Assembly: GCA_022799495.1 (NCBI GenBank)
Contig: JAAWON010000001.1
Span: 39,684-103,683, forward strand
Direction: 5' to 3'
Length of the DNA: 64,000 nt
Source: Erysipelotrichaceae bacterium
Lineage (GTDB): Bacteria; Bacillota_I; Bacilli_A; Erysipelotrichales; Erysipelotrichaceae
In this document: positions 1 through 64,000 of the stretch, piece by piece
How positions within the stretch are numbered: the first letter of the stretch is position 1
Layout: every line of letters starts with the position of its first letter
Translations under genes and position numbers: made by a program
Notes under the pieces: generated by a model
What the model saw: only the letters and a program-made list of their open reading frames with translations
What the model was told of the DNA's origin: nothing
Databases searched by the model: none

Positions 1-37
1 TATAGGTTGCATTTAGTGTCGTCAATAAAACCTTCAA
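1..37 (-). CDS. N-terminus of a probable B12-binding radical SAM protein (runs off left edge)
   Basis: TTG start after AGAGGG RBS; translates MKVLLTTLNATY, resembling the MKILLTTLNAKYIH N-terminus of this family; only 12 codons visible. Confidence 0.55.
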   Translation of the reverse strand, partial: MKVLLTTLNATY

Positions 38-365
38 GTAGATCCCTCTTTTTTTCTTTCTTATTATACTAGGAAAAGCGACACAAAACAAATAAAACCT
101 GTTTTTTTCATGGTTTACACAAGGACAAAAACTGCGTAAAGCCAAAACACTGTATCGTATGCTTTTTTTACATAACACCTATCCTTGTCTATCCCTTATC
201 TACAACATATTTCAAAGTCATTTTTGTAATATTACCATTGAAAGGAAATTTGTAAATTTGCAGAAATGCTCACCTAAAAAAAAGACAAATATTGACAATT
301 TTTATCAATAGACAAAATCCGTCATATTTTGCATAATATACCCATAACAGAAATGAGGGCCTTCT

Positions 366-1346
366 ATGAACCAAACTGACTTTCTCTCCCAATACGCTAC
401 AAGCACAATGAAGCGAAGCGAGATGCTTACGTTGCGCGCTCTTTGTGCCCAACTGCGTGAACAACTGATGAGCCGAACTTTGATGACCCCTTATTTAATG
501 ATGATGGAGGAGGGACACCAGTGCTTCCCTATCTATTTAGACGCGTTGGATAATGGCTTGGAACTGATGTTGTTTCAAGATACAGAGGCTTATGAGCGAG
601 CCATTTTATATTCCAGTCATGATGATCCTGATCTGTTATTTACAGATGCTTGTACCATTGATTTTCTGTTTGAGGATATAAAAGAAAGTGAACTGCCTTT
701 ATTTGATCGTCATAACCTGTGCTATCAGTTACACCCGGGCAAACTTCCCGATGGTTCCTTTCATCAAGGGTTTCTCATTTCCATCTTAACGAAGTTAACT
801 GCATTTCTTGATATTCATCACAAATTACCGATACTTGCGCCTAATGAGCAATTAACCATACAAGGGGAACAATTCGCGATTATGCCTTATAACCGCTCAC
901 AGGCTATAACGAAGAATACTTCCTTGATGCAAAGTGAGCATCTGAGCAGTTATCCGCACACCAATGAGCATATTTATTTGATGCTTCAAGTTCAGGAGGA
1001 TGCACAGAGCCCTCAGGCTTACCGTGCGGTACTGCACGCCTGCAATAACCACTTTCAACAGAGTTTTCCACTTTCCTTGCAATCACTTCAAGCATTAACA
1101 GAGGATATTCAATCTTTTCTCATCCAATTATGCAAGCAACGAGGATTAATGGAACGATTGCACTTATATTCATACAATCTATACCATATCATTCATCCGA
1201 TATGTGATCGATTGGGCATCCACTGTACCTTACCCTTCAATCAAACGATTCATATGCGTTTATCGAATACTCCAGATAGGATCGCGAAAGAATTGTTCTC
1301 CTGCCATGAAGTATCTTGTGAATCAGAAAAAGCATTACGCTCCTGA
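366..1346 (+). CDS. hypothetical protein (326 aa)
   Basis: Long ORF with GAGG RBS and downstream hairpin; no motif recognised. Confidence 0.7.
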   Translation: MNQTDFLSQYATSTMKRSEMLTLRALCAQLREQLMSRTLMTPYLMMMEEGHQCFPIYLDALDNGLELMLFQDTEAYERAILYSSHDDPDLLFTDACTIDFLFEDIKESELPLFDRHNLCYQLHPGKLPDGSFHQGFLISILTKLTAFLDIHHKLPILAPNEQLTIQGEQFAIMPYNRSQAITKNTSLMQSEHLSSYPHTNEHIYLMLQVQEDAQSPQAYRAVLHACNNHFQQSFPLSLQSLQALTEDIQSFLIQLCKQRGLMERLHLYSYNLYHIIHPICDRLGIHCTLPFNQTIHMRLSNTPDRIAKELFSCHEVSCESEKALRS

Positions 1347-1368
1347 TTTGCTATTCATATTAACGACA

Positions 1369-1417
1369 TAAAATGCTGTACATAAATGCATTCTTTGCAT
1401 CTTTGTACAGCATTTTT
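1369..1417. terminator. bidirectional intrinsic terminator
   Basis: aaaatgctgtaca...tgtacagcatttt inverted repeat between convergent genes. Confidence 0.7.
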
Positions 1418-1423
1418 GCTCAC

Positions 1424-1924
1424 TTATTTTGCTTGTGCGTGATAAATCGCCAAATGATAATCAATCAAATCTTTTAACAACTTGATAGAGGCATTCATTT
1501 GTTCCTCATTCATTGTTGTAACGATTTCAAAATTCCGTTTGATCATTTCTTTGGACAAATCGTATTCCTTGCTTAAATAATCCGCCCACTGATCCGCATC
1601 TTCTACCTGTCGCTTTGCTAAAATTCCCTCAGAGATAATCACACAATGATATTCTCCATCATTCACCGGCACAGCCCATTTAATCAGTCCGGCATGACAA
1701 GAATAGATACATTCCTTTTGCGCACCTCTTGCGGCTTCAAAATATTCACCGGTACATTCTTCACATTTCTTTAACGCTTGTGAGCTTACCTTTAAGCATT
1801 TACAGAAATAATTCCGCTCAGAGGCACTTTGAATTTCACCGCTTTCCGTAATCAAGTAACTGCGCAGACCGGTTAGTGCGCGATAATCCTCCATCGTTTG
1901 TTTTAACGCTTCTTGAATTGTCAT
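1424..1924 (-). CDS. stand-alone PocR ligand-binding (sensory) domain protein
   Basis: FC..L..S...KKC..C and IYSCHAGLIKWAVPV motifs typical of PocR; no output domain. Confidence 0.8.
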   Translation of the reverse strand: MTIQEALKQTMEDYRALTGLRSYLITESGEIQSASERNYFCKCLKVSSQALKKCEECTGEYFEAARGAQKECIYSCHAGLIKWAVPVNDGEYHCVIISEGILAKRQVEDADQWADYLSKEYDLSKEMIKRNFEIVTTMNEEQMNASIKLLKDLIDYHLAIYHAQAK

Positions 1925-2089
1925 TATAATCACCTTTCTTAATAAGAATATATCATAATTTCATATGGATTTCCAGTAAAAGATAGCGTTTTCATTATTT
2001 TTCTAAAAGAAGTAGATCACCGCCAACATGGGACAGAAAGCGATATATCTTTACCAAAACAAATAGCGATGCACAAAGATAAGGGTTCT

Positions 2090-2479
2090 TTATTTTCCAT
2101 TGCCTTTTGCGCATGCGTGTAATAAGCCTAACAAGCAGAAAAACCCCAACAACGGTAAATAGAAATCAAATAATCCATAGCGCAAAATTCCGGGCAACGC
2201 AAGCGTGCTGCCAAACACAAAAGTGTCGATACAAATGATTCCATAGCCACTCATAATGAAAACAGAACTTACCACAAGTGGTTGAATTGGATGGCGCTCT
2301 TTATGAGAAAATTGTATCCACAATGCTTGACCAAAGCCAAAAGCACTGAGTGAAGATAAGATATATTTCAGTGATAATAAAGACGTCGAAACATCCATGA
2401 TATGACAAAACAACGCCCCTAACATGCAAAAAATCCACCATTTATCCTTCATACCATTTCCTGCCTTATCTTTTTTCAT
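2090..2479 (-). CDS. hypothetical membrane protein (about 4 TM)
   Basis: Four hydrophobic segments; start may be 2452. Confidence 0.6.
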   Translation of the reverse strand: MKKDKAGNGMKDKWWIFCMLGALFCHIMDVSTSLLSLKYILSSLSAFGFGQALWIQFSHKERHPIQPLVVSSVFIMSGYGIICIDTFVFGSTLALPGILRYGLFDFYLPLLGFFCLLGLLHACAKGNGK

Positions 2480-2574
2480 TATAACAAATTCATCGTTGAT
2501 TTACCATTCCGCCCTTGTATCTAATGGTCGATTATATTATCATTATAACAGAAACAGCAAAAGGAGTGTTACAA

Positions 2575-2916
2575 ATGATTCTTAAAGAACGCACAGTAGA
2601 ACAGTATACAGAGCGCTCTGGTGGGAAAGGCACCATGCAGATTGAGCGCTTACTCAGCGCGCAACAGTTGGGAGAGCATGTTAAAATGTTTGCCAAAGTC
2701 ACCATTGATATCAATTCCTCGATTGGGATCCATCCCCATCGTGAGGATGGTGAATGCTATTATATTTTACAAGGAACGGCCAAATACAGCGATCATGGTA
2801 AGGAAAGCATTCTTCATCCCGGTGATTGTACCTTTACCCCGGCCGGTGAAAGTCATGGAATTGAAAATATCGGTGATGAGCCTTTGATCCTAATGGCGTT
2901 GATTATCAATGCTTGA
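2575..2916 (+). CDS. cupin domain protein
   Basis: IGIHPH...ECYYILQG and LHPGD...P.GESHGIEN cupin motifs; AAGGAG RBS. Confidence 0.88.
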   Translation: MILKERTVEQYTERSGGKGTMQIERLLSAQQLGEHVKMFAKVTIDINSSIGIHPHREDGECYYILQGTAKYSDHGKESILHPGDCTFTPAGESHGIENIGDEPLILMALIINA

Positions 2917-2984
2917 GATACTATCGGCGCTTATTTGGTAATAAACAAGACGTTGTTTTTCAAAGTATTACATTCCATCCATAT

Positions 2985-3028
2985 AAAAACTGCATATAAG
3001 AAGAATTGCTTCAACATGCAGTTTTTTT
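2985..3028. terminator. intrinsic terminator between cupin gene and ilvD
   Basis: aaaaactgcat...atgcagttttttt. Confidence 0.65.
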
Positions 3029-3059
3029 ATGTATTTGTGTATAACAGAAATGACGAACG

Positions 3060-4724
3060 CTATTTCAATACCGCACCTTGGCTACCGGAAGTCACCAAAC
3101 GCGCATAACGTGCCAGCCATCCCTCATTCACTTTTGGTTCCGGCTTCTGCCAGTTCGCTTTGCGTTGCGCCAGCGTATCCTCATCCACCAATAGCGTGAT
3201 GGTACCTTCGGGAATATTGATATCAATGAGATCACCTTCCGCTACTAGGGAAATCAAACCACCGGCTGCGGCCTCCGGGGACACATGCCCAATCGCCGCT
3301 CCTCTGGTCGCACCGGAGAAACGCCCATCGGTAATGAGTGCAACATCCTGATCCAGTTTCATACCGGCCAAAGCAGAAGTCGGATTTAGCATCTCACGCA
3401 TACCGGGACCACCTTTGGGACCTTCATAGCGAATCACAACGACATCCCCTTTGCGGATATCACCGGCATAAATCGCCGCAATCGCATCTTCCTCACAATC
3501 AAAGACACGCGCCCTTCCTTGATGCTTTAACATCTTTTCCGCTACGGCAGAGCGTTTCACTACGCACCCCTCACTGGCTAGATTTCCAAACAGAATGGCA
3601 ATTCCGCCGGTTGAAGAATTAGGATGCTCAATATCCTTGATAATCTCATGATTCCTATTTTGTGCTTGCGCAATATTCTCAGCCACACTGTGCATCGTTA
3701 CCGTTTGACAAGTTGTATCAAGCAGTGACTTCTTCGCAAGTTCCTTCATGACTGCGCCAACACCGCCAGCTCGATGCAAATCAATGATATGATCGGGACC
3801 GGCCGGTGCCAAGCGGCATAAATTCGGCGTGCGTGCACTAATTTCATTGATCTTATGCAGATCCAATTCCACCTTAGCCTCATGTGCGATTGCCAATAGA
3901 TGCAGCACCGAGTTGGAGGAACAGCCCAAAGCCATATCGCAGGCCAACGCATTTTCAATCGCCTGCGCAGTGACGATATCGCGTGGACGAACATTGTGTT
4001 CCACCAGTTCCATGATTTTCATACCACTGTGTTTAGCCAATAGGATACGCTCATTGTAAACAGCCGGAATGGTACCATTACCCGGCAGGGCCATCCCGAT
4101 TGCCTCACACAGACAATTCATACTATTCGCGGTAAACATACCGGAACAACTACCACAACCAGGACAAGCGTTCTGCTCAACATAAGTGAGTTCCGCTTCA
4201 TCAATTAGGCCTGCTTTCTTCGCTCCGACCGCTTCAAACATCGTCGATAAACTCATCGCCTTGCCATGGCGATCCCCCGGTAGCATCGCACCACCGCTCA
4301 TCACGATTGCGGGCAGATTGATGCGCAATGCCCCCATTAACATGCCGGGTACGATTTTATCACAGTTTGGCACTAACACCACACCATCAAAGGCATGTGC
4401 CATTACCATAGTCTCCACACTGTCCGCAATTAACTCACGCGATGCCAGCGAATATTTCATACCGATATGCCCCATCGCAATGCCATCACAAACACCGATA
4501 GCCGGAACCATGATCGGAGTGCCACCGGCCATCCGGATACCCGCTTTGACTGCCTCACAGATCTTATCCAAATGCGCATGTCCGGGTACGATTTCCGAAT
4601 AAGCACTGACAACGGCAATCAATGGCCGCTCCATTTCTTCTTTGGTGAGTCCTAGGGCATAAAACAACGATCGCTGCGGTGCACAGGCATCTCCTTTTAA
4701 AACTTTATCACTCGCTCTTGCCAT
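3060..4724 (-). CDS. ilvD: dihydroxy-acid dehydratase
   Basis: [40 protein letters not shown] motifs. Confidence 0.97.
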
Positions 4725-4736
4725 TGTGCTCACTCC

Positions 4737-6258
<1,522 letters not shown>

Positions 6259-6262
<4 letters not shown>

Positions 6263-7941
6263 GATGACACCTCCCGATTTCCATATAGAATCTCATCTGC
6301 CCCCTTGCCGGGTGGAATAATCGGATAAACACAATCATCGGGATCAATGATGCAGTCAATGATGCATGGTCGTTTTGTGGCAATCGCCGTTTTTAATATG
6401 GGCATAATATCTTTTCGATAAGCAATGCGATACCCATTTGCGCCAAATGCCTCCGCCAGTTTCACAAAGTCGGTTTGGCGTTGAATGGAGGTTTGCGAAT
6501 AGCGCTTATGGTAGAATAACGTCTGCCATTGACGCACCATACCCAATACAGAATTATTAAAGACGAGTACAATAATTGGCAGTTGTTGCGAAACAGCACA
6601 TGCCATTTCATTCATATTCATATGAAAACTGCCATCGCCGCTGATCAAAACAACTGGTCGATTTGGATGCGCCGTTTTTACACCGATGGCCGCCCCCATT
6701 CCATACCCCATGGTACCTAAGCCGCAGGAACTGATGAAACTGCGTGGTTTGGCATATGGATAATACTGTGCCGCAATCATCTGATGCTGGCCCACATCGG
6801 TGACAATGATCGCATCATCACCGAGGATCTCATGTAAGGTAACCATAAAATCACGTGGATCAACGCGTTCTCCCGCTGCCGCTTGCGGCAACGCAACCTT
6901 TGTTTTAAAATCGCGCAGCGTATGACACCATTCACTGTGCGTATAAGTACCGGCATCATCCAATAAGCGCTGTAAGATTTGCTTGGCATCACCGATCAAT
7001 GCAATATCACAATTGACGTTTTTGGAAATCTCCGATGCGTCAATATCAATGTGAATAATCTGTGAGTGTTTGCCGAATGCATCACGCTTGCCGGCCACCC
7101 GATCCGAGAAGCGCGCTCCCAACGCAATGATCAGATCCGCATTCAAAGTCGCATAGTTTGCGACCGGTGTGCCATGCATACCAATCATGCCAAGATAATC
7201 TTCATAATCATACGGAACACAGGAAAGTCCCATGGCCGAGCAACAGATCGGCGTCTGCGTCTGTTTTGAAAAAGCGAGCAGTTCCCCACAGGCATTTGCG
7301 GCTAAAACACCGCCACCGGCATAAATCAAGGGACGCTGCGCTTTGCGTATCGCTGCCAATGCCTGCTTCATATTGGATTCCTGATACTGCGGCAATGGGC
7401 GCTTTTCAAACTTAGGCAATGGTTCATACTCACACACTGCCGCGCTCACATCTTTTGGAATATCAATCAATACGGGACCGGGCCGATGAGAATTGGCAAT
7501 TTCAAATGCCAAACGTACCGTCTGAGCCAATTCCTTAACATCGTGAACAATAAAATTATGCTTGGTTACCGGCATGGTGATGCCCGCAATATCCACCTCT
7601 TGAAAGGAATCCCTGCCAATCAGATCACTTGCGACATTTCCCGTAATAGCAACCATTGGCACGCTGTCCATATAAGCTGTCGCAATGCCCGTCACCAAAT
7701 TCGTCGCACCGGGACCACTGGTTGCCAGACAAACTCCGGTCTTTCCGGTACTGCGGGCATAACCATCTGCCGCATGTGCCGCTCCTTGTTCATGTGAGGT
7801 CAACACATGGTGAATCTCATCTTGCTTATCATACAGGGCATCGTAAATATTCAATACGCTGCCCCCCGGATAACCGAAAATTGTATCCGTTCCCTGATCA
7901 ATCAATGCTTGAATCAGAATTTGCGCTCCATTTAACATCAT
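6259..7941 (-). CDS. ilvB: acetolactate synthase large subunit
   Basis: FGYPGG, HEQGAAHAADGYAR, TSGPGATN, TPP-binding GDGSF. Confidence 0.97.
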
Positions 7942-7965
7942 CTTGATGTACACCTCATTTCTTCC

Positions 7966-9168
7966 CTATTCCCGTTCACTTTGATAACCCGCTTCATTCA
8001 ATTTGCGAATCAACTCATCGCCATGCGCTTTTGAGTGAACCTCAACGCCCATGTGAATGATCGTCTCCTTCAAGCCCAAATCAGCTTGAAATCGATCATA
8101 TTGAACCTCAATGATATTGGCATTCTGTTTCCGTACAATGGTGCAAAATTGTTCTAAAGCACCGGGGACATCCTGCATCAGCGTTTTAAAGCGCATATTA
8201 CGACCACGACTCAATAGTCCTTTTTCCACAACCTTATGAATAAAGGATACATCAATATTGCCACCGGAAAGAATACAAACAACACGCTTGCCCGCACAAT
8301 CCAACTTATGATTGAGCAATGCGGCTAAAGGAGCAGCACCGCTTGGCTCTACCACTTGTTTTTCACGTTCCAACAAAAGCAGTATCGCATCTGCGATTTC
8401 ATCATCACTGACCGTTACCATCGCATCCACATAGCGATTGATCAATTCAATGGTACGCTGACCGGGGTTGGCAACCGCAATACCGTCTGCGATGGTATTT
8501 ACCCCATCACTCACACAATGACGTTTTTGCGCAAATGAGGATACGATCGCACTGGCTCCTTGCGCCTGCACACCGACCACCTGAATCCGGGGATTGATCG
8601 CCTTCACATAAGTCGCAATCCCACTCAACAAGCCACCGCCTCCTGCCGGTACCACAATTATATCCACATTGGGCAGATCATGCAGGATTTCATAAGCGAT
8701 CGTACCCTGTCCCACAATGACATCTTCATCATCAAAAGGATGGATAAAAACCGCACCGCTTTCCTTCTGCATCCTTACCGCATGTTCATATGCCTCGTCA
8801 TAACAATCACCCACCAGTTCCACCTTCGCCCCATATCCACTCGTTGCCTGTACCTTGGCGATCGGTGTGCTTTTGGGCATCACAATCGTCGCATGAAGTC
8901 CCAAACACCGGCTCGCATAAGCCACTCCCTGCGCATGATTACCGGCACTGGAGGCGATTACTTCCTTTACGCCTTGATGCTCCTTCAACTTCATCAGTTT
9001 ATGGTAAGCACCACGCACTTTAAATGAGCCTGTCTTTTGGCGATTCTCACACTTCAAATAAAGATCACATCCGCTCATGCGCGAAAACGTATCTGATTTA
9101 CTAAGCCGTATTTTATGTATCACCGAAGACAACTGCTGCGCTGCCTGCTCAATCTCCTTATGATCCAT
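7966..9168 (-). CDS. ilvA: threonine ammonia-lyase with C-terminal ACT domain
   Basis: KTGSFKVRGA PLP lysine, SAGNHAQG, GGGGL, SGGN. Confidence 0.95.
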   Translation of the reverse strand: MDHKEIEQAAQQLSSVIHKIRLSKSDTFSRMSGCDLYLKCENRQKTGSFKVRGAYHKLMKLKEHQGVKEVIASSAGNHAQGVAYASRCLGLHATIVMPKSTPIAKVQATSGYGAKVELVGDCYDEAYEHAVRMQKESGAVFIHPFDDEDVIVGQGTIAYEILHDLPNVDIIVVPAGGGGLLSGIATYVKAINPRIQVVGVQAQGASAIVSSFAQKRHCVSDGVNTIADGIAVANPGQRTIELINRYVDAMVTVSDDEIADAILLLLEREKQVVEPSGAAPLAALLNHKLDCAGKRVVCILSGGNIDVSFIHKVVEKGLLSRGRNMRFKTLMQDVPGALEQFCTIVRKQNANIIEVQYDRFQADLGLKETIIHMGVEVHSKAHGDELIRKLNEAGYQSERE

Positions 9169-9180
9169 AACACCCTCCTA

Positions 9181-9208
9181 AAATAAAAGCAGCCATTTCT
9201 TTGGCTGC
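9181..9208 (-). terminator. attenuator terminator of the ilv leader
   Basis: minus strand gcagcca-aagaaa-tggctgc followed by ttttattt, just before the ilvA RBS. Confidence 0.8.
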
Positions 9209-9238
9209 GCTTCTTTTCCTATCCCAGACAACCTCAAA

Positions 9239-9325
9239 TCATCTGAGTGCTTTATGAGAAAGAAACGCAGATTGTTTGAGCATAATAATCACGACCACTA
9301 ATATCACACAAGGATTGCTTATCAT
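9239..9325 (-). CDS. ilv operon leader peptide MISNPCVILVVVIIMLKQSAFLSHKALR (28 aa)
   Basis: AAAGGA RBS; 9 of 10 consecutive codons are Ile/Leu/Val; overlaps an antiterminator arm. Confidence 0.8.
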   Translation of the reverse strand: MISNPCVILVVVIIMLKQSAFLSHKALR

Positions 9326-9357
9326 GATGCTCACGTCCTTTCTCAACTGCTGGTATT

Positions 9358-9386
9358 ACAATAAACCTTTTTTAATGTAATGTCAA
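9358..9386 (-). promoter_or_regulatory. sigma-A promoter of the ilv leader
   Basis: TTGACA-17 nt-TATTGT on minus strand. Confidence 0.5.
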
Positions 9387-9567
9387 CTGTTTCATGAAAA
9401 TTTATGTAATTTTTAAGCACCAAATGAAAAGTTATCATTTCATTGCTTACCGATAAAAGAAGCGCTTTATTCATTATTTGAAAAGTATATTATTTGCTTG
9501 CGATACAAGCAAAGATGTTTCATTCAAGCATGAATCATCCATCCATGAATATGAAAAAAACAGACCG

Positions 9568-9723
9568 TTAGTCTGTCTTTTTCTGATGGTTTGGCACGAC
9601 TCGCTGTTTGGTCATTCGCTCAATCAATGAGCGTTCCATGCCAAGTTCCTGCAAAACCGCAGCGATGATGCCTTGTTCCTGAGCCATACGATCACCTGAT
9701 ATCAGTATGGTATGCATACTCAT
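9568..9723 (-). CDS. small hypothetical protein (51 aa), below the ORF-track cutoff
   Basis: MSMHTILISGDRMAQEQGIIAAVLQELGMERSLIERMTKQRVVPNHQKKTD; starts 3 nt after the TSCPD stop; a terminator hairpin overlaps its stop. Confidence 0.55.
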   Translation of the reverse strand: MSMHTILISGDRMAQEQGIIAAVLQELGMERSLIERMTKQRVVPNHQKKTD

Positions 9724-9726
9724 TTC

Positions 9727-9984
9727 TTATACGTGTTGACTTTGATACTGTTTCAGTGCCGCAGCGATTTGATCAGGACAAGAAGTTGTCTTGAAGCCAC
9801 AGCGTACTCCTTCAAATGCTTCCAATACCTCCGCAATCGTCTTATTGCGTAAAATGCGACAGATTCCCTGCAAATTACCATTACAACCGCCTACAATTGT
9901 TACATTGCGAATGATATCGCCTTCCATTTCAAACTCCATATGAGAACTGCATACTCCTTTGGGCTGATAAACAAATGTTTCCAT
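9727..9984 (-). CDS. TIGR03905-type TSCPD domain protein
   Basis: PKGVCS, GGCNGNLQG, CG.KTTSCPDQ. Confidence 0.92.
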   Translation of the reverse strand: METFVYQPKGVCSSHMEFEMEGDIIRNVTIVGGCNGNLQGICRILRNKTIAEVLEAFEGVRCGFKTTSCPDQIAAALKQYQSQHV

Positions 9985-9993
9985 ATAATCCCC

Positions 9994-10497
9994 TTACCTT
10001 TCTGTTTGGATTCGTTTCAATACCTGCATAGCGAGCATCCCGGTGAATAATCCGGTCGGAATGCTTAGCAACAATAAGATTGGCAACAATGCGCCCATTA
10101 AAAACTGATGATATAGAATACTTACAGCACATACCTGTCCAATGACATGACAAGCACTGGAAGCACAACTGACACCATACATGCTCATTGGCGAATATTT
10201 ACGGGCAAGAATTGCCGCAATGCTCGAAAGCAGAACGCCGCTGAATGACAGCCAGAATCCGGGCGCAAACAACATACCGCGCAATAAGGATGCCATCCAT
10301 ACCCGCATGATATTTACCCCAAGCATGATCTTCGCATCATAAGAATACAAAGCAATCAGACCGACAATATTAGCCAAGCCCAGTTTAAAACCGGGTATCA
10401 TGATTGGAATGGGAATCATGGATTCAATGAGGTGAAAAAGGATACTAATCGCAATCAGCATCGTGATATGGGTAAGACGTTTCGTTTGATTCATCAT
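9994..10497 (-). CDS. Gx transporter family / heptaprenyl diphosphate synthase component I-like membrane protein (EetB-like)
   Basis: E..IP.P...PGFKLGLANI, GVS..S...H..GQ motifs. Confidence 0.88.
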   Translation of the reverse strand: MMNQTKRLTHITMLIAISILFHLIESMIPIPIMIPGFKLGLANIVGLIALYSYDAKIMLGVNIMRVWMASLLRGMLFAPGFWLSFSGVLLSSIAAILARKYSPMSMYGVSCASSACHVIGQVCAVSILYHQFLMGALLPILLLLSIPTGLFTGMLAMQVLKRIQTER

Positions 10498-10880
10498 TGA
10501 ATCACCGTATCCACGCCGTTATCCGTAGGTTCACTTGCTTCAATTTGAACAATCATCTCATTGGGCAGACAAATGATCGCCCTGCCGCTATCCCTTACCC
10601 ATCCTTGAATGGAGCACAGATGATACGGCGAAGTTTCCTTCTCCACACGAACGGCCTCATCTTTGACTTCAACCGTTACTTCACCAAGAGTTCCCTGTAA
10701 ACGATACGTCGCATCTTTGCGCAAATCCTCGCGCAGTACCTCCTCATTACGGTACTGTACGACTACCTCCTTTTGCTTGTCCTTATTCTGCCAGTCCTGT
10801 ATCAGCAACGGGATGTAACTGAGTAGTGACAAAACGATCAAAAAAACAATGAACAGTTTATCTGCACGATTCAACAACAC
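10494..10880 (-). CDS. NusG domain II (DUF1312) protein (EetA-like)
   Basis: N-terminal TM, LCSIQGWV...G.AIICLPN motif; coupled to the Gx gene. Confidence 0.88.
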   Translation of the reverse strand: MLLNRADKLFIVFLIVLSLLSYIPLLIQDWQNKDKQKEVVVQYRNEEVLREDLRKDATYRLQGTLGEVTVEVKDEAVRVEKETSPYHLCSIQGWVRDSGRAIICLPNEMIVQIEASEPTDNGVDTVIQ

Positions 10881-11063
10881 CCCTCCGATCCTGCCTCTTT
10901 ATTATACGAGGATTCCCACCAAAAGGCAATGCAGGAACAGCAAAAAGCAGATACCATGTTTTTACTTAGGTGGAAGTAGGCAAAGGTTTGGTAATGAAAT
11001 GCAAGTAAGAGGTGTGCCAAAGTGCTTACAAAAAAGATGCGGTAATAAGCAGCATCTTTTCAT

Positions 11064-11480
11064 CTATTGTTTTGTTTCATTTTGATCCAGTGCATTCTGG
11101 ATGGCTTTTAGATACGATTCAATACTAATCGTACAACCGACACGGATATCTTCATTCTCCCCTTTACCCTCTTCATTTACTTGGATATCCTGAATACCAT
11201 GTTTGATAATGTAGTTTTCTAAAAAGGCTACTTGTTCATTCCAGTTTTTCCCAATACTGCTGGCTGGGGTCATATCATATGCATCTCCCATTGCTTTTTT
11301 GGATTTGCCATTTGTGGTTTCATCCAACTCCAAGGCAGTGATTTCATCCCCTTTCAGTGTTACTTTCGCAGTGGTGATTTCACCCTTTGCGCTTGTATAA
11401 GTACCTGTATATTCCTCACTTGATGTTGAAGAACAACCCCATAATAAGAATGCACATAAGATAAGTGTGATTATTTTCAT
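11064..11480 (-). CDS. FMN-binding domain lipoprotein, paralog 2
   Basis: Lipobox LWGC; SK..MG..Y.M...S..GK.W.EQ motif; DIRVGCT flavinylation-like motif. Confidence 0.8.
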   Translation of the reverse strand: MKIITLILCAFLLWGCSSTSSEEYTGTYTSAKGEITTAKVTLKGDEITALELDETTNGKSKKAMGDAYDMTPASSIGKNWNEQVAFLENYIIKHGIQDIQVNEEGKGENEDIRVGCTISIESYLKAIQNALDQNETKQ

Positions 11481-11499
11481 AATGATTCCTCCATAGCCA

Positions 11500-11528
11500 T
11501 AGTATGGGAAGAATCCCTTTGTTTAAAC
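11500..11528 (-). promoter_or_regulatory. putative forespore sigma-G/sigma-F promoter
   Basis: GTTTA-17 nt-CATACTA upstream of the GGAGG RBS. Confidence 0.5.
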
Positions 11529-11565
11529 AAAAAAAGATCAAGCGTTCGCCTGATCCCTTTCTGTT

Positions 11566-12039
11566 TTATTTTGCGTTGTCTTTCGCAGCCTTCATAGCTT
11601 CTACATAAGGCTTGATGTTCATCGTGCAGCCAGTCAAGATATCTTCATTGGTCGGCTTGCCTTCTTCATCCATCGTAATTCCATCCAAACCATTTTCTTT
11701 TACATAGTTCTCAAGGAATTCTGCCTGCTCCCACCATTCCTTGCCGATAGCACTTGCGCTTTTCATCGCATAGTCATCTTTCAAGGTCTTTTTGGTAGTA
11801 GCCTCACCATCTTTGGTGTAAGTCTCATCGAAGGAAACCTCCGTGATCTTACCGTCTGCATCCACAGTAACCTTTGCAGTAGTTACCAATGTTTCGCCGT
11901 GGCTTTCGCTATTTGCAGTACCTTCACCGGTCTTGACAGCAGTGTCCTTATTGTTATCTTTGTTGTCATCTGCACTGTCGTTACCGCCGCATCCTGCTAA
12001 TAAGCATGCAACAGCCAATAAACAAGCTAATTTTTTCAT
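11566..12039 (-). CDS. FMN-binding domain lipoprotein, paralog 1 (PplA-like)
   Basis: Lipobox LAGC; KK.LKDDYAMK.AS.IGKEWWEQ; DILTGCT motif resembling D-x-x-[ST]-G-A-[ST]. Confidence 0.85.
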   Translation of the reverse strand: MKKLACLLAVACLLAGCGGNDSADDNKDNNKDTAVKTGEGTANSESHGETLVTTAKVTVDADGKITEVSFDETYTKDGEATTKKTLKDDYAMKSASAIGKEWWEQAEFLENYVKENGLDGITMDEEGKPTNEDILTGCTMNIKPYVEAMKAAKDNAK

Positions 12040-12053
12040 TGCTCATTACCTCC

Positions 12054-12071
12054 TAGTTAATAGTTTAACAA
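12054..12071. promoter_or_regulatory. putative Rex operator
   Basis: TAGTTAA-TAGT-TTAACAA, one mismatch to TTGTTAA-N4-TTAACAA, abutting the RBS of the FMN lipoprotein. Confidence 0.6.
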
Positions 12072-12139
12072 ATCACAAACAAAATTTCAACTAAAATCGG
12101 TGCATTTTTTGTTGATGATCAAAGGGGATCTTCGCTTTA

Positions 12140-13324
12140 TCATACGGTACTTTTTGATGATGCTTGTGCCAGCACATCATGTAGGATATGCATACCATAC
12201 GCAATCTCCTCACGAGTGATAATCAAGGGTGGTAATAAACGCAGCCGTTGTTTAGCAGTCAATAGTAAAATCCCCCTGCCGATGCATTCCTCCACCACCG
12301 CTCGTGCATCCAAATGATCCAATTCCACCCCAATCATAAGCCCCATTTGCGTGACGCTTTTAACGTGTGGCATTTGGGTAAGCCATGCCTTTAGATAAGC
12401 ACCTTTTTCTTTCACTGATGCATACAGATCACTTTGACAGCGCCGCAAAATACTGCACGCTCCAACGCAGGCAAGTGGATTGCCACCAAAGGTTGTACCA
12501 TGATCCCCATATTGAAATACATCTTTGGTTTTATCAAAAAACAACACCGCGCCAAGCGGCAAACCGCCTCCCAATGCCTTCGCACAACTGACAAGATCAG
12601 GACGCAAACCATATTGCTCATATGCAAATAAACTGCCGCAGCGAGCAATCCCACTTTGTACCTCATCCACAATTAACAAAATATCGCGCTGTTCACAAAC
12701 TTGTTGAATCAGTGATGCAAACTCCTGTGTCAGCGGCCGCACACCACTTTCCCCTTGCACTACTTCGATCATAATTGCCGCTGTATGAGAATTGACATGT
12801 TCCAGCAAATCCTTTGGATCATTCGCTTTGACATGGACAAAACCGGGCGTAAAAGGCATGTAGTGTTGATGGAATACCGTTTGAGCGGTTGCGGAAAGAG
12901 TGGTTATGGTACGCCCATGAAAGGAATCGCATAAGGTGATGATCTCACTTCGCTCACTTCCATAACGATCATGCGCATATTTACGGGCTGCCTTAATAGC
13001 GCCTTCATTGCTCTCTGCCCCGCTATTGGTAAAAAATACACGCTGTGCTCCGCTTTTTTGGCATAACAACTCTGCCGCTTTCACCGCCGGTTCATTCACA
13101 TACAAATTAGAACTATGACTCAACTGAGCCAACTGTGCTTGAATTGCTTGCATCCAATCATCATCATGATAACCAAACAGATTGACGCCGATCCCTGAAG
13201 TAAAATCCAGATAAGAACGCTTTTGCTCATCTTGCACATAACAGCCCTTTCCTTTTACTAAAACCAATGGATAACGATGATAAGTATGCGCAATAAAGCG
13301 TGCATCCTGCTTTTGTAAATTCAT
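12140..13324 (-). CDS. argD: acetylornithine aminotransferase (class III PLP)
   Basis: NSGAESNE, SFHGRT, DEVQSG, AKALGGG, HGTTFGGNP. Confidence 0.88.
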   Translation of the reverse strand: MNLQKQDARFIAHTYHRYPLVLVKGKGCYVQDEQKRSYLDFTSGIGVNLFGYHDDDWMQAIQAQLAQLSHSSNLYVNEPAVKAAELLCQKSGAQRVFFTNSGAESNEGAIKAARKYAHDRYGSERSEIITLCDSFHGRTITTLSATAQTVFHQHYMPFTPGFVHVKANDPKDLLEHVNSHTAAIMIEVVQGESGVRPLTQEFASLIQQVCEQRDILLIVDEVQSGIARCGSLFAYEQYGLRPDLVSCAKALGGGLPLGAVLFFDKTKDVFQYGDHGTTFGGNPLACVGACSILRRCQSDLYASVKEKGAYLKAWLTQMPHVKSVTQMGLMIGVELDHLDARAVVEECIGRGILLLTAKQRLRLLPPLIITREEIAYGMHILHDVLAQASSKSTV

Positions 13325-13504
13325 GAAACCCCCTTCTGCCTCCTTCCATTTATATATATGGCGATCAGATCGTATAATATGCCTGATAAAGCGGTTTATA
13401 CTTTTTGATGTTTCTTCGCCATATCTTTACAAGAAGAAAAGTCATAGTTTCACTAAAAAAAGGCTATTGTCATAAACATGACCATAGCCTTCTATATCAA
13501 TATT

Positions 13505-14824
13505 CTATAAATCATTTAAAATCCGTTGTGCTGCCGCATGAAATTCCTGCATTTCCGCATCTAACTCCCCACGCACATCCGCTAAGTGAATGCGGGATTG
13601 TCGCTGCTTCACCACATGGACTCCGTCCACGAATACATCACTGACATCATGGGCACAAGCTCCATATACCAGTGCAGAATATGGATCATGGAGCGGAAAC
13701 ATGGAAGGAGAATCGCTGCGAACACAAATCAAATCTGCCTTTTTGCCCGGTTCCAGTGATCCGATCGCATGTTCCAAATGCAGTGCCCGGGCGCCACCCA
13801 TCGTGGCAATACGCACAATCTCCTTGGCAGGATACAGAGCACGATCCTGATACTTTGTTTTCTGCGCCAACGCAAATATACGCATCTGAATGAACAGATC
13901 CAATGTATTGCCACTGCTTGCGCCATCACTGCCAAATCCCACCGCAAGTCTGGCACGCTCCATATCTCTAATTGGGGCAATTCCTTTACCGGCTTTCATA
14001 TTCGAGACCACACAATGGGCAACACTGACATTACGCTGTTTCATTAAGGCAATATCAGAATCGCTGACATGAATACAATGTGCCGCCAACAGGTGATCAT
14101 TCAGACAGTGAATATCCTCCAGCCATTCGATTGGCGTCATGCCATAGGTGTCCCTAAAATAAGCCATTTCATAATCCAATTCAGCCGCATGAGTTGTCAT
14201 CATCGTATCATAGCGCATGGCGATCTCCATCGCCTTGGTGAACACCTGCGCATCATTCGTGTTCGTCGCATGTGGCGCAATAATCGGGGTAATCAAGCGA
14301 CTGCTCTGCCAAGTGGCGATAAATTGTTCCGCTAAGCGCAGTCCCTCTTGTACATCCGGCGCATCACAGGTCTCTTGTTGTATCAAAGTTTCCCCAAGCA
14401 GTGCCCGTATTCCAACTTCCTCACAGGCAACTCCGATACGATCCATGAAAAAATACATATCGGTACAGGTCGTAATTCCGCTGTAAAGCATTTCCAATGC
14501 CGCATATTTGGCAGAAAGATAAGCCAATGAATCGTTCATGCATTCCAGTTCCAAAGGAAACAGAAAGCGACGCAAACGATCTGGAACATCATCAGCCAAA
14601 GAGCGAAACGGCACCATTCCCATATGCGTATGCGTATTCACCATTCCGGGTAATACCAGCATCCCACTCGCATCTATGATCTCATCAACTTCACCATGAT
14701 CCTTCGCTTCACCAACATAAGCAATTTCATCATCCTCAATCAGCACTTGTCCACCCTTGTATTCATGAAACTGCTCATCCATTGTTAAAATCCAACCGTT
14801 TTCAATTAACGTTTTCATCGCCAT
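13505..14824 (-). CDS. amidohydrolase (MtaD/TRZ/ATZ-like nucleoside or purine deaminase)
   Basis: PGMVNTHTH, H.AE, AAHC, GSDG.SS, GSLEPGKKAD. Confidence 0.85.
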   Translation of the reverse strand: MAMKTLIENGWILTMDEQFHEYKGGQVLIEDDEIAYVGEAKDHGEVDEIIDASGMLVLPGMVNTHTHMGMVPFRSLADDVPDRLRRFLFPLELECMNDSLAYLSAKYAALEMLYSGITTCTDMYFFMDRIGVACEEVGIRALLGETLIQQETCDAPDVQEGLRLAEQFIATWQSSRLITPIIAPHATNTNDAQVFTKAMEIAMRYDTMMTTHAAELDYEMAYFRDTYGMTPIEWLEDIHCLNDHLLAAHCIHVSDSDIALMKQRNVSVAHCVVSNMKAGKGIAPIRDMERARLAVGFGSDGASSGNTLDLFIQMRIFALAQKTKYQDRALYPAKEIVRIATMGGARALHLEHAIGSLEPGKKADLICVRSDSPSMFPLHDPYSALVYGACAHDVSDVFVDGVHVVKQRQSRIHLADVRGELDAEMQEFHAAAQRILNDL

Positions 14825-16500
14825 TCCTCCACCAGTGGTATGAGCCGCTGTTCTTTTGTCATGATCAATCCACGATCCGTTAGTTTTAGTTGTGGTGATA
14901 CCGGCAAGCTCAAGGTTGAAATCGACATGATGACATTATCATGCACATAACCAAGTTCTTCAATTTCTGCCTTTGCTTGTGCAAGCTGTGCTCCAAGCAC
15001 GGAAATTTCAGCACCACTCACGATACCACCTATCTCTAAGTATACCCGTGCTGTGACTGTCCCATTCCTAACGACAACATATCCACCCTGCATTTCCAGC
15101 AATGTTTGTTGGGCCAATGCCATATCTTCCTCATGTGTGCCCAGTATCAATATATTATGATGATCATGCGCCCATGAAGTAGCAATCGCCCCACGACTGT
15201 GAAAGGCTCCCTTAACGAATCCAAAAGCCTTGGTACCACGTTTGCCATAACGTTCCATCACACAAGCAAGCGTATAGTTCTGTTGCCAGTGTAAATTGCC
15301 CTGTCGAACATCCACCCATTCTTGAATATGTTTGGTAAAGGTGCTGTGTGCTTCAATTTCCATGATGTTACAAAGCGCCTGTTCTCCTTGCGCTGCGATT
15401 GTGAAATCCTGCGCATTTGCCTTTTCACAATGCAGAGAGTGATAAAAATGGGCAGGAAACTTCATTTCCTTTGCCTTTGGCAGATCCTGAACATGGATCC
15501 CGCGCTTATAGACAGATTGAATCGTGAACTGCTGCAAATCTGATAACAGGATAAAATCCGCAATCCGTCCCGGCACAATCGCCCCACGATCTTCTAAATG
15601 CATACGCCTAGCGCTCGTAAAGGTGGAACAATAGATCGCCCACTCCGGTTTCATTCCCATTTGAATGGCCAACTGAACCAACCGATTGAGATGTCCTTGA
15701 CACAATGCATCCGCCATGACATCATCACTCACAAATGCAAAATACTCATATAGCTCATGGTCAATGAGCGTCTGCATGACCTCTGGCGTCATGGATTTAC
15801 GTTGAATTTCCAAAAACATGCCCTTTGATACTTTTTCTAATACACTCGCTTTGCTTTGCTGGGTATGATCCGCACTGATACCGGCAGCGAGAAAAGCATC
15901 CAACTGCTCCCCACTGATTTTGGGACAATGCCCTTCTAACGGCAAGTCAAAGCGTTCTTTTTTACATGTCTTAATAATTTGCGCACTGATGGAATTCGGT
16001 TCATAACACACATCATGAAAGTTCATCACCTCGCCTAAGCAAACCACACGGGGATAACGCAGTAATTGGGCAACATCCTGCGCATCAATACAACCTCCCG
16101 TGGTCTCTAAGTGCTCATTGGTAGAAGGCACAGAGGAGGGTATACCGTAAAAAATATCCAATGAGGTCTCCTCATTGGATAAATAGGTGAGAATCCCTTC
16201 CATGCCAAATACATTGGCCATTTCATGGGGGTCTGCGACAACGCTCGTGACGCCATACTGCATAACGCAATCACTGAAACGTGAAGGGATACTCATAGAA
16301 CTTTCAATGTGCATATGAATATCCACCAGCCCCGGTATCATCCATGTATCCGAAGCATCCAGTTCCTTTGCGGCCACAGCGTCAATGTGATCGGCAATAT
16401 GCGCAAACACACCATTTTGAATCGCTACATCCTTAGAAACAAAACACTTGCGAAATGAATCAAACACACGGGCATGGCGAACAATCATATCATACTGCAT
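14815..16500 (-). CDS. ade: adenine deaminase
   Basis: DIHMHIESS, DPHEMANV.G, LGEVMN, AHDHHN. Confidence 0.9.
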   Translation of the reverse strand: MQYDMIVRHARVFDSFRKCFVSKDVAIQNGVFAHIADHIDAVAAKELDASDTWMIPGLVDIHMHIESSMSIPSRFSDCVMQYGVTSVVADPHEMANVFGMEGILTYLSNEETSLDIFYGIPSSVPSTNEHLETTGGCIDAQDVAQLLRYPRVVCLGEVMNFHDVCYEPNSISAQIIKTCKKERFDLPLEGHCPKISGEQLDAFLAAGISADHTQQSKASVLEKVSKGMFLEIQRKSMTPEVMQTLIDHELYEYFAFVSDDVMADALCQGHLNRLVQLAIQMGMKPEWAIYCSTFTSARRMHLEDRGAIVPGRIADFILLSDLQQFTIQSVYKRGIHVQDLPKAKEMKFPAHFYHSLHCEKANAQDFTIAAQGEQALCNIMEIEAHSTFTKHIQEWVDVRQGNLHWQQNYTLACVMERYGKRGTKAFGFVKGAFHSRGAIATSWAHDHHNILILGTHEEDMALAQQTLLEMQGGYVVVRNGTVTARVYLEIGGIVSGAEISVLGAQLAQAKAEIEELGYVHDNVIMSISTLSLPVSPQLKLTDRGLIMTKEQRLIPLVEEWR

Positions 16501-16512
16501 AACACACCAATC

Positions 16513-17565
16513 TTAGCGGTTTAAGATACGATTCCACTGATCCGTCCATTCCGGCAATAACGGATTAACAAAGGAATAATCAATTGCTTTTGCTTTATCG
16601 GCAACGGAACCGTAAGTCATATTCGCAGCTTCCTCATCGCTCAATTTAACATTTGCGTTGGTCGGTCCTTCATTCAAGGATTTGCTGGAAACACTCTGCA
16701 ATTCCTGTGAAATACGCCAGTTGATATAAGCATAAGCTGTTTCTTTGTGCTTAGAAGATGCGACTACATCAATCGTATTAAAGTTCGCATAAGTGCCACT
16801 CTCCGGTACCATGTAAGTAACCTGAGGTGCTGCATTTTTAATGTTCGGTACGGCAAAGTCACCAACTACGGCAACCGCAACTTCACCATTCGCAAACAGA
16901 TTGGTTAATTCAGAAGATTTTGTATAAGTTTTGAATACATTCGGTTTCAATTCTTCTAAAGCAGTGAATGCCGCTGCGCCATTATCGGATTTGATATCAA
17001 CACCCTTGTGATCGCTGGCAATATGTACAATAGAAGGTCCAAAGGTTGTGGACAGATCTGGGATGGCAACCTTACCTGCCAGTTCCGCTTTCCACAAATC
17101 ATCCCAAGAAGTGATCTCGAAACCGATCGCATCCTTGTCATAGATGATACCAACACTCTGAATAACGATTGCCGGTCCATAACCACTCTCAGCCTGCATA
17201 TTCTTTGCCGGAGTAATCAACTGATTCAAATTCTCGATTCTGGATGCATCTACCTTGTCGAATAAGCCTGCCGCATAGCCTTTCGCAGCGGTAGACTGAT
17301 TCAGTTCGATCACATCAATGCCGCTTTCCGGATTGCTTTCCAACTTCGTGTAGCGATCAGCCGCATTGCCCAAATCCGTAGTGATCTTGCAGTTATACTT
17401 CTCTTCAAACGGTTTGATGATATCGCTCTGCACGATATCCTCACTCAGCTGAAACGTGGAAACGGTCAATACACAAGGCTCATCACTTGCTTCATCATTG
17501 GATGAACAAGCCGCCATTGTGCAAAGCATCGAACCACATAATACCAATGCTAATCCTTTCTTCAT
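16513..17565 (-). CDS. ABC transporter substrate-binding lipoprotein (PotD/PotF family; probably purine-related)
   Basis: Lipobox MAAC; SWDDLW..EL.GK; operon context. Confidence 0.88.
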   Translation of the reverse strand: MKKGLALVLCGSMLCTMAACSSNDEASDEPCVLTVSTFQLSEDIVQSDIIKPFEEKYNCKITTDLGNAADRYTKLESNPESGIDVIELNQSTAAKGYAAGLFDKVDASRIENLNQLITPAKNMQAESGYGPAIVIQSVGIIYDKDAIGFEITSWDDLWKAELAGKVAIPDLSTTFGPSIVHIASDHKGVDIKSDNGAAAFTALEELKPNVFKTYTKSSELTNLFANGEVAVAVVGDFAVPNIKNAAPQVTYMVPESGTYANFNTIDVVASSKHKETAYAYINWRISQELQSVSSKSLNEGPTNANVKLSDEEAANMTYGSVADKAKAIDYSFVNPLLPEWTDQWNRILNR

Positions 17566-17581
17566 GTTCTTTTTCCTCCTT

Positions 17582-18610
17582 CTACACAAGAACAATTTTA
17601 TGGGAAGGCAGACACAGTTTACATGTATCGCCTGTCTCATACACAGTTGTGCCGTCACCGTTGACCACCAATGTGCCCAGCGGTGTTTTCATCTCATATT
17701 GATAACTCTTACCAAGGAAAGTACGGACAATCACGGTACCCTCAATGCAGTTATCCCCTGCTTCTGTAACAATACGAATATCATCCGGACGAATGGTCAT
17801 TTTCACATCGTTGCCCTCATGTAGCGCATCGACATGGAAACGCGTGTCCCCTGCCTGATAGATGTGGTCTGCCTGCTTTGTGGCTGAGATGAAGTTTTCA
17901 AAGCCAATGAATCGCGCCACAAATTCCGTTTTGGGATTTGTATAAATATGTTCCGGCGTATCGTATTGCTCGATCACACCTTGATTCATAACCGCTACCC
18001 GATCGGAAATAGAGAAGCATTCCTCTTGATCATGGGTAACGAAGATCGTCGTAATGCCCAACTGCTTTTGTAGGCGCTTGATTTCTACGCGCATCTGGAT
18101 ACGCAATTTCGCATCCAAATTGGACAATGGTTCATCCAGAAGTAACAGCTTCGGCTCAATGACCAAAGCACGTGCCAATGCGACCCGCTGACGCTGCCCG
18201 CCGGACATCTGTCTTGGCAAACGATCCTTATATTCACTCAAGCCACAGATTGCCAACATATCATCAACCTTACGATCTATCTGCGCCTTATCCATTTTGC
18301 GCATTTTTAAACCAAAGGCAACATTGTCCTTAACGCTTAAGTGCGGAAATAACGCATAACTTTGAAAGACGATGCCGAAGTTGCGCTTATGAACGGCAAT
18401 CTTAGTAAAATCCTCACCATCCACCATCAATTCACCGCCACGCGGATCAATGTATCCGGCTACTACGCGCAAGGTTGTCGTTTTACCGCATCCGGAAGGA
18501 CCCAAAAGAGAAACCAGTTCGCCCTTTTCGATGGAGAGATTCAAACCCTCCAAGATATTTGTTTTTCCGTCATAACTGACGCAGATATTATTTAAATCAA
18601 CAAATGACAT
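17582..18610 (-). CDS. ABC transporter ATP-binding protein (PotA family)
   Basis: GPSGCGKT, MSGGQRQR, LLLDEP, TOBE tail. Confidence 0.95.
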   Translation of the reverse strand: MSFVDLNNICVSYDGKTNILEGLNLSIEKGELVSLLGPSGCGKTTTLRVVAGYIDPRGGELMVDGEDFTKIAVHKRNFGIVFQSYALFPHLSVKDNVAFGLKMRKMDKAQIDRKVDDMLAICGLSEYKDRLPRQMSGGQRQRVALARALVIEPKLLLLDEPLSNLDAKLRIQMRVEIKRLQKQLGITTIFVTHDQEECFSISDRVAVMNQGVIEQYDTPEHIYTNPKTEFVARFIGFENFISATKQADHIYQAGDTRFHVDALHEGNDVKMTIRPDDIRIVTEAGDNCIEGTVIVRTFLGKSYQYEMKTPLGTLVVNGDGTTVYETGDTCKLCLPSHKIVLV

Positions 18611-18621
18611 ACCGAATCCTC

Positions 18622-19404
18622 CTATTTCGCCAGCGCGGATATACCGAGCGTTTTCTCTACCGCAAACATAATCAGTACCGTTGCCAACATGAGCAGCACC
18701 GATACCGCCGATACGGTCGGATCGAAGTTATATTCCACATAACTCATGAGCGTTGCCGGCAAAGTGGTGATTCCCGGCCCACTCAGAAACATAGATACAG
18801 GAATATTGTTAAAGGAATTGATAAAGGCAAGCAGGAAACTGGAAATGATACCACTGGAGATATTGGGCAGTACCACCTTGAAGAACGCACGCCATTTATC
18901 ACAACCTAAACTCCAAGCTACCTCCTCAATCGAGAAGTCAAATTGTTCCAAAGAACCGCCCACCACACGAATGATATAGGGCAACACGACAAGGAAATGA
19001 CCAAACAATAAGCCCTGATATACGGGAAAGCGCATCTTGATCACCAAGTATTGAAACAGCGCATAACCAACCACAATTCCGGGAATGATTGTCGGTGAAA
19101 GAAAGAAACTCTTAATTAGTTTCTTGCCACGTAAACTGTATCGTGACAGCGTGTAAGCAATCGGCACTCCAACTAACAGTGCCAATAAGGTGGCTAACAA
19201 TGCGATTTGAATACTTAACAGAAAGGCTTTGCGAAAAGATTCAGACGCAATCGCTTTGCCAAACCATTCTGTTGAAAACCCACTGATCGGAAACTGAATG
19301 GTCGGTTGGCTGTTAAATGCCGTTACCGCAATGATAACAAGCGGTAAAAACAGAAATAGAAAGACCAGTATCGAAAAGATGGTTAATCCTTTATATCTAC
19401 GCAT
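18622..19404 (-). CDS. ABC transporter permease (PotC-like)
   Basis: 6 TM, EEVAWSLG EAA loop. Confidence 0.92.
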   Translation of the reverse strand: MRRYKGLTIFSILVFLFLFLPLVIIAVTAFNSQPTIQFPISGFSTEWFGKAIASESFRKAFLLSIQIALLATLLALLVGVPIAYTLSRYSLRGKKLIKSFFLSPTIIPGIVVGYALFQYLVIKMRFPVYQGLLFGHFLVVLPYIIRVVGGSLEQFDFSIEEVAWSLGCDKWRAFFKVVLPNISSGIISSFLLAFINSFNNIPVSMFLSGPGITTLPATLMSYVEYNFDPTVSAVSVLLMLATVLIMFAVEKTLGISALAK

Positions 19405-20230
19405 TTACTTCACCCCGCTTATCTAAGCGTGCCGCAATCAGATTCAGCACCTTCATGACGATGAGTGTTAAGATGATCATCACCGCAGCGATCACCCCGG
19501 CACTGCTCCAATCATTCAAGGTCACTGCCTTTTGATAGACCAGCGTAGCCAGCACCAACGATTTATTACCGCCCAACAACTGAGGAGTGGTATATGCAGT
19601 CAACGCGCCGGTAAACACCAATACCGCACCGGTGATCATACCGGGCACGCTCATTGGCAATACCACTTTGATGAACGCTTTTAATTTGCTTGCGCCTAAA
19701 CTTTCCGCTGCCTCCATCATATCATTGTCAATCTGATCCATTACGCCGACCAAAGTCATAATCATGATCGGTAAAAACAAATAGATTGTACCAATTAAAA
19801 TTGAAAATTCTGTATAAAGCATACTGAGCGGTTCCTCAATGATGCCCATATTCATAAGCATCGTATTGATGACGCCATTTTTACCTAATATATTGATCCA
19901 TGCAAAACTGCGCACAACCGAATTGGTCAGCATCGGAAAGATGGATACCGCAATCAAGATACCCTTCCATCTGGCAGGACAGCGGGAGATAAAATAAGAG
20001 GTAGGAACGCCCAGCACCACACAGACCAGTGCCGCAATCACGGCAATCCGCAAGGTGCGAATCAAAATCTCCATGTAATAATCATCCTGAAAAAAGGATG
20101 TATAAGCACTCAGGGAAAAACCATCCGGAAATACCGTCGGCCACAATACCGCAAATAAAGGCACCAATAGAAAGAATAACAACAGTACTGTGCCGGGAAG
20201 CAGAAATAAATAAGCGATCTGTTTTTTCAT
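19397..20230 (-). CDS. ABC transporter permease (PotB-like)
   Basis: 6 TM, EAAESLGAS loop. Confidence 0.92.
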   Translation of the reverse strand: MKKQIAYLFLLPGTVLLLFFLLVPLFAVLWPTVFPDGFSLSAYTSFFQDDYYMEILIRTLRIAVIAALVCVVLGVPTSYFISRCPARWKGILIAVSIFPMLTNSVVRSFAWINILGKNGVINTMLMNMGIIEEPLSMLYTEFSILIGTIYLFLPIMIMTLVGVMDQIDNDMMEAAESLGASKLKAFIKVVLPMSVPGMITGAVLVFTGALTAYTTPQLLGGNKSLVLATLVYQKAVTLNDWSSAGVIAAVMIILTLIVMKVLNLIAARLDKRGEVNA

Positions 20231-20243
20231 GCTTCGTCCTCCT

Positions 20244-20279
20244 CAAATAAAAACGGCCTCTATATGATATAGAAGCCGA
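20244..20279 (-). terminator. riboswitch expression-platform terminator
   Basis: cggcttctata-tca-tatagaggccg-ttttattt before the GAGGAGG RBS. Confidence 0.75.
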
Positions 20280-20344
20280 ACAAAAAAGCAGGCTCCTATT
20301 GCTTGTCTCATAAAATAGAAGCCGTAAATGTTCTGTTTCGATAT

Positions 20345-20413
20345 CATCATAGTCCAGCAATTTACGGCTGCCGGGTAGAAACGTAACGCACCTTATCTGC
20401 GCCATATATGATG
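20345..20413 (-). ncRNA. purine riboswitch, guanine-type
   Basis: P1 catcata/tatgatg, L2 GATAAGG, J2/3 GTTTCTAC, L3 CCGTAAA, discriminator C (GACTA) at 20352. Confidence 0.93.
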
Positions 20414-20431
20414 TAATCCAATACATTTGTT

Positions 20432-20461
20432 ATTATAGCAAATTCACTTCCCCTTTGGCAA
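20432..20461 (-). promoter_or_regulatory. sigma-A promoter of the purine operon
   Basis: TTGCCA-18 nt-TATAAT with TGn extended -10. Confidence 0.65.
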
Positions 20462-20635
20462 GAAAATTTATCAATTCAACTTAAATTTCTCACCCTTCGC
20501 CTAAACACCTTATGCGTAAGAATTGCGAAAGGCTTTTTTAAACAGATCACAAAGCATATGGAATGCCACTTTATCACCTTGCTTCTTCTCCATTTGTATA
20601 AATGGAATTAAGCAAATGCACCCTAATTCTATTTC

Positions 20636-22153
20636 TTACGGCTGAGCAAATGCATTCACACAGGCGACTGCACGATGCCATTTCGCCAAACGCAACATCT
20701 GTTGTGTCGCATCCTCTTGTGGGAAAAAGGGTTGGATTTTTTGTTCCAGCGCATTGATTTCATCGAGATCTTTCCAATATCCCACTGCAAGGCCGGCCAG
20801 ATACGCTGCGCCCAAAGCGGTTGTTTCACTTAGCAAGGAGCGCTTGACTTCGCATTGTAACAGATTTGCCTGAAACTGCAACAAGAATTGATTGCGCGCT
20901 GCACCGCCATCCACACGCAGGGCAGACAAAGGCAACTGTGCATCCTTACGCATCGCATCAATCACATCATAGGTTTGATAAGCAAGGCTTTCCAGCGTTG
21001 CTCGGATGATGTGTTCCTGCGTTGTGCCTCTGGTTAAGCCAAAGATCGCACCGCTTGCCTGTGCATTCCAATAAGGTGCACCCAAGCCGGTAAAGGAAGG
21101 CACCACATATACGCCCTCACTGCCAGACACTGCCTGCGCACGCACTTCACTTTCCTCACTGTTATTTAAAATCCGCAGGCCATCCCGCAGCCACTGCACA
21201 GCCGCCCCGGCCACAAAGACGCTGCCCTCTAATACATAAGTACTCTGATGATGGATGCGCCAACCGACACAGGATAACAAGCCATGCTCGGAAATGATTG
21301 GTTGATTCGCCGTGTTCATCAGCAAAAAACAACCGGTGCCATATGTATTTTTCACATCGCCACTGTGAAAACAGCGCTGTCCAAATAAAGCAGCTTGTTG
21401 ATCACCAATGAGGGCGCCAATGGGAATCGGATGATCAAACAATCCCTCACACACACCATATATTTCACTGCTGTCACAAATTTTGGGCAACATACAGCGC
21501 GGGATCTGCCAAAGCGCAAGCAGTTCTTCATCATAATCCATTGTATTCAAATTCATTAACATCGTCCGTGAGGCATTGGAAACATCGCTGACATGACACT
21601 TCCCTTTCGTCAACTTCCACACCAGCCAACTATCCACAGTACCAAACAACAGTTCGCCGGCTTTCGCCCGATCTCTTGCGCCTTCGACATGATCAAGGAT
21701 GAAGCGCAGTTTTGAAGCACTGAAATAAGGATCCAGCACCAAGCCTGTTTTCGCTTTGATCCACTCCTCTTTCCCCTGTTCTTTCAATGCTTCAATATAA
21801 GAATTGCTTTGACGGGATTGCCATACGATTGCGGGATAGATGGGCTGAGTGCTCTTTTTATCCCATACAATAGTGGTCTCTCGCTGATTTGTAATGCCAA
21901 TCGCCGCAATCTGCGTATCCTTGACACCGCACTTGGCCATTACCTCAAACATCACACCAACTGTATATGCCCAAATATCATTCGCATTTTGTTCGACCCA
22001 CCCGGGGTGTGGATAAAAATTTTCCAGTTCCTTTTGTGCTATGCCAATCACATTTGCCTCATGATCAAACAAAATGGCACGGGTACTCGTTGTGCCTTGA
22101 TCTATCGCCATAATATAAGTTTCCATCGTTTTGTTTTCAGGATGTCCTATCAT
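20636..22153 (-). CDS. glpK: glycerol kinase
   Basis: IDQGTTSTR, GITNQRETT, GDQQAALFG, KNTYGTG; alternative start 22126. Confidence 0.96.
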   Translation of the reverse strand: MIGHPENKTMETYIMAIDQGTTSTRAILFDHEANVIGIAQKELENFYPHPGWVEQNANDIWAYTVGVMFEVMAKCGVKDTQIAAIGITNQRETTIVWDKKSTQPIYPAIVWQSRQSNSYIEALKEQGKEEWIKAKTGLVLDPYFSASKLRFILDHVEGARDRAKAGELLFGTVDSWLVWKLTKGKCHVSDVSNASRTMLMNLNTMDYDEELLALWQIPRCMLPKICDSSEIYGVCEGLFDHPIPIGALIGDQQAALFGQRCFHSGDVKNTYGTGCFLLMNTANQPIISEHGLLSCVGWRIHHQSTYVLEGSVFVAGAAVQWLRDGLRILNNSEESEVRAQAVSGSEGVYVVPSFTGLGAPYWNAQASGAIFGLTRGTTQEHIIRATLESLAYQTYDVIDAMRKDAQLPLSALRVDGGAARNQFLLQFQANLLQCEVKRSLLSETTALGAAYLAGLAVGYWKDLDEINALEQKIQPFFPQEDATQQMLRLAKWHRAVACVNAFAQP

Positions 22154-22354
22154 CCTGCCGCTCCTTTCCTTTTGCCCTGCCATTTCCCTACTTATCAGAA
22201 TACTTATTTTATCCAACCACTCTCTTACTTAACTGCTAATCCAATTCCGTACTGCCTCTCTTTTACGCTTCATCTATCTATAAACTAAGTATACCATGCG
22301 CATTCTCGCGAAGCAATGCCTCACAGCGACCATTTGTCTTGCGCTTTAACATGT

Positions 22355-22405
22355 AAAAAACTGCCTGCCCATACAGTCGCATATCACTGTTTGGACAGAC
22401 AGTTC
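22355..22405 (-). terminator. intrinsic terminator after mazF
   Basis: actgcctgcccatacagt...actgtttggacagacagt stem with A-run on plus strand (U-run on minus). Confidence 0.6.
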
Positions 22406-22411
22406 ATTCTG

Positions 22412-22744
22412 TTATAAATGCAAACTCACTTTGATCGCATGATCCACTTTCCCCATGGTCGTATCATCCAGTGTACAGATCCATTGGCCCAAGCGCTGTT
22501 TATCAATCGTGCGCAGTTGTTCACATAAGATCATGGAAACATAACTAAGCGCATCATCCGCAAAGATCACATGGGTAGGGATCGGCGGTTTGCTCATCTT
22601 CTTGGAAATCGGAGCGACAATAATCGTATTAGAATATTTATTGCCCTTATCATTTTGAATGACCAGCACCGGCCGCACTCCGCCTTGTTCACTGCCGATC
22701 ACCGGTGATAAATTCGCATAAAACACATCTCCGCGCTTTACCAT
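22412..22744 (-). CDS. mazF: PemK/MazF family endoribonuclease toxin (NdoA-like)
   Basis: KRGDVFYANLSPVIGSEQGGVRPVLVIQND, EQLRTIDKQRL. Confidence 0.93.
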   Translation of the reverse strand: MVKRGDVFYANLSPVIGSEQGGVRPVLVIQNDKGNKYSNTIIVAPISKKMSKPPIPTHVIFADDALSYVSMILCEQLRTIDKQRLGQWICTLDDTTMGKVDHAIKVSLHL

Positions 22745-23733
22745 TATTTCATCACTGCCACCTGCATACTGTTGATCACACTCATCATTTCCTCCGGATC
22801 CAAATCATCGGAGAACACGGTATACTCAATCCCATTTGCCATCGCAGACAAACGATTTCCATCATAGAATCCCACCACATCCAAGACATCCATCATCTGT
22901 CCCGGCATGATGACTGTCTGCGTTGTATCGGAACCGGTACGAATATTTTCCACAACCGTGAAATTCTTAGCACCGCTGAACTCCAGAATGTGCTTGGTGA
23001 CACCATTGTTATTCATTACGCTCTTGCCACTCAGTTGAGCATCAAATACCGCAGAAGGATACAGCGGCAAATCCGCTTCACTCACCATCGTAGTACTGGT
23101 TGGTTTTTCCATGCTGGTTGGTGCCGCAAAATAATCAGCGGCGATTTCCTTATTATAATCTACGGTATGAAATTGAATGCGCAATTCTGCATTTTCATCC
23201 TGATTATAGATTTCTACCCATTGAATATTCGCATCTTTATCAAATAACATCTTCTGCTTTACATAACTTTTATTGTTTGGATACACGACCGGTGTAGTGA
23301 TCACATATCCATCTTCCTGTTTCTCTATCTCCGCATTCTCATCATCCACAAATTGAACCATTGATTGTAATAGATAAGGTTTGGGACTGTTCAAAGGCCA
23401 GTCTCCCTCAAACTTGAAGATTTGATTCAAGGCCGGAGTTACGACAAATACGCCCTGTTCATTGCGCAGGATGATCTGTTCTTGATTCAGTGCTTTATCC
23501 AGCAAACTGACTTTAAACATTTCCACTTCATCCATCTTCTGATAGCCTACTTCCACCGCATAGCTCTTAATATCCTCGCCTTTGGTGATCTCCATATCTC
23601 CCTTTAAGATGTACGAATCCAAATCATCCATGACTTTATGAAACTGTCGATCAAATGATTTCGGTCTTAAGGCAAAACCTAAGGCAATCGCCAAGATCAC
23701 AATGCCCAGCGCAGCGATCACTTTCTTTTTCAT
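22744..23733 (-). CDS. YdcC-like LolA-fold sporulation protein
   Basis: EQIILRN..GVFV.TP.LN..FKF..DWP.N....YL..S motif; synteny with ndoA as in B. subtilis. Confidence 0.8.
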   Translation of the reverse strand: MKKKVIAALGIVILAIALGFALRPKSFDRQFHKVMDDLDSYILKGDMEITKGEDIKSYAVEVGYQKMDEVEMFKVSLLDKALNQEQIILRNEQGVFVVTPALNQIFKFEGDWPLNSPKPYLLQSMVQFVDDENAEIEKQEDGYVITTPVVYPNNKSYVKQKMLFDKDANIQWVEIYNQDENAELRIQFHTVDYNKEIAADYFAAPTSMEKPTSTTMVSEADLPLYPSAVFDAQLSGKSVMNNNGVTKHILEFSGAKNFTVVENIRTGSDTTQTVIMPGQMMDVLDVVGFYDGNRLSAMANGIEYTVFSDDLDPEEMMSVINSMQVAVMK

Positions 23734-23758
23734 ACGATTCCTCCCTTTCGCTCACTTC

Positions 23759-23813
23759 ACTGTATGCCCAAGCAAGTAAATTCATTCATAAACGCTCAGG
23801 ATTTTCATAGATT
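23759..23813. promoter_or_regulatory. divergent pair of sigma-E-like promoters
   Basis: minus: gAAT...CATACAGT (23759-23785); plus: tcATA...CATAGATT (23786-23813). Confidence 0.5.
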
Positions 23814-23820
23814 GAAGTAG

Positions 23821-24027
23821 GTGATGGTAATGATGAAGAAACTAACGAGTGTGGCGCAAATTCTGGTTATTTTATTTTGTATTGATTATAGTATCACGAT
23901 TCTGTTAGGGTTTGAATTGATTTATGCCCGCGCGATTGAAGCCGGTGTGCTTGCGAAAGTGTATGCCTTTGTGATTGGTGCTTGTGGATTTTTGGCCATG
24001 CTTGGTATGGGTAAACAAGAGGATTAG
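23821..24027 (+). CDS. small 2-TM membrane protein, DUF378-like
   Basis: Hydrophobic pattern resembling DUF378/YuzA; divergent. Confidence 0.5.
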   Translation: MMVMMKKLTSVAQILVILFCIDYSITILLGFELIYARAIEAGVLAKVYAFVIGACGFLAMLGMGKQED

Positions 24028-24146
24028 CGGGTGATGTAGCAGATAGCGTTTGTTTGTGCATAAGCCAGCAAAAGATCGCTCACATGGGACTTATCGAATA
24101 ATGAAAAATTTGATACGATATGGCAAGTCAGAAAGGATGTGAGATC

Positions 24147-24935
24147 ATGTTAGCTGATTATCATGTGCATACTGCATATAGTCCTGACAGTACCTATCCG
24201 ATGGAAGATGTCGTAAAACGCGCCATCGAATTGGGATTGGATGAATTATGTTTCAGCGATCACAGCGATTATGCGATGGGAGCGAACCAAGTATGCGATT
24301 TTCCCGCATATTTCCGCCAAATTGATGAATTAAAACAGCGCTATCAGGGACAAATTGTACTCAAGACCGGCGCAGAATTTGGTATGCAGACTCATACAAT
24401 TCAACAGTTTCAAGATACCTTTGATCAATATCCCTTTGATTTCGTACTGTTATCCTGTCATCAAATTGACAACCGTGAATTTTCGAATCAGGATTTCCAA
24501 CAAGGCAAAACGCAGGAAGAGATCAATTCTGCCTATTATCAAGAAATCTATGAGGTAATGAAACAATATAAGGATTATAGCGTATTGGGACATTTGGATG
24601 CGATCAAACGCGACGATCCCTATGGTGTTTATCCATTCGTTCATAACAAAGAGATCATTGAAGCGATTCTGCGACTAGCAATTGCGGATGGCAAAGGGAT
24701 TGAGGTCAATACCTCCAGTTTTCGCTATCATTTGCCGGATTTAACACCATGTCGTGAGATCTTGCGCTTGTATCTTGAACTAGGTGGCACCATTCTTACC
24801 ATCGGTTCTGATTCTCATAAACAGGAACATTTGGCTGCTCAATTTCCATTTGTGATACAAGAACTCAAGCAAATCGGCTTTACTCACTATTGTACCTTCA
24901 CCAAGATGGAACCCATTTTTCATGAATTACCCTAG
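24147..24935 (+). CDS. histidinol-phosphatase HisJ family (PHP domain)
   Basis: DYHVHT..S.D, SDH, GHLD, EVNTSS, GSDSH. Confidence 0.9.
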   Translation: MLADYHVHTAYSPDSTYPMEDVVKRAIELGLDELCFSDHSDYAMGANQVCDFPAYFRQIDELKQRYQGQIVLKTGAEFGMQTHTIQQFQDTFDQYPFDFVLLSCHQIDNREFSNQDFQQGKTQEEINSAYYQEIYEVMKQYKDYSVLGHLDAIKRDDPYGVYPFVHNKEIIEAILRLAIADGKGIEVNTSSFRYHLPDLTPCREILRLYLELGGTILTIGSDSHKQEHLAAQFPFVIQELKQIGFTHYCTFTKMEPIFHELP

Positions 24936-25005
24936 CCTGATTTCAGGCTTTTTTTGTGTTTTCAAAGATGTTGTAAGGAAAGAGACAATAGAAAAAGAAC
25001 TCAAA

Positions 25006-26178
25006 TCACTTCGAGTTCTCATTTTCCGCGATTTCATTAAAATCACTCAGCGTCATCTGCTTTTTCTGTAAACGATAGGCAAACAATTCCTTAGCAAGCA
25101 TATATACCACCGCAAATAACGGCACCCCAATGAACATGCCCACGATACCAAACAAGCCTCCACCCACACATACGGCAAACAAGATCCACAAACTAGGCAA
25201 ACCGAGTTTATCGCCTAAAATCAGCGGGCCTAAAATATTACCGTCAAATTGTTGCAGCAATAAAATAAATAAGGCAAAATACACTGCATCAATCGGATGG
25301 ATGATCATTAGGATAAATACTCCGGGTACTGCACCGATAAAGGGGCCAAATACCGGTATCATATTGGTAATGCCGACAATCACCGATAGTAAGATCGCAT
25401 AAGGCAGCTGCAAAATAGACATGCCGATGTAACACAGCACTCCGATAATCAAGGAATCAATTGCTTTCCCTACGATAAAATTATTGAAAATATCTGCGGT
25501 TTTCCGTGATGTGGTGATGAGATACTCTGCCGTATCATTAGGCAAGAGGGCATATACCGCAATGCGGGTATGACGACACAGTTTTTCCTTATCCAGCAGC
25601 ATATACAATGCCGACATGATGCCCAGCACCACATTCAGTAACATATTCATGAAACCATAGGAGAGACGCGCCATTTGCGGCAATGCATTACTGACAAAAT
25701 CAGTCAGTCGCGCAAAAATATCCTGATTTCCAAACAGTTTTTGAATTTCATCTAAATCCAGATGGTTTTCTTCAATCATCGCCTCCACAAAGATCTGAAA
25801 ATCACTGATATACTTTGGAAAGGTTTCTACCAACGAATGTATACTCTCCCATAACTGCGGGATTAACAGATAGAAAAACAGACCGACAATGAAAATCCCT
25901 AGAATCAAGGCTGCGATTGCGGCCAAGGTACGCTTGTGTCCCTGCTTGATACGCAGTTTGTTAAGTCCCTTTTCCTCAATGAACATCATCGGTTTATTCA
26001 ATAAAAAGGCAATCGCAAAGCCAAGAATAAACGGTGAAATTAAACCAAACAGACCGGCAAAGTAACTTTTCAGCGCAGTCAAATTGTAAAATGCGAAAAA
26101 GATCACGATCGCAATCAAGGCAACACTGCCATAAGTTACGATTCTTTTCTTCATACTCTCATCATAATGAAACCGCAT
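25006..26178 (-). CDS. AI-2E family transporter
   Basis: NMIPVFGPFIG, QQFDGNILGP.ILG. Confidence 0.9.
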   Translation of the reverse strand: MRFHYDESMKKRIVTYGSVALIAIVIFFAFYNLTALKSYFAGLFGLISPFILGFAIAFLLNKPMMFIEEKGLNKLRIKQGHKRTLAAIAALILGIFIVGLFFYLLIPQLWESIHSLVETFPKYISDFQIFVEAMIEENHLDLDEIQKLFGNQDIFARLTDFVSNALPQMARLSYGFMNMLLNVVLGIMSALYMLLDKEKLCRHTRIAVYALLPNDTAEYLITTSRKTADIFNNFIVGKAIDSLIIGVLCYIGMSILQLPYAILLSVIVGITNMIPVFGPFIGAVPGVFILMIIHPIDAVYFALFILLLQQFDGNILGPLILGDKLGLPSLWILFAVCVGGGLFGIVGMFIGVPLFAVVYMLAKELFAYRLQKKQMTLSDFNEIAENENSK

Positions 26179-26214
26179 GCGGCACCTCCCAAGTTCTAAT
26201 CGTTTCTATTCTGC

Positions 26215-27864
26215 CTATGTACGCTTCATCAACGCAATCGCATCCAGCAATTCCGCAATCGCTGCGTTGGTTTCAAAACCCTGTACTTCATTACGGAACG
26301 CATAAGCATTTTGTGAAATGGTTAAGATCGCCGGCACTTGTGTATGCTTAAATAGATTGCGTCGGCATGTGGATAAAAACCAATTTAGATCCGCTAAGAA
26401 TACACTTGGCTCATCTAAATGATAAAAACGCATGATGTCACCTAACTCAGCGCGCAGTAAGGATCCGTCCAGATATTGTTTTAAAAAGGCTGTGAGCGTG
26501 AGATCACGTCCCAAATGATCACACAGATAATCATGATAAAACCATTTCATCGGATCTATCTGATCTGCTTTCAATTCAGCGGTTGGCGCCACTTCAAAAT
26601 GGATCGTGCCATCCTTACACACCGGTAAGAGATTTGTAGGTACAGCCTCTTTTTTCATGCGCTGATTCAGCGTTTTGGACAGTTCAAACAACTGTACTTT
26701 GGTCAAATCCCCCAAGATGCCCAAAGCACCAATCGCATCTCCATACAAGGTACAATAGCCAAGCGCATTTTCCACCTTATTGCCATTATTCACCACAACC
26801 CCACCATGAATGGCCGCAAAGGTTGATAACAGATGGCCACGCAACCGTGCCTGTACATTTTCACGAACCAAATCTTGTGATGCGGGATAACCATACGCTT
26901 GCAAAATGGCATCACTTGCATCTACCAAAGGAGCGATACTGCCTTCATGAAAGGCAATCCCGAGCACACTTGCACTGTGTCGCGCATTTTCCTTTGTTTG
27001 TTTACTGTTATGGGCACTGCTCATACTATAGCCAATGATGCGCTCACTCCCCAAGGCATACGTCAACAAAGCAGCCGATACACTGGAATCTAAACCGCCG
27101 GATAGTCCGATGATCCATGGACAGCGCCCACCTAGTATCTGACGATCAAAGCCACGAATTGCCTGCGCCAATAATTCCAATAAATCTCTTTTTAACGGTT
27201 CTTGTTTCTTTAACTGCGTCGTGTCAATCAGCACATAGCCACTTTTTCCATACGGCATCTGCCACATACAATTTCCGTTTTCATAGATGGCACTGCCTCC
27301 CTCCATCATTACCACTGCTTTATTTTTATTTTGTATGCCTACCGCATTGACATAGATTACATTACCGCGCAGTTTCATTTCCTCATGGACATCATAAGGT
27401 CGTGCATCTAAATTGATATTCCAATCGCAAAGTTGTAATTCAGCACCGAAATTCAAGGCCAAATACTGATCCTGAAACTCAATCGCTTTATTGATGGAAG
27501 ATTCACTGAATACTGTTTCATCATAAAATAAATCGTTTCCTTTCGCTTTGACGCGCATATAAGTTTCTTTCTGTTTTGCCAAAAAGGCACAGTGAAACAG
27601 ATGCCCGCCACGATAGCGAATATTCCCCCATACAATCGCAATCGTTTCACTCTGCGCAATGATACGCTCATTAAATGAATCCAAATAGCGACAGTAATCC
27701 GGATCCTTAAAACCATCCCCGACATTTCCGCTAATTGCATCCTGTGGAAACAAAATCATATCCGCATGATCTCGTTTTGCCTGTTCAATCATTTCACACA
27801 TATAAGCATAATTCGCTTCACATCTGCCTGCTTGTACTTCCATTGTGACAATCGCTAGTTTCAT
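26215..27864 (-). CDS. nadE: NAD+ synthetase with degenerate N-terminal nitrilase/glutaminase domain
   Basis: GLSGGLDSS, ENVQARLRG, GNKVE..LGYCTLYGD, PTAEL. Confidence 0.9.
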   Translation of the reverse strand: MKLAIVTMEVQAGRCEANYAYMCEMIEQAKRDHADMILFPQDAISGNVGDGFKDPDYCRYLDSFNERIIAQSETIAIVWGNIRYRGGHLFHCAFLAKQKETYMRVKAKGNDLFYDETVFSESSINKAIEFQDQYLALNFGAELQLCDWNINLDARPYDVHEEMKLRGNVIYVNAVGIQNKNKAVVMMEGGSAIYENGNCMWQMPYGKSGYVLIDTTQLKKQEPLKRDLLELLAQAIRGFDRQILGGRCPWIIGLSGGLDSSVSAALLTYALGSERIIGYSMSSAHNSKQTKENARHSASVLGIAFHEGSIAPLVDASDAILQAYGYPASQDLVRENVQARLRGHLLSTFAAIHGGVVVNNGNKVENALGYCTLYGDAIGALGILGDLTKVQLFELSKTLNQRMKKEAVPTNLLPVCKDGTIHFEVAPTAELKADQIDPMKWFYHDYLCDHLGRDLTLTAFLKQYLDGSLLRAELGDIMRFYHLDEPSVFLADLNWFLSTCRRNLFKHTQVPAILTISQNAYAFRNEVQGFETNAAIAELLDAIALMKRT

Positions 27865-28116
27865 AGTTGTTCTCCTTGCATACTTCTTTATTTTACCACA
27901 TTCAGCTCAATTTAACGACTGTTCTTTTTCGATAAAGTGATACCTTCTCTATCAATTTTGTCACATTACGAAGTTGTTAAACAAAAACATATAGAAAACC
28001 ATTCACTTTTTTGTTTAAAAGGATGCGATAATTTCTCGCTCCGTGCTTGAATTGTCTGTTTTTTCTCTTTATAATGGTAACAGCAAACAGCGTTATCAAT
28101 GAAATCAGGTGATGAG

Positions 28117-28860
28117 ATGCAGGATATATTGGAAGGCAATATTGCCGTAAAAGCAGCGATACAAGCAGGACATAGAGTGATCGAACAGTTGCTGGTGGAT
28201 GAACATAAGCAAGATCGCGATACCCGTTATATTGTGCGTTTGGCAAAGGATCGAAAAATCGCCGTAACAAAATTGCCGCGAAATCAAATTGATGCCTTGG
28301 CAAAAGGCAAAACCCATGGCGGCTTGCTTGCATACTGCCATGAACGCGCCTATCAGAGTTTGGATGCCTATGTAGGTAGAGAACATGTGTTTTTGGCACT
28401 GTTAGAAGGGATAGAGGATCCCTATAATTTCGCATCGGCACTGCGTTCTTTATATGCGGCAGGTTGTGAGGGCGTTATCGTTTCGCCACGCAACTGGACA
28501 AGTGCGACTGATGTGGTGGCAAAAGCAAGCGCAGGGGCATCAGAACTGATTGATCTGATCAAAGCGGATGATATGAACCGGACCATTGTACAGTTAAAAT
28601 CACAAGGGATTTCCCTAGTTTGTGCACAGCGCTGTGACGATGCACAAAGTATTTTTACCTATCAATTCCCAAAGCGCCTTTGTCTTGCGATTGGCGGAGA
28701 AATGCGGGGTTTATCCAAAAGCGTCCGTTGTGCAAGCGATCAAAATATTTATATCCCTTATGGCAATTCTTTCCGTAACGCCATGAGCGCCGCAAGCAGT
28801 TGTGCAATCCTCGCTTTTGAACATCTGCGCCAAACAATTGAAAGAACGGATAAAAAATGA
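28117..28860 (+). CDS. TrmH/SpoU family RNA 2'-O-methyltransferase (RlmB-like)
   Basis: IEDPYNF...RS, KASAGA, IGGE.RGL SPOUT motifs. Confidence 0.88.
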   Translation: MQDILEGNIAVKAAIQAGHRVIEQLLVDEHKQDRDTRYIVRLAKDRKIAVTKLPRNQIDALAKGKTHGGLLAYCHERAYQSLDAYVGREHVFLALLEGIEDPYNFASALRSLYAAGCEGVIVSPRNWTSATDVVAKASAGASELIDLIKADDMNRTIVQLKSQGISLVCAQRCDDAQSIFTYQFPKRLCLAIGGEMRGLSKSVRCASDQNIYIPYGNSFRNAMSAASSCAILAFEHLRQTIERTDKK

Positions 28861-28963
28861 CAGACTCCTGTCTTTTTTATTAGGACATAATCACTATACT
28901 TTCGTCTTATACACATCAGCACCATCATGCCACACTGGCTCATTTACTACATCCACCTAAGAT

Positions 28964-29017
28964 AAAACAAAACACATTTAGCACTATGTGATAACAGTCG
29001 CTAAATGTGTTGTTTTC
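28964..29017. terminator. intrinsic terminator after asnA
   Basis: aaaacaaaacacatttagc...gctaaatgtgttgttttc. Confidence 0.65.
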
Positions 29018-29035
29018 AATCTATTTCTTTCCTGT

Positions 29036-30049
29036 TTAAAGCAGCACAATCCCATGTTCGCCGCATACCTTATGCATCTCCTCACTCCATGCGCTGACCT
29101 GTACTTCACCTATGTGTGCCTTGTTTAATAGCACCATACAAATACGTGACTGGCCGATTCCTCCTCCCATCGTCAACGGCAACTCCCCATTCAGCAGCAT
29201 CCGATGAAACGGCAGTTCCTCGCGTGCTAAACAACCTGCCTTACTTAACTGCTCATGAAGGCTTTGTGCATCCACCCGAATCCCCATACTGGATAATTCC
29301 ACCACACAATCCAACAGCGGATAATAAATCAAAATATCACCGTTCAACTTCCAATCATCATAATCCGGTGCTCGCCCGTCATGCGGTTGACCACTGTTTA
29401 AACGATCCCCAATCTGCATTAAAAACACACTTTTATGCTTTTTACAAATCGCATATTCTCGTTGTTTGGGGGTTAAATCAGGATATGCATCCTCCAATTC
29501 CTGCGTTGTGATAAAGGTGATATCCTCATAGATAAAAGGCTCCAAGTTCTCAAATACCTTGATGATCTCTGACTGTGTTTCACACAATGCCTTCATAATC
29601 AAAATTACGGTATGGCGAAGCAGCGCTTCTCCGCGTTCCTGTTTAGAAATAATCTTTTCCCAATCCCACTGATCCACATAGATCGAATGCAGATGGTCCA
29701 AGTCCTCATCTCGACGCACCGCATTCATATCCGTATAAATCCCCTTATTCACATTGAGATGATAGCGTTTCAGCGCCATCCGTTTCCATTTTGCCAAGGA
29801 ATGAACAATCTCCATATCCTCGCCGCTCTCTTTTATGTCAAAGCGCACAGGCCGCTCTACCCCACTTAGATTATCATTCAAACCACTGTCCCCTGCCACA
29901 AACAGCGGCGCTGAAACACGCATCAGATTCAAATGGTTGGCCAAACGCTTTTCAAATAAATCCTTTACATATTTAATAGCGATCTCTGTTGTCACTAGAT
30001 CCAATTTATTCTCATAATGTTTCGGTATGCGCAAATCTTGAACTGCCAT
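29036..30049 (-). CDS. asnA: aspartate--ammonia ligase
   Basis: VHSLAKWKR, HSIYVDQWDWE, GRAPDYDDW, GGGIGQSR. Confidence 0.97.
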   Translation of the reverse strand: MAVQDLRIPKHYENKLDLVTTEIAIKYVKDLFEKRLANHLNLMRVSAPLFVAGDSGLNDNLSGVERPVRFDIKESGEDMEIVHSLAKWKRMALKRYHLNVNKGIYTDMNAVRRDEDLDHLHSIYVDQWDWEKIISKQERGEALLRHTVILIMKALCETQSEIIKVFENLEPFIYEDITFITTQELEDAYPDLTPKQREYAICKKHKSVFLMQIGDRLNSGQPHDGRAPDYDDWKLNGDILIYYPLLDCVVELSSMGIRVDAQSLHEQLSKAGCLAREELPFHRMLLNGELPLTMGGGIGQSRICMVLLNKAHIGEVQVSAWSEEMHKVCGEHGIVLL

Positions 30050-30176
30050 CCTCATTCCTCCCTTTTCATTGGCACTATTATACTCCATATTCCTCAGAAA
30101 ATATACGCTTTTCAAACATAAAAAAGGAAGTCCGATCATTCAAAGACTTCCCGTTTGCCAATCACTATTTACGAAA

Positions 30177-31760
30177 TTATGCCTCATGGCTTAAAATATA
30201 GCGTTTGGCAAGATAAACAATGATTTTCATCGTTCCATTTACCAATAGAATCAATAGCGAGATAAAAGCAGTTGCCTCAATCAGCGATTGGGAATCAAAC
30301 TGCGGAATCATAAGCGCAATCGGCATATTCTTGAAGTTTGCCAAAAAGGATACCGCTGATATCGTTACCATCGCATTGACAAATAGATAGGAGAACATCT
30401 CCACAATCGTTGCTTTGGTACAAGGAATATAGACATCCAGCAACATACGCAACTTCCCAATGCCCATGGTCAAGGAAATATCCTCTAGTTTCTCATTGAA
30501 ATTGGACAATGAGTTATAAGCCAATAAATATGGAGAAGCAAAGAAATGAGTAACATTCACCATCACCAAGATAATAATCGTACCGTAGATAGCACTGCCT
30601 TTTAGCAGTAACACATAACTTAAGCCCAATACGATACCGGGAATGGCCAAAGACACCATCGCAATTAAATGAAGCGCAAGTGCGGTGAAATTGCGCTGGC
30701 TGCGTGCGGTCACATAAGCACAGAAGTAAGTCAAAATCACACCGATGAGTGCAGTGGCCATCGCAATCGCCAATGAGTTCAACAAGTACGTACCGATGCC
30801 CAAATCAAATGCCTTCTGCACATTCACCAAAGATAAGGAGAGATCAATCGGATAATGCGCAACCAGTGATAACAACGCAAATGCTAAAATCGGCAAGGCG
30901 ATCAAAATAATCACCAGCGTGCAGAAACCATACGCGATCAGATCACGCTTCTTGTTCTCCTTAATCAAATAGGCTTGGGTAATCGTTGAGTTTGATGTGC
31001 TGTTGCGATTGAACAGATCCAATAAAAAGGCAATCAAGGCCGGAATTAACAAGATGATGCCAATGATCGTTCCTTTTGAGAAATCAAGCAGACCGATTAC
31101 CTCCCGATACATATAGACCGGTAAGGTCATCATCTTTCCTCCTACCATCAAAGGCACACCATAATCAGTGAAAATCAAGGTGAATGTCGCAAAGATCGCA
31201 GAGATCAAAGGACGCTTCATATTAGGCAGGGTAATTGTCATGAACTGTTTCATTTTGGATAAACCCAATACCTCTGCCGCCTCATAAGTTGTATAATCCT
31301 CATAATGAAATACATCCGTCAACATCAAGAAAGCGGGTGGAAAAGAATACAGAATGGATCCGATGATAATACCAACATAGCCGTATAGATTGATATTGAT
31401 CCCCAATAAATTCGTCAATATTCCATTATCACCGAACAAAATCACCAAGCCTTGTCCATGAGAAATACTGGGAATCAGCATTGGCAAAGTAAACAGCATC
31501 GCAAATACGGCGCGATAACGCATATTAGAGCGATTGACACACCATGCCAGAGCGAATGCAATACTGACCGAAATCAACGTTGCCACACTTGTCGTAAATA
31601 AAGAATTGCGTATCATCGGCATAAACTGCGGTGATTGAAATACGGCCGGGATGTCAGATGGATCAATATGACTCATTAAAGTGATGAGCGGCAGCACGAC
31701 GGACACCAATAAAAATACAATGATGAACACTCGTAGGCTGTTATATCCCTTATTTTTCAT
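30177..31760 (-). CDS. ABC transporter fused double permease (FbpB / aminoethylphosphonate-type)
   Basis: Two EAA loops (YEAAEVLG; LEDISLTMG), about 12 TM. Confidence 0.88.
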   Translation of the reverse strand: MKNKGYNSLRVFIIVFLLVSVVLPLITLMSHIDPSDIPAVFQSPQFMPMIRNSLFTTSVATLISVSIAFALAWCVNRSNMRYRAVFAMLFTLPMLIPSISHGQGLVILFGDNGILTNLLGININLYGYVGIIIGSILYSFPPAFLMLTDVFHYEDYTTYEAAEVLGLSKMKQFMTITLPNMKRPLISAIFATFTLIFTDYGVPLMVGGKMMTLPVYMYREVIGLLDFSKGTIIGIILLIPALIAFLLDLFNRNSTSNSTITQAYLIKENKKRDLIAYGFCTLVIILIALPILAFALLSLVAHYPIDLSLSLVNVQKAFDLGIGTYLLNSLAIAMATALIGVILTYFCAYVTARSQRNFTALALHLIAMVSLAIPGIVLGLSYVLLLKGSAIYGTIIILVMVNVTHFFASPYLLAYNSLSNFNEKLEDISLTMGIGKLRMLLDVYIPCTKATIVEMFSYLFVNAMVTISAVSFLANFKNMPIALMIPQFDSQSLIEATAFISLLILLVNGTMKIIVYLAKRYILSHEA

Positions 31761-32538
31761 AAAGCGTTCTTCCTGTGCATTTTAACAGCGATTGCAGTTT
31801 TTGATCCAGATGCGCAATGACAAAATCTTTAATATAATCATTGGCCGGATGATCATAGATCTGTTTTGGCGTATCCAACTGCTCAATGTTTCCTTCACTC
31901 ATTACCATAATGCGATCACTTAAATAAAACGCTTCTTCCTGTTCGTGAGTGATAAAGATCATCGTAGAATTGAACTGTTTTTGAATCTCTTTCAATTCCT
32001 TTTTCATCACTTCCCGCATACTGACATCCAATGCCGAAATCGGCTCATCCAACAAAATGATTTTAGGATTGAGCGCCAATGTACGCGCAATCGCGACACG
32101 TTGTTGCTGACCGCCGGATAATTGCGAAGGGCGCTTATGAAGTTGCTCCTGCATCCCGATTTGTTCCAGTGTCTTAACCGCAATTGATCGACTCTCTGCT
32201 TTTTTATCGGCACGCAGTCTCAATGCATATTCCACATTCTCCAAAACTGTCATATTGGGGAACAACGCATAATTTTGGAAGATGATGCCCATCTCGCGCT
32301 CATGTGGTTTTAAGGCGGAGATATCCTTTCCATCCATCAAAATCTGACCGCTGTTTTGTTGATCCAAACCGATCAATATGCGAAGCAGTGTCGTCTTACC
32401 ACAACCACTCGGCCCCAAAACACTTAGAAATTCTCCCTCTTTCACTTGGAAGGATACAGATTTCAACACCTCTTTTTGATCAAAGCGTTTTGTAAGATCC
32501 TTCACTTCCAGTTTAATTGTATCTTTTAGTATTTCCAT
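31750..32538 (-). CDS. ABC transporter ATP-binding protein
   Basis: GPSGCGKT, LSGGQQQR, LLDEP. Confidence 0.93.
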   Translation of the reverse strand: MEILKDTIKLEVKDLTKRFDQKEVLKSVSFQVKEGEFLSVLGPSGCGKTTLLRILIGLDQQNSGQILMDGKDISALKPHEREMGIIFQNYALFPNMTVLENVEYALRLRADKKAESRSIAVKTLEQIGMQEQLHKRPSQLSGGQQQRVAIARTLALNPKIILLDEPISALDVSMREVMKKELKEIQKQFNSTMIFITHEQEEAFYLSDRIMVMSEGNIEQLDTPKQIYDHPANDYIKDFVIAHLDQKLQSLLKCTGRTLYEK

Positions 32539-33506
32539 AATCCCAACAGCCTTTCTTTTTCACTCATATCTTCAATTCCCTGCATATCCGCATATTGAAT
32601 ATTCTGCGGATAATTGGCAATGGTATTTTCCTGATTCACCAAAATTTGTTCCGGTGAGAAATGTTTCTTATCATATACGAGGAAATCATTGACGAGAAAG
32701 GAGAACACCCGTCTGATATCCTCATCCGTTTCACGACCTTTGATCAATCCGGTACCGGTCAATGAGTACGGAGATCCCTCTGCGGGATAAATGATTTTAA
32801 AATCATTGCCGTTATTGATCTCATTCACCGCTTGGAATGTCAATCCCAAACCGATGGCAACCTCTCCTTGGATCAACAATTTGATCGGTCCCGATCCGCT
32901 TTCACTGAACAACTTGATATTTCGCTCCAAATCATCAATATAAGCAAGCGCCGCTTCATCCCCCATCGTATTGATCAAACTCTTGTAGAAGAAATAACCG
33001 GTGCCGCTTGATTTAGGATCCGGCATAGCAATCAATCCTTTGTACATCGGATCCAATAAATCCTCATAAGTTTGCGGTTGCGGTAAGCCATGCTTTTCCA
33101 AAACACTTGGATTGATAATGAACGCACCAGCCTGTCGCTCCCATGTCACATATAAATTATCATGATCCGCAGGCGCTAACCCCTCCATAAATTCTTGATG
33201 ACTGTATCCAGAAATATCACCCAATGCATCCTCAATGAAATGCATATAGGAAGTTTCCAAGCCAACTATCATATCCGCATCACTGTTCTCCCCCTCCATG
33301 TGGATTTTAGCGGCAGCCTTGGCGGTAGGTATATACATCACACGAATGGCCAAATCGGGAAAGCGCTCATCCAACTGCTTTTGCAGTTCTTCCCCGCGAA
33401 ATTGTTCCAAGCAGGAATAGATGATAATCGTTTGTTCCTTATTACGTGTCACCATAAATAATAGGATGGCAGTGATCACGGTCAATAAAACAAAAACCTT
33501 TTTCAT
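32526..33506 (-). CDS. ABC substrate-binding protein (AfuA/AEP-type)
   Basis: P.TYEDLLDP.YKG.IAMPDP.SSGTGY, SGSGP. Confidence 0.88.
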   Translation of the reverse strand: MKKVFVLLTVITAILLFMVTRNKEQTIIIYSCLEQFRGEELQKQLDERFPDLAIRVMYIPTAKAAAKIHMEGENSDADMIVGLETSYMHFIEDALGDISGYSHQEFMEGLAPADHDNLYVTWERQAGAFIINPSVLEKHGLPQPQTYEDLLDPMYKGLIAMPDPKSSGTGYFFYKSLINTMGDEAALAYIDDLERNIKLFSESGSGPIKLLIQGEVAIGLGLTFQAVNEINNGNDFKIIYPAEGSPYSLTGTGLIKGRETDEDIRRVFSFLVNDFLVYDKKHFSPEQILVNQENTIANYPQNIQYADMQGIEDMSEKERLLGLWKY

Positions 33507-33792
33507 AGCAGCTCCTGTCGTTCATTTATATTGAAATAATCCAATAATTTGAACACTATACGGTTATATTATACCGATTTCAGTTATAAATGCAATAGCT
33601 AAAATCAAATTTGTCTTCGATAATCTGAATCAATTGAATTTATTTGTATCATTTTCCCCCTAATGAACAAATAATCATTTACAAATCGCCATTTATGTTG
33701 TAAGATTGAGCATGCGAAATAGGTTTTTGAACATAATAATACTGTTTCACTCAAACAATAAAAGCATAAAAAATGCAGGAAAGGAACCCCTC

Positions 33793-34701
33793 ATGAATCT
33801 AACATTATTACAATTTGAACTGCTCGTAAGAATCGAACGTCATCCAAAGCAGAAACATTCCCAAAGAGAATTGGCCAAAGCACTGGATGTTTCACTTGGT
33901 GTTATCAATAAGACAATGAAGGAATTAAGCGATCGTGAGTTAATCATGCCTATGGGCAACAGTAAATATGAAATCACCTTGAAAGGGTATGAATGGCTGG
34001 AGCCTTATCGAGTAAAAAGAGCCATCTTTATGGCTGCGGGCTTTGGCAGTCGCATGGTTCCGGTTACGCTGAATACCCCCAAACCACTGATTAAGGTTTG
34101 TGGCAAGCGCATTATTGAAACCTTGCTGGATGCGGTGCTGGCGGCCGGTATTCAAGATATCATAATCGTTCGCGGTTATCTCGGTGAACAATTCGACGTG
34201 TTATTGAAACAATATCCGATGATCAAATTCATCGAAAATCCCATTTATAATGAATCCAATAATATCTCCAGCGCCTATATGATGCGGGATCTCATAGAAA
34301 ATGCCTATGTTTTAGAATCTGATCTTGTCTTGTATAACCCTGATATTATTCGCAAATATGAATATACCTCCAATTATACGGGTATGAAGGTGGATGTAAC
34401 GGATGACTGGTGCTTTGAGACAAAAAACAATGTCATAACAAAAGTAAAAGTAGGTGGAAAACAGGTTCACCACATGTATGGCATCTCCTATTGGACCAAA
34501 GAAGATGGATTAAAACTGCGTCAGGATATTGATGCGGTATTCCATATGCCCGGAGGAAAAGAACACTATTGGGATGAGGTTGCCCTGCGTGAGTGCATGG
34601 ATCATTATGCGGTACATGTACGCCCGGTTGCCAAAGGGGATGTTGTAGAGATTGATACCTTCAATGAATTAAAGCAGATTGATCCTGTATACAATGTATA
34701 A
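33793..34701 (+). CDS. winged-HTH fused LicC/PntC-type cytidylyltransferase
   Basis: N-term SQRELAKALDVSLG.IN HTH; AAGFGSRM.P.T..TPKPL NTP-transferase; C-term EIDTFNEL. Confidence 0.88.
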   Translation: MNLTLLQFELLVRIERHPKQKHSQRELAKALDVSLGVINKTMKELSDRELIMPMGNSKYEITLKGYEWLEPYRVKRAIFMAAGFGSRMVPVTLNTPKPLIKVCGKRIIETLLDAVLAAGIQDIIIVRGYLGEQFDVLLKQYPMIKFIENPIYNESNNISSAYMMRDLIENAYVLESDLVLYNPDIIRKYEYTSNYTGMKVDVTDDWCFETKNNVITKVKVGGKQVHHMYGISYWTKEDGLKLRQDIDAVFHMPGGKEHYWDEVALRECMDHYAVHVRPVAKGDVVEIDTFNELKQIDPVYNV

Positions 34702-34868
34702 AATAAAATTGATTAGTTTGCTCTAATCAGATAAAGAAAGTGGTTCCCATGCGAATGCGATCCACTTTTTTTTCATGTGCTGATTTCAAATCAATCACTA
34801 TGATTCAATCCACTTCATCTTCATTTCCCTTTATAGGAATTAAGATAGGATGAGCGGATAATTTCTGC

Positions 34869-34897
34869 TTGTCAATTCCTTAGCCTTTCTTTATAAT
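34869..34897 (+). promoter_or_regulatory. sigma-A promoter
   Basis: TTGTCA-17 nt-TATAAT. Confidence 0.6.
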
Positions 34898-34987
34898 TAA
34901 GGCAATTAAAGCCAAAGTCATAGATTGTATTGGCACATGCAAAAGAAGCTGATCATATCACTGTTCCATATCAAAGGGGGAAGGAAG

Positions 34988-35782
34988 ATGAATCCAAAAC
35001 AACTGCTGGAACAAGCAGACACCATCCATCACACAGAACTACATCTAAGTGCGACAAATCATCAAGCACTGCCAAGGTTATCAAATGGTGCCTTAGTGGA
35101 ACTGAAACAAGGTTCCCTGCTTTATCATTGTCTTGATGAGCGTGAACCGCTAAACTCACCACAGTGGTATCTATTTTCAGCACGTTCCAGTGCTGAATTA
35201 CATCCCCTTGATTCTGCCATTCTCTCCTTATGGCAGTGGCAAGGGCTCTGTCTCACGATTTCTGAGACGCCTTGGATTTGTCTTACCCTCTCTGCATTAG
35301 AACAGGAATTGATCCATGCGTTGCGCCAATGCATGATAGATTCAAATGTGGATCCAATCTGGTTGGAAACACTGAGCGCAACCTTATTGATGTCTTTGCG
35401 CCGGCGTATTCCTTCCCTTTCCTTTCATCCTGCCAAGCGCACTTCATTTCTCATGCAACAAATCACGGATTATATGCATACACATTATCAGGAAACAATT
35501 TCATTGGATCAACTGGCACAACAATTTCACCGTGATAAATATGCCTTAGCCCATCATTTCAAACATCATAGCGGCACCACTATCACCGCTGTTTTAACCC
35601 AAATTCGCCTATCACACGCAAAAACACAACTATGCCAAACTCATCATTCCATTCATGAAATTGCTCAGCATTGTGGTTTTTCCAGCACCTCTTACTTCAT
35701 CCAGTGCTTTCGTAAACAATTTCATCTGACACCTTTACAATACCGCAAGCAATATCAGCGAAACAAGCGCGTTTTGCGATAA
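34988..35782 (+). CDS. AraC family transcriptional regulator
   Basis: C-terminal ISLDQLA...IA..CGFSS.SYF...FRK....TP.QYR. Confidence 0.9.
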   Translation: MNPKQLLEQADTIHHTELHLSATNHQALPRLSNGALVELKQGSLLYHCLDEREPLNSPQWYLFSARSSAELHPLDSAILSLWQWQGLCLTISETPWICLTLSALEQELIHALRQCMIDSNVDPIWLETLSATLLMSLRRRIPSLSFHPAKRTSFLMQQITDYMHTHYQETISLDQLAQQFHRDKYALAHHFKHHSGTTITAVLTQIRLSHAKTQLCQTHHSIHEIAQHCGFSSTSYFIQCFRKQFHLTPLQYRKQYQRNKRVLR

Positions 35783-35870
35783 ACCAGCCTATCAATACAA
35801 AAAAACAACAGCCGCTGTCTAAAGAAATTCTTAGGCCATTGACTGTTGTTTTTATTTAACGTATGAATGA

Positions 35871-36188
35871 TTATGCTTTTACTTTCACACAGGTGCCATC
35901 CGGTCCCGGAGTGGAGTTCAAATACTCGGCAATTTTCGCTTTTTGATCTGCCTTGCAGGGACGACAAGTTCCCACAACACTAACCTCACCGGTTACCAAA
36001 GCCTCAGCCAAACCTGAACAACCTGCATAGCCACAGCTACCGCAATTATAGTTTGGCAGCATCGCTGTAACAGTTTCGATTCGCTCATCTACTTCCACCT
36101 GCAAGTATTTGTCCGCAACACCTAGGCCAAGTCCTAAGACAGCACCCAGCACCAGCATCATTGCGACCGCAACGATTATCGCTTCCAT
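35871..36188 (-). CDS. rnfB: Rnf complex subunit B, truncated (TM plus FeS domain only)
   Basis: LP.YNCGSCGYAGC...A.AL, CRPC; ends at 105 aa with no ferredoxin repeats. Confidence 0.85.
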   Translation of the reverse strand: MEAIIVAVAMMLVLGAVLGLGLGVADKYLQVEVDERIETVTAMLPNYNCGSCGYAGCSGLAEALVTGEVSVVGTCRPCKADQKAKIAEYLNSTPGPDGTCVKVKA

Positions 36189-36203
36189 GCCAACCTTCCT
36201 TTC

Positions 36204-36365
36204 CTACTGGTCATGTGATGGATGCAGCGCACAGGAACTGTCATGGCATCCTTCACACTCCGCCTTAATATTCTCGCAGCCTTCCGGCAGCGGTGTTTTA
36301 TGATTCAGATAATATAACAAAGCGTAAATCCCAGCCAATCCGGCAAAGAATAATACGGCTGCCAT
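36204..36365 (-). CDS. 53-aa Cys-rich single-TM protein inside the rnf operon
   Basis: MAAVLFFAGLAGIYALLYYLNHKTPLPEGCENIKAECEGCHDSSCALHPSHDQ; start overlaps the rnfA stop (TAATG); stop abuts the rnfB RBS. Confidence 0.75.
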   Translation of the reverse strand: MAAVLFFAGLAGIYALLYYLNHKTPLPEGCENIKAECEGCHDSSCALHPSHDQ

Positions 36366-36946
36366 TATACCAAACCTGCCAATCCGCTAAAAGCAAGCGC
36401 CATAATTCCGGCAACGATCAATGCGATCGGATTCCCCTGAAAAGCTGCCGGGACATTGCTTGCGTCCAAACGCTCACGGATCGTGGAGAAAATATATAGC
36501 ACCAAGGTAAAGCCGATTGGAATCGCCAGTGCATAGGTCATCATTTCCGCAAAATTATAACCTTCGGAAATGTTATTCAAAGTGACATTTAGCACAACAC
36601 AGTTGGTTGTGATCAAGGGCAGATAAACACCCAATGCCTTATACAAAGAGGGACTCATCTTCTTGATTACCATCTCGACCAACTGTACCAAAGATGCGAT
36701 AACCAAGATGAATGTAATCAAGTCCATGTATTGTAAGTTTAAAGGCTCCAGTACCGCATAATACAAACCATATGTGACCAAAGAAGCCGCAACGATAACG
36801 AAGGTTACCGCCGCCCCCATGCCCAATGCCGAACTGCTTTTCTTAGATACGCCCATAAATGGACAGATACCTAAGAACTGATTTAAGATGACATTGTTAA
36901 TCAAGGTAAACGTGATGAACATCACAAACAAATTACCGAAATCCAT
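36365..36946 (-). CDS. rnfA: Rnf complex subunit A
   Basis: FLGICPFMGVSKK, LPLITTNC. Confidence 0.95.
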   Translation of the reverse strand: MDFGNLFVMFITFTLINNVILNQFLGICPFMGVSKKSSSALGMGAAVTFVIVAASLVTYGLYYAVLEPLNLQYMDLITFILVIASLVQLVEMVIKKMSPSLYKALGVYLPLITTNCVVLNVTLNNISEGYNFAEMMTYALAIPIGFTLVLYIFSTIRERLDASNVPAAFQGNPIALIVAGIMALAFSGLAGLV

Positions 36947-36949
36947 AAA

Positions 36950-37642
36950 TTACTTCGCCTCCTTTGCCAGCTGCGCCGCCTGTTGCTTCGCTTCTGCTTC
37001 CCGTTTGGCTTCTTTCGCGTTTTGATGATTTTTATACGCTGCCAAACCACCGGCCAAGAACGCAAAAGTAATGAATGCACCAAACGGCTGTGAGAACATG
37101 GAGATGATATAATCTTCAGGGATCAAACGAAATGAGAAGATCACCTGTTCCATATCAAACGGATTCTCAAATGATAAGATACCGGTAGCCAAAATCTGGC
37201 GCAGTGCCGACATCACAATGATGGATACCGTATAACCGAGTCCCATTCCCAAACCATCAAGTGCGGAATCAAAAATTCCATTTTTGGAGGCAAACGCTTC
37301 TGCTCGCCCCAAGATGATGCAGTTTACGACAATCAAAGGAATGAATACACCTAGCGCACTATCTAATGCCGGGGCATATGCCTTTATTAACATTTGAATA
37401 ATCTTAACTAAAGTCGCAATCACAACGATATAGACAGGAATACGAATCTCACTTGGCGTTACTTTACGCAGGCAGGAGATGATCACGTTGCTCATCACCA
37501 ATACCAGGATAACCGCAACACCCATACCAATCGCATTGTTTAATGTCGTTGTAATAGCCAATGTGGAACATAATCCAAGATACAAACCGAAGACCGGATT
37601 TTCACGGATGAATCCGGCAGTAAAATTTTCTTTACGATTCAT
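36950..37642 (-). CDS. rnfE: Rnf complex subunit E
   Basis: ENPVF...LGLC.TLA, PLIVVNCIILGRAEAFA. Confidence 0.95.
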   Translation of the reverse strand: MNRKENFTAGFIRENPVFGLYLGLCSTLAITTTLNNAIGMGVAVILVLVMSNVIISCLRKVTPSEIRIPVYIVVIATLVKIIQMLIKAYAPALDSALGVFIPLIVVNCIILGRAEAFASKNGIFDSALDGLGMGLGYTVSIIVMSALRQILATGILSFENPFDMEQVIFSFRLIPEDYIISMFSQPFGAFITFAFLAGGLAAYKNHQNAKEAKREAEAKQQAAQLAKEAK

Positions 37643-37653
37643 GATTCACCCTC

Positions 37654-38163
37654 CTACTTTAAGTTTTCCAGCAGATACTTGCCTGCTTCATGGATACCGT
37701 CTACCACCGGTTTGGAGGACACTGTGGCACCGGCAATGATATCCAGTTCATCCTCGGCATTTTTACCAACCAGCGCATCATGGAAGGAAGCATCCGCAAC
37801 CTTAGTTCCGATTCCCTGCGTATCCCCATTGGAAATCACCACATAATCAATAATCTTCGCCTGATCATCCAAGGCTACCATGAAACTGGTGCCTTCCTTA
37901 TAACCGCTTACTTGTAACTTAAAGACAGTTCCTTTTCCTGCCACCTGAAAGATCTTTTCAATCGTTTCAGAATCCTTGACGGCGATTTCCTTAAAATCAT
38001 CATCACTGGCATCCGGAAAAATCAATGCCAAATTCTCTTTTTCTGCGGCAAGTGCATTCGCTGCGACAATCGGCGCAGTTAAACTGTTGGCAAATGCCAA
38101 AGCGCCGCCGGCAATCGCTGCGACCAGAGCTAAGAACAAGGTCAAGTGCAATACTTTTTTCAT
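37654..38163 (-). CDS. rnfG: Rnf complex subunit G (FMN-binding)
   Basis: N-term TM, T.GIG, DIIAGATVSS. Confidence 0.9.
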   Translation of the reverse strand: MKKVLHLTLFLALVAAIAGGALAFANSLTAPIVAANALAAEKENLALIFPDASDDDFKEIAVKDSETIEKIFQVAGKGTVFKLQVSGYKEGTSFMVALDDQAKIIDYVVISNGDTQGIGTKVADASFHDALVGKNAEDELDIIAGATVSSKPVVDGIHEAGKYLLENLK

Positions 38164-38176
38164 ACCTGCTTACCTC

Positions 38177-39697
38177 CTAATATCCCAGTGCCTTCTTGAC
38201 TTCCAGAAGGGCACGCATCGACGATTTCACAGAGAAGGTCGCTCCGGAAACCACATCATTCTTTTGTACTTCTTGTAGGGTTGAGATATCCTTTCCCTCA
38301 AATTGACTTAAGTACTTCTTATTTAAGATCTTATCGCCAATATAAGGAGTATCCTTGATTACCGTCGGGTTGAGTGAAACAATCGTCTTGCCATCGGCTG
38401 CGATCGTGATCTCAAATACATTAGGATCAAACGGATGATCATAGTTCGGCATATTCGGGCCTTCTTTTGCCGCATAACCTTCCGCCGTTACCGTATACGT
38501 CGTTGAACCGTCTTCATTTTGGAGTGAGCCATCCAAAGTCGCATTCAAAGCAGCCGTATAACTATCATCCATTGGAATCATCACAGTTTTCGGTTTTTCC
38601 GGTACTTTAGGCTCAGCCGGTGTAATCGCCGCATTTGCCAAAGCCATTGAACCGATTCCAAGTACACTCAATACACCAAGCGTCATCCATGCTTTTTTAC
38701 GCAGTGCCAACTGTTTGCCTGCAAATGCCTGTTCAATCGCCGGTGTCAACATATTCATAATCAGAATGGAATACATGCATCCTTCCGGCGCATTCGCAAG
38801 CACACGAATCAAAACGGTTATAATACCTGCGCCTAACGCAAAGACGCATTTGCCCATCTTGCTGGTTGGCGAAGTCACCGGATCGCTTAACATGAATACC
38901 GCCCCAAATACAACACCACCGGTACATAAATGATACAGCGGATACCAATAGAAATTGGTTATACTCATTCCGGCCATCAAGCCCAAAATACTGGTCAAAA
39001 CCAAAATGGAACCCAAATAGATAACAGGAACACGCCAATCAATCACCTTACGGATGATGAGTACCACACCAAGAACTAACAACAACAATGTGCAAGTCTC
39101 ACCCAATCCACCGGGATACCAACCGGTAAATAACGTCCATAAATCATACTTACCTAACAGTGCTGAAATCATGGAATCATTGATCGTCAGCCAGTTATAC
39201 TCCCCTGCGATTAACGCAGTCGGTGTTGCGGCAGTTGCCACATCCGCCACTTTTGCGCCGGCAAAGCTGGCAAAGATGATCGCAAATCCAACTGCGGCAG
39301 GATTAAAGATATTCTGACCGAAACCGCCGAATAAAATCCGACCAACAAAAATCGCAAAGAACGTTGCGATTGCCAATGCATACGGCTGCGTATCAACCGG
39401 ACACATCAACGTCAAGATAATTGCCGTAATCCAACCAAATGAGGAGGAAATATACGGTATCATCGCTTCCTTTTTAAAGAGTGCCCACAACGCTTCACAT
39501 ACAAATGTAACAACCAGCGCTGTCGCCATCAAAATAAGCGCCTGCATGACATATGCCGTTCCATATTCCGAATTGCTCGCATAATAGAACAAGGAGAAAG
39601 CATAAACGATCAATAATGCGATCGTCAGTTCCATCATCATGCGCTTGGTACTTAACTTCTGGCGTAAGTTGGGGCTTGCATTAAATACGAATTTCAT
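38177..39697 (-). CDS. rnfD: Rnf complex subunit D with C-terminal extra FMN-binding domain
   Basis: FGGFGQNIFNPA, DVATAATP, GET, FMLSDPVTSP; extension ending DVVSGATFS. Confidence 0.92.
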   Translation of the reverse strand: MKFVFNASPNLRQKLSTKRMMMELTIALLIVYAFSLFYYASNSEYGTAYVMQALILMATALVVTFVCEALWALFKKEAMIPYISSSFGWITAIILTLMCPVDTQPYALAIATFFAIFVGRILFGGFGQNIFNPAAVGFAIIFASFAGAKVADVATAATPTALIAGEYNWLTINDSMISALLGKYDLWTLFTGWYPGGLGETCTLLLLVLGVVLIIRKVIDWRVPVIYLGSILVLTSILGLMAGMSITNFYWYPLYHLCTGGVVFGAVFMLSDPVTSPTSKMGKCVFALGAGIITVLIRVLANAPEGCMYSILIMNMLTPAIEQAFAGKQLALRKKAWMTLGVLSVLGIGSMALANAAITPAEPKVPEKPKTVMIPMDDSYTAALNATLDGSLQNEDGSTTYTVTAEGYAAKEGPNMPNYDHPFDPNVFEITIAADGKTIVSLNPTVIKDTPYIGDKILNKKYLSQFEGKDISTLQEVQKNDVVSGATFSVKSSMRALLEVKKALGY

Positions 39698-39709
39698 CTC
39701 TTACCCTCC

Positions 39710-41005
39710 TTACTTCTTCGCCATAGCCATATGGCGTTTTGCTTTCCTTACATTTTCTGTTACTTCCAATTTGGAAGGACATACATAGGTGCACAGACCA
39801 CATTCAATACAATCAGATGCACATAGTTTTTCCATCATTGCTTTATCCTTTGTCTTTTCAGCCTGCGCAATGCGCACTGGCTGTAAGCCCACCGGACATA
39901 CATCACTGCACATACCGCAGCGCTGACAAGCAACCGGCTTCACCGTATGGTTTACAAGCACCGTGATCGCATTCATCTGACGCTCCACCACGAATTGATC
40001 ATTGACAATGGTCTTGCCCATCATTGGACCACCGGCAATCAGTTTCACTTCATCACTTGTATAACCGCCACATGCCGCAATCAATTCACTGGCCGGCACA
40101 CCAATTGGACAGTGGACATTGACCGGGTTCTTTACCCCATCGCCACTGAGTGTCAAAATGGAAGTAATGATGCCTTGACCTCTTAACAATGCCTTCGCAA
40201 AAGCATAACAGGTGTTCAGGTTATTGACAATCGCGCCTACCTCAATCGGCAGTTTATCATATTCTTTTTTCATGATATGGCGAACCAAGGCACGCTCCCA
40301 GCCAATCGGATAAACATCCGGCACCGCCTCAACGCGGACACCTCCGATATTGGCTACAGCTTTGGATACCAACTCCAATGTATCCGTATGCGTTTTCTTG
40401 ATCGCAATAACGACTTCTTCCGCCTGTGCCATCTTGCGCATTGCTAAAATACCGACCAAAATATCATCAAAACGGGTAGCCATCATCACATGATCGGCTG
40501 TGATATAAGGTTCACATTCGATCGCATCAATGATGAGTTTTTTTACCTCTTTGGCCTTTTCATACTTCACATAGGTAGGAAAACCGGCACCGCCTTTTCC
40601 AACAATCCCCGCTTCTTTCATAAAAGCGATCAATTCTTCTCTTGAAGCCTGTTGGTAATCAAGCGGCTGAAAAGCAGGCGCCTGTTCCATTTTGCCATCG
40701 CTTTCGATCACAATATGGTCTAGCGGCTTCAAACTCATGTGCATCCGCTTCTGCACTCCTTTTACAGTGCCGGAAACACTGGCATAGATCGGCATATACA
40801 TACGATCGTTGCATTCCGCAAGTTTCGTACCGACTTTGACCTGATCGCCTTCCTTTACCAAAACATCAAATTTCAATGAATGGTTCGCATATAAAGGAAT
40901 GAATACTTGAGAACCTGCCGCAACCTCCAGCAGTTCCTTGTCATCACTCAGTTCCTTATAGCCCGGCACATGTAGATGCATTGATCCAGTAAACAACGAC
41001 ATCAC
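39710..41005 (-). CDS. rnfC: Rnf complex subunit C
   Basis: GGAGFPT, ECEPYITAD, GGPMMG, two CxxCxxCxxxCP motifs. Confidence 0.95.
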   Translation of the reverse strand: MMSLFTGSMHLHVPGYKELSDDKELLEVAAGSQVFIPLYANHSLKFDVLVKEGDQVKVGTKLAECNDRMYMPIYASVSGTVKGVQKRMHMSLKPLDHIVIESDGKMEQAPAFQPLDYQQASREELIAFMKEAGIVGKGGAGFPTYVKYEKAKEVKKLIIDAIECEPYITADHVMMATRFDDILVGILAMRKMAQAEEVVIAIKKTHTDTLELVSKAVANIGGVRVEAVPDVYPIGWERALVRHIMKKEYDKLPIEVGAIVNNLNTCYAFAKALLRGQGIITSILTLSGDGVKNPVNVHCPIGVPASELIAACGGYTSDEVKLIAGGPMMGKTIVNDQFVVERQMNAITVLVNHTVKPVACQRCGMCSDVCPVGLQPVRIAQAEKTKDKAMMEKLCASDCIECGLCTYVCPSKLEVTENVRKAKRHMAMAKK

Positions 41006-41302
41006 ATTTCACCTTTCCTTTCTCTCTTTATGTCTGTTTTATTCTCAAGACACTATTTTTATTATATCATTTTATCCCCATGATACAAAGCGTTTTTTCC
41101 TTTTTCCCCTGTTTTTTCCTTTTTTTATAAGCCCTCATAAGGATACAAGCCATTTTTCTTTGGATTCACCCAGAGAAAGTATGCCTATCGCACTGTCCTT
41201 ATAAAAATGTAGTACCCTTCATAAATAACACACTGCCTTAGAAAAACTGGTCTGTTTATGGCAAGCGCAATTCATCTGTGATATAATAGCCACGGTGATT
41301 CG

Positions 41303-42406
41303 ATGAAAAAAATAGTGTTGATCTTCAGTCTTTGTCTCATGCTTTGCGGTTGTCATGAAAAGCCCGCTTTAAGCAAACACAGCGGTCAAATTTTAGATGG
41401 TGGTTTTGACACCTTTATTCAGTTGATTGCCTATACCCAAAGCGAGGATGAATATGAAGACTATCTTGCCTTAACTAAGGAACGCTTTCAATATTATAAT
41501 GCCCTATTTGATCGCTATCATAATTATGAAGGAATCAACAATCTCAAAACGATCAACGACAATGCAGGGAAACAAGCGGTCGCAGTGGATCAGGAACTGA
41601 TTGCGCTGTTAAAGCAAACCAAACAATATACACAGCTGGCAAATGGCCGTTATGATGTGAGTTTCGGTGCTGTTTTAGAGGTATGGCATCGCTATCGTGA
41701 AGAAGCGACATCAGGTGGTAAAATCGCCGTACCGACGATGGCAGAGCTAGAGGATGCATCGCTCCATACCGGTTGGGATTTGATTGAAATTGATGAACAG
41801 GCCGGTACTGTTTTTATCAAAGACCCATTCGCTTCCATTGATTTGGGCAGTGCAGCCAAAGGATATGCGGCAGAAAAATGCGCACTCGCCTTACAGGAAG
41901 CAGGGCTGCGCCATGCCATCTTGAATGCCGGTGGGAATGTGCGCATCATTGGCGATAAACCGGAAAGCGATAATCACAGTTGGAGTGTTGGCATACAACT
42001 TCCCTCCAATCAGGAAAGCGCTTCTTTGGCTACGGTTTATATGGATAAGGACAGTTCTTTTGTGACCAGCGGTGATTATCAGCGTGCCTATGAATATGAA
42101 GGAATCATGTATCATCATATCATTGATCCCAGCACATTGATGCCCGCCCGACACATGCGCTCATTGACAATTATCTGTGAAGATTCCGGTTTGGCGGATA
42201 TTTTATCCACCACCTTATTTACAATGAGTTACGAGGAAGGCAATGCCTTATTGACACAATTAAAAGAACAAGGGATTGCCGCAGAGGCAGTATGGGTCTT
42301 TGATGCGAATGAAACAGCGCCGGATATAGAATCGCTCTATACAAAAGGCAGTTATCTGATCGCCATCAGTGATGGCCTGCGCGATCATTTTGAACTGTCG
42401 AAATAA
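41303..42406 (+). CDS. apbE: FAD:protein FMN transferase lipoprotein
   Basis: Lipobox LCGC, IDLGSAAKGY, NAGGN, TSGDYQR, HHIIDP, ADILST. Confidence 0.93.
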   Translation: MKKIVLIFSLCLMLCGCHEKPALSKHSGQILDGGFDTFIQLIAYTQSEDEYEDYLALTKERFQYYNALFDRYHNYEGINNLKTINDNAGKQAVAVDQELIALLKQTKQYTQLANGRYDVSFGAVLEVWHRYREEATSGGKIAVPTMAELEDASLHTGWDLIEIDEQAGTVFIKDPFASIDLGSAAKGYAAEKCALALQEAGLRHAILNAGGNVRIIGDKPESDNHSWSVGIQLPSNQESASLATVYMDKDSSFVTSGDYQRAYEYEGIMYHHIIDPSTLMPARHMRSLTIICEDSGLADILSTTLFTMSYEEGNALLTQLKEQGIAAEAVWVFDANETAPDIESLYTKGSYLIAISDGLRDHFELSK

Positions 42407-42466
42407 ACCATAAAGCAACCGTTGATTGTCTTGGTAAAATTTAGCACAGATTTACAGATTATTTTA

Positions 42467-42496
42467 CTTGACGATTAACTGTATCAATGTTAAAGT
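42467..42496 (+). promoter_or_regulatory. sigma-A promoter of pfl
   Basis: TTGACG-17 nt-TAAAGT just before the riboswitch. Confidence 0.55.
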
Positions 42497-42504
42497 ATTG
42501 TCAA

Positions 42505-42592
42505 TTATATGACTGACGGAATATGGATGCGGACGCATGCATAGGTGGATCAACCACAGGGAGTATAAGGAACAGAGCCGACCGTCTGGGCA
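42505..42592 (+). ncRNA. ZMP/ZTP (pfl) riboswitch
   Basis: TGACTGACGGAA...GTGG-ATCAA-CCAC-AGGGAG...GCCGACCGTCTGGGCA; GACGG/CCGTC pseudoknot; upstream of pflB. Confidence 0.92.
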
Positions 42593-42620
42593 CACATGTC
42601 CGGCAGGTGCGGCTTTTTGT
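42577..42620 (+). terminator. ZTP riboswitch terminator
   Basis: gccgacc...tgggca-caca-tgtccg...ggtgcggc-ttttt overlapping aptamer P3. Confidence 0.75.
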
Positions 42621-42668
42621 ATACGCATCGCGAAAAAGAATGCGGATAAACGATAGGAGGTAACAGTG

Positions 42669-44915
42669 ATGCAACATGCATGGAATGGATTTCAAGGCAG
42701 ACTTTGGAAAGAGGAGGTCAATGTCAGAGACTTCATTCAAACCAATTACACCCCTTATGAGGGAGATGAACAGTTTTTAGCAGGTCCCACAGCGGCAACC
42801 ACCCATTTATGGGATGAATTACAGAAGCTGCAAAAAGAAGAGCGAGCAAAGGGTGGCGTATTGGATATGGAGACAGAAATAGTGTCCTCTTTGAACGCTT
42901 ATGGTCCCGGCTATATTAAAGAAGATGAGAAACAGTTAGAACAAGTTGTCGGTTTACAGACCGATCAGCCACTGAAACGCGCCTTTATGCCCTATGGTGG
43001 TATCAAAATGAGTGAGGAAGCATGTAGCACCTATGGCTATACCCCCAGTGAAAAACTCCATGAGATTTTCCACAATTATCATAAAACCCATAATGATGCG
43101 GTATTCGATTGTTATACGCCGCAAATGCGTATGGCGCGCAAAAACAAGATCGTCACCGGTTTGCCGGATACCTATGGACGTGGACGAATCGTCGGTGATT
43201 ATCGTCGTGTCGCGTTATATGGTATTGATTATTTGATTGCGGCAAAGGAAAAAGACAAAGAAAACTGCGGATGTGGTGTCATGAGTGATGATATCATTCG
43301 CCAACGTGAGGAATTGGCAGAACAAATCAAGGCACTCAAAGGAATGAAGGAAATGGCAGCGGCTTATGGCTTTGATATTTCCAAACCGGCACAAAATGCC
43401 AAAGAAGCGGTACAATGGGTATATTTCGGCTATTTGGCAGCGATTAAAACGCAAAATGGCGCCGCAATGAGCGTTGGACGCATCGCTACCTTCCTTGATA
43501 TCTATATTGAACGAGACTTACGCAATGGAGTGTTGAGCGAAGAAGCCGCACAAGAATTGATTGACCATATGACAATGAAATTCAGAATGGTAAAATTTGC
43601 GCGTATCCCCTCTTATAACCAGTTATTCTCCGGCGATCCAGTATGGGCTACCTTAGATCTTGCCGGACTTGGCATGGATGGGCGGCATATGGTAACGAAA
43701 AGCGATTATCGCTTCTTACGCACTTTAGAGAATATGGGACCGGCACCGGAACCCAATCTCACCGTATTGTATTCTTCCCATCTGCCGGAAAGTTTCAAGC
43801 GTTATGCGGCCCGTATCTCCATCCAAACCTCCTCTGTCCAATATGAAAATGACGATGTAATGCGCCCGGTATGGGGCGATGATTATGCGGTGTGCTGTTG
43901 TGTATCGGCAACGCAAACCGGCAAGGAAATGCAGTTCTTCGGTGCCCGTGCCAATCTGGCAAAATGCCTTCTATATGCGATCAATGGCGGTATGGATGAG
44001 AAAAGCAAAACACAAGTCGGCCCTGAATATGCCCCGATCACAGATGAATACTTAAACTTCGATACCGTGATGCATAAATACGATATCATGATGGAATGGC
44101 TCGCTGATCTTTATGTCAACATTTTAAATCTGATTCAGTATATGCATGATAAATACTACTATGAGGCTGCTCAAATGGCGTTGATTGATACTGATGTACG
44201 CAGAACCTTTGCGACCGGTATCGCTGGGTTTTCTCATGTGGTAGATTCTTTATCCGCAATTAAGTATGCGAAGGTCAAAACGATTCGCGATGAAAACGGT
44301 TTGGTCGTAGACTTTGAAACAACCGGTGACTTCCCCCGTTATGGCAATGATGATGATCGGGCAGATGATATCGCTGTATGGTTATTGAAAACATTCATCG
44401 AAAAGATCAAAAAGCGTCATACTTACCGCAATTCCGAGCCAACCACTTCTATTTTAACCATTACCAGCAACGTGGTATATGGCAAAGCCACCGGTGCTCT
44501 GCCGGATGGCCGCAAAGCCGGAGCACCACTAGCGCCGGGCGCCAATCCCGCCTATGGTGCGGAACAAAGCGGTTTACTCGCATCGCTCAACTCCGTCGCA
44601 AAACTGCCTTATGAATATGCGTTAGACGGTATCTCCAACACGCAGACGATCAATCCCGAAGCACTGGGTCATAATGAAGCAGAGCGCATCGACAATCTAG
44701 TAGCGGCATTGGATGGTTACTTCGACCAAGGTGCCCATCATCTCAATGTCAACGTATTTGGCATTGAGAAGTTAAAAGATGCGATGGAACATCCGGAAAA
44801 AGAGGAATATGCGAATTTCACAATCCGTGTGTCCGGCTATGCGGTGAAATTTATTGATTTAACCCATGAACAACAATTGGATGTCATTGCACGTACTTGC
44901 CATAGTCATCTATAA
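42669..44915 (+). CDS. pflB: pyruvate formate-lyase
   Basis: [20 protein letters not shown] active site, TIRVSGYAV glycyl radical motif. Confidence 0.98.
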
Positions 44916-44984
44916 TATCATCTAGTATTAACTGAATAATTAGCAATTTTCATCTTGTTTTATGTATAGAAAGGAGGCATGCGA

Positions 44985-45740
44985 ATGGATTCAATCAAAG
45001 GGCGGCTGCATTCCATCGAAAGTTTTGGTTGTGCCGATGGTCCCGGTATTCGCTTTGTCATCTTTTTGCAGGGGTGCCATATGCGCTGTGCCTATTGTCA
45101 TAATCCCGATACTTGGTCCCTGCATGAAGGGCGTTTGGTGGATGCACAAACACTGTTTCAACAAGCCCTGCGTTATCGTACCTATTGGAAGAATGGCGGC
45201 GGTATAACGATTAGTGGTGGTGAACCACTCTTACAGATTGATTTTGTGCTTGAACTGCTTGCCTTAGCAAAACAGCATGGCATTCATACTGCGATTGATA
45301 CCGCTGGGCAGCCATTCTGTGAAACGCCATCATTTCTAGCCAAAATGGAGCGGCTCTGCGAACTATGCGACTTGTTTCTGCTTGATATCAAGCACATAGA
45401 CCCCATCATTCACAAACAACTCACCGCTCATGATAACCAAAATATACTTGCGCTTGCCCGTTATCTGAATGCGCATCACAAACAGATGTGGATTCGCCAT
45501 GTATTGCTCAATCACCACAACAGTGATGACAAACACCTGTATGCCCTGCGTGCCTTTATCGACACCTTAGAGCATGTCGAACAAGTGCAAGTTCTCCCCT
45601 ATCACACCTTGGGTATCCACAAATGGGAGCGCATGGGACTCACTTATCCACTCGCCTCCTTACCAATCCCGGATGAGGCACTGATCACCCATGCCAAACA
45701 TATCCTTTGTCAGAAGCAACTTGAATCGAAACAGGAATGA
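44985..45740 (+). CDS. pflA: pyruvate formate-lyase activating enzyme
   Basis: DGPGIRFV.FLQGC.MRC.YCHNPD, SGGEP, LPYH. Confidence 0.96.
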   Translation: MDSIKGRLHSIESFGCADGPGIRFVIFLQGCHMRCAYCHNPDTWSLHEGRLVDAQTLFQQALRYRTYWKNGGGITISGGEPLLQIDFVLELLALAKQHGIHTAIDTAGQPFCETPSFLAKMERLCELCDLFLLDIKHIDPIIHKQLTAHDNQNILALARYLNAHHKQMWIRHVLLNHHNSDDKHLYALRAFIDTLEHVEQVQVLPYHTLGIHKWERMGLTYPLASLPIPDEALITHAKHILCQKQLESKQE

Positions 45741-45783
45741 AATGAAACAGGAATTGAAAACAGCACAAGCAAATGATTAATCC

Positions 45784-45813
45784 AAATGGAGGTATCGCAT
45801 GCCTCCATTTTTT
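45784..45813 (+). terminator. intrinsic terminator after pflA
   Basis: aaatggaggta-tcgca-tgcctccattttttt. Confidence 0.7.
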
Positions 45814-46048
45814 TATCCTCTGCTTTTTTCCTTCGTTTTTTTATCCTCTATTTTTTTATCCGCTGTTTTTCCCTTTGATCTTTACGCAACTTTCAATCAT
45901 AAGCGAGGTTTCTGTTTTTCAATATGTTTTTCAATATGTTTTTCTATCTGTTTTTCATTCATTTTTCTTCATTTTTCTTTTGCCAAAGATTGAAAAAGAC
46001 GTGCAAATTTTCATTAAAAATGCTAAAATAAACTGATGGAAAGGTTGG

Positions 46049-49000
46049 ATGCACATGGAATTTACAATCGCCCAGATTAAGGATTTTGCCGGCAATACCG
46101 AAATTATGAAACAAGCAGAAGAATTGGTTAAGGCAAAACGGGTCGTATCGCTGGAGATTGATGATTTTTCTGTATCCGATCTGATTTTAATCAACGCTAC
46201 CCTACAAGATGACAAGCATTATTATGAAGTAAATATGTCAGTGGATAAAGATGATTATCTGGTTAAGGCACATATGTGTAATTGTCCCGAGCACAAGGAA
46301 AGCGCCATGCCCTGTGTGCACTGTACTGCGGTATTGTTAAAAATATATAGCGAACATGAACATGATCCGCACAAAGCAGTGAAACAGGACGGTCACCTTC
46401 AAGATCCATGGGCATTGAAACTGATGAGCACCTATGAGAATGCCATCGTTTACTCCACCTTGGCCATGAATCTGAACCAAAGCATTCACATCGAGCCGGT
46501 ACTGGAAATCCGTGATCATGAAATTATGGCAGTCACATTGAAGGTCGGTGAAACCAAGCAGTATATAGTAAAAGACTTGGCGCTTTTCTTAGAGGATATC
46601 GAGCATAATATTCGCAAGCGTTATGGCCGCGAACTGATCTTCCTGCATAATCGCAACAGCTTTGATGAAGCCTCACAACGCTTGCTTGACTTTTTGTATG
46701 CGCACAAAATCGACAGCACCTATTTCACAAACACCTATCGCTATCGTAACTGCCCCGAAAGTAAAAATCTCTGTCTTACGCCACACGCATTGGATGAATT
46801 TTACCATTTATATGAAGGCCAAGACATCTTTTATCGCATCAAAGAGAAAACATTAGTGAACATGAAATTGATCAACGGCAATCCCCCCCTTCATGTGCTC
46901 ATTGAAAAACAGGAAAACGCTTATCGCATTGCGTTATCCGATCTGAAATTTCTAATCTTTCAAGGCAATGAAACGATCTATATCCTCTATCAGCACTGCC
47001 TGTATCGCTGTACGCCTTCCTTCGCCCAGCGCACCAAACACTTTTTGACAACGATTCGTAATAAACGCGATGCATTGATGATTCCTTTGGAACATATGAG
47101 CGCCTTTTATAACAATGTCATTCTCTCAATTAAAAATGAATTGCCGATTCGCGGTGCGGATATCTCTGAATTTGCGCCGCTACCATTGATCTGTCGTCTC
47201 TATTTGGATCTGCCCAAACCACAGCTTCTTTCTGCGCGGCTGCTTTACTGTTATGGGTTCGATGAATACAATGCATTTAGTGATGAAGCGATTTCTACCG
47301 CCCGCAATTTCAATGATGAAATCGCTGTGCGCCTTGTTTTATCACGCTATATGAGCCGAATTGATGCGGCAAGCGGCTATGCCTATATTGAAAATGACAC
47401 TGATGCATTATATGAATTTCTGCATAATGGAATCAATGAATTATCCACACATTGTGAAATCTACGCCGGAGAATTGTTACATACGATGAAAATTAAAGAC
47501 GATTTTCATATCTCCATGGGTGTACGAATTGAATCTAACTTATTGGAAATCAACTTTGATACCTATGATTTCCCAATCGAGGAATTGGGTGAGGTGCTCA
47601 AAGCATATCGCCTCCATAAGAAGTACTATCGGATGAAAAACGGTGTCTTTGTCAATCTTGAGGACAGTGCGCTATCAGAGCTTTCCTTTATCTTAGAAAG
47701 TATCCATGTAAAGGAAAAGGATCTGGTAGAAGGCCATGTCGCAGTAGATCGCTTCCGTTCACTCTATCTGGACAATGTGCTGAAACAAAGCAATATGATC
47801 CGAATCGAACGCGAGAGTTCTTTCAAAGATATTGTCCGCAGTGTCAAAGATTTTGAGGATGGTGATTTTGCCGTTCCCAAGACAATGAAAGATACTCTGC
47901 GCAATTATCAAAAAAGCGGCTTTCGCTGGTTAAAGACAATGGCTGCCTATGGATTGGGTGGGATACTGGCAGATGATATGGGCATCGGTAAAACAATTCA
48001 GATCATCGCTTTATTACAGGATGAAAAGGATCATCATCGCAATTCTACGACTTTAATCGTTGCCCCCTCCTCCCTTTTATTAAACTGGCAGTATGAAATT
48101 GATAAGTTTTCACATCAATTAAGCAGTCTCATCATTGCCGGAGGAAGCGAAGAGCGCAAAGCATTATTGAATCAATACAAAGATTATGATATTCTGATTA
48201 CTTCTTATGATTATTTAAAACGAGACATTGCGTATTATCAGGATATTACTTTTACTTATCACATCTTAGATGAAGCACAGTATATCAAGAACCATACTAC
48301 GAAGAATGCACAATGCGTAAAGCAGATCAAATCTCTGCATAAGTTTGCTTTAACCGGAACACCGATTGAAAACTCTTTGGCAGAACTCTGGTCCATTTTT
48401 GATTTTCTCATGCCCGGGTATTTGTATCACTATGCATATTTTAAGGGTGTTTATGAAATACCGATTGTCAAGGAGAATGACATGGTGGTATTGCAGGAGT
48501 TAAAACGCATGGTAGAGCCATTTATTTTGCGTCGGGTAAAAAAAGATGTATTGAAAGAATTACCGGAAAAGGTAGAAAATACACTGCTGGTAGAATTAGA
48601 AGATGAAGCAAGAAAGCTGTATATGGCCAATGTGGCGATGATTCGCAATGATTTGCAGGCTAGTTTTGCGCGTAGTGGTCTGCCCAAGTCACGCATGATG
48701 GTTTTAAGTATGTTGACAAGATTGCGTCAACTGTGCTGTGATCCGCGATTGTTGTATGAGAATTATAGCGGCAGAAGTGCTAAGTTAGAGGCATGCATGG
48801 AATTGATTGAAAGCAGTATGCAGGCACAGAAAAAGATTCTGTTGTTTTCTCAGTTTACCTCCTTATTGTCCATCATTGAGGAGGAATTAACCAACCACGG
48901 CATTCCTTATTATCTGCTTAAGGGTTCCACGCCCAAAGCACAGCGCCAGCATCTGGTCAATGCGTTTAATACGAATGATATTCCGATTTTCTTAATTTCT

Positions 49001-49282
49001 TTGAAAGCAGGCGGTACCGGTTTAAATTTAACCAGTGCCGAGGTCGTTATTCATTATGATCCATGGTGGAATATCTCCGCCCAGAATCAAGCAACCGATC
49101 GCGCGTATCGCATCGGCCAGCACAATAACGTACAAGTATTTAAACTCATTGCCAAGGATACAATTGAAGAGCGTATCATGAACTTACAGGATCAGAAAAA
49201 GGATCTAGGCGATTCTATCATTACCAGAAGTGAGGGTATGATTACCCAGATGAGTCAGGATGAGATATTGAGTTTATTTTAG
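46049..49282 (+). CDS. SWIM zinc finger / SNF2-family helicase
   Basis: CNC...PCVH SWIM; LADDMGIGKT, DEAQ, LTGTPIEN, SLKAGGTGLNL, QATDRAYRIGQ. Confidence 0.95.
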   Translation: MHMEFTIAQIKDFAGNTEIMKQAEELVKAKRVVSLEIDDFSVSDLILINATLQDDKHYYEVNMSVDKDDYLVKAHMCNCPEHKESAMPCVHCTAVLLKIYSEHEHDPHKAVKQDGHLQDPWALKLMSTYENAIVYSTLAMNLNQSIHIEPVLEIRDHEIMAVTLKVGETKQYIVKDLALFLEDIEHNIRKRYGRELIFLHNRNSFDEASQRLLDFLYAHKIDSTYFTNTYRYRNCPESKNLCLTPHALDEFYHLYEGQDIFYRIKEKTLVNMKLINGNPPLHVLIEKQENAYRIALSDLKFLIFQGNETIYILYQHCLYRCTPSFAQRTKHFLTTIRNKRDALMIPLEHMSAFYNNVILSIKNELPIRGADISEFAPLPLICRLYLDLPKPQLLSARLLYCYGFDEYNAFSDEAISTARNFNDEIAVRLVLSRYMSRIDAASGYAYIENDTDALYEFLHNGINELSTHCEIYAGELLHTMKIKDDFHISMGVRIESNLLEINFDTYDFPIEELGEVLKAYRLHKKYYRMKNGVFVNLEDSALSELSFILESIHVKEKDLVEGHVAVDRFRSLYLDNVLKQSNMIRIERESSFKDIVRSVKDFEDGDFAVPKTMKDTLRNYQKSGFRWLKTMAAYGLGGILADDMGIGKTIQIIALLQDEKDHHRNSTTLIVAPSSLLLNWQYEIDKFSHQLSSLIIAGGSEERKALLNQYKDYDILITSYDYLKRDIAYYQDITFTYHILDEAQYIKNHTTKNAQCVKQIKSLHKFALTGTPIENSLAELWSIFDFLMPGYLYHYAYFKGVYEIPIVKENDMVVLQELKRMVEPFILRRVKKDVLKELPEKVENTLLVELEDEARKLYMANVAMIRNDLQASFARSGLPKSRMMVLSMLTRLRQLCCDPRLLYENYSGRSAKLEACMELIESSMQAQKKILLFSQFTSLLSIIEEELTNHGIPYYLLKGSTPKAQRQHLVNAFNTNDIPIFLISLKAGGTGLNLTSAEVVIHYDPWWNISAQNQATDRAYRIGQHNNVQVFKLIAKDTIEERIMNLQDQKKDLGDSIITRSEGMITQMSQDEILSLF

Positions 49283-49415
49283 AGACAGCCGTACCCTCGG
49301 CTGTTTTTTCATTTTACTTCTCTTGTGTTTCATTTATAAAGAATAAAATGCAGATAAATGCACTTTTTTATTGCCACTTGCGTATAAATATGATAATATA
49401 GTCTAGCAATCGCAT

Positions 49416-49489
49416 AGGGGTGTAGTACAATGGTAGTATGATGGTCTCCAAAACCACAGACGCGGGTTCAATTCCTGCCACCCCTGCCA
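49416..49489 (+). tRNA. tRNA-Trp (CCA)
   Basis: AGGGGTG acceptor stem, anticodon loop CT-CCA-AA, GGTTCAATTCC T-arm, encoded CCA end. Confidence 0.96.
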
Positions 49490-49917
49490 TATAGTTTATA
49501 AAGCCCATAATAAAGGGTTTTTTTATACCTCGTTTTAAAAAATCCAAAAAAAAGAATGTGGATGCGCAAGCCATGCGAAAAAAAATCTATCAAAAAAATA
49601 AAGATCAATCTTAGCCAAGGAATGTCATTTAGCGAAGTTGCGAATGTTTATTTTAATGCTATGAGAGAATAATATGTTAAATTATGCAAACGCTCAAAAA
49701 TGAGCGAGTTGCTTTTATGTGCGTCCAAATTTTGAACGTATATACCTTATTCTAACTTCAGACATTTTTATACAAGACCTACTAATTAAAAATAATCTAT
49801 ATTTTCTAAAAGTATATCTTATTATCCAAACCCAAAAGAAATTATTACTTCCATATTGAATATTAAAAAGTAAAAATGTATAATTCTACTAAACAAAGGG
49901 AGGGGGTGAATTGTATA

Positions 49918-50328
49918 ATGAGTAATTTAGAGCATTTTTATCAAAAAAAAATCAAAACTATGAAGGCGTCTCGTGTTTGGCAATACATTCTTTTATTTAT
50001 TATAGCATATTTGTGTTGGGCAACTATTTCTGTTTCTGTAACTACTTATTCTAATGTTCAAAGTGAAGCACTAAATAAAATCTCTTTACTGATTGTAAAT
50101 AATCAAGACGGTACAGTCATGGCAAATCCTATCAATGCTGATATTTTTAATGCTTATAGCATTGCCGAAAAATCGACCTATAATTTAATTAACTTTTTGA
50201 TCTCAGGTGCGTCACTATTTGCTAGTATTTCAATCGCTGCTATTCTATCTCACATTTTCAATACAGGAAAAGATATAAGGGAATATGAAGAAAAAATTGC
50301 TCTACTCAAAAATCCTGATAGAAAATAA
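49918..50328 (+). CDS. 2-TM hypothetical membrane protein (islet cargo)
   Basis: GGAGGGGG RBS, two hydrophobic helices, charged helical tail. Confidence 0.7.
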   Translation: MSNLEHFYQKKIKTMKASRVWQYILLFIIAYLCWATISVSVTTYSNVQSEALNKISLLIVNNQDGTVMANPINADIFNAYSIAEKSTYNLINFLISGASLFASISIAAILSHIFNTGKDIREYEEKIALLKNPDRK

Positions 50329-50950
50329 TCAGGATTTTCCTTGTTCATTTCTCAAAAAAATGTAGCATTGTGACAAAATAGCATGATTTTCTTAGACGCG
50401 TATATATATCATATGCTAGGGTGTATAGGCGCTACGCTTTACACCCTATTGGTACTTTTTATATTTATATGGATTTTAATGTTACAATGTGACCATGTAC
50501 ATTTTAACCCTTTGTTATCATATTTTCTGAGATAGTGTTCTCATGCTACACTGTGCTACAATATATTACCCCTCAAAAAAAAATATCATTATTTCATCCC
50601 CCTTTTACATAGTTATATAAGTATTATATTTTATATATTATGCTATAACCTGTTTAAGGTAGGCCATAGAAGCGCAGTACCTTTGACCAACAAAAATATA
50701 TGCATGAATGGTCAAAGCAGAACATGATATTTGTTCATACCAAGGTTTAGGCATCACCCAATCAGAGGTGATATGCATCGCGATGATTGATACGATTGAG
50801 AAATTTACGAAAATCAAATAAATAGAGCCGGTGGCGAATCCGTTTTTTATCCCGAAAAAATCCCAAAAAATTGCAAAAATATTCCTGTAACACCCGATAA
50901 ATATATTTATACTGTTTGTGCTATTTATAGTAAAAAACTGTTTAAAACTT

Positions 50951-50972
50951 AATTCCTGCCACCCCTGCCATA
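50951..50972 (+). repeat. attR-like copy AATTCCTGCCACCCCTGCCATA (other copy 49470-49491)
   Basis: Exact 22-bp match to the tRNA-Trp T-loop/acceptor end. Confidence 0.9.
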
Positions 50973-51151
50973 GATCAAGCAAGTTCTCTGCGGAGGACTT
51001 TTTTATTTTCTTTTTCTTGACTGATTTGCCTAACAATAGTCATTTCAGCATGAAACCAGAGTTGTTTTTAATAAACGATATGTTGTCATAATTACATCAT
51101 ACGTTTCAATATCACTTGTTTTACTTTGCGTCATGAATCCTTATTTCACCA

Positions 51152-51180
51152 TTGACAGATACTATAATACCCGATATGAT
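51152..51180 (+). promoter_or_regulatory. sigma-A promoter
   Basis: TTGACA-17 nt-TATGAT. Confidence 0.65.
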
Positions 51181-51206
51181 TATTTCATCCTATGAAAGGA
51201 AGCATC

Positions 51207-52256
51207 ATGAATCAAAAAAACTATCATGCGATTGATCTGATTAAATATATATGTGCCATACTTGTGATCATGGTTCATACAGCCCCCTTATTGCCCAACT
51301 ATGAAACGGCAAATTGGTATTTAATGACCATTTTAGGACGCTTTGTCGTACCGTTCTTTTTTATCAGCACTGGTTACTTTACCTGCCAAAATGCACAGCG
51401 TTATGGCGACAAGTATTTTCGTCGTTATATCATTGCCCTGATTAAAAGTTATCTGATTTGGAGTATTATTTATTTACCATGTGGTATTCATTATATTGCG
51501 ACGGAATTTGATATCCCTTATTATCTCTATCCCATTGCCTTGATCTTTGCACTGATCTATGTGGGAACCTACTTCCATCTATGGTACATACCGGCATTGA
51601 TTTTAGCGTTATTGCTTGTACAATGGTTTATGAAGCATTTTCGCAAACGCTATTTACTAACATTATCCTTTCTTTGTTTTCTCATTGGCGCAATGGAAAC
51701 ATATTATGGTTATATCCACATTCCTTTTATTCGCAATCTGATTGATCATTATATCCGACTATTTTTTACAACCCGTAATGGTTTATTTTTTGGCTTCTTT
51801 TATGTGGCTTGGGGTTATTTCATCGCACAAAAAGACACATGGTTGAAACATGTGCGTCATCATCGTATGTTAATGATTTTATTTTTTGGACTGATGATTT
51901 TAGAAGCCACCTTCATTCACAACTCAGACAATTTAGATTCTAATATTCTGTTAATGGCAGCGCCCTTTACCATTTGCCTGTTTTTATATGCGAAAGATTT
52001 AGATATACAGTGGAATTTACCTTATCATAAACTGCGTGAATATAGTTCACTATATTATTTTACGCATGCATATTTTTTAATCCTAATCCCTTATATATTA
52101 CAAATATTTCATTATGAAATGTGGTTTGAAGCACATGGATTGATCCGTTTTATACTGGTACTATTTATGACGCATTGTGTTTCCTTTCTGCTCATTTACA
52201 TACGCAAACGCAATAAGGAGCGCAAAGCGAAAATTGCCTCGGATCATCTCTTATAA
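51207..52256 (+). CDS. acyltransferase family 3 membrane protein
   Basis: ID..K.I.A.LV...H, R..VPFFF..TGYF, HLWYIPA; resembles VanT membrane domain / OafA. Confidence 0.88.
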   Translation: MNQKNYHAIDLIKYICAILVIMVHTAPLLPNYETANWYLMTILGRFVVPFFFISTGYFTCQNAQRYGDKYFRRYIIALIKSYLIWSIIYLPCGIHYIATEFDIPYYLYPIALIFALIYVGTYFHLWYIPALILALLLVQWFMKHFRKRYLLTLSFLCFLIGAMETYYGYIHIPFIRNLIDHYIRLFFTTRNGLFFGFFYVAWGYFIAQKDTWLKHVRHHRMLMILFFGLMILEATFIHNSDNLDSNILLMAAPFTICLFLYAKDLDIQWNLPYHKLREYSSLYYFTHAYFLILIPYILQIFHYEMWFEAHGLIRFILVLFMTHCVSFLLIYIRKRNKERKAKIASDHLL

Positions 52257-52981
52257 TTTGCATGAAAGAGCCATGCGATGATTCGCTCCATTAGCGCCAG
52301 TAATAGCATAATCCAAAGCGTCCATGCAAAAACCCCGCTCATATCCAGATTCAATCGGCAGATATTCAATTGACGACCAATCCCCACACTTACCTGCCCT
52401 AAAATCTCTGCCATAATACCAACCTTTAAAGCCAATGATAGGCCACTTTTGCATGCTGTATAGAAATAGGAATGCAAAAAAGGCAGATATACATATCGCA
52501 AATCAAACCATTGATTTCCCCCATATAACTTCATCACATCATGATACGAAGTCGGTACATCATGTAATCCTTGAGACAAGGTCGCATATAAAGTAGGAAA
52601 CAGAATAAAGAAACTGATGACCATCACACTGGTCTGCGCAGAACACCAAAACAATACAATCAATATATAGGAAATATTGGGGATACTGCGGGTAACTAAC
52701 AGCAAAGGATAACAAACCTGCCCAAACCATGGATAAAAATAAGTCACAACAGCAAATAACAATGCGGCAGCCAAGGCAATGGAAAAACCACAGATGATGC
52801 GCCACAGCGTTTCGAAAAGACTGAGATAAAACAATTGCGTCTGACATTGTTCCATCATTGTTTTGAATACTGCGAAAGGGCTTGGGACTAAAATGGCTTG
52901 GTTGAGTGAGTGAGCGATAAGATACCATAGAACAAGCAGAAGCACGCTGCCAAGCAATAAACGCTGACTTCGCTTAGTCAT
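52244..52981 (-). CDS. ABC permease (NitT/TauT/SsuC family)
   Basis: PSP..V, ETL.R...GF, K..IMAE.LG....GIG. Confidence 0.88.
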   Translation of the reverse strand: MTKRSQRLLLGSVLLLVLWYLIAHSLNQAILVPSPFAVFKTMMEQCQTQLFYLSLFETLWRIICGFSIALAAALLFAVVTYFYPWFGQVCYPLLLVTRSIPNISYILIVLFWCSAQTSVMVISFFILFPTLYATLSQGLHDVPTSYHDVMKLYGGNQWFDLRYVYLPFLHSYFYTACKSGLSLALKVGIMAEILGQVSVGIGRQLNICRLNLDMSGVFAWTLWIMLLLALMERIIAWLFHANYKR

Positions 52982-53081
52982 ATGTATTCTCCTTCACTTG
53001 TCTTTGTCCAAAAGAACCATATAAGAAAGAAAGGAAGTGCCAAATAGATTTATGGCCTTCAAGAATGATGAAATCATCCAT
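52974..53081 (-). CDS. putative 35-aa small ORF overlapping the permease start
   Basis: AAAGGAAAGGGG RBS; MDDFIILEGHKSIWHFLSFLYGSFGQRQVKENTYD. Confidence 0.4.
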   Translation of the reverse strand: MDDFIILEGHKSIWHFLSFLYGSFGQRQVKENTYD

Positions 53082-53228
53082 ATGGACACCCCTTTCCTTT
53101 TTAATTACATATTACTTGAAATGAAATGTATTCATCAGCAATAGGATAACAGGTTTCATCGTATTTGACAAGTCAAGCGCCACTACGCAAGATATGAAAA
53201 AGGATGCCACTGAAGCATCCTGATTTTA

Positions 53229-54119
53229 TTATTCCATAAGCATAGAAGTTTTAAAAGCGATATCAAACATTGCCAGAAATGCACTGATTTCCGCAGTCAC
53301 ATCCGCCGCTTCCACATAGTGAAGATTTTGTCTTTCCCATGAAGCAACTGCCAGTTTTGCATTTCCTACACCGAGTTCATCCACACCGATTTCCTCAATC
53401 CATGCGATTCGCTGATCTTCACTTGTGTCGCTCTCATTTAACAAATGTTTCATTGCGTTTAATGCCGCCGTGCTTTTTGTTTCACTGCCCACTTTGACAA
53501 ATACTGCCGCCTGCGGATAACCTTTCCTATCTCCCATAGTGAGTTCTTCTTGTAAATCCGCAAGGATGGACAAATTCATTCCCTGTTCCTTTGCCTTCGC
53601 AATCGTTGCGCTCAATGCCGGCTCCGCTAATAAACCCGCCGCATATTGACCGCTTAATAACTGCGCCTGTACATCCTGCGCGCTATTATAATAGGTAATG
53701 GAATCGCTGATTTTACTATGACGAAGGATCATGCCGGGAACCGCATTTTCACCAAACGCCGCAAAAGGATCACCACTTTGATAGGAATCAGATGCTACCG
53801 CATATAAATTACCCCATGTGATGATTGCCTCCAAACGATAAGCACACTGGCCGCTCTCCATTATTTTTGCTCCCAAATTTACTGGTGCTAGAATGACATC
53901 ATAAACTCCATCCGGTTTCGCTAGTTCAACACTCAGCACATCACTTCCCGATACATAACGCACATCCCCATGCGCTTGCAGGTTCAGTGTAGCAAGTGCC
54001 GGCGCTCCTTGTGGACTCAATAATTGTATCCGTTGTGGGGTGTCTTGCACAGGCGCTGAAGTGCTACACCCCACCAGCATACAGAGGATTGCACAAAGCC
54101 ACAATCGTTTCGTGCTCAT
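53229..54119 (-). CDS. ABC substrate-binding lipoprotein (NitT/TauA-like)
   Basis: Lipobox LVGC; P.GAPA, P.N.GAK, LAEP, YPQA. Confidence 0.8.
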   Translation of the reverse strand: MSTKRLWLCAILCMLVGCSTSAPVQDTPQRIQLLSPQGAPALATLNLQAHGDVRYVSGSDVLSVELAKPDGVYDVILAPVNLGAKIMESGQCAYRLEAIITWGNLYAVASDSYQSGDPFAAFGENAVPGMILRHSKISDSITYYNSAQDVQAQLLSGQYAAGLLAEPALSATIAKAKEQGMNLSILADLQEELTMGDRKGYPQAAVFVKVGSETKSTAALNAMKHLLNESDTSEDQRIAWIEEIGVDELGVGNAKLAVASWERQNLHYVEAADVTAEISAFLAMFDIAFKTSMLME

Positions 54120-54120
54120 C

Positions 54121-55851
54121 TTATGCCTTCCTCTGTACTTCATCCAACAATGACTGGATGCACTGTGCAAATGACAGCGTTTCACTGTCCTTGGACATGG
54201 CACGTCGCAATGTTACGGTACCATCTTGTTCCTCACCCGCTCCAACCACAAGTTGAATCGGGATTTTTTTCACTTGTGCTTCACGAATCCGATAACCCAG
54301 TTTCTCATTGCGTGCATCAACACTAGAACGCAATCCATGCGCCAATAACTGCTCATTGATTTTTTGAGCATAAGCTAAGTGCTGTTCATGATGCACTGGC
54401 ACCACCACAACCTGATGCGGCGCAAGCCATAAGGGGAAATGGCCCGCATAATGCTCAATCAATATACCGATAAAACGTTCAATCGAGCCAAAGATCACAC
54501 GATGCAGCATCACCGGGCGTACCTTACTGCCATCCTTTTCCACATAGGTAATATCGAATCGCTCCGGCAAATTCATATCCAACTGAATCGTACCGCATTG
54601 CCAAACCCTGCCTAAACTATCCTTGATATGGAAATCCAATTTCGGCCCATAGAAAGCACCATCTCCGGGATTGACCTTATAATTTTTTCCAGCATGTTCA
54701 CAAGCCGCCGCAAGTGCCGCCTCACTTTTCTCCCATACCTCCAAAGATCCAATATACTTATCTTTGGGACGTGTAGAAAGTTCAATCTCATAAGATAGTT
54801 GAAACATGGAATAAAAACGATCAATAAAGCGAATCAATGAAATAACCTCGCTCTCAATTTGATCCGGACGCATATAAATATGCGCATCATCCTGTGTAAA
54901 GGTACGCACCCTAAATAAACCATTGAGCGCACCACTGGCCTCATGACGATGGACTTGTCCCAACTCACCCATACGCATTGGTAAATCCTTATAAGAATGT
55001 AGCGCATTCTTAAATACCAACAAAGAACCGGGACAATTCATCGGCTTGATCGCAAATTCACGCTCATCTACCAAAGAAGTATACATGTTTTCACTGTAAT
55101 TATCCCAGTGCCCACTTGTCTCCCAAAGTTCACGACTCATCATAATCGGCGTCTTAATAAAAGTATATCCCTCTTTCGTATGTTCCTCATACCAAAAGTT
55201 TTCTAGTAGATTGCGAATCACCATGCCATCCGGCAAAAAGAAGGGCATTCCGGGCGCATATTCACTCATCATGAACAATCCCATCTCACGTCCTAATTTC
55301 TTGTGATCCCGTTTTTTTGCTTCCTCCAGCAAAGCCAAATGCGCATCCAATTCCTCTTTTGTTTCAAAACATACGCCATAGATACGTTGCAGCATTTTAT
55401 TGTTGGCATCGCCCTTCCAATATGCCCCACTGTGCTTCATCAATTTAAAATGCTTACATTGTTTCACACTCTCCACATGAGGGCCACGGCATAGATCAAC
55501 AAACTCCCCTTGTCGATATATAGTAATATTGCCATCGCTCAGATCACGAATCAACTCCAGTTTATAGAAATCATCATGAAACAATTCCATTGCATCTTTC
55601 TTGGAAATCTCCTCACGTACAATGCGTTTGCCATCCTTGGCAATCTTCTTCATTTCCTTTTCGATTTTAGCCAAGTCCTCATCCTTAATTACATCATCAC
55701 CGAGATCAATGTCATAATAGAAACCCTCGGAAACAACAGGCCCCACCCAAAAGCGAGCCTGCGGATACAATCGTTTTACCGCCTGCGCCATCATATGCGC
55801 ACAAGAGTGATTCAATACACTTAATTTTGCATCTTCTTTAAAATCAACCAT
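54121..55851 (-). CDS. thrS: threonyl-tRNA synthetase (no N-terminal TGS domain)
   Basis: HSCAH, DLCRGPH, RDHKKLG, KPMNCP, GAFYGPKLD, GS.ERF. Confidence 0.98.
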   Translation of the reverse strand: MVDFKEDAKLSVLNHSCAHMMAQAVKRLYPQARFWVGPVVSEGFYYDIDLGDDVIKDEDLAKIEKEMKKIAKDGKRIVREEISKKDAMELFHDDFYKLELIRDLSDGNITIYRQGEFVDLCRGPHVESVKQCKHFKLMKHSGAYWKGDANNKMLQRIYGVCFETKEELDAHLALLEEAKKRDHKKLGREMGLFMMSEYAPGMPFFLPDGMVIRNLLENFWYEEHTKEGYTFIKTPIMMSRELWETSGHWDNYSENMYTSLVDEREFAIKPMNCPGSLLVFKNALHSYKDLPMRMGELGQVHRHEASGALNGLFRVRTFTQDDAHIYMRPDQIESEVISLIRFIDRFYSMFQLSYEIELSTRPKDKYIGSLEVWEKSEAALAAACEHAGKNYKVNPGDGAFYGPKLDFHIKDSLGRVWQCGTIQLDMNLPERFDITYVEKDGSKVRPVMLHRVIFGSIERFIGILIEHYAGHFPLWLAPHQVVVVPVHHEQHLAYAQKINEQLLAHGLRSSVDARNEKLGYRIREAQVKKIPIQLVVGAGEEQDGTVTLRRAMSKDSETLSFAQCIQSLLDEVQRKA

Positions 55852-55869
55852 AATCATACTCCTTTCCAT

Positions 55870-56100
55870 AAAAAAAGACTGCGTTCAAAGGACGTCAGTC
55901 AATACGCGGTACCACCTTTGTTCATAAAACAAACATTCTTGTTTTATGCACTTTCGTCTGCGTAACGTGCAGATGACGATACAACCTTTCGGAAGACTGC
56001 TCCAAGGGAGTAAGGTATGCCGCTCTCAACGATCTCTCAGCAACCGATCGTCTCTCTGATCAAGCAAATCACACCTCATATCCTTTTCATCGCATTTCTA
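55870..56100 (-). ncRNA. T-box leader (Thr specifier)
   Basis: GA motif GCGATGAA/TTGGAGC, AGAGA and GCTGAGA motifs, ACU/ACC Thr codon near the specifier, T-box AAAGGTGGTACCGCG, terminator gactg...cagtc-ttttttt. Confidence 0.92.
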
Positions 56101-56173
56101 TGAACATTTTATACACCAATCCACAGTTTTTGTCAATAGAATTGCTTTACTTATCAATACGCATCTACCTCAC

Positions 56174-57118
56174 TTATTCCAAGCATTGCCCCATCCAACT
56201 CTTGCCCTGCGCATTCGCAAAGGATTTCGCATCCACCTTTGCTTTCCCCTCAACCTGTAATTCATCGGCGAGTACATAACCGCCCGCAAAGGCAAATGCA
56301 TAGCCACCCTCTTTCATTCCGCATAATTCACCCGCTTTATGATCATGGCTGCACACCAATTTACGCACCTTATGGAATTTCAACTTCTTTCCTTGAATCA
56401 ACGCATAAGCACACGGATGAGGAATCAGAGAACGCATTTGATCATAAACTCGATGAACATTTTGATCAAGCGAAATACGCTCATCTTCCTTAGTGATATT
56501 ATAGGCAAAACTAGCGGCTGCCTCATCTTGTTCGTAAAACTGTGCAGAATGATCCAACAATTTCACAACACTGTCATGAAGCAATGATGCCCCACACACC
56601 TTTAATTTTTCATATACGGAACCATAGGTATCCATCTCATCGATCTCCACCTCATCCTGAGCCATAATCGCCCCGGCATCCATGCGTGCCACCATACGCA
56701 TAATAGAAATACCCGTTTTGGATTCTCCTTTGCGAATTGCCCACTGAATCGGCGCACCGCCACGATAGCGCGGCAATAAAGACGCATGCACATTGATTGA
56801 TCCATATTGTGGATACTCCAATACTGCCTGTGGAATAAACTGTCCATAGGCACAAGTCACAATCAAATCAGGCTGCCAATCAAGAATGGTCTGATAATCT
56901 TCTTTGATACTGATTGGCTGGAAAACATTTAAGTGATGCGCTTCAGCCATTTGCTTTACCGCACTGCTCGTTATCGCTTGCTTTCTGCCCACCTTTTTAT
57001 CCGGTTGTGTCACAACACCAACCACATGATAATCATCTGCCAATAACTGTTCCAGCATCGCACAGGCAATATCAGGGGTTCCCATAAATACAATGTTCGC
57101 TTCCATATTGATTTCCAT
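56174..57118 (-). CDS. fmt: methionyl-tRNA formyltransferase
   Basis: IVFMGTP, VVTQPD, INVHASLLPRYRGGAPI, MDAG. Confidence 0.96.
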   Translation of the reverse strand: MEINMEANIVFMGTPDIACAMLEQLLADDYHVVGVVTQPDKKVGRKQAITSSAVKQMAEAHHLNVFQPISIKEDYQTILDWQPDLIVTCAYGQFIPQAVLEYPQYGSINVHASLLPRYRGGAPIQWAIRKGESKTGISIMRMVARMDAGAIMAQDEVEIDEMDTYGSVYEKLKVCGASLLHDSVVKLLDHSAQFYEQDEAAASFAYNITKEDERISLDQNVHRVYDQMRSLIPHPCAYALIQGKKLKFHKVRKLVCSHDHKAGELCGMKEGGYAFAFAGGYVLADELQVEGKAKVDAKSFANAQGKSWMGQCLE

Positions 57119-57223
57119 GATGCACCCCCGCTAGAGGGCATCATCTTCCTTTCTTAAATTGCGCTTTTAACTAACATCACAAGATCAGTATTACAAGCGC
57201 AAATTATTATCTTTATTATACCA
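57117..57223 (-). promoter_or_regulatory. structured 5' leader of fmt (extended -10, two hairpins)
   Basis: TGGTATAAT at 57215-57223; hairpin 57159-57202; hairpin 57117-57144 covering the fmt SD. Confidence 0.5.
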
Positions 57224-57478
57224 TGTCCGCTGCCATTCATAAACCAAACATTGCCATTTCCCTAAAAGAAGACCCCTATAAGCACCCTGTGCTCATCACT
57301 ATATCTCCATGTGTAAATGAAGGATACTAAAAATTCATATCGCACATACTGCGTCTTTTCTTTTGATTTCTTCTTTTCAGCAGTAAATAAAAGTGATAGA
57401 ATGTAAAAGTAAACAGAGAAACCTCATCGTTACCATACGATATAGCATACGGTTTCTTGCAGAAGGGATGTGCCCTAA

Positions 57479-58093
57479 ATGATCACAAAAACCACACTAA
57501 AAACCATTGATCGCGCCATCAAAGATCTGTGGATCAATGAGCTTTATACCGACTATCGCAAAGGTTATTTCATAAACAAGGACAGTTTGCGCTGTAGCTT
57601 TTATCATCATTTACAAACCGCTTTGTCACCACTGTTCAACGAAAAACAGTTGTATCTATATCCCAATTTCTATGTAGTTGAGTTGAATCTTGTTGCGGAT
57701 TTGGCAATTGTACATATGGATATGACCTTAAATACCAAACAGATGAATGATAAAATGACCTATATTGCGACCATCATAGAACTGAATTATCGAAATGAGA
57801 CAGCGATGCACAATGACTCTATTCTTTTAAGCGATACGATCAAACTGAAACAATATGCACAAGCCAAAAAGCCCGGTTGTCAATATTACTGCGCCTGCAT
57901 TCATGAAGCTGAAAATGACTATTTAGATTGGCTGACCCTGCGCAGCCAACAGCCGGATCGCTGGCTAGAAGGGGCCATGAGCGAACTGAATGCCGGCTAT
58001 ATGGGAGACCATCTGTTTTTTGAAGTCAACTCCGGTAATCATTTCAATTACCGTCATAAACGCACCTCATGCGAAACAACGATCGATGGATGA
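57479..58093 (+). CDS. hypothetical protein, possibly PD-(D/E)xK nuclease-like fold
   Basis: SL...FY..L, ADLAIV, IIELNY pattern. Confidence 0.6.
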   Translation: MITKTTLKTIDRAIKDLWINELYTDYRKGYFINKDSLRCSFYHHLQTALSPLFNEKQLYLYPNFYVVELNLVADLAIVHMDMTLNTKQMNDKMTYIATIIELNYRNETAMHNDSILLSDTIKLKQYAQAKKPGCQYYCACIHEAENDYLDWLTLRSQQPDRWLEGAMSELNAGYMGDHLFFEVNSGNHFNYRHKRTSCETTIDG

Positions 58094-58114
58094 TGAGTAT
58101 CTCTTTCCTTTTCC

Positions 58115-58411
58115 TTATTGCATAAGGCCATAAACAAATTGCGACAATAAGGACATCCCCTTATCCATCACATCCACCACAAAATCACTGCCTGCCGCCG
58201 CCATTCTGGATGCGGCATTTTCTTCGATCGGATTGAGTCGCGAACTCTCCACCTTTTGTTCAATTGGACGATGACGCGCCACATCCTCCTCAAACTCGGA
58301 TATTTTCTCATCCAACTGCGGTTTTTCATCTGCATCATGAAGATAACTCACCAACGTGACCAACAGCCAAATCAATAGCGCATCCGTTAAAAACCGTTTC
58401 ATCTCACTCAC
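58115..58411 (-). CDS. small membrane-anchored protein (positional YqxA-like)
   Basis: N-terminal TM; coupled to spoIIP as yqxA is in B. subtilis. Confidence 0.6.
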   Translation of the reverse strand: MSEMKRFLTDALLIWLLVTLVSYLHDADEKPQLDEKISEFEEDVARHRPIEQKVESSRLNPIEENAASRMAAAGSDFVVDVMDKGMSLLSQFVYGLMQ

Positions 58412-59316
58412 CTCACCAAATACTCATAGATGCCATCTGCCAATATCGACATGGATCCGCGCACCTCTTCAAAAGGATTTACATCACCACCGCATTCAAT
58501 CAGCATCATCCGTTCACTAACCTGCTGATTATAATAGGCTTCCCGCACCATTGGTGTACGCATAATACCATGAACCTTAGCGTCGATTATGTCAGACAAT
58601 GTCGTAGATTCTTTTTGAATCACTTCGGCATGATCACTCAAACCGCCAATCACCATCATCATCTTTGCATATTGCTTATCACCAACTTTCAAATAACTGG
58701 CTTCTCGAGGAATCGCATCACGATGCAGATCAATGATTAAATCAAAACCGCCATAATTCACCAAAGCATCATTTAAATAATTATAAGAAGCCTGATAACT
58801 CTGATTGTAATTCAATCCTCGATTTTTTAAATACGAATTAAAATCGGCATTCTCTAAAACCACATGAATACCACGCGCTTCCAATTCATTGCCCAATATC
58901 GCAGCCGCATCCATCACTGTCTGACCACCCGCATATCCCTCTCCTTGATGCGTGTTATAAATATATACGGTTTTTCCACTGTCCTTGACTGGTTCCTCTT
59001 CTTCCCTTTGATCCGCATGTGGAGGTTCACTAGGGGATTGCGTAGTAGCATCCGACGAATCCTGTGTTTGCGGATTGCGTTCCTGCGTTGTTTTAAACTT
59101 AAATTCATCTTCAATGGTAAAATCGGCATGATAAGATAACAGATTCATTTGATCCTTGATTGAGATGCCTTCATCAAATGTATGTTGGTAATAAACAAAT
59201 GCATTCAAAAAACCGTTTTGATTCATGATTTCATTGATGCCGCTGAAAAACGGTGTGATACATAAAAAACCTGCCAAAAGCAGTATTTTGCATACAATCT
59301 TCACACTAGTTTTCAT
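58408..59316 (-). CDS. spoIIP: stage II sporulation protein P
   Basis: VYIYNTH..E.Y, SY..S, IDLHRDA, YNQ, LIE.GG..N. Confidence 0.92.
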   Translation of the reverse strand: MKTSVKIVCKILLLAGFLCITPFFSGINEIMNQNGFLNAFVYYQHTFDEGISIKDQMNLLSYHADFTIEDEFKFKTTQERNPQTQDSSDATTQSPSEPPHADQREEEEPVKDSGKTVYIYNTHQGEGYAGGQTVMDAAAILGNELEARGIHVVLENADFNSYLKNRGLNYNQSYQASYNYLNDALVNYGGFDLIIDLHRDAIPREASYLKVGDKQYAKMMMVIGGLSDHAEVIQKESTTLSDIIDAKVHGIMRTPMVREAYYNQQVSERMMLIECGGDVNPFEEVRGSMSILADGIYEYLVR

Positions 59317-59337
59317 AAGAAAGCACCCCCTCACATC

Positions 59338-59366
59338 AATGTATGCGATCCGGAGTGCTTTTATGT
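59338..59366 (-). promoter_or_regulatory. sigma-E promoter of spoIIP
   Basis: acATAa-15 nt-CATACATT. Confidence 0.65.
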
Positions 59367-59416
59367 GAAAAGAATTGAATCATGCCATGACCATTTAACT
59401 TTCATGGCAGTTTTAA

Positions 59417-60292
59417 TTAAAGCTTTAAATAATTGGGATGAACGATGCGATTGATACTTTCTGACAGTAAATAGGAAAGATGCTTCAATTCATCATCCAT
59501 CGACTTAGGGGTTACAACAAGATCTAACTGTTCTTTTTGTTTTAGTTGTTGTAGTACCATTTCCTGATCCATCTGTGTCTCCTCCATCAGATCTGCTAAA
59601 ATCGCTCCGATACTTGTTACAGTTGCCACGCCAATCGCAATGACAGGAATCCCCAAACTTTCTTTATTCAGAGCACTGCGATGATTTCCTACCCCACTGC
59701 CCGGCTGAATCCCGGTATTGTTTATTTGAATTACGCGATTGATGCGCGCTATATTGCGTGTTGCCAATGCATCCACAGCGATCAGCAGATCAGGATGATA
59801 ACTGTTTACTAAACCACGAATAATGGATAAGGACTCCAAGCCGGTTTGCCCCATGACACCGGGCTGGATCACCGCTACATTGCGTGTTCCTTTTAACATC
59901 TGTTGATCCTCATTCGCATAGTAATGCGCAGTCACCAAGATATCATCACATACCTTTGGTCCCAGTGCATCCGATGTAATAAAGCGATTTCCTAATCCCG
60001 CAACTAGAATACGCTTCGGTTTTAGTTTCATAGAACGAAACATCGTGCGCAGCTGTGCACACACTTCATCAATGATTGCCTCACGCTGGTCATGATCAAA
60101 AAGATGCGCAAACTGGACACTGACATAATCTCCGACTTCTTTTCCCAGCGCATTATCTTTCGTCAGCACTTGGATGTAACTGCTTTGAATATGGCCACGG
60201 GTACGCTTTTTATGGGTAAAGGTCGCATCTTGACGGGTACACCCTTCCATTTCATCCGCAAAATCTGTTCGTATGGAATAATCTAATTTCAT
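59417..60292 (-). CDS. gpr: germination protease GPR
   Basis: IRTDFADE, GLGN..IT.DALGP, PGVMGQTG.E, DALA, PGSGVGN.R. Confidence 0.96.
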   Translation of the reverse strand: MKLDYSIRTDFADEMEGCTRQDATFTHKKRTRGHIQSSYIQVLTKDNALGKEVGDYVSVQFAHLFDHDQREAIIDEVCAQLRTMFRSMKLKPKRILVAGLGNRFITSDALGPKVCDDILVTAHYYANEDQQMLKGTRNVAVIQPGVMGQTGLESLSIIRGLVNSYHPDLLIAVDALATRNIARINRVIQINNTGIQPGSGVGNHRSALNKESLGIPVIAIGVATVTSIGAILADLMEETQMDQEMVLQQLKQKEQLDLVVTPKSMDDELKHLSYLLSESINRIVHPNYLKL

Positions 60293-60313
60293 ATGGATCG
60301 CCTCATTTGATTC

Positions 60314-60343
60314 TAGTATGGTTTTTTTTACAGTAATTATTGC
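60314..60343 (-). promoter_or_regulatory. sigma-G/F-type promoter of gpr
   Basis: GCAATA-17 nt-CATACTA. Confidence 0.55.
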
Positions 60344-60400
60344 TTTTTCATCTTTGGTTTGATATAATTTGTAGGCAATTGAAAATGAGGAGGTGTAGAT

Positions 60401-60664
60401 ATGCCACAAATCCAGTCTCAGAAAAAGCGTGTTAAAACCAACAACAAAAGAACCTTAGCTGTTGCGTCTCAGAAATCCGCATTGAAAACATCCATTAAAA
60501 AAGTATTGGCTGCGGTAGATGCAAAGGATAAGGACGCTGCGTTGAACGCATATAGTACGGCAAGCAGTAAGTTAGACAAGGCAGTAGCAAAGGGAATCCA
60601 TCACCGTAACTACGCAAGCCGTCAAAAATCACGTTTGGCAAAGGCAATCAATACAATCGCCTAA
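60401..60664 (+). CDS. rpsT: 30S ribosomal protein S20
   Basis: PQIQSQKKR...KS.LKT.IKK...DKA..KGI.H.N.ASR.KSRL. Confidence 0.97.
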   Translation: MPQIQSQKKRVKTNNKRTLAVASQKSALKTSIKKVLAAVDAKDKDAALNAYSTASSKLDKAVAKGIHHRNYASRQKSRLAKAINTIA

Positions 60665-60749
60665 GCAATGATTCGCAAATGCGGATCTTTTTTTATAGTT
60701 TAAATACAAAAAAAGAACAGATCACATGATAATCTGAACTTTTTTCTAT

Positions 60750-63700
60750 CTAATTCTGAAACAAGGCCATAATTTGATCCATACGCATGGACTTGATACT
60801 GCCATCGTTTTGTGCAACGAAGTTGTCAGCTAATTCCTGCTTGCGCGCTTGCAGCTTCTGAATGCGTTCCTCAATGCTGTTCTTCATAATCAGTGAAAAC
60901 ACCTGCACATTTTGATTCTGACCGATGCGATAAGCACGATCGGTTGCCTGATTTTGGGCGGACAGGTTCCACCATGGATCATAATGAATCACCGCTTGTG
61001 CGGCTGTCAGATTCAAGCCAGTTCCCCCTGCTTTCAAAGAAATCAAAAAAACATCTGCCTTTCCCTGCTGGAACTGTTCCACCATGGTACGACGCTCATT
61101 TTTATTGCTTTGACCGGTAAGTTTCAAACAGCGCAGATGTACCCGTCGCAATTCCTCCTCTATCAACTCCAACATCGAAGTAAAAGCGGAAAACAATAAA
61201 ATACGCTGATTGGCTTCTTTTAACGATAAACAAAGTTCTACACATGCCTCTAGCTTGGATGAAGTACGATCCACATTTTCATATACCAATCGCGGCTCGC
61301 AGCACAACTGGCGCAGCCGGGTCAATAATGCCAATACCTGTATTTGATTCATTTCATTTGTTTCAAACTGAGTCTGTAACTGGGTGTAAGCCTGCATCTG
61401 ATTGGCAAGATAAAGGCGCTCTTCCTCCTCACGAAAGGGAATCATTAAGGTTTGTTCGATTTTTTGTGGCAATTCCTTTAGTACTTCCTGTTTGCGACGG
61501 CGCAACATAAATGGTTCTACCAATTGCTTTAGGCGTTGCGTGGCTGCTTCATCCTGATCTTTGACAATTGGTTTTTCATATTCGCGCAGAAAATATGCAT
61601 AACTGTATAAATAACCCGGCATAAGGAAATCAAAGACTGACCACAATTCAGCCAAGGAATTTTCGATTGGCGTTCCACTGAGCGCAAGGCGATGGGTTGC
61701 CTTCAATTCTTTCACACAGTGTGCATTTTTGCTTTTTTGATTTTTGATAAACTGTGCCTCATCCAATATAGCATAATGAAAATGCATAGATTTATATTGA
61801 GAGATATCACGACGCAGATAATCATACGATGTAATCAGCACATCATAACCGGCACACTGAGAAATGAGTTTTGCGCGTTGAGATGCTTTTCCAACAATAC
61901 ATAAAGCCCTAAGTTCTTTGGTAAATTTGTTGATTTCATCCTGCCAATTATAGATCAATGAGGCAGGGACTACAATGATGCTAAGACCATGCGCTTTCTC
62001 ACTTTCCAATAATGCGATGACTTGAACGCTTTTCCCTAATCCCATATCATCCGCTAAGATTGCGCCAAACTGGTAGTGATTCATGAGTTTTAGCCATTGA
62101 TAACCCGCTATTTGATAATCACGCAAGATCGAACCATAGGGTGCTGGTAGTGTAAATGCTTCACTTTCTTTGCATTGAATTCGCTCTTGCAGTTTCTTAC
62201 ATGCGGCAGAACGACTGATCTGTATGCCTGCTTCCTGTTCAGGTAATGCCGCCAAACTCATGGAGCGATACAGTGGAACCTGCACTGTGCCAGCTTGGAT
62301 TTGCTTGGGCAATATCTGAAGCATATTCGTCAAATGATCAAGTTCACGTAGTTGGGGCGCATCCAAGGAGATCAACTGTCCATTATTCAAACGGTGATAT
62401 TTCTGCTTGCGCCGATAAGAACGCAGTAAGGCAAATAATTCTTCCTGTGGAATCTCATTGCTGTCAAACGCCAACTCCAACAACTGCTTCGATATTCGTA
62501 CCCCAAGGGAGATACGCAAGGGCCGCTGCTTGCGCAAATGCAAAATCGCATCACTGATATAAATATCGCAGTAAGTTTGTAAAAAGGATAATCCATCCTG
62601 CAAAAACGAATAAACGCTATCATCATCTCCGCGTAGATATGCAATATGTTGACTCATATCCACCTCAGTGGCAAAACCATAAATATATTGCTCCACCAGT
62701 TCCATTGACAGTGGCTTCTCTTGGTTTTGTTCGCAAAAGCCGTATATCGTTTTTTCTTCCCCTTTCCCCTCCAGTCGTAAGGACAACACACCCTCATCAT
62801 CCATATCCCCATAAAGCGCAAGTTGTAAACTCTCCTCCTGCATCGACTGTGGCAATTCATCATCACATTGTATGTAATCACGCAATGGCTGCCAGATGTA
62901 TTTGCCAAACTGTGGCAGATATTCCTTTCCTACCAAAAGTTCTCCTTTTGCCGCAATGAAGTGCTGTAATAAGCGACAAGCACTGCCTAACTCATCAAAG
63001 CGATAACGAATCACTCCTGAATCATGCGCCTGATATAACCCGCTTTCATCTAAGTAACCGATGGATAAATGCGGATAATTACAAAGTTCAATGCGCAACA
63101 ATGTTTCTTCTTCATGAAGTTTTATTTGCATACAAAGTGATTGTTCCTCACAATCTATATAACAGTATTCTTTCGGCAATTGTTCACAAAGCTCATATAA
63201 ATAACGCAAATCTCTTTTACGAATCAGAATAAGCCCTTTATTCCAATTCTGTACCGAATCCTTCCATAATCGAAATAAAAAATGCAGAATATTTTGACTG
63301 TCCGCATCAAAAGCATCCATATGATGGACAAATTCCAGTTCTTTGCCATAACGGATGGACTGATTTTCCTTCACTGCCGTTAATAGTTGATGAATGTTTT
63401 TTACAAAATATTTGCGTTTACGACCAAGTTTCAAGCGAAAGTAAAGGCCTGTCTCATAACCATAATGCTCATGGCCTTGGATTACGAGGGTTAATTGGAT
63501 GCTGCCGCTTTGATCCACACATACGCTACGTAACAACTGCTCGCGCTCATTACGAATCAAATCAGCGGTTCTTGCGATATGGGATGCTGTAATGCGGCGA
63601 CGCATTTCTTCTTCCATTCGCTGTCGTTCCAAGTGAGCACGCTGCATCTGTCTTTCCTTTGCGATCCGTAAGCTTTCCATATCCGCCAGCCATTGCCTAA

Positions 63701-64000
63701 ACTCAGGATCCTCCTGCATATCATCAGGATCATACAAAAAGGGCAGATCAAAGGGCTCTAACTGATTGAGTTTCATCATCAAAGCACCGATATGGGCACA
63801 ACTATGGCTGATACAATACGGACAGTCACAAGTGAAAGAAAGCACTTTGCCATGTGCGTTGTATTGGATGCGGCAATAATTATCATAGCCTCCTGTCATA
63901 ACGACTGCACAGGCAGTAAAATTAGAATCCGCTTCACTTTTCGTTACCGTTATATACCTAAGCGCATGATTCATCATATAATAATGCGCCAAATGCTCAT
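60750..64000 (-). CDS. second SWIM / SNF2-family helicase (5' end probably beyond the window)
   Basis: CDC...SCAH SWIM; LADDMGLGKS, DEAQ, SGTPIEN, QATDRAYRIGQ; frame stays open to the window edge. Confidence 0.93.
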   Translation of the reverse strand, partial: EHLAHYYMMNHALRYITVTKSEADSNFTACAVVMTGGYDNYCRIQYNAHGKVLSFTCDCPYCISHSCAHIGALMMKLNQLEPFDLPFLYDPDDMQEDPEFRQWLADMESLRIAKERQMQRAHLERQRMEEEMRRRITASHIARTADLIRNEREQLLRSVCVDQSGSIQLTLVIQGHEHYGYETGLYFRLKLGRKRKYFVKNIHQLLTAVKENQSIRYGKELEFVHHMDAFDADSQNILHFLFRLWKDSVQNWNKGLILIRKRDLRYLYELCEQLPKEYCYIDCEEQSLCMQIKLHEEETLLRIELCNYPHLSIGYLDESGLYQAHDSGVIRYRFDELGSACRLLQHFIAAKGELLVGKEYLPQFGKYIWQPLRDYIQCDDELPQSMQEESLQLALYGDMDDEGVLSLRLEGKGEEKTIYGFCEQNQEKPLSMELVEQYIYGFATEVDMSQHIAYLRGDDDSVYSFLQDGLSFLQTYCDIYISDAILHLRKQRPLRISLGVRISKQLLELAFDSNEIPQEELFALLRSYRRKQKYHRLNNGQLISLDAPQLRELDHLTNMLQILPKQIQAGTVQVPLYRSMSLAALPEQEAGIQISRSAACKKLQERIQCKESEAFTLPAPYGSILRDYQIAGYQWLKLMNHYQFGAILADDMGLGKSVQVIALLESEKAHGLSIIVVPASLIYNWQDEINKFTKELRALCIVGKASQRAKLISQCAGYDVLITSYDYLRRDISQYKSMHFHYAILDEAQFIKNQKSKNAHCVKELKATHRLALSGTPIENSLAELWSVFDFLMPGYLYSYAYFLREYEKPIVKDQDEAATQRLKQLVEPFMLRRRKQEVLKELPQKIEQTLMIPFREEEERLYLANQMQAYTQLQTQFETNEMNQIQVLALLTRLRQLCCEPRLVYENVDRTSSKLEACVELCLSLKEANQRILLFSAFTSMLELIEEELRRVHLRCLKLTGQSNKNERRTMVEQFQQGKADVFLISLKAGGTGLNLTAAQAVIHYDPWWNLSAQNQATDRAYRIGQNQNVQVFSLIMKNSIEERIQKLQARKQELADNFVAQNDGSIKSMRMDQIMALFQN

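Follow-up and report, generated by a model that had tools for sequence, protein, structure and literature searches.

X, a 53-residue mini-protein encoded between rnfA and rnfB in the window (the whole 64,000-nucleotide stretch of DNA that was analyzed), is probably, with a likelihood of roughly 60%, the functional stand-in of its lineage for RseC: a membrane-anchored helper with a predicted Fe-S cluster on C37, C40, and C45 that would build or maintain the Fe-S centers of Rnf. RseC, X, and a Cys-rich tail at the C-terminus of RnfE almost never occur together. The equivalence of X and RseC rests on this complementary distribution and on the behavior of the Cys motif, not on descent.

The X gene and its operon

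The rnf genes lie on the minus strand in the order rnfC (431 aa, with an Fe-S domain, 39710..41005), rnfD (506 aa, with an extra C-terminal FMN_bind domain, 38177..39697), rnfG (169 aa, with an FMN-binding domain, 37654..38163), rnfE (230 aa, 36950..37642), rnfA (193 aa, 36365..36946), X (36204..36365), and rnfB (35871..36188). The gene of the flavin transferase ApbE, a known Rnf maturation factor according to the available part of PMC12174285, is divergent upstream (41303..42406, plus strand). RnfB is short (105 aa) and consists of a membrane anchor and one C-x2-C-x4-C-x17-C FeS domain (PF04060); profile searches found no ferredoxin domains in it. C28 and C116 of RnfA are invariant in 54 loci and probably ligate the intramembrane RnfA/E center; C25 and C108 of RnfE are also invariant. 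The C-terminal tail of the window's RnfE is free of Cys. The extra FMN-binding domain of RnfD has a flavinylation-type motif at residue 481; the RnfD proteins of relatives (19 loci) can be 500-760 aa long and their RnfG proteins as much as 1119 aa, which suggests multi-flavinylated extracellular extensions.

The minus-strand ORF of X encodes MAAVLFFAGLAGIYALLYYLNHKTPLPEGCENIKAECEGCHDSSCALHPSHDQ, and the plus strand of 36204-36365 holds several stops. Its ATG uses the final A of the rnfA stop codon (TAATG overlap), it takes up 161 nt of the 176-nt rnfA-rnfB gap, and its TAG stop is followed by a 15-nt purine-rich, ribosome-binding-site-like spacer (GAAAGGAAGG..., 36189..36203, minus strand) that leads to the rnfB ATG. 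The first-pass annotation had described this arrangement, together with one transmembrane helix followed by C-x6-C-x2-C-x4-C and several His, and all of these features are present. It had also called X unannotated, which is half right: X has no family name and its relatives are annotated “hypothetical protein” of Erysipelotrichaceae or Bacilli, but it is already a called gene in public collections. Profile searches placed X in no Pfam or NCBIfam family, and NCBIfam searches with 40 diverse members returned no recurring family.

The X ORF is a real, conserved gene. Homologs occur in 33 of 41 related genomes, always flanked by rnfA and a short rnfB; at one locus, from a 66%-complete genome, the rnfA/ORF junction is disrupted. 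Codon differences from four congeners are 74 synonymous and 28 non-synonymous. The start codon falls at -3 to +11 nt from the rnfA stop in 54/54 parsed loci (65 were tried, 11 of which were dropped by the parser's length or neighbor filters). Searched against 1.84 billion representatives, the X profile found 379 proteins (clusters at 50% identity) at E<=0.001; among the matches listed, 149 of 150 X relatives are stand-alone proteins of 49-95 aa.

RNA-library contigs from four runs of two studies lie over parts of the rnf operon, although contigs cannot show transcription or translation; one covers 36180-36406, across X, and is a hint at most. None lie on 35000-35632, and contigs of two runs from one study end at 35833-35834. 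A hairpin followed by a T-run after rnfB (35800..35853, minus strand) is a possible but weak terminator, read from the sequence without a shuffle control; it was not listed by the promoter/terminator scan, which was itself not usefully above shuffles. Farther out, a pyruvate-formate-lyase-like gene follows apbE (42666-44915, plus strand), and 29036-33506 holds genes for an AsnA-like protein and for an ABC transporter that includes a binding lipoprotein, all three labeled by inspection only.

AlphaFold2, run on a 54-row alignment, predicts a membrane helix at residues 2-23 of X (36297..36362, minus strand, pLDDT about 98) followed by coil, with a mean pLDDT of 83. In 137 of 150 representatives the segment that follows the helix has more K and R than the segment that precedes it, so that, by the positive-inside rule, the C-terminus with the Cys motif probably lies at the cytoplasmic face. 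Within the motif, C30-x6-C37-x2-C40-x4-C45 (36231..36278, minus strand), C37, C40, and C45 are near-invariant among the 150 representatives (148, 148, and 147); C30 is present in 113, and a four-Cys requirement was rejected on this count. In the N-x-x-T-x-x-P linker, N21, T24, and P27 are kept in 141, 130, and 150 of the 150. The His residues at 22, 41, 48, and 51 had earlier been drawn into the metal site; each is conserved in only 13-32 of 150 representatives, and they were rejected as ligands. What survives of that proposal is that X is a membrane protein, conserved and linked to Rnf, whose Cys motif is a plausible site for metal or Fe-S. The length of X ranges from 33 to 90 aa.

Distribution of X in the class

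The class sample comprises 301 genomes of the host's class, which are related and not independent. A first X profile matched 146 of 300 genomes and a broader one 154 of 301; one of the 154 matches (in G322, where rnfC lies at a contig edge) is an ordinary feoB neighbor, leaving 153 X genomes. The short-RnfB profile has matches in 167 of 300 genomes. X and RnfB occur together in 152, so that 152 of the 153 X genomes have an RnfB match, and X is found in only one of the 133 scored genomes without one. G224 (95% complete, 90 contigs) has X and no rnfA/E or rnfC match; a congener has rnf.

Fifteen RnfB genomes gave no X profile match. Seven carry a 33-45-aa ORF with a helix and Cys in the rnfA-rnfB gap, one has a partly masked gap, and one is 55% complete. 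The remaining six have a clostridial-type operon with a full-length RnfB and a Cys tail on RnfE, and G033 from the set of relatives adds a seventh, again combining full-length RnfB and a Cys-tailed RnfE in the absence of X. The co-occurrence with short RnfB that the first-pass annotation had proposed to examine by synteny is thus found within the class, with X in 0/7 full-length-RnfB genomes. The short gap ORFs of reduced-genome lineages (seven loci) have as few as three Cys in some cases and are likely missed by annotation.

In at least 32 genomes from six families X lies away from an rnf operon that is present elsewhere, as judged by comparing the coordinates of X and rnf, with contexts inspected in part. 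rnfA abuts rnfB in these genomes, as it does directly in many short-RnfB operons of the class. Detached X is often found in one of two neighborhoods (14 loci in all), before a dCMP-deaminase-like gene or between phosphoglucomutase-like and uracil-DNA-glycosylase-like genes; the labels were read from translations. X is inherited with Rnf even when it lies outside the operon. Occurrence independent of rnf, which had been named beforehand as a point against a role in Rnf, is therefore seen at the level of the operon (the at least 32 genomes) and, at the level of the genome, in a single case. Being tied to Rnf at the genome level yet detachable, X can act in trans, and its distribution is more readily explained by a helper of this kind than by a subunit that has to be co-translated.

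Further operon types were seen in the class. In a set of twelve genomes, some carry 2-4 rnf/nqr-type operons together with 1-3 X genes. Large ORFs lie immediately upstream of rnfC in one type of operon, the genes before rnfD were not recognized as rnfC in another, and at locus L140 rnfC follows rnfB. Two genomes encode an RnfB of 184-187 aa in which the FeS motif is apparently repeated, and in one of them (G102) another copy of X lies 777 nt past rnfB.

Four genomes of one genus have RnfE-family matches and no RnfB, and all four are without X. The two that were inspected have an Nqr-type operon (NqrD/E and an NqrF-like gene); apart from it they contain a divergent RnfE/A-like pair with an ApbE-like lipoprotein behind it, again with neither RnfB nor X. 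Since these Nqr-type genomes are without X, X does not serve every A/E-type membrane center as a helper, and what it acts on may be particular to Rnf, the RnfB cluster being one example.

RseC, X, and the RnfE cysteine tail

A search for RseC (PF04246) gave no full-length match in the 301 class genomes; 13 weak matches are confined to the helices (profile positions 45 and up), one of them 0.2 bit over the cut-off. In an overlapping sample of the same class, 0/220 genomes matched at E<=1e-5. The controls (E. coli, B. thetaiotaomicron, and T. maritima) were positive in both samples.

The E. coli RseC motif is CX5CX2CX5C; its first Cys can be dispensed with, and the other three are conserved. In vitro the domain acquires an Fe-S cluster that is sensitive to O2, and two-hybrid tests show an interaction of RseC with both RsxB and RsxD (available part of PMC11729352). 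In C. ljungdahlii, rseC is essential for autotrophy, and its deletion lowers rnf transcription during autotrophy (PMC9124969, in the part available). The same part of that article describes rseC as adjacent to rnf in some genomes and often unlinked in others, and it names seven acetogens with Rnf but no rseC, for which the reason is left open. The N-terminal part of RseC/MucC/RnfF (PF04246) resembles X in belonging to a small membrane protein with a cytoplasmic Cys motif, predicted to be so placed in X. In both, the last three Cys are conserved and the first is dispensable (in X, 148/148/147 versus 113 of 150), and both track Rnf, either adjacent to the operon or far from it. Unlike X, RseC has about 130-150 aa and a β-rich domain, with its motif before two helices; the topology of X is reversed, with one N-terminal helix and the motif after it, and the spacing is C-x2-C-x4-C in X and x2, x3, or x5 in the RseC proteins compared here. 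X itself has no match to PF04246 at E<=1, one of its 149 representatives matches at E 0.07, and HHalign detected no homology to RseC (probabilities of 6 with 10 RseC segments and 25 with 3).

A Cys-rich C-terminal tail on RnfE is present in all seven full-length-RnfB operons of the class; in X operons, the RnfE tail has 0 Cys in 52 of 54 cases and 1 Cys in 2 of 54. The tail motif is typically C-x3-C-x2-C-x3/5-C (first spacing mostly x3). Like X, the tail is built of a helix, a basic linker, and C-xn-C-x2-C-x3/5-C, and within the class it excludes X; unlike X, it is fused to RnfE and usually stands beside a full-length RnfB. HHalign aligned X to the tail with a probability of 95 (column-shuffled controls at most 1), a match that is not specific because X against the RnfB FeS motif also scores 83. 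An ESM Atlas search with the tail returned only sub-0.9 matches to 50-57-aa proteins, which is a lead and not evidence. The solved RnfE proteins of C. tetanomorphum and A. woodii (201 and 196 aa) have no tail, and A. woodii has rseC (PMC9124969, in part).

Outside the class, exclusion of RseC and the tail was predicted beforehand and assessed on the best 80 of 599 confirmed rnfE loci, which were drawn with a tail-bearing query and stem mostly from Lachnospiraceae/Oscillospiraceae, mostly from MAGs of unstated completeness. At least 3 Cys follow the last RnfE helix in 69 of them, 2 Cys in one, and none in 10 (the tail at L226 was re-read by eye and has 4 Cys). RseC scored over the cut-off in 9/10 tail-less genomes, 1/69 tail-bearing genomes, and 0/1 with two Cys; the tail-less genomes include four of Bacteroidota type, with Clostridia types among the rest. 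The exceptions are G416, which has no tail, no RseC, and no X, and G482, which has both tail and RseC. A Fisher test that counts the two-Cys case as tail-bearing and ignores the kinship of the genomes gives p about 4e-10, a value on which, owing to that kinship, no weight is placed. Given this kinship, the tail-bearing query, and the predominance of Lachnospiraceae/Oscillospiraceae, the exclusion pattern may reflect just a few evolutionary events.

The literature searched, a scope that left most subscription journals outside, held no account of the X ORF or of the RnfE Cys tail, and the available parts of PMC8238504, PMC10434189, and PMC12682751 contain nothing further on either. The three-way exclusion of RseC, X, and the RnfE tail is new, and the tail itself is apparently undescribed.

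Competing readings and proposed role of X

X is unlikely, on the evidence that follows, to be a seventh, stoichiometric subunit with a cluster that passes electrons to the short RnfB or docks a soluble donor on it. The position of X, mostly between rnfA and rnfB with start and stop codons that overlap or nearly do so, would suit such a subunit, as would its company with short RnfB in the class. A crude motif scan of the window's genome (87% complete) also found no small ferredoxin or flavodoxin; the same scan picked up pyruvate:ferredoxin-oxidoreductase-like and hydrogenase-like ORFs. Azotobacter RnfH is a precedent for an extra small Rnf subunit, but it is cytoplasmic and has no cofactor, unlike X with its membrane helix and predicted cluster. 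The earlier idea that X replaces the ferredoxin domains missing from RnfB is weakened by Thermotoga maritima, in which a 10.56-kDa, one-cluster RnfB works in a plain six-gene rnfCDGEAB operon (PMC7414866; also PMC9588780; both in part) and Rnf accepts electrons from C. pasteurianum ferredoxin (PMC7414866, in the same part). The T. maritima RnfB is short like that of the window, but its genome has RseC. A Lacrimispora MAG locus (L221) likewise combines a 92-aa RnfB and an RnfE tail with no ORF between rnfA and rnfB. A short RnfB thus occurs without an in-operon X in both, and a ferredoxin-replacement mechanism is unnecessary. Moreover, 64 of 68 tallied tail-bearing loci have a full-length RnfB, so the presence of the motif does not depend on a lack of ferredoxin domains. 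Detachment of X in at least 32 genomes, and extra rnf operons within one genome that have no in-operon X, further argue against a fixed subunit.

X may be a recruited remote relative of the FeoB-associated family (PF12669), to judge from its sequence. The two share one helix, a basic linker, and C-x2-C-xn-C; X differs by its N-x-x-T-x-x-P linker and by its neighbors, which are rnfA/rnfB or housekeeping genes and not feoB. Among the 149 X representatives, 46 match PF12669 at E<=0.1, all under the cut-off (best 26.3 versus 27 bits), as do, weakly, all seven of the shortest gap ORFs. A genuine feoB-adjacent protein scored only 22.9 bits, and an ESM Atlas search with X also points toward this family. 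These matches would be expected if X were an iron mini-protein of the FeoB-associated type, serving general iron supply or sensing and tracking Rnf as a major iron sink, a reading that is nonetheless quite unlikely. The host genome has, on the same contig, a separate feoA-feoB pair followed by a 65-aa Cys-rich membrane protein distinct from X (contig C58, 10345-12870, outside the window), no inspected X lies beside feoB except two weak matches that are ordinary feoB neighbors, and X is missing from all but one of the 133 genomes without an RnfB match.

Still less probable is a redox or oxygen-sensing switch, in which a labile cluster or disulfides in X would regulate Rnf activity or expression. 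The O2 sensitivity of the RseC cluster and the drop in rnf transcription upon rseC deletion in autotrophic C. ljungdahlii speak for it. However, X spans only 33-90 aa and is devoid of a DNA-binding part, and the fusion of a Cys tail to RnfE would be easier to reconcile with an effect on the complex than with one on transcription. Finally, a chance reading frame in an intergenic gap is refuted by conservation, as X is kept in 153/301 genomes and 379 clusters at 50% identity, with a synonymous bias and coupled starts.

A parallel to an RseC-like helper is offered by NqrM (DUF539, PF04400), which has a single helix followed by Cys residues. Like X, it is a small membrane-bound protein with apbE nearby, and it acts as an Fe-S maturation factor, the role proposed for X; unlike X, it serves Nqr and not Rnf, and the Nqr-type genomes of the class are without X. 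Identity of X with NqrM was rejected: neither X nor its 149 representatives match PF04400, and the operon, which apbE adjoins, is Rnf (RnfC with an Fe-S domain, and RnfB) and not nqrABCDEF. A genome search with PF04400 gave 0/101 genomes, run without a positive control. Nqr, a homolog of Rnf, seems to need NqrM for its intramembrane center (available parts of PMC12174285 and PMC6209661).

As the RseC stand-in of its lineage, X would be inserted in the membrane with its C-terminus inside and would bind an Fe-S cluster through C37, C40, and C45, with C30 or an external ligand as the fourth. It would then act on RnfA, RnfE, or RnfB and load or maintain the Fe-S centers of Rnf. The cytoplasmic placement of the motif, the cluster binding, the contact with RnfA/E/B, and the cluster delivery or upkeep are each proposed here as steps of a model that would parallel the proposal for NqrM and be compatible with the RseC data. 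In Lachnospiraceae/Oscillospiraceae-type operons, the Cys tail of RnfE would represent a third version of this helper, one fused to a subunit. More tentatively, every Rnf complex could need a membrane-anchored three-Cys Fe-S helper, of which at least three interchangeable forms would exist: RseC, the RnfE tail, and free X.

If this is true, X is a general Rnf maturation module in its smallest version (33-53 aa). The lack of rseC in some Rnf-containing acetogens would then be explained, and RseC would have to be seen as a factor that delivers clusters. The role of RseC is still debated between regulator, electron carrier, and assembly factor, and the proposed three-way substitution makes this question directly testable. 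Rnf is a main energy-conserving pump in gut anaerobes and in acetogens of industrial use, and X may be relevant to its heterologous expression. For an unnamed family of at least 379 clusters from Erysipelotrichaceae-like and related lineages, the proposed role in Rnf maturation provides a hypothesis of function.
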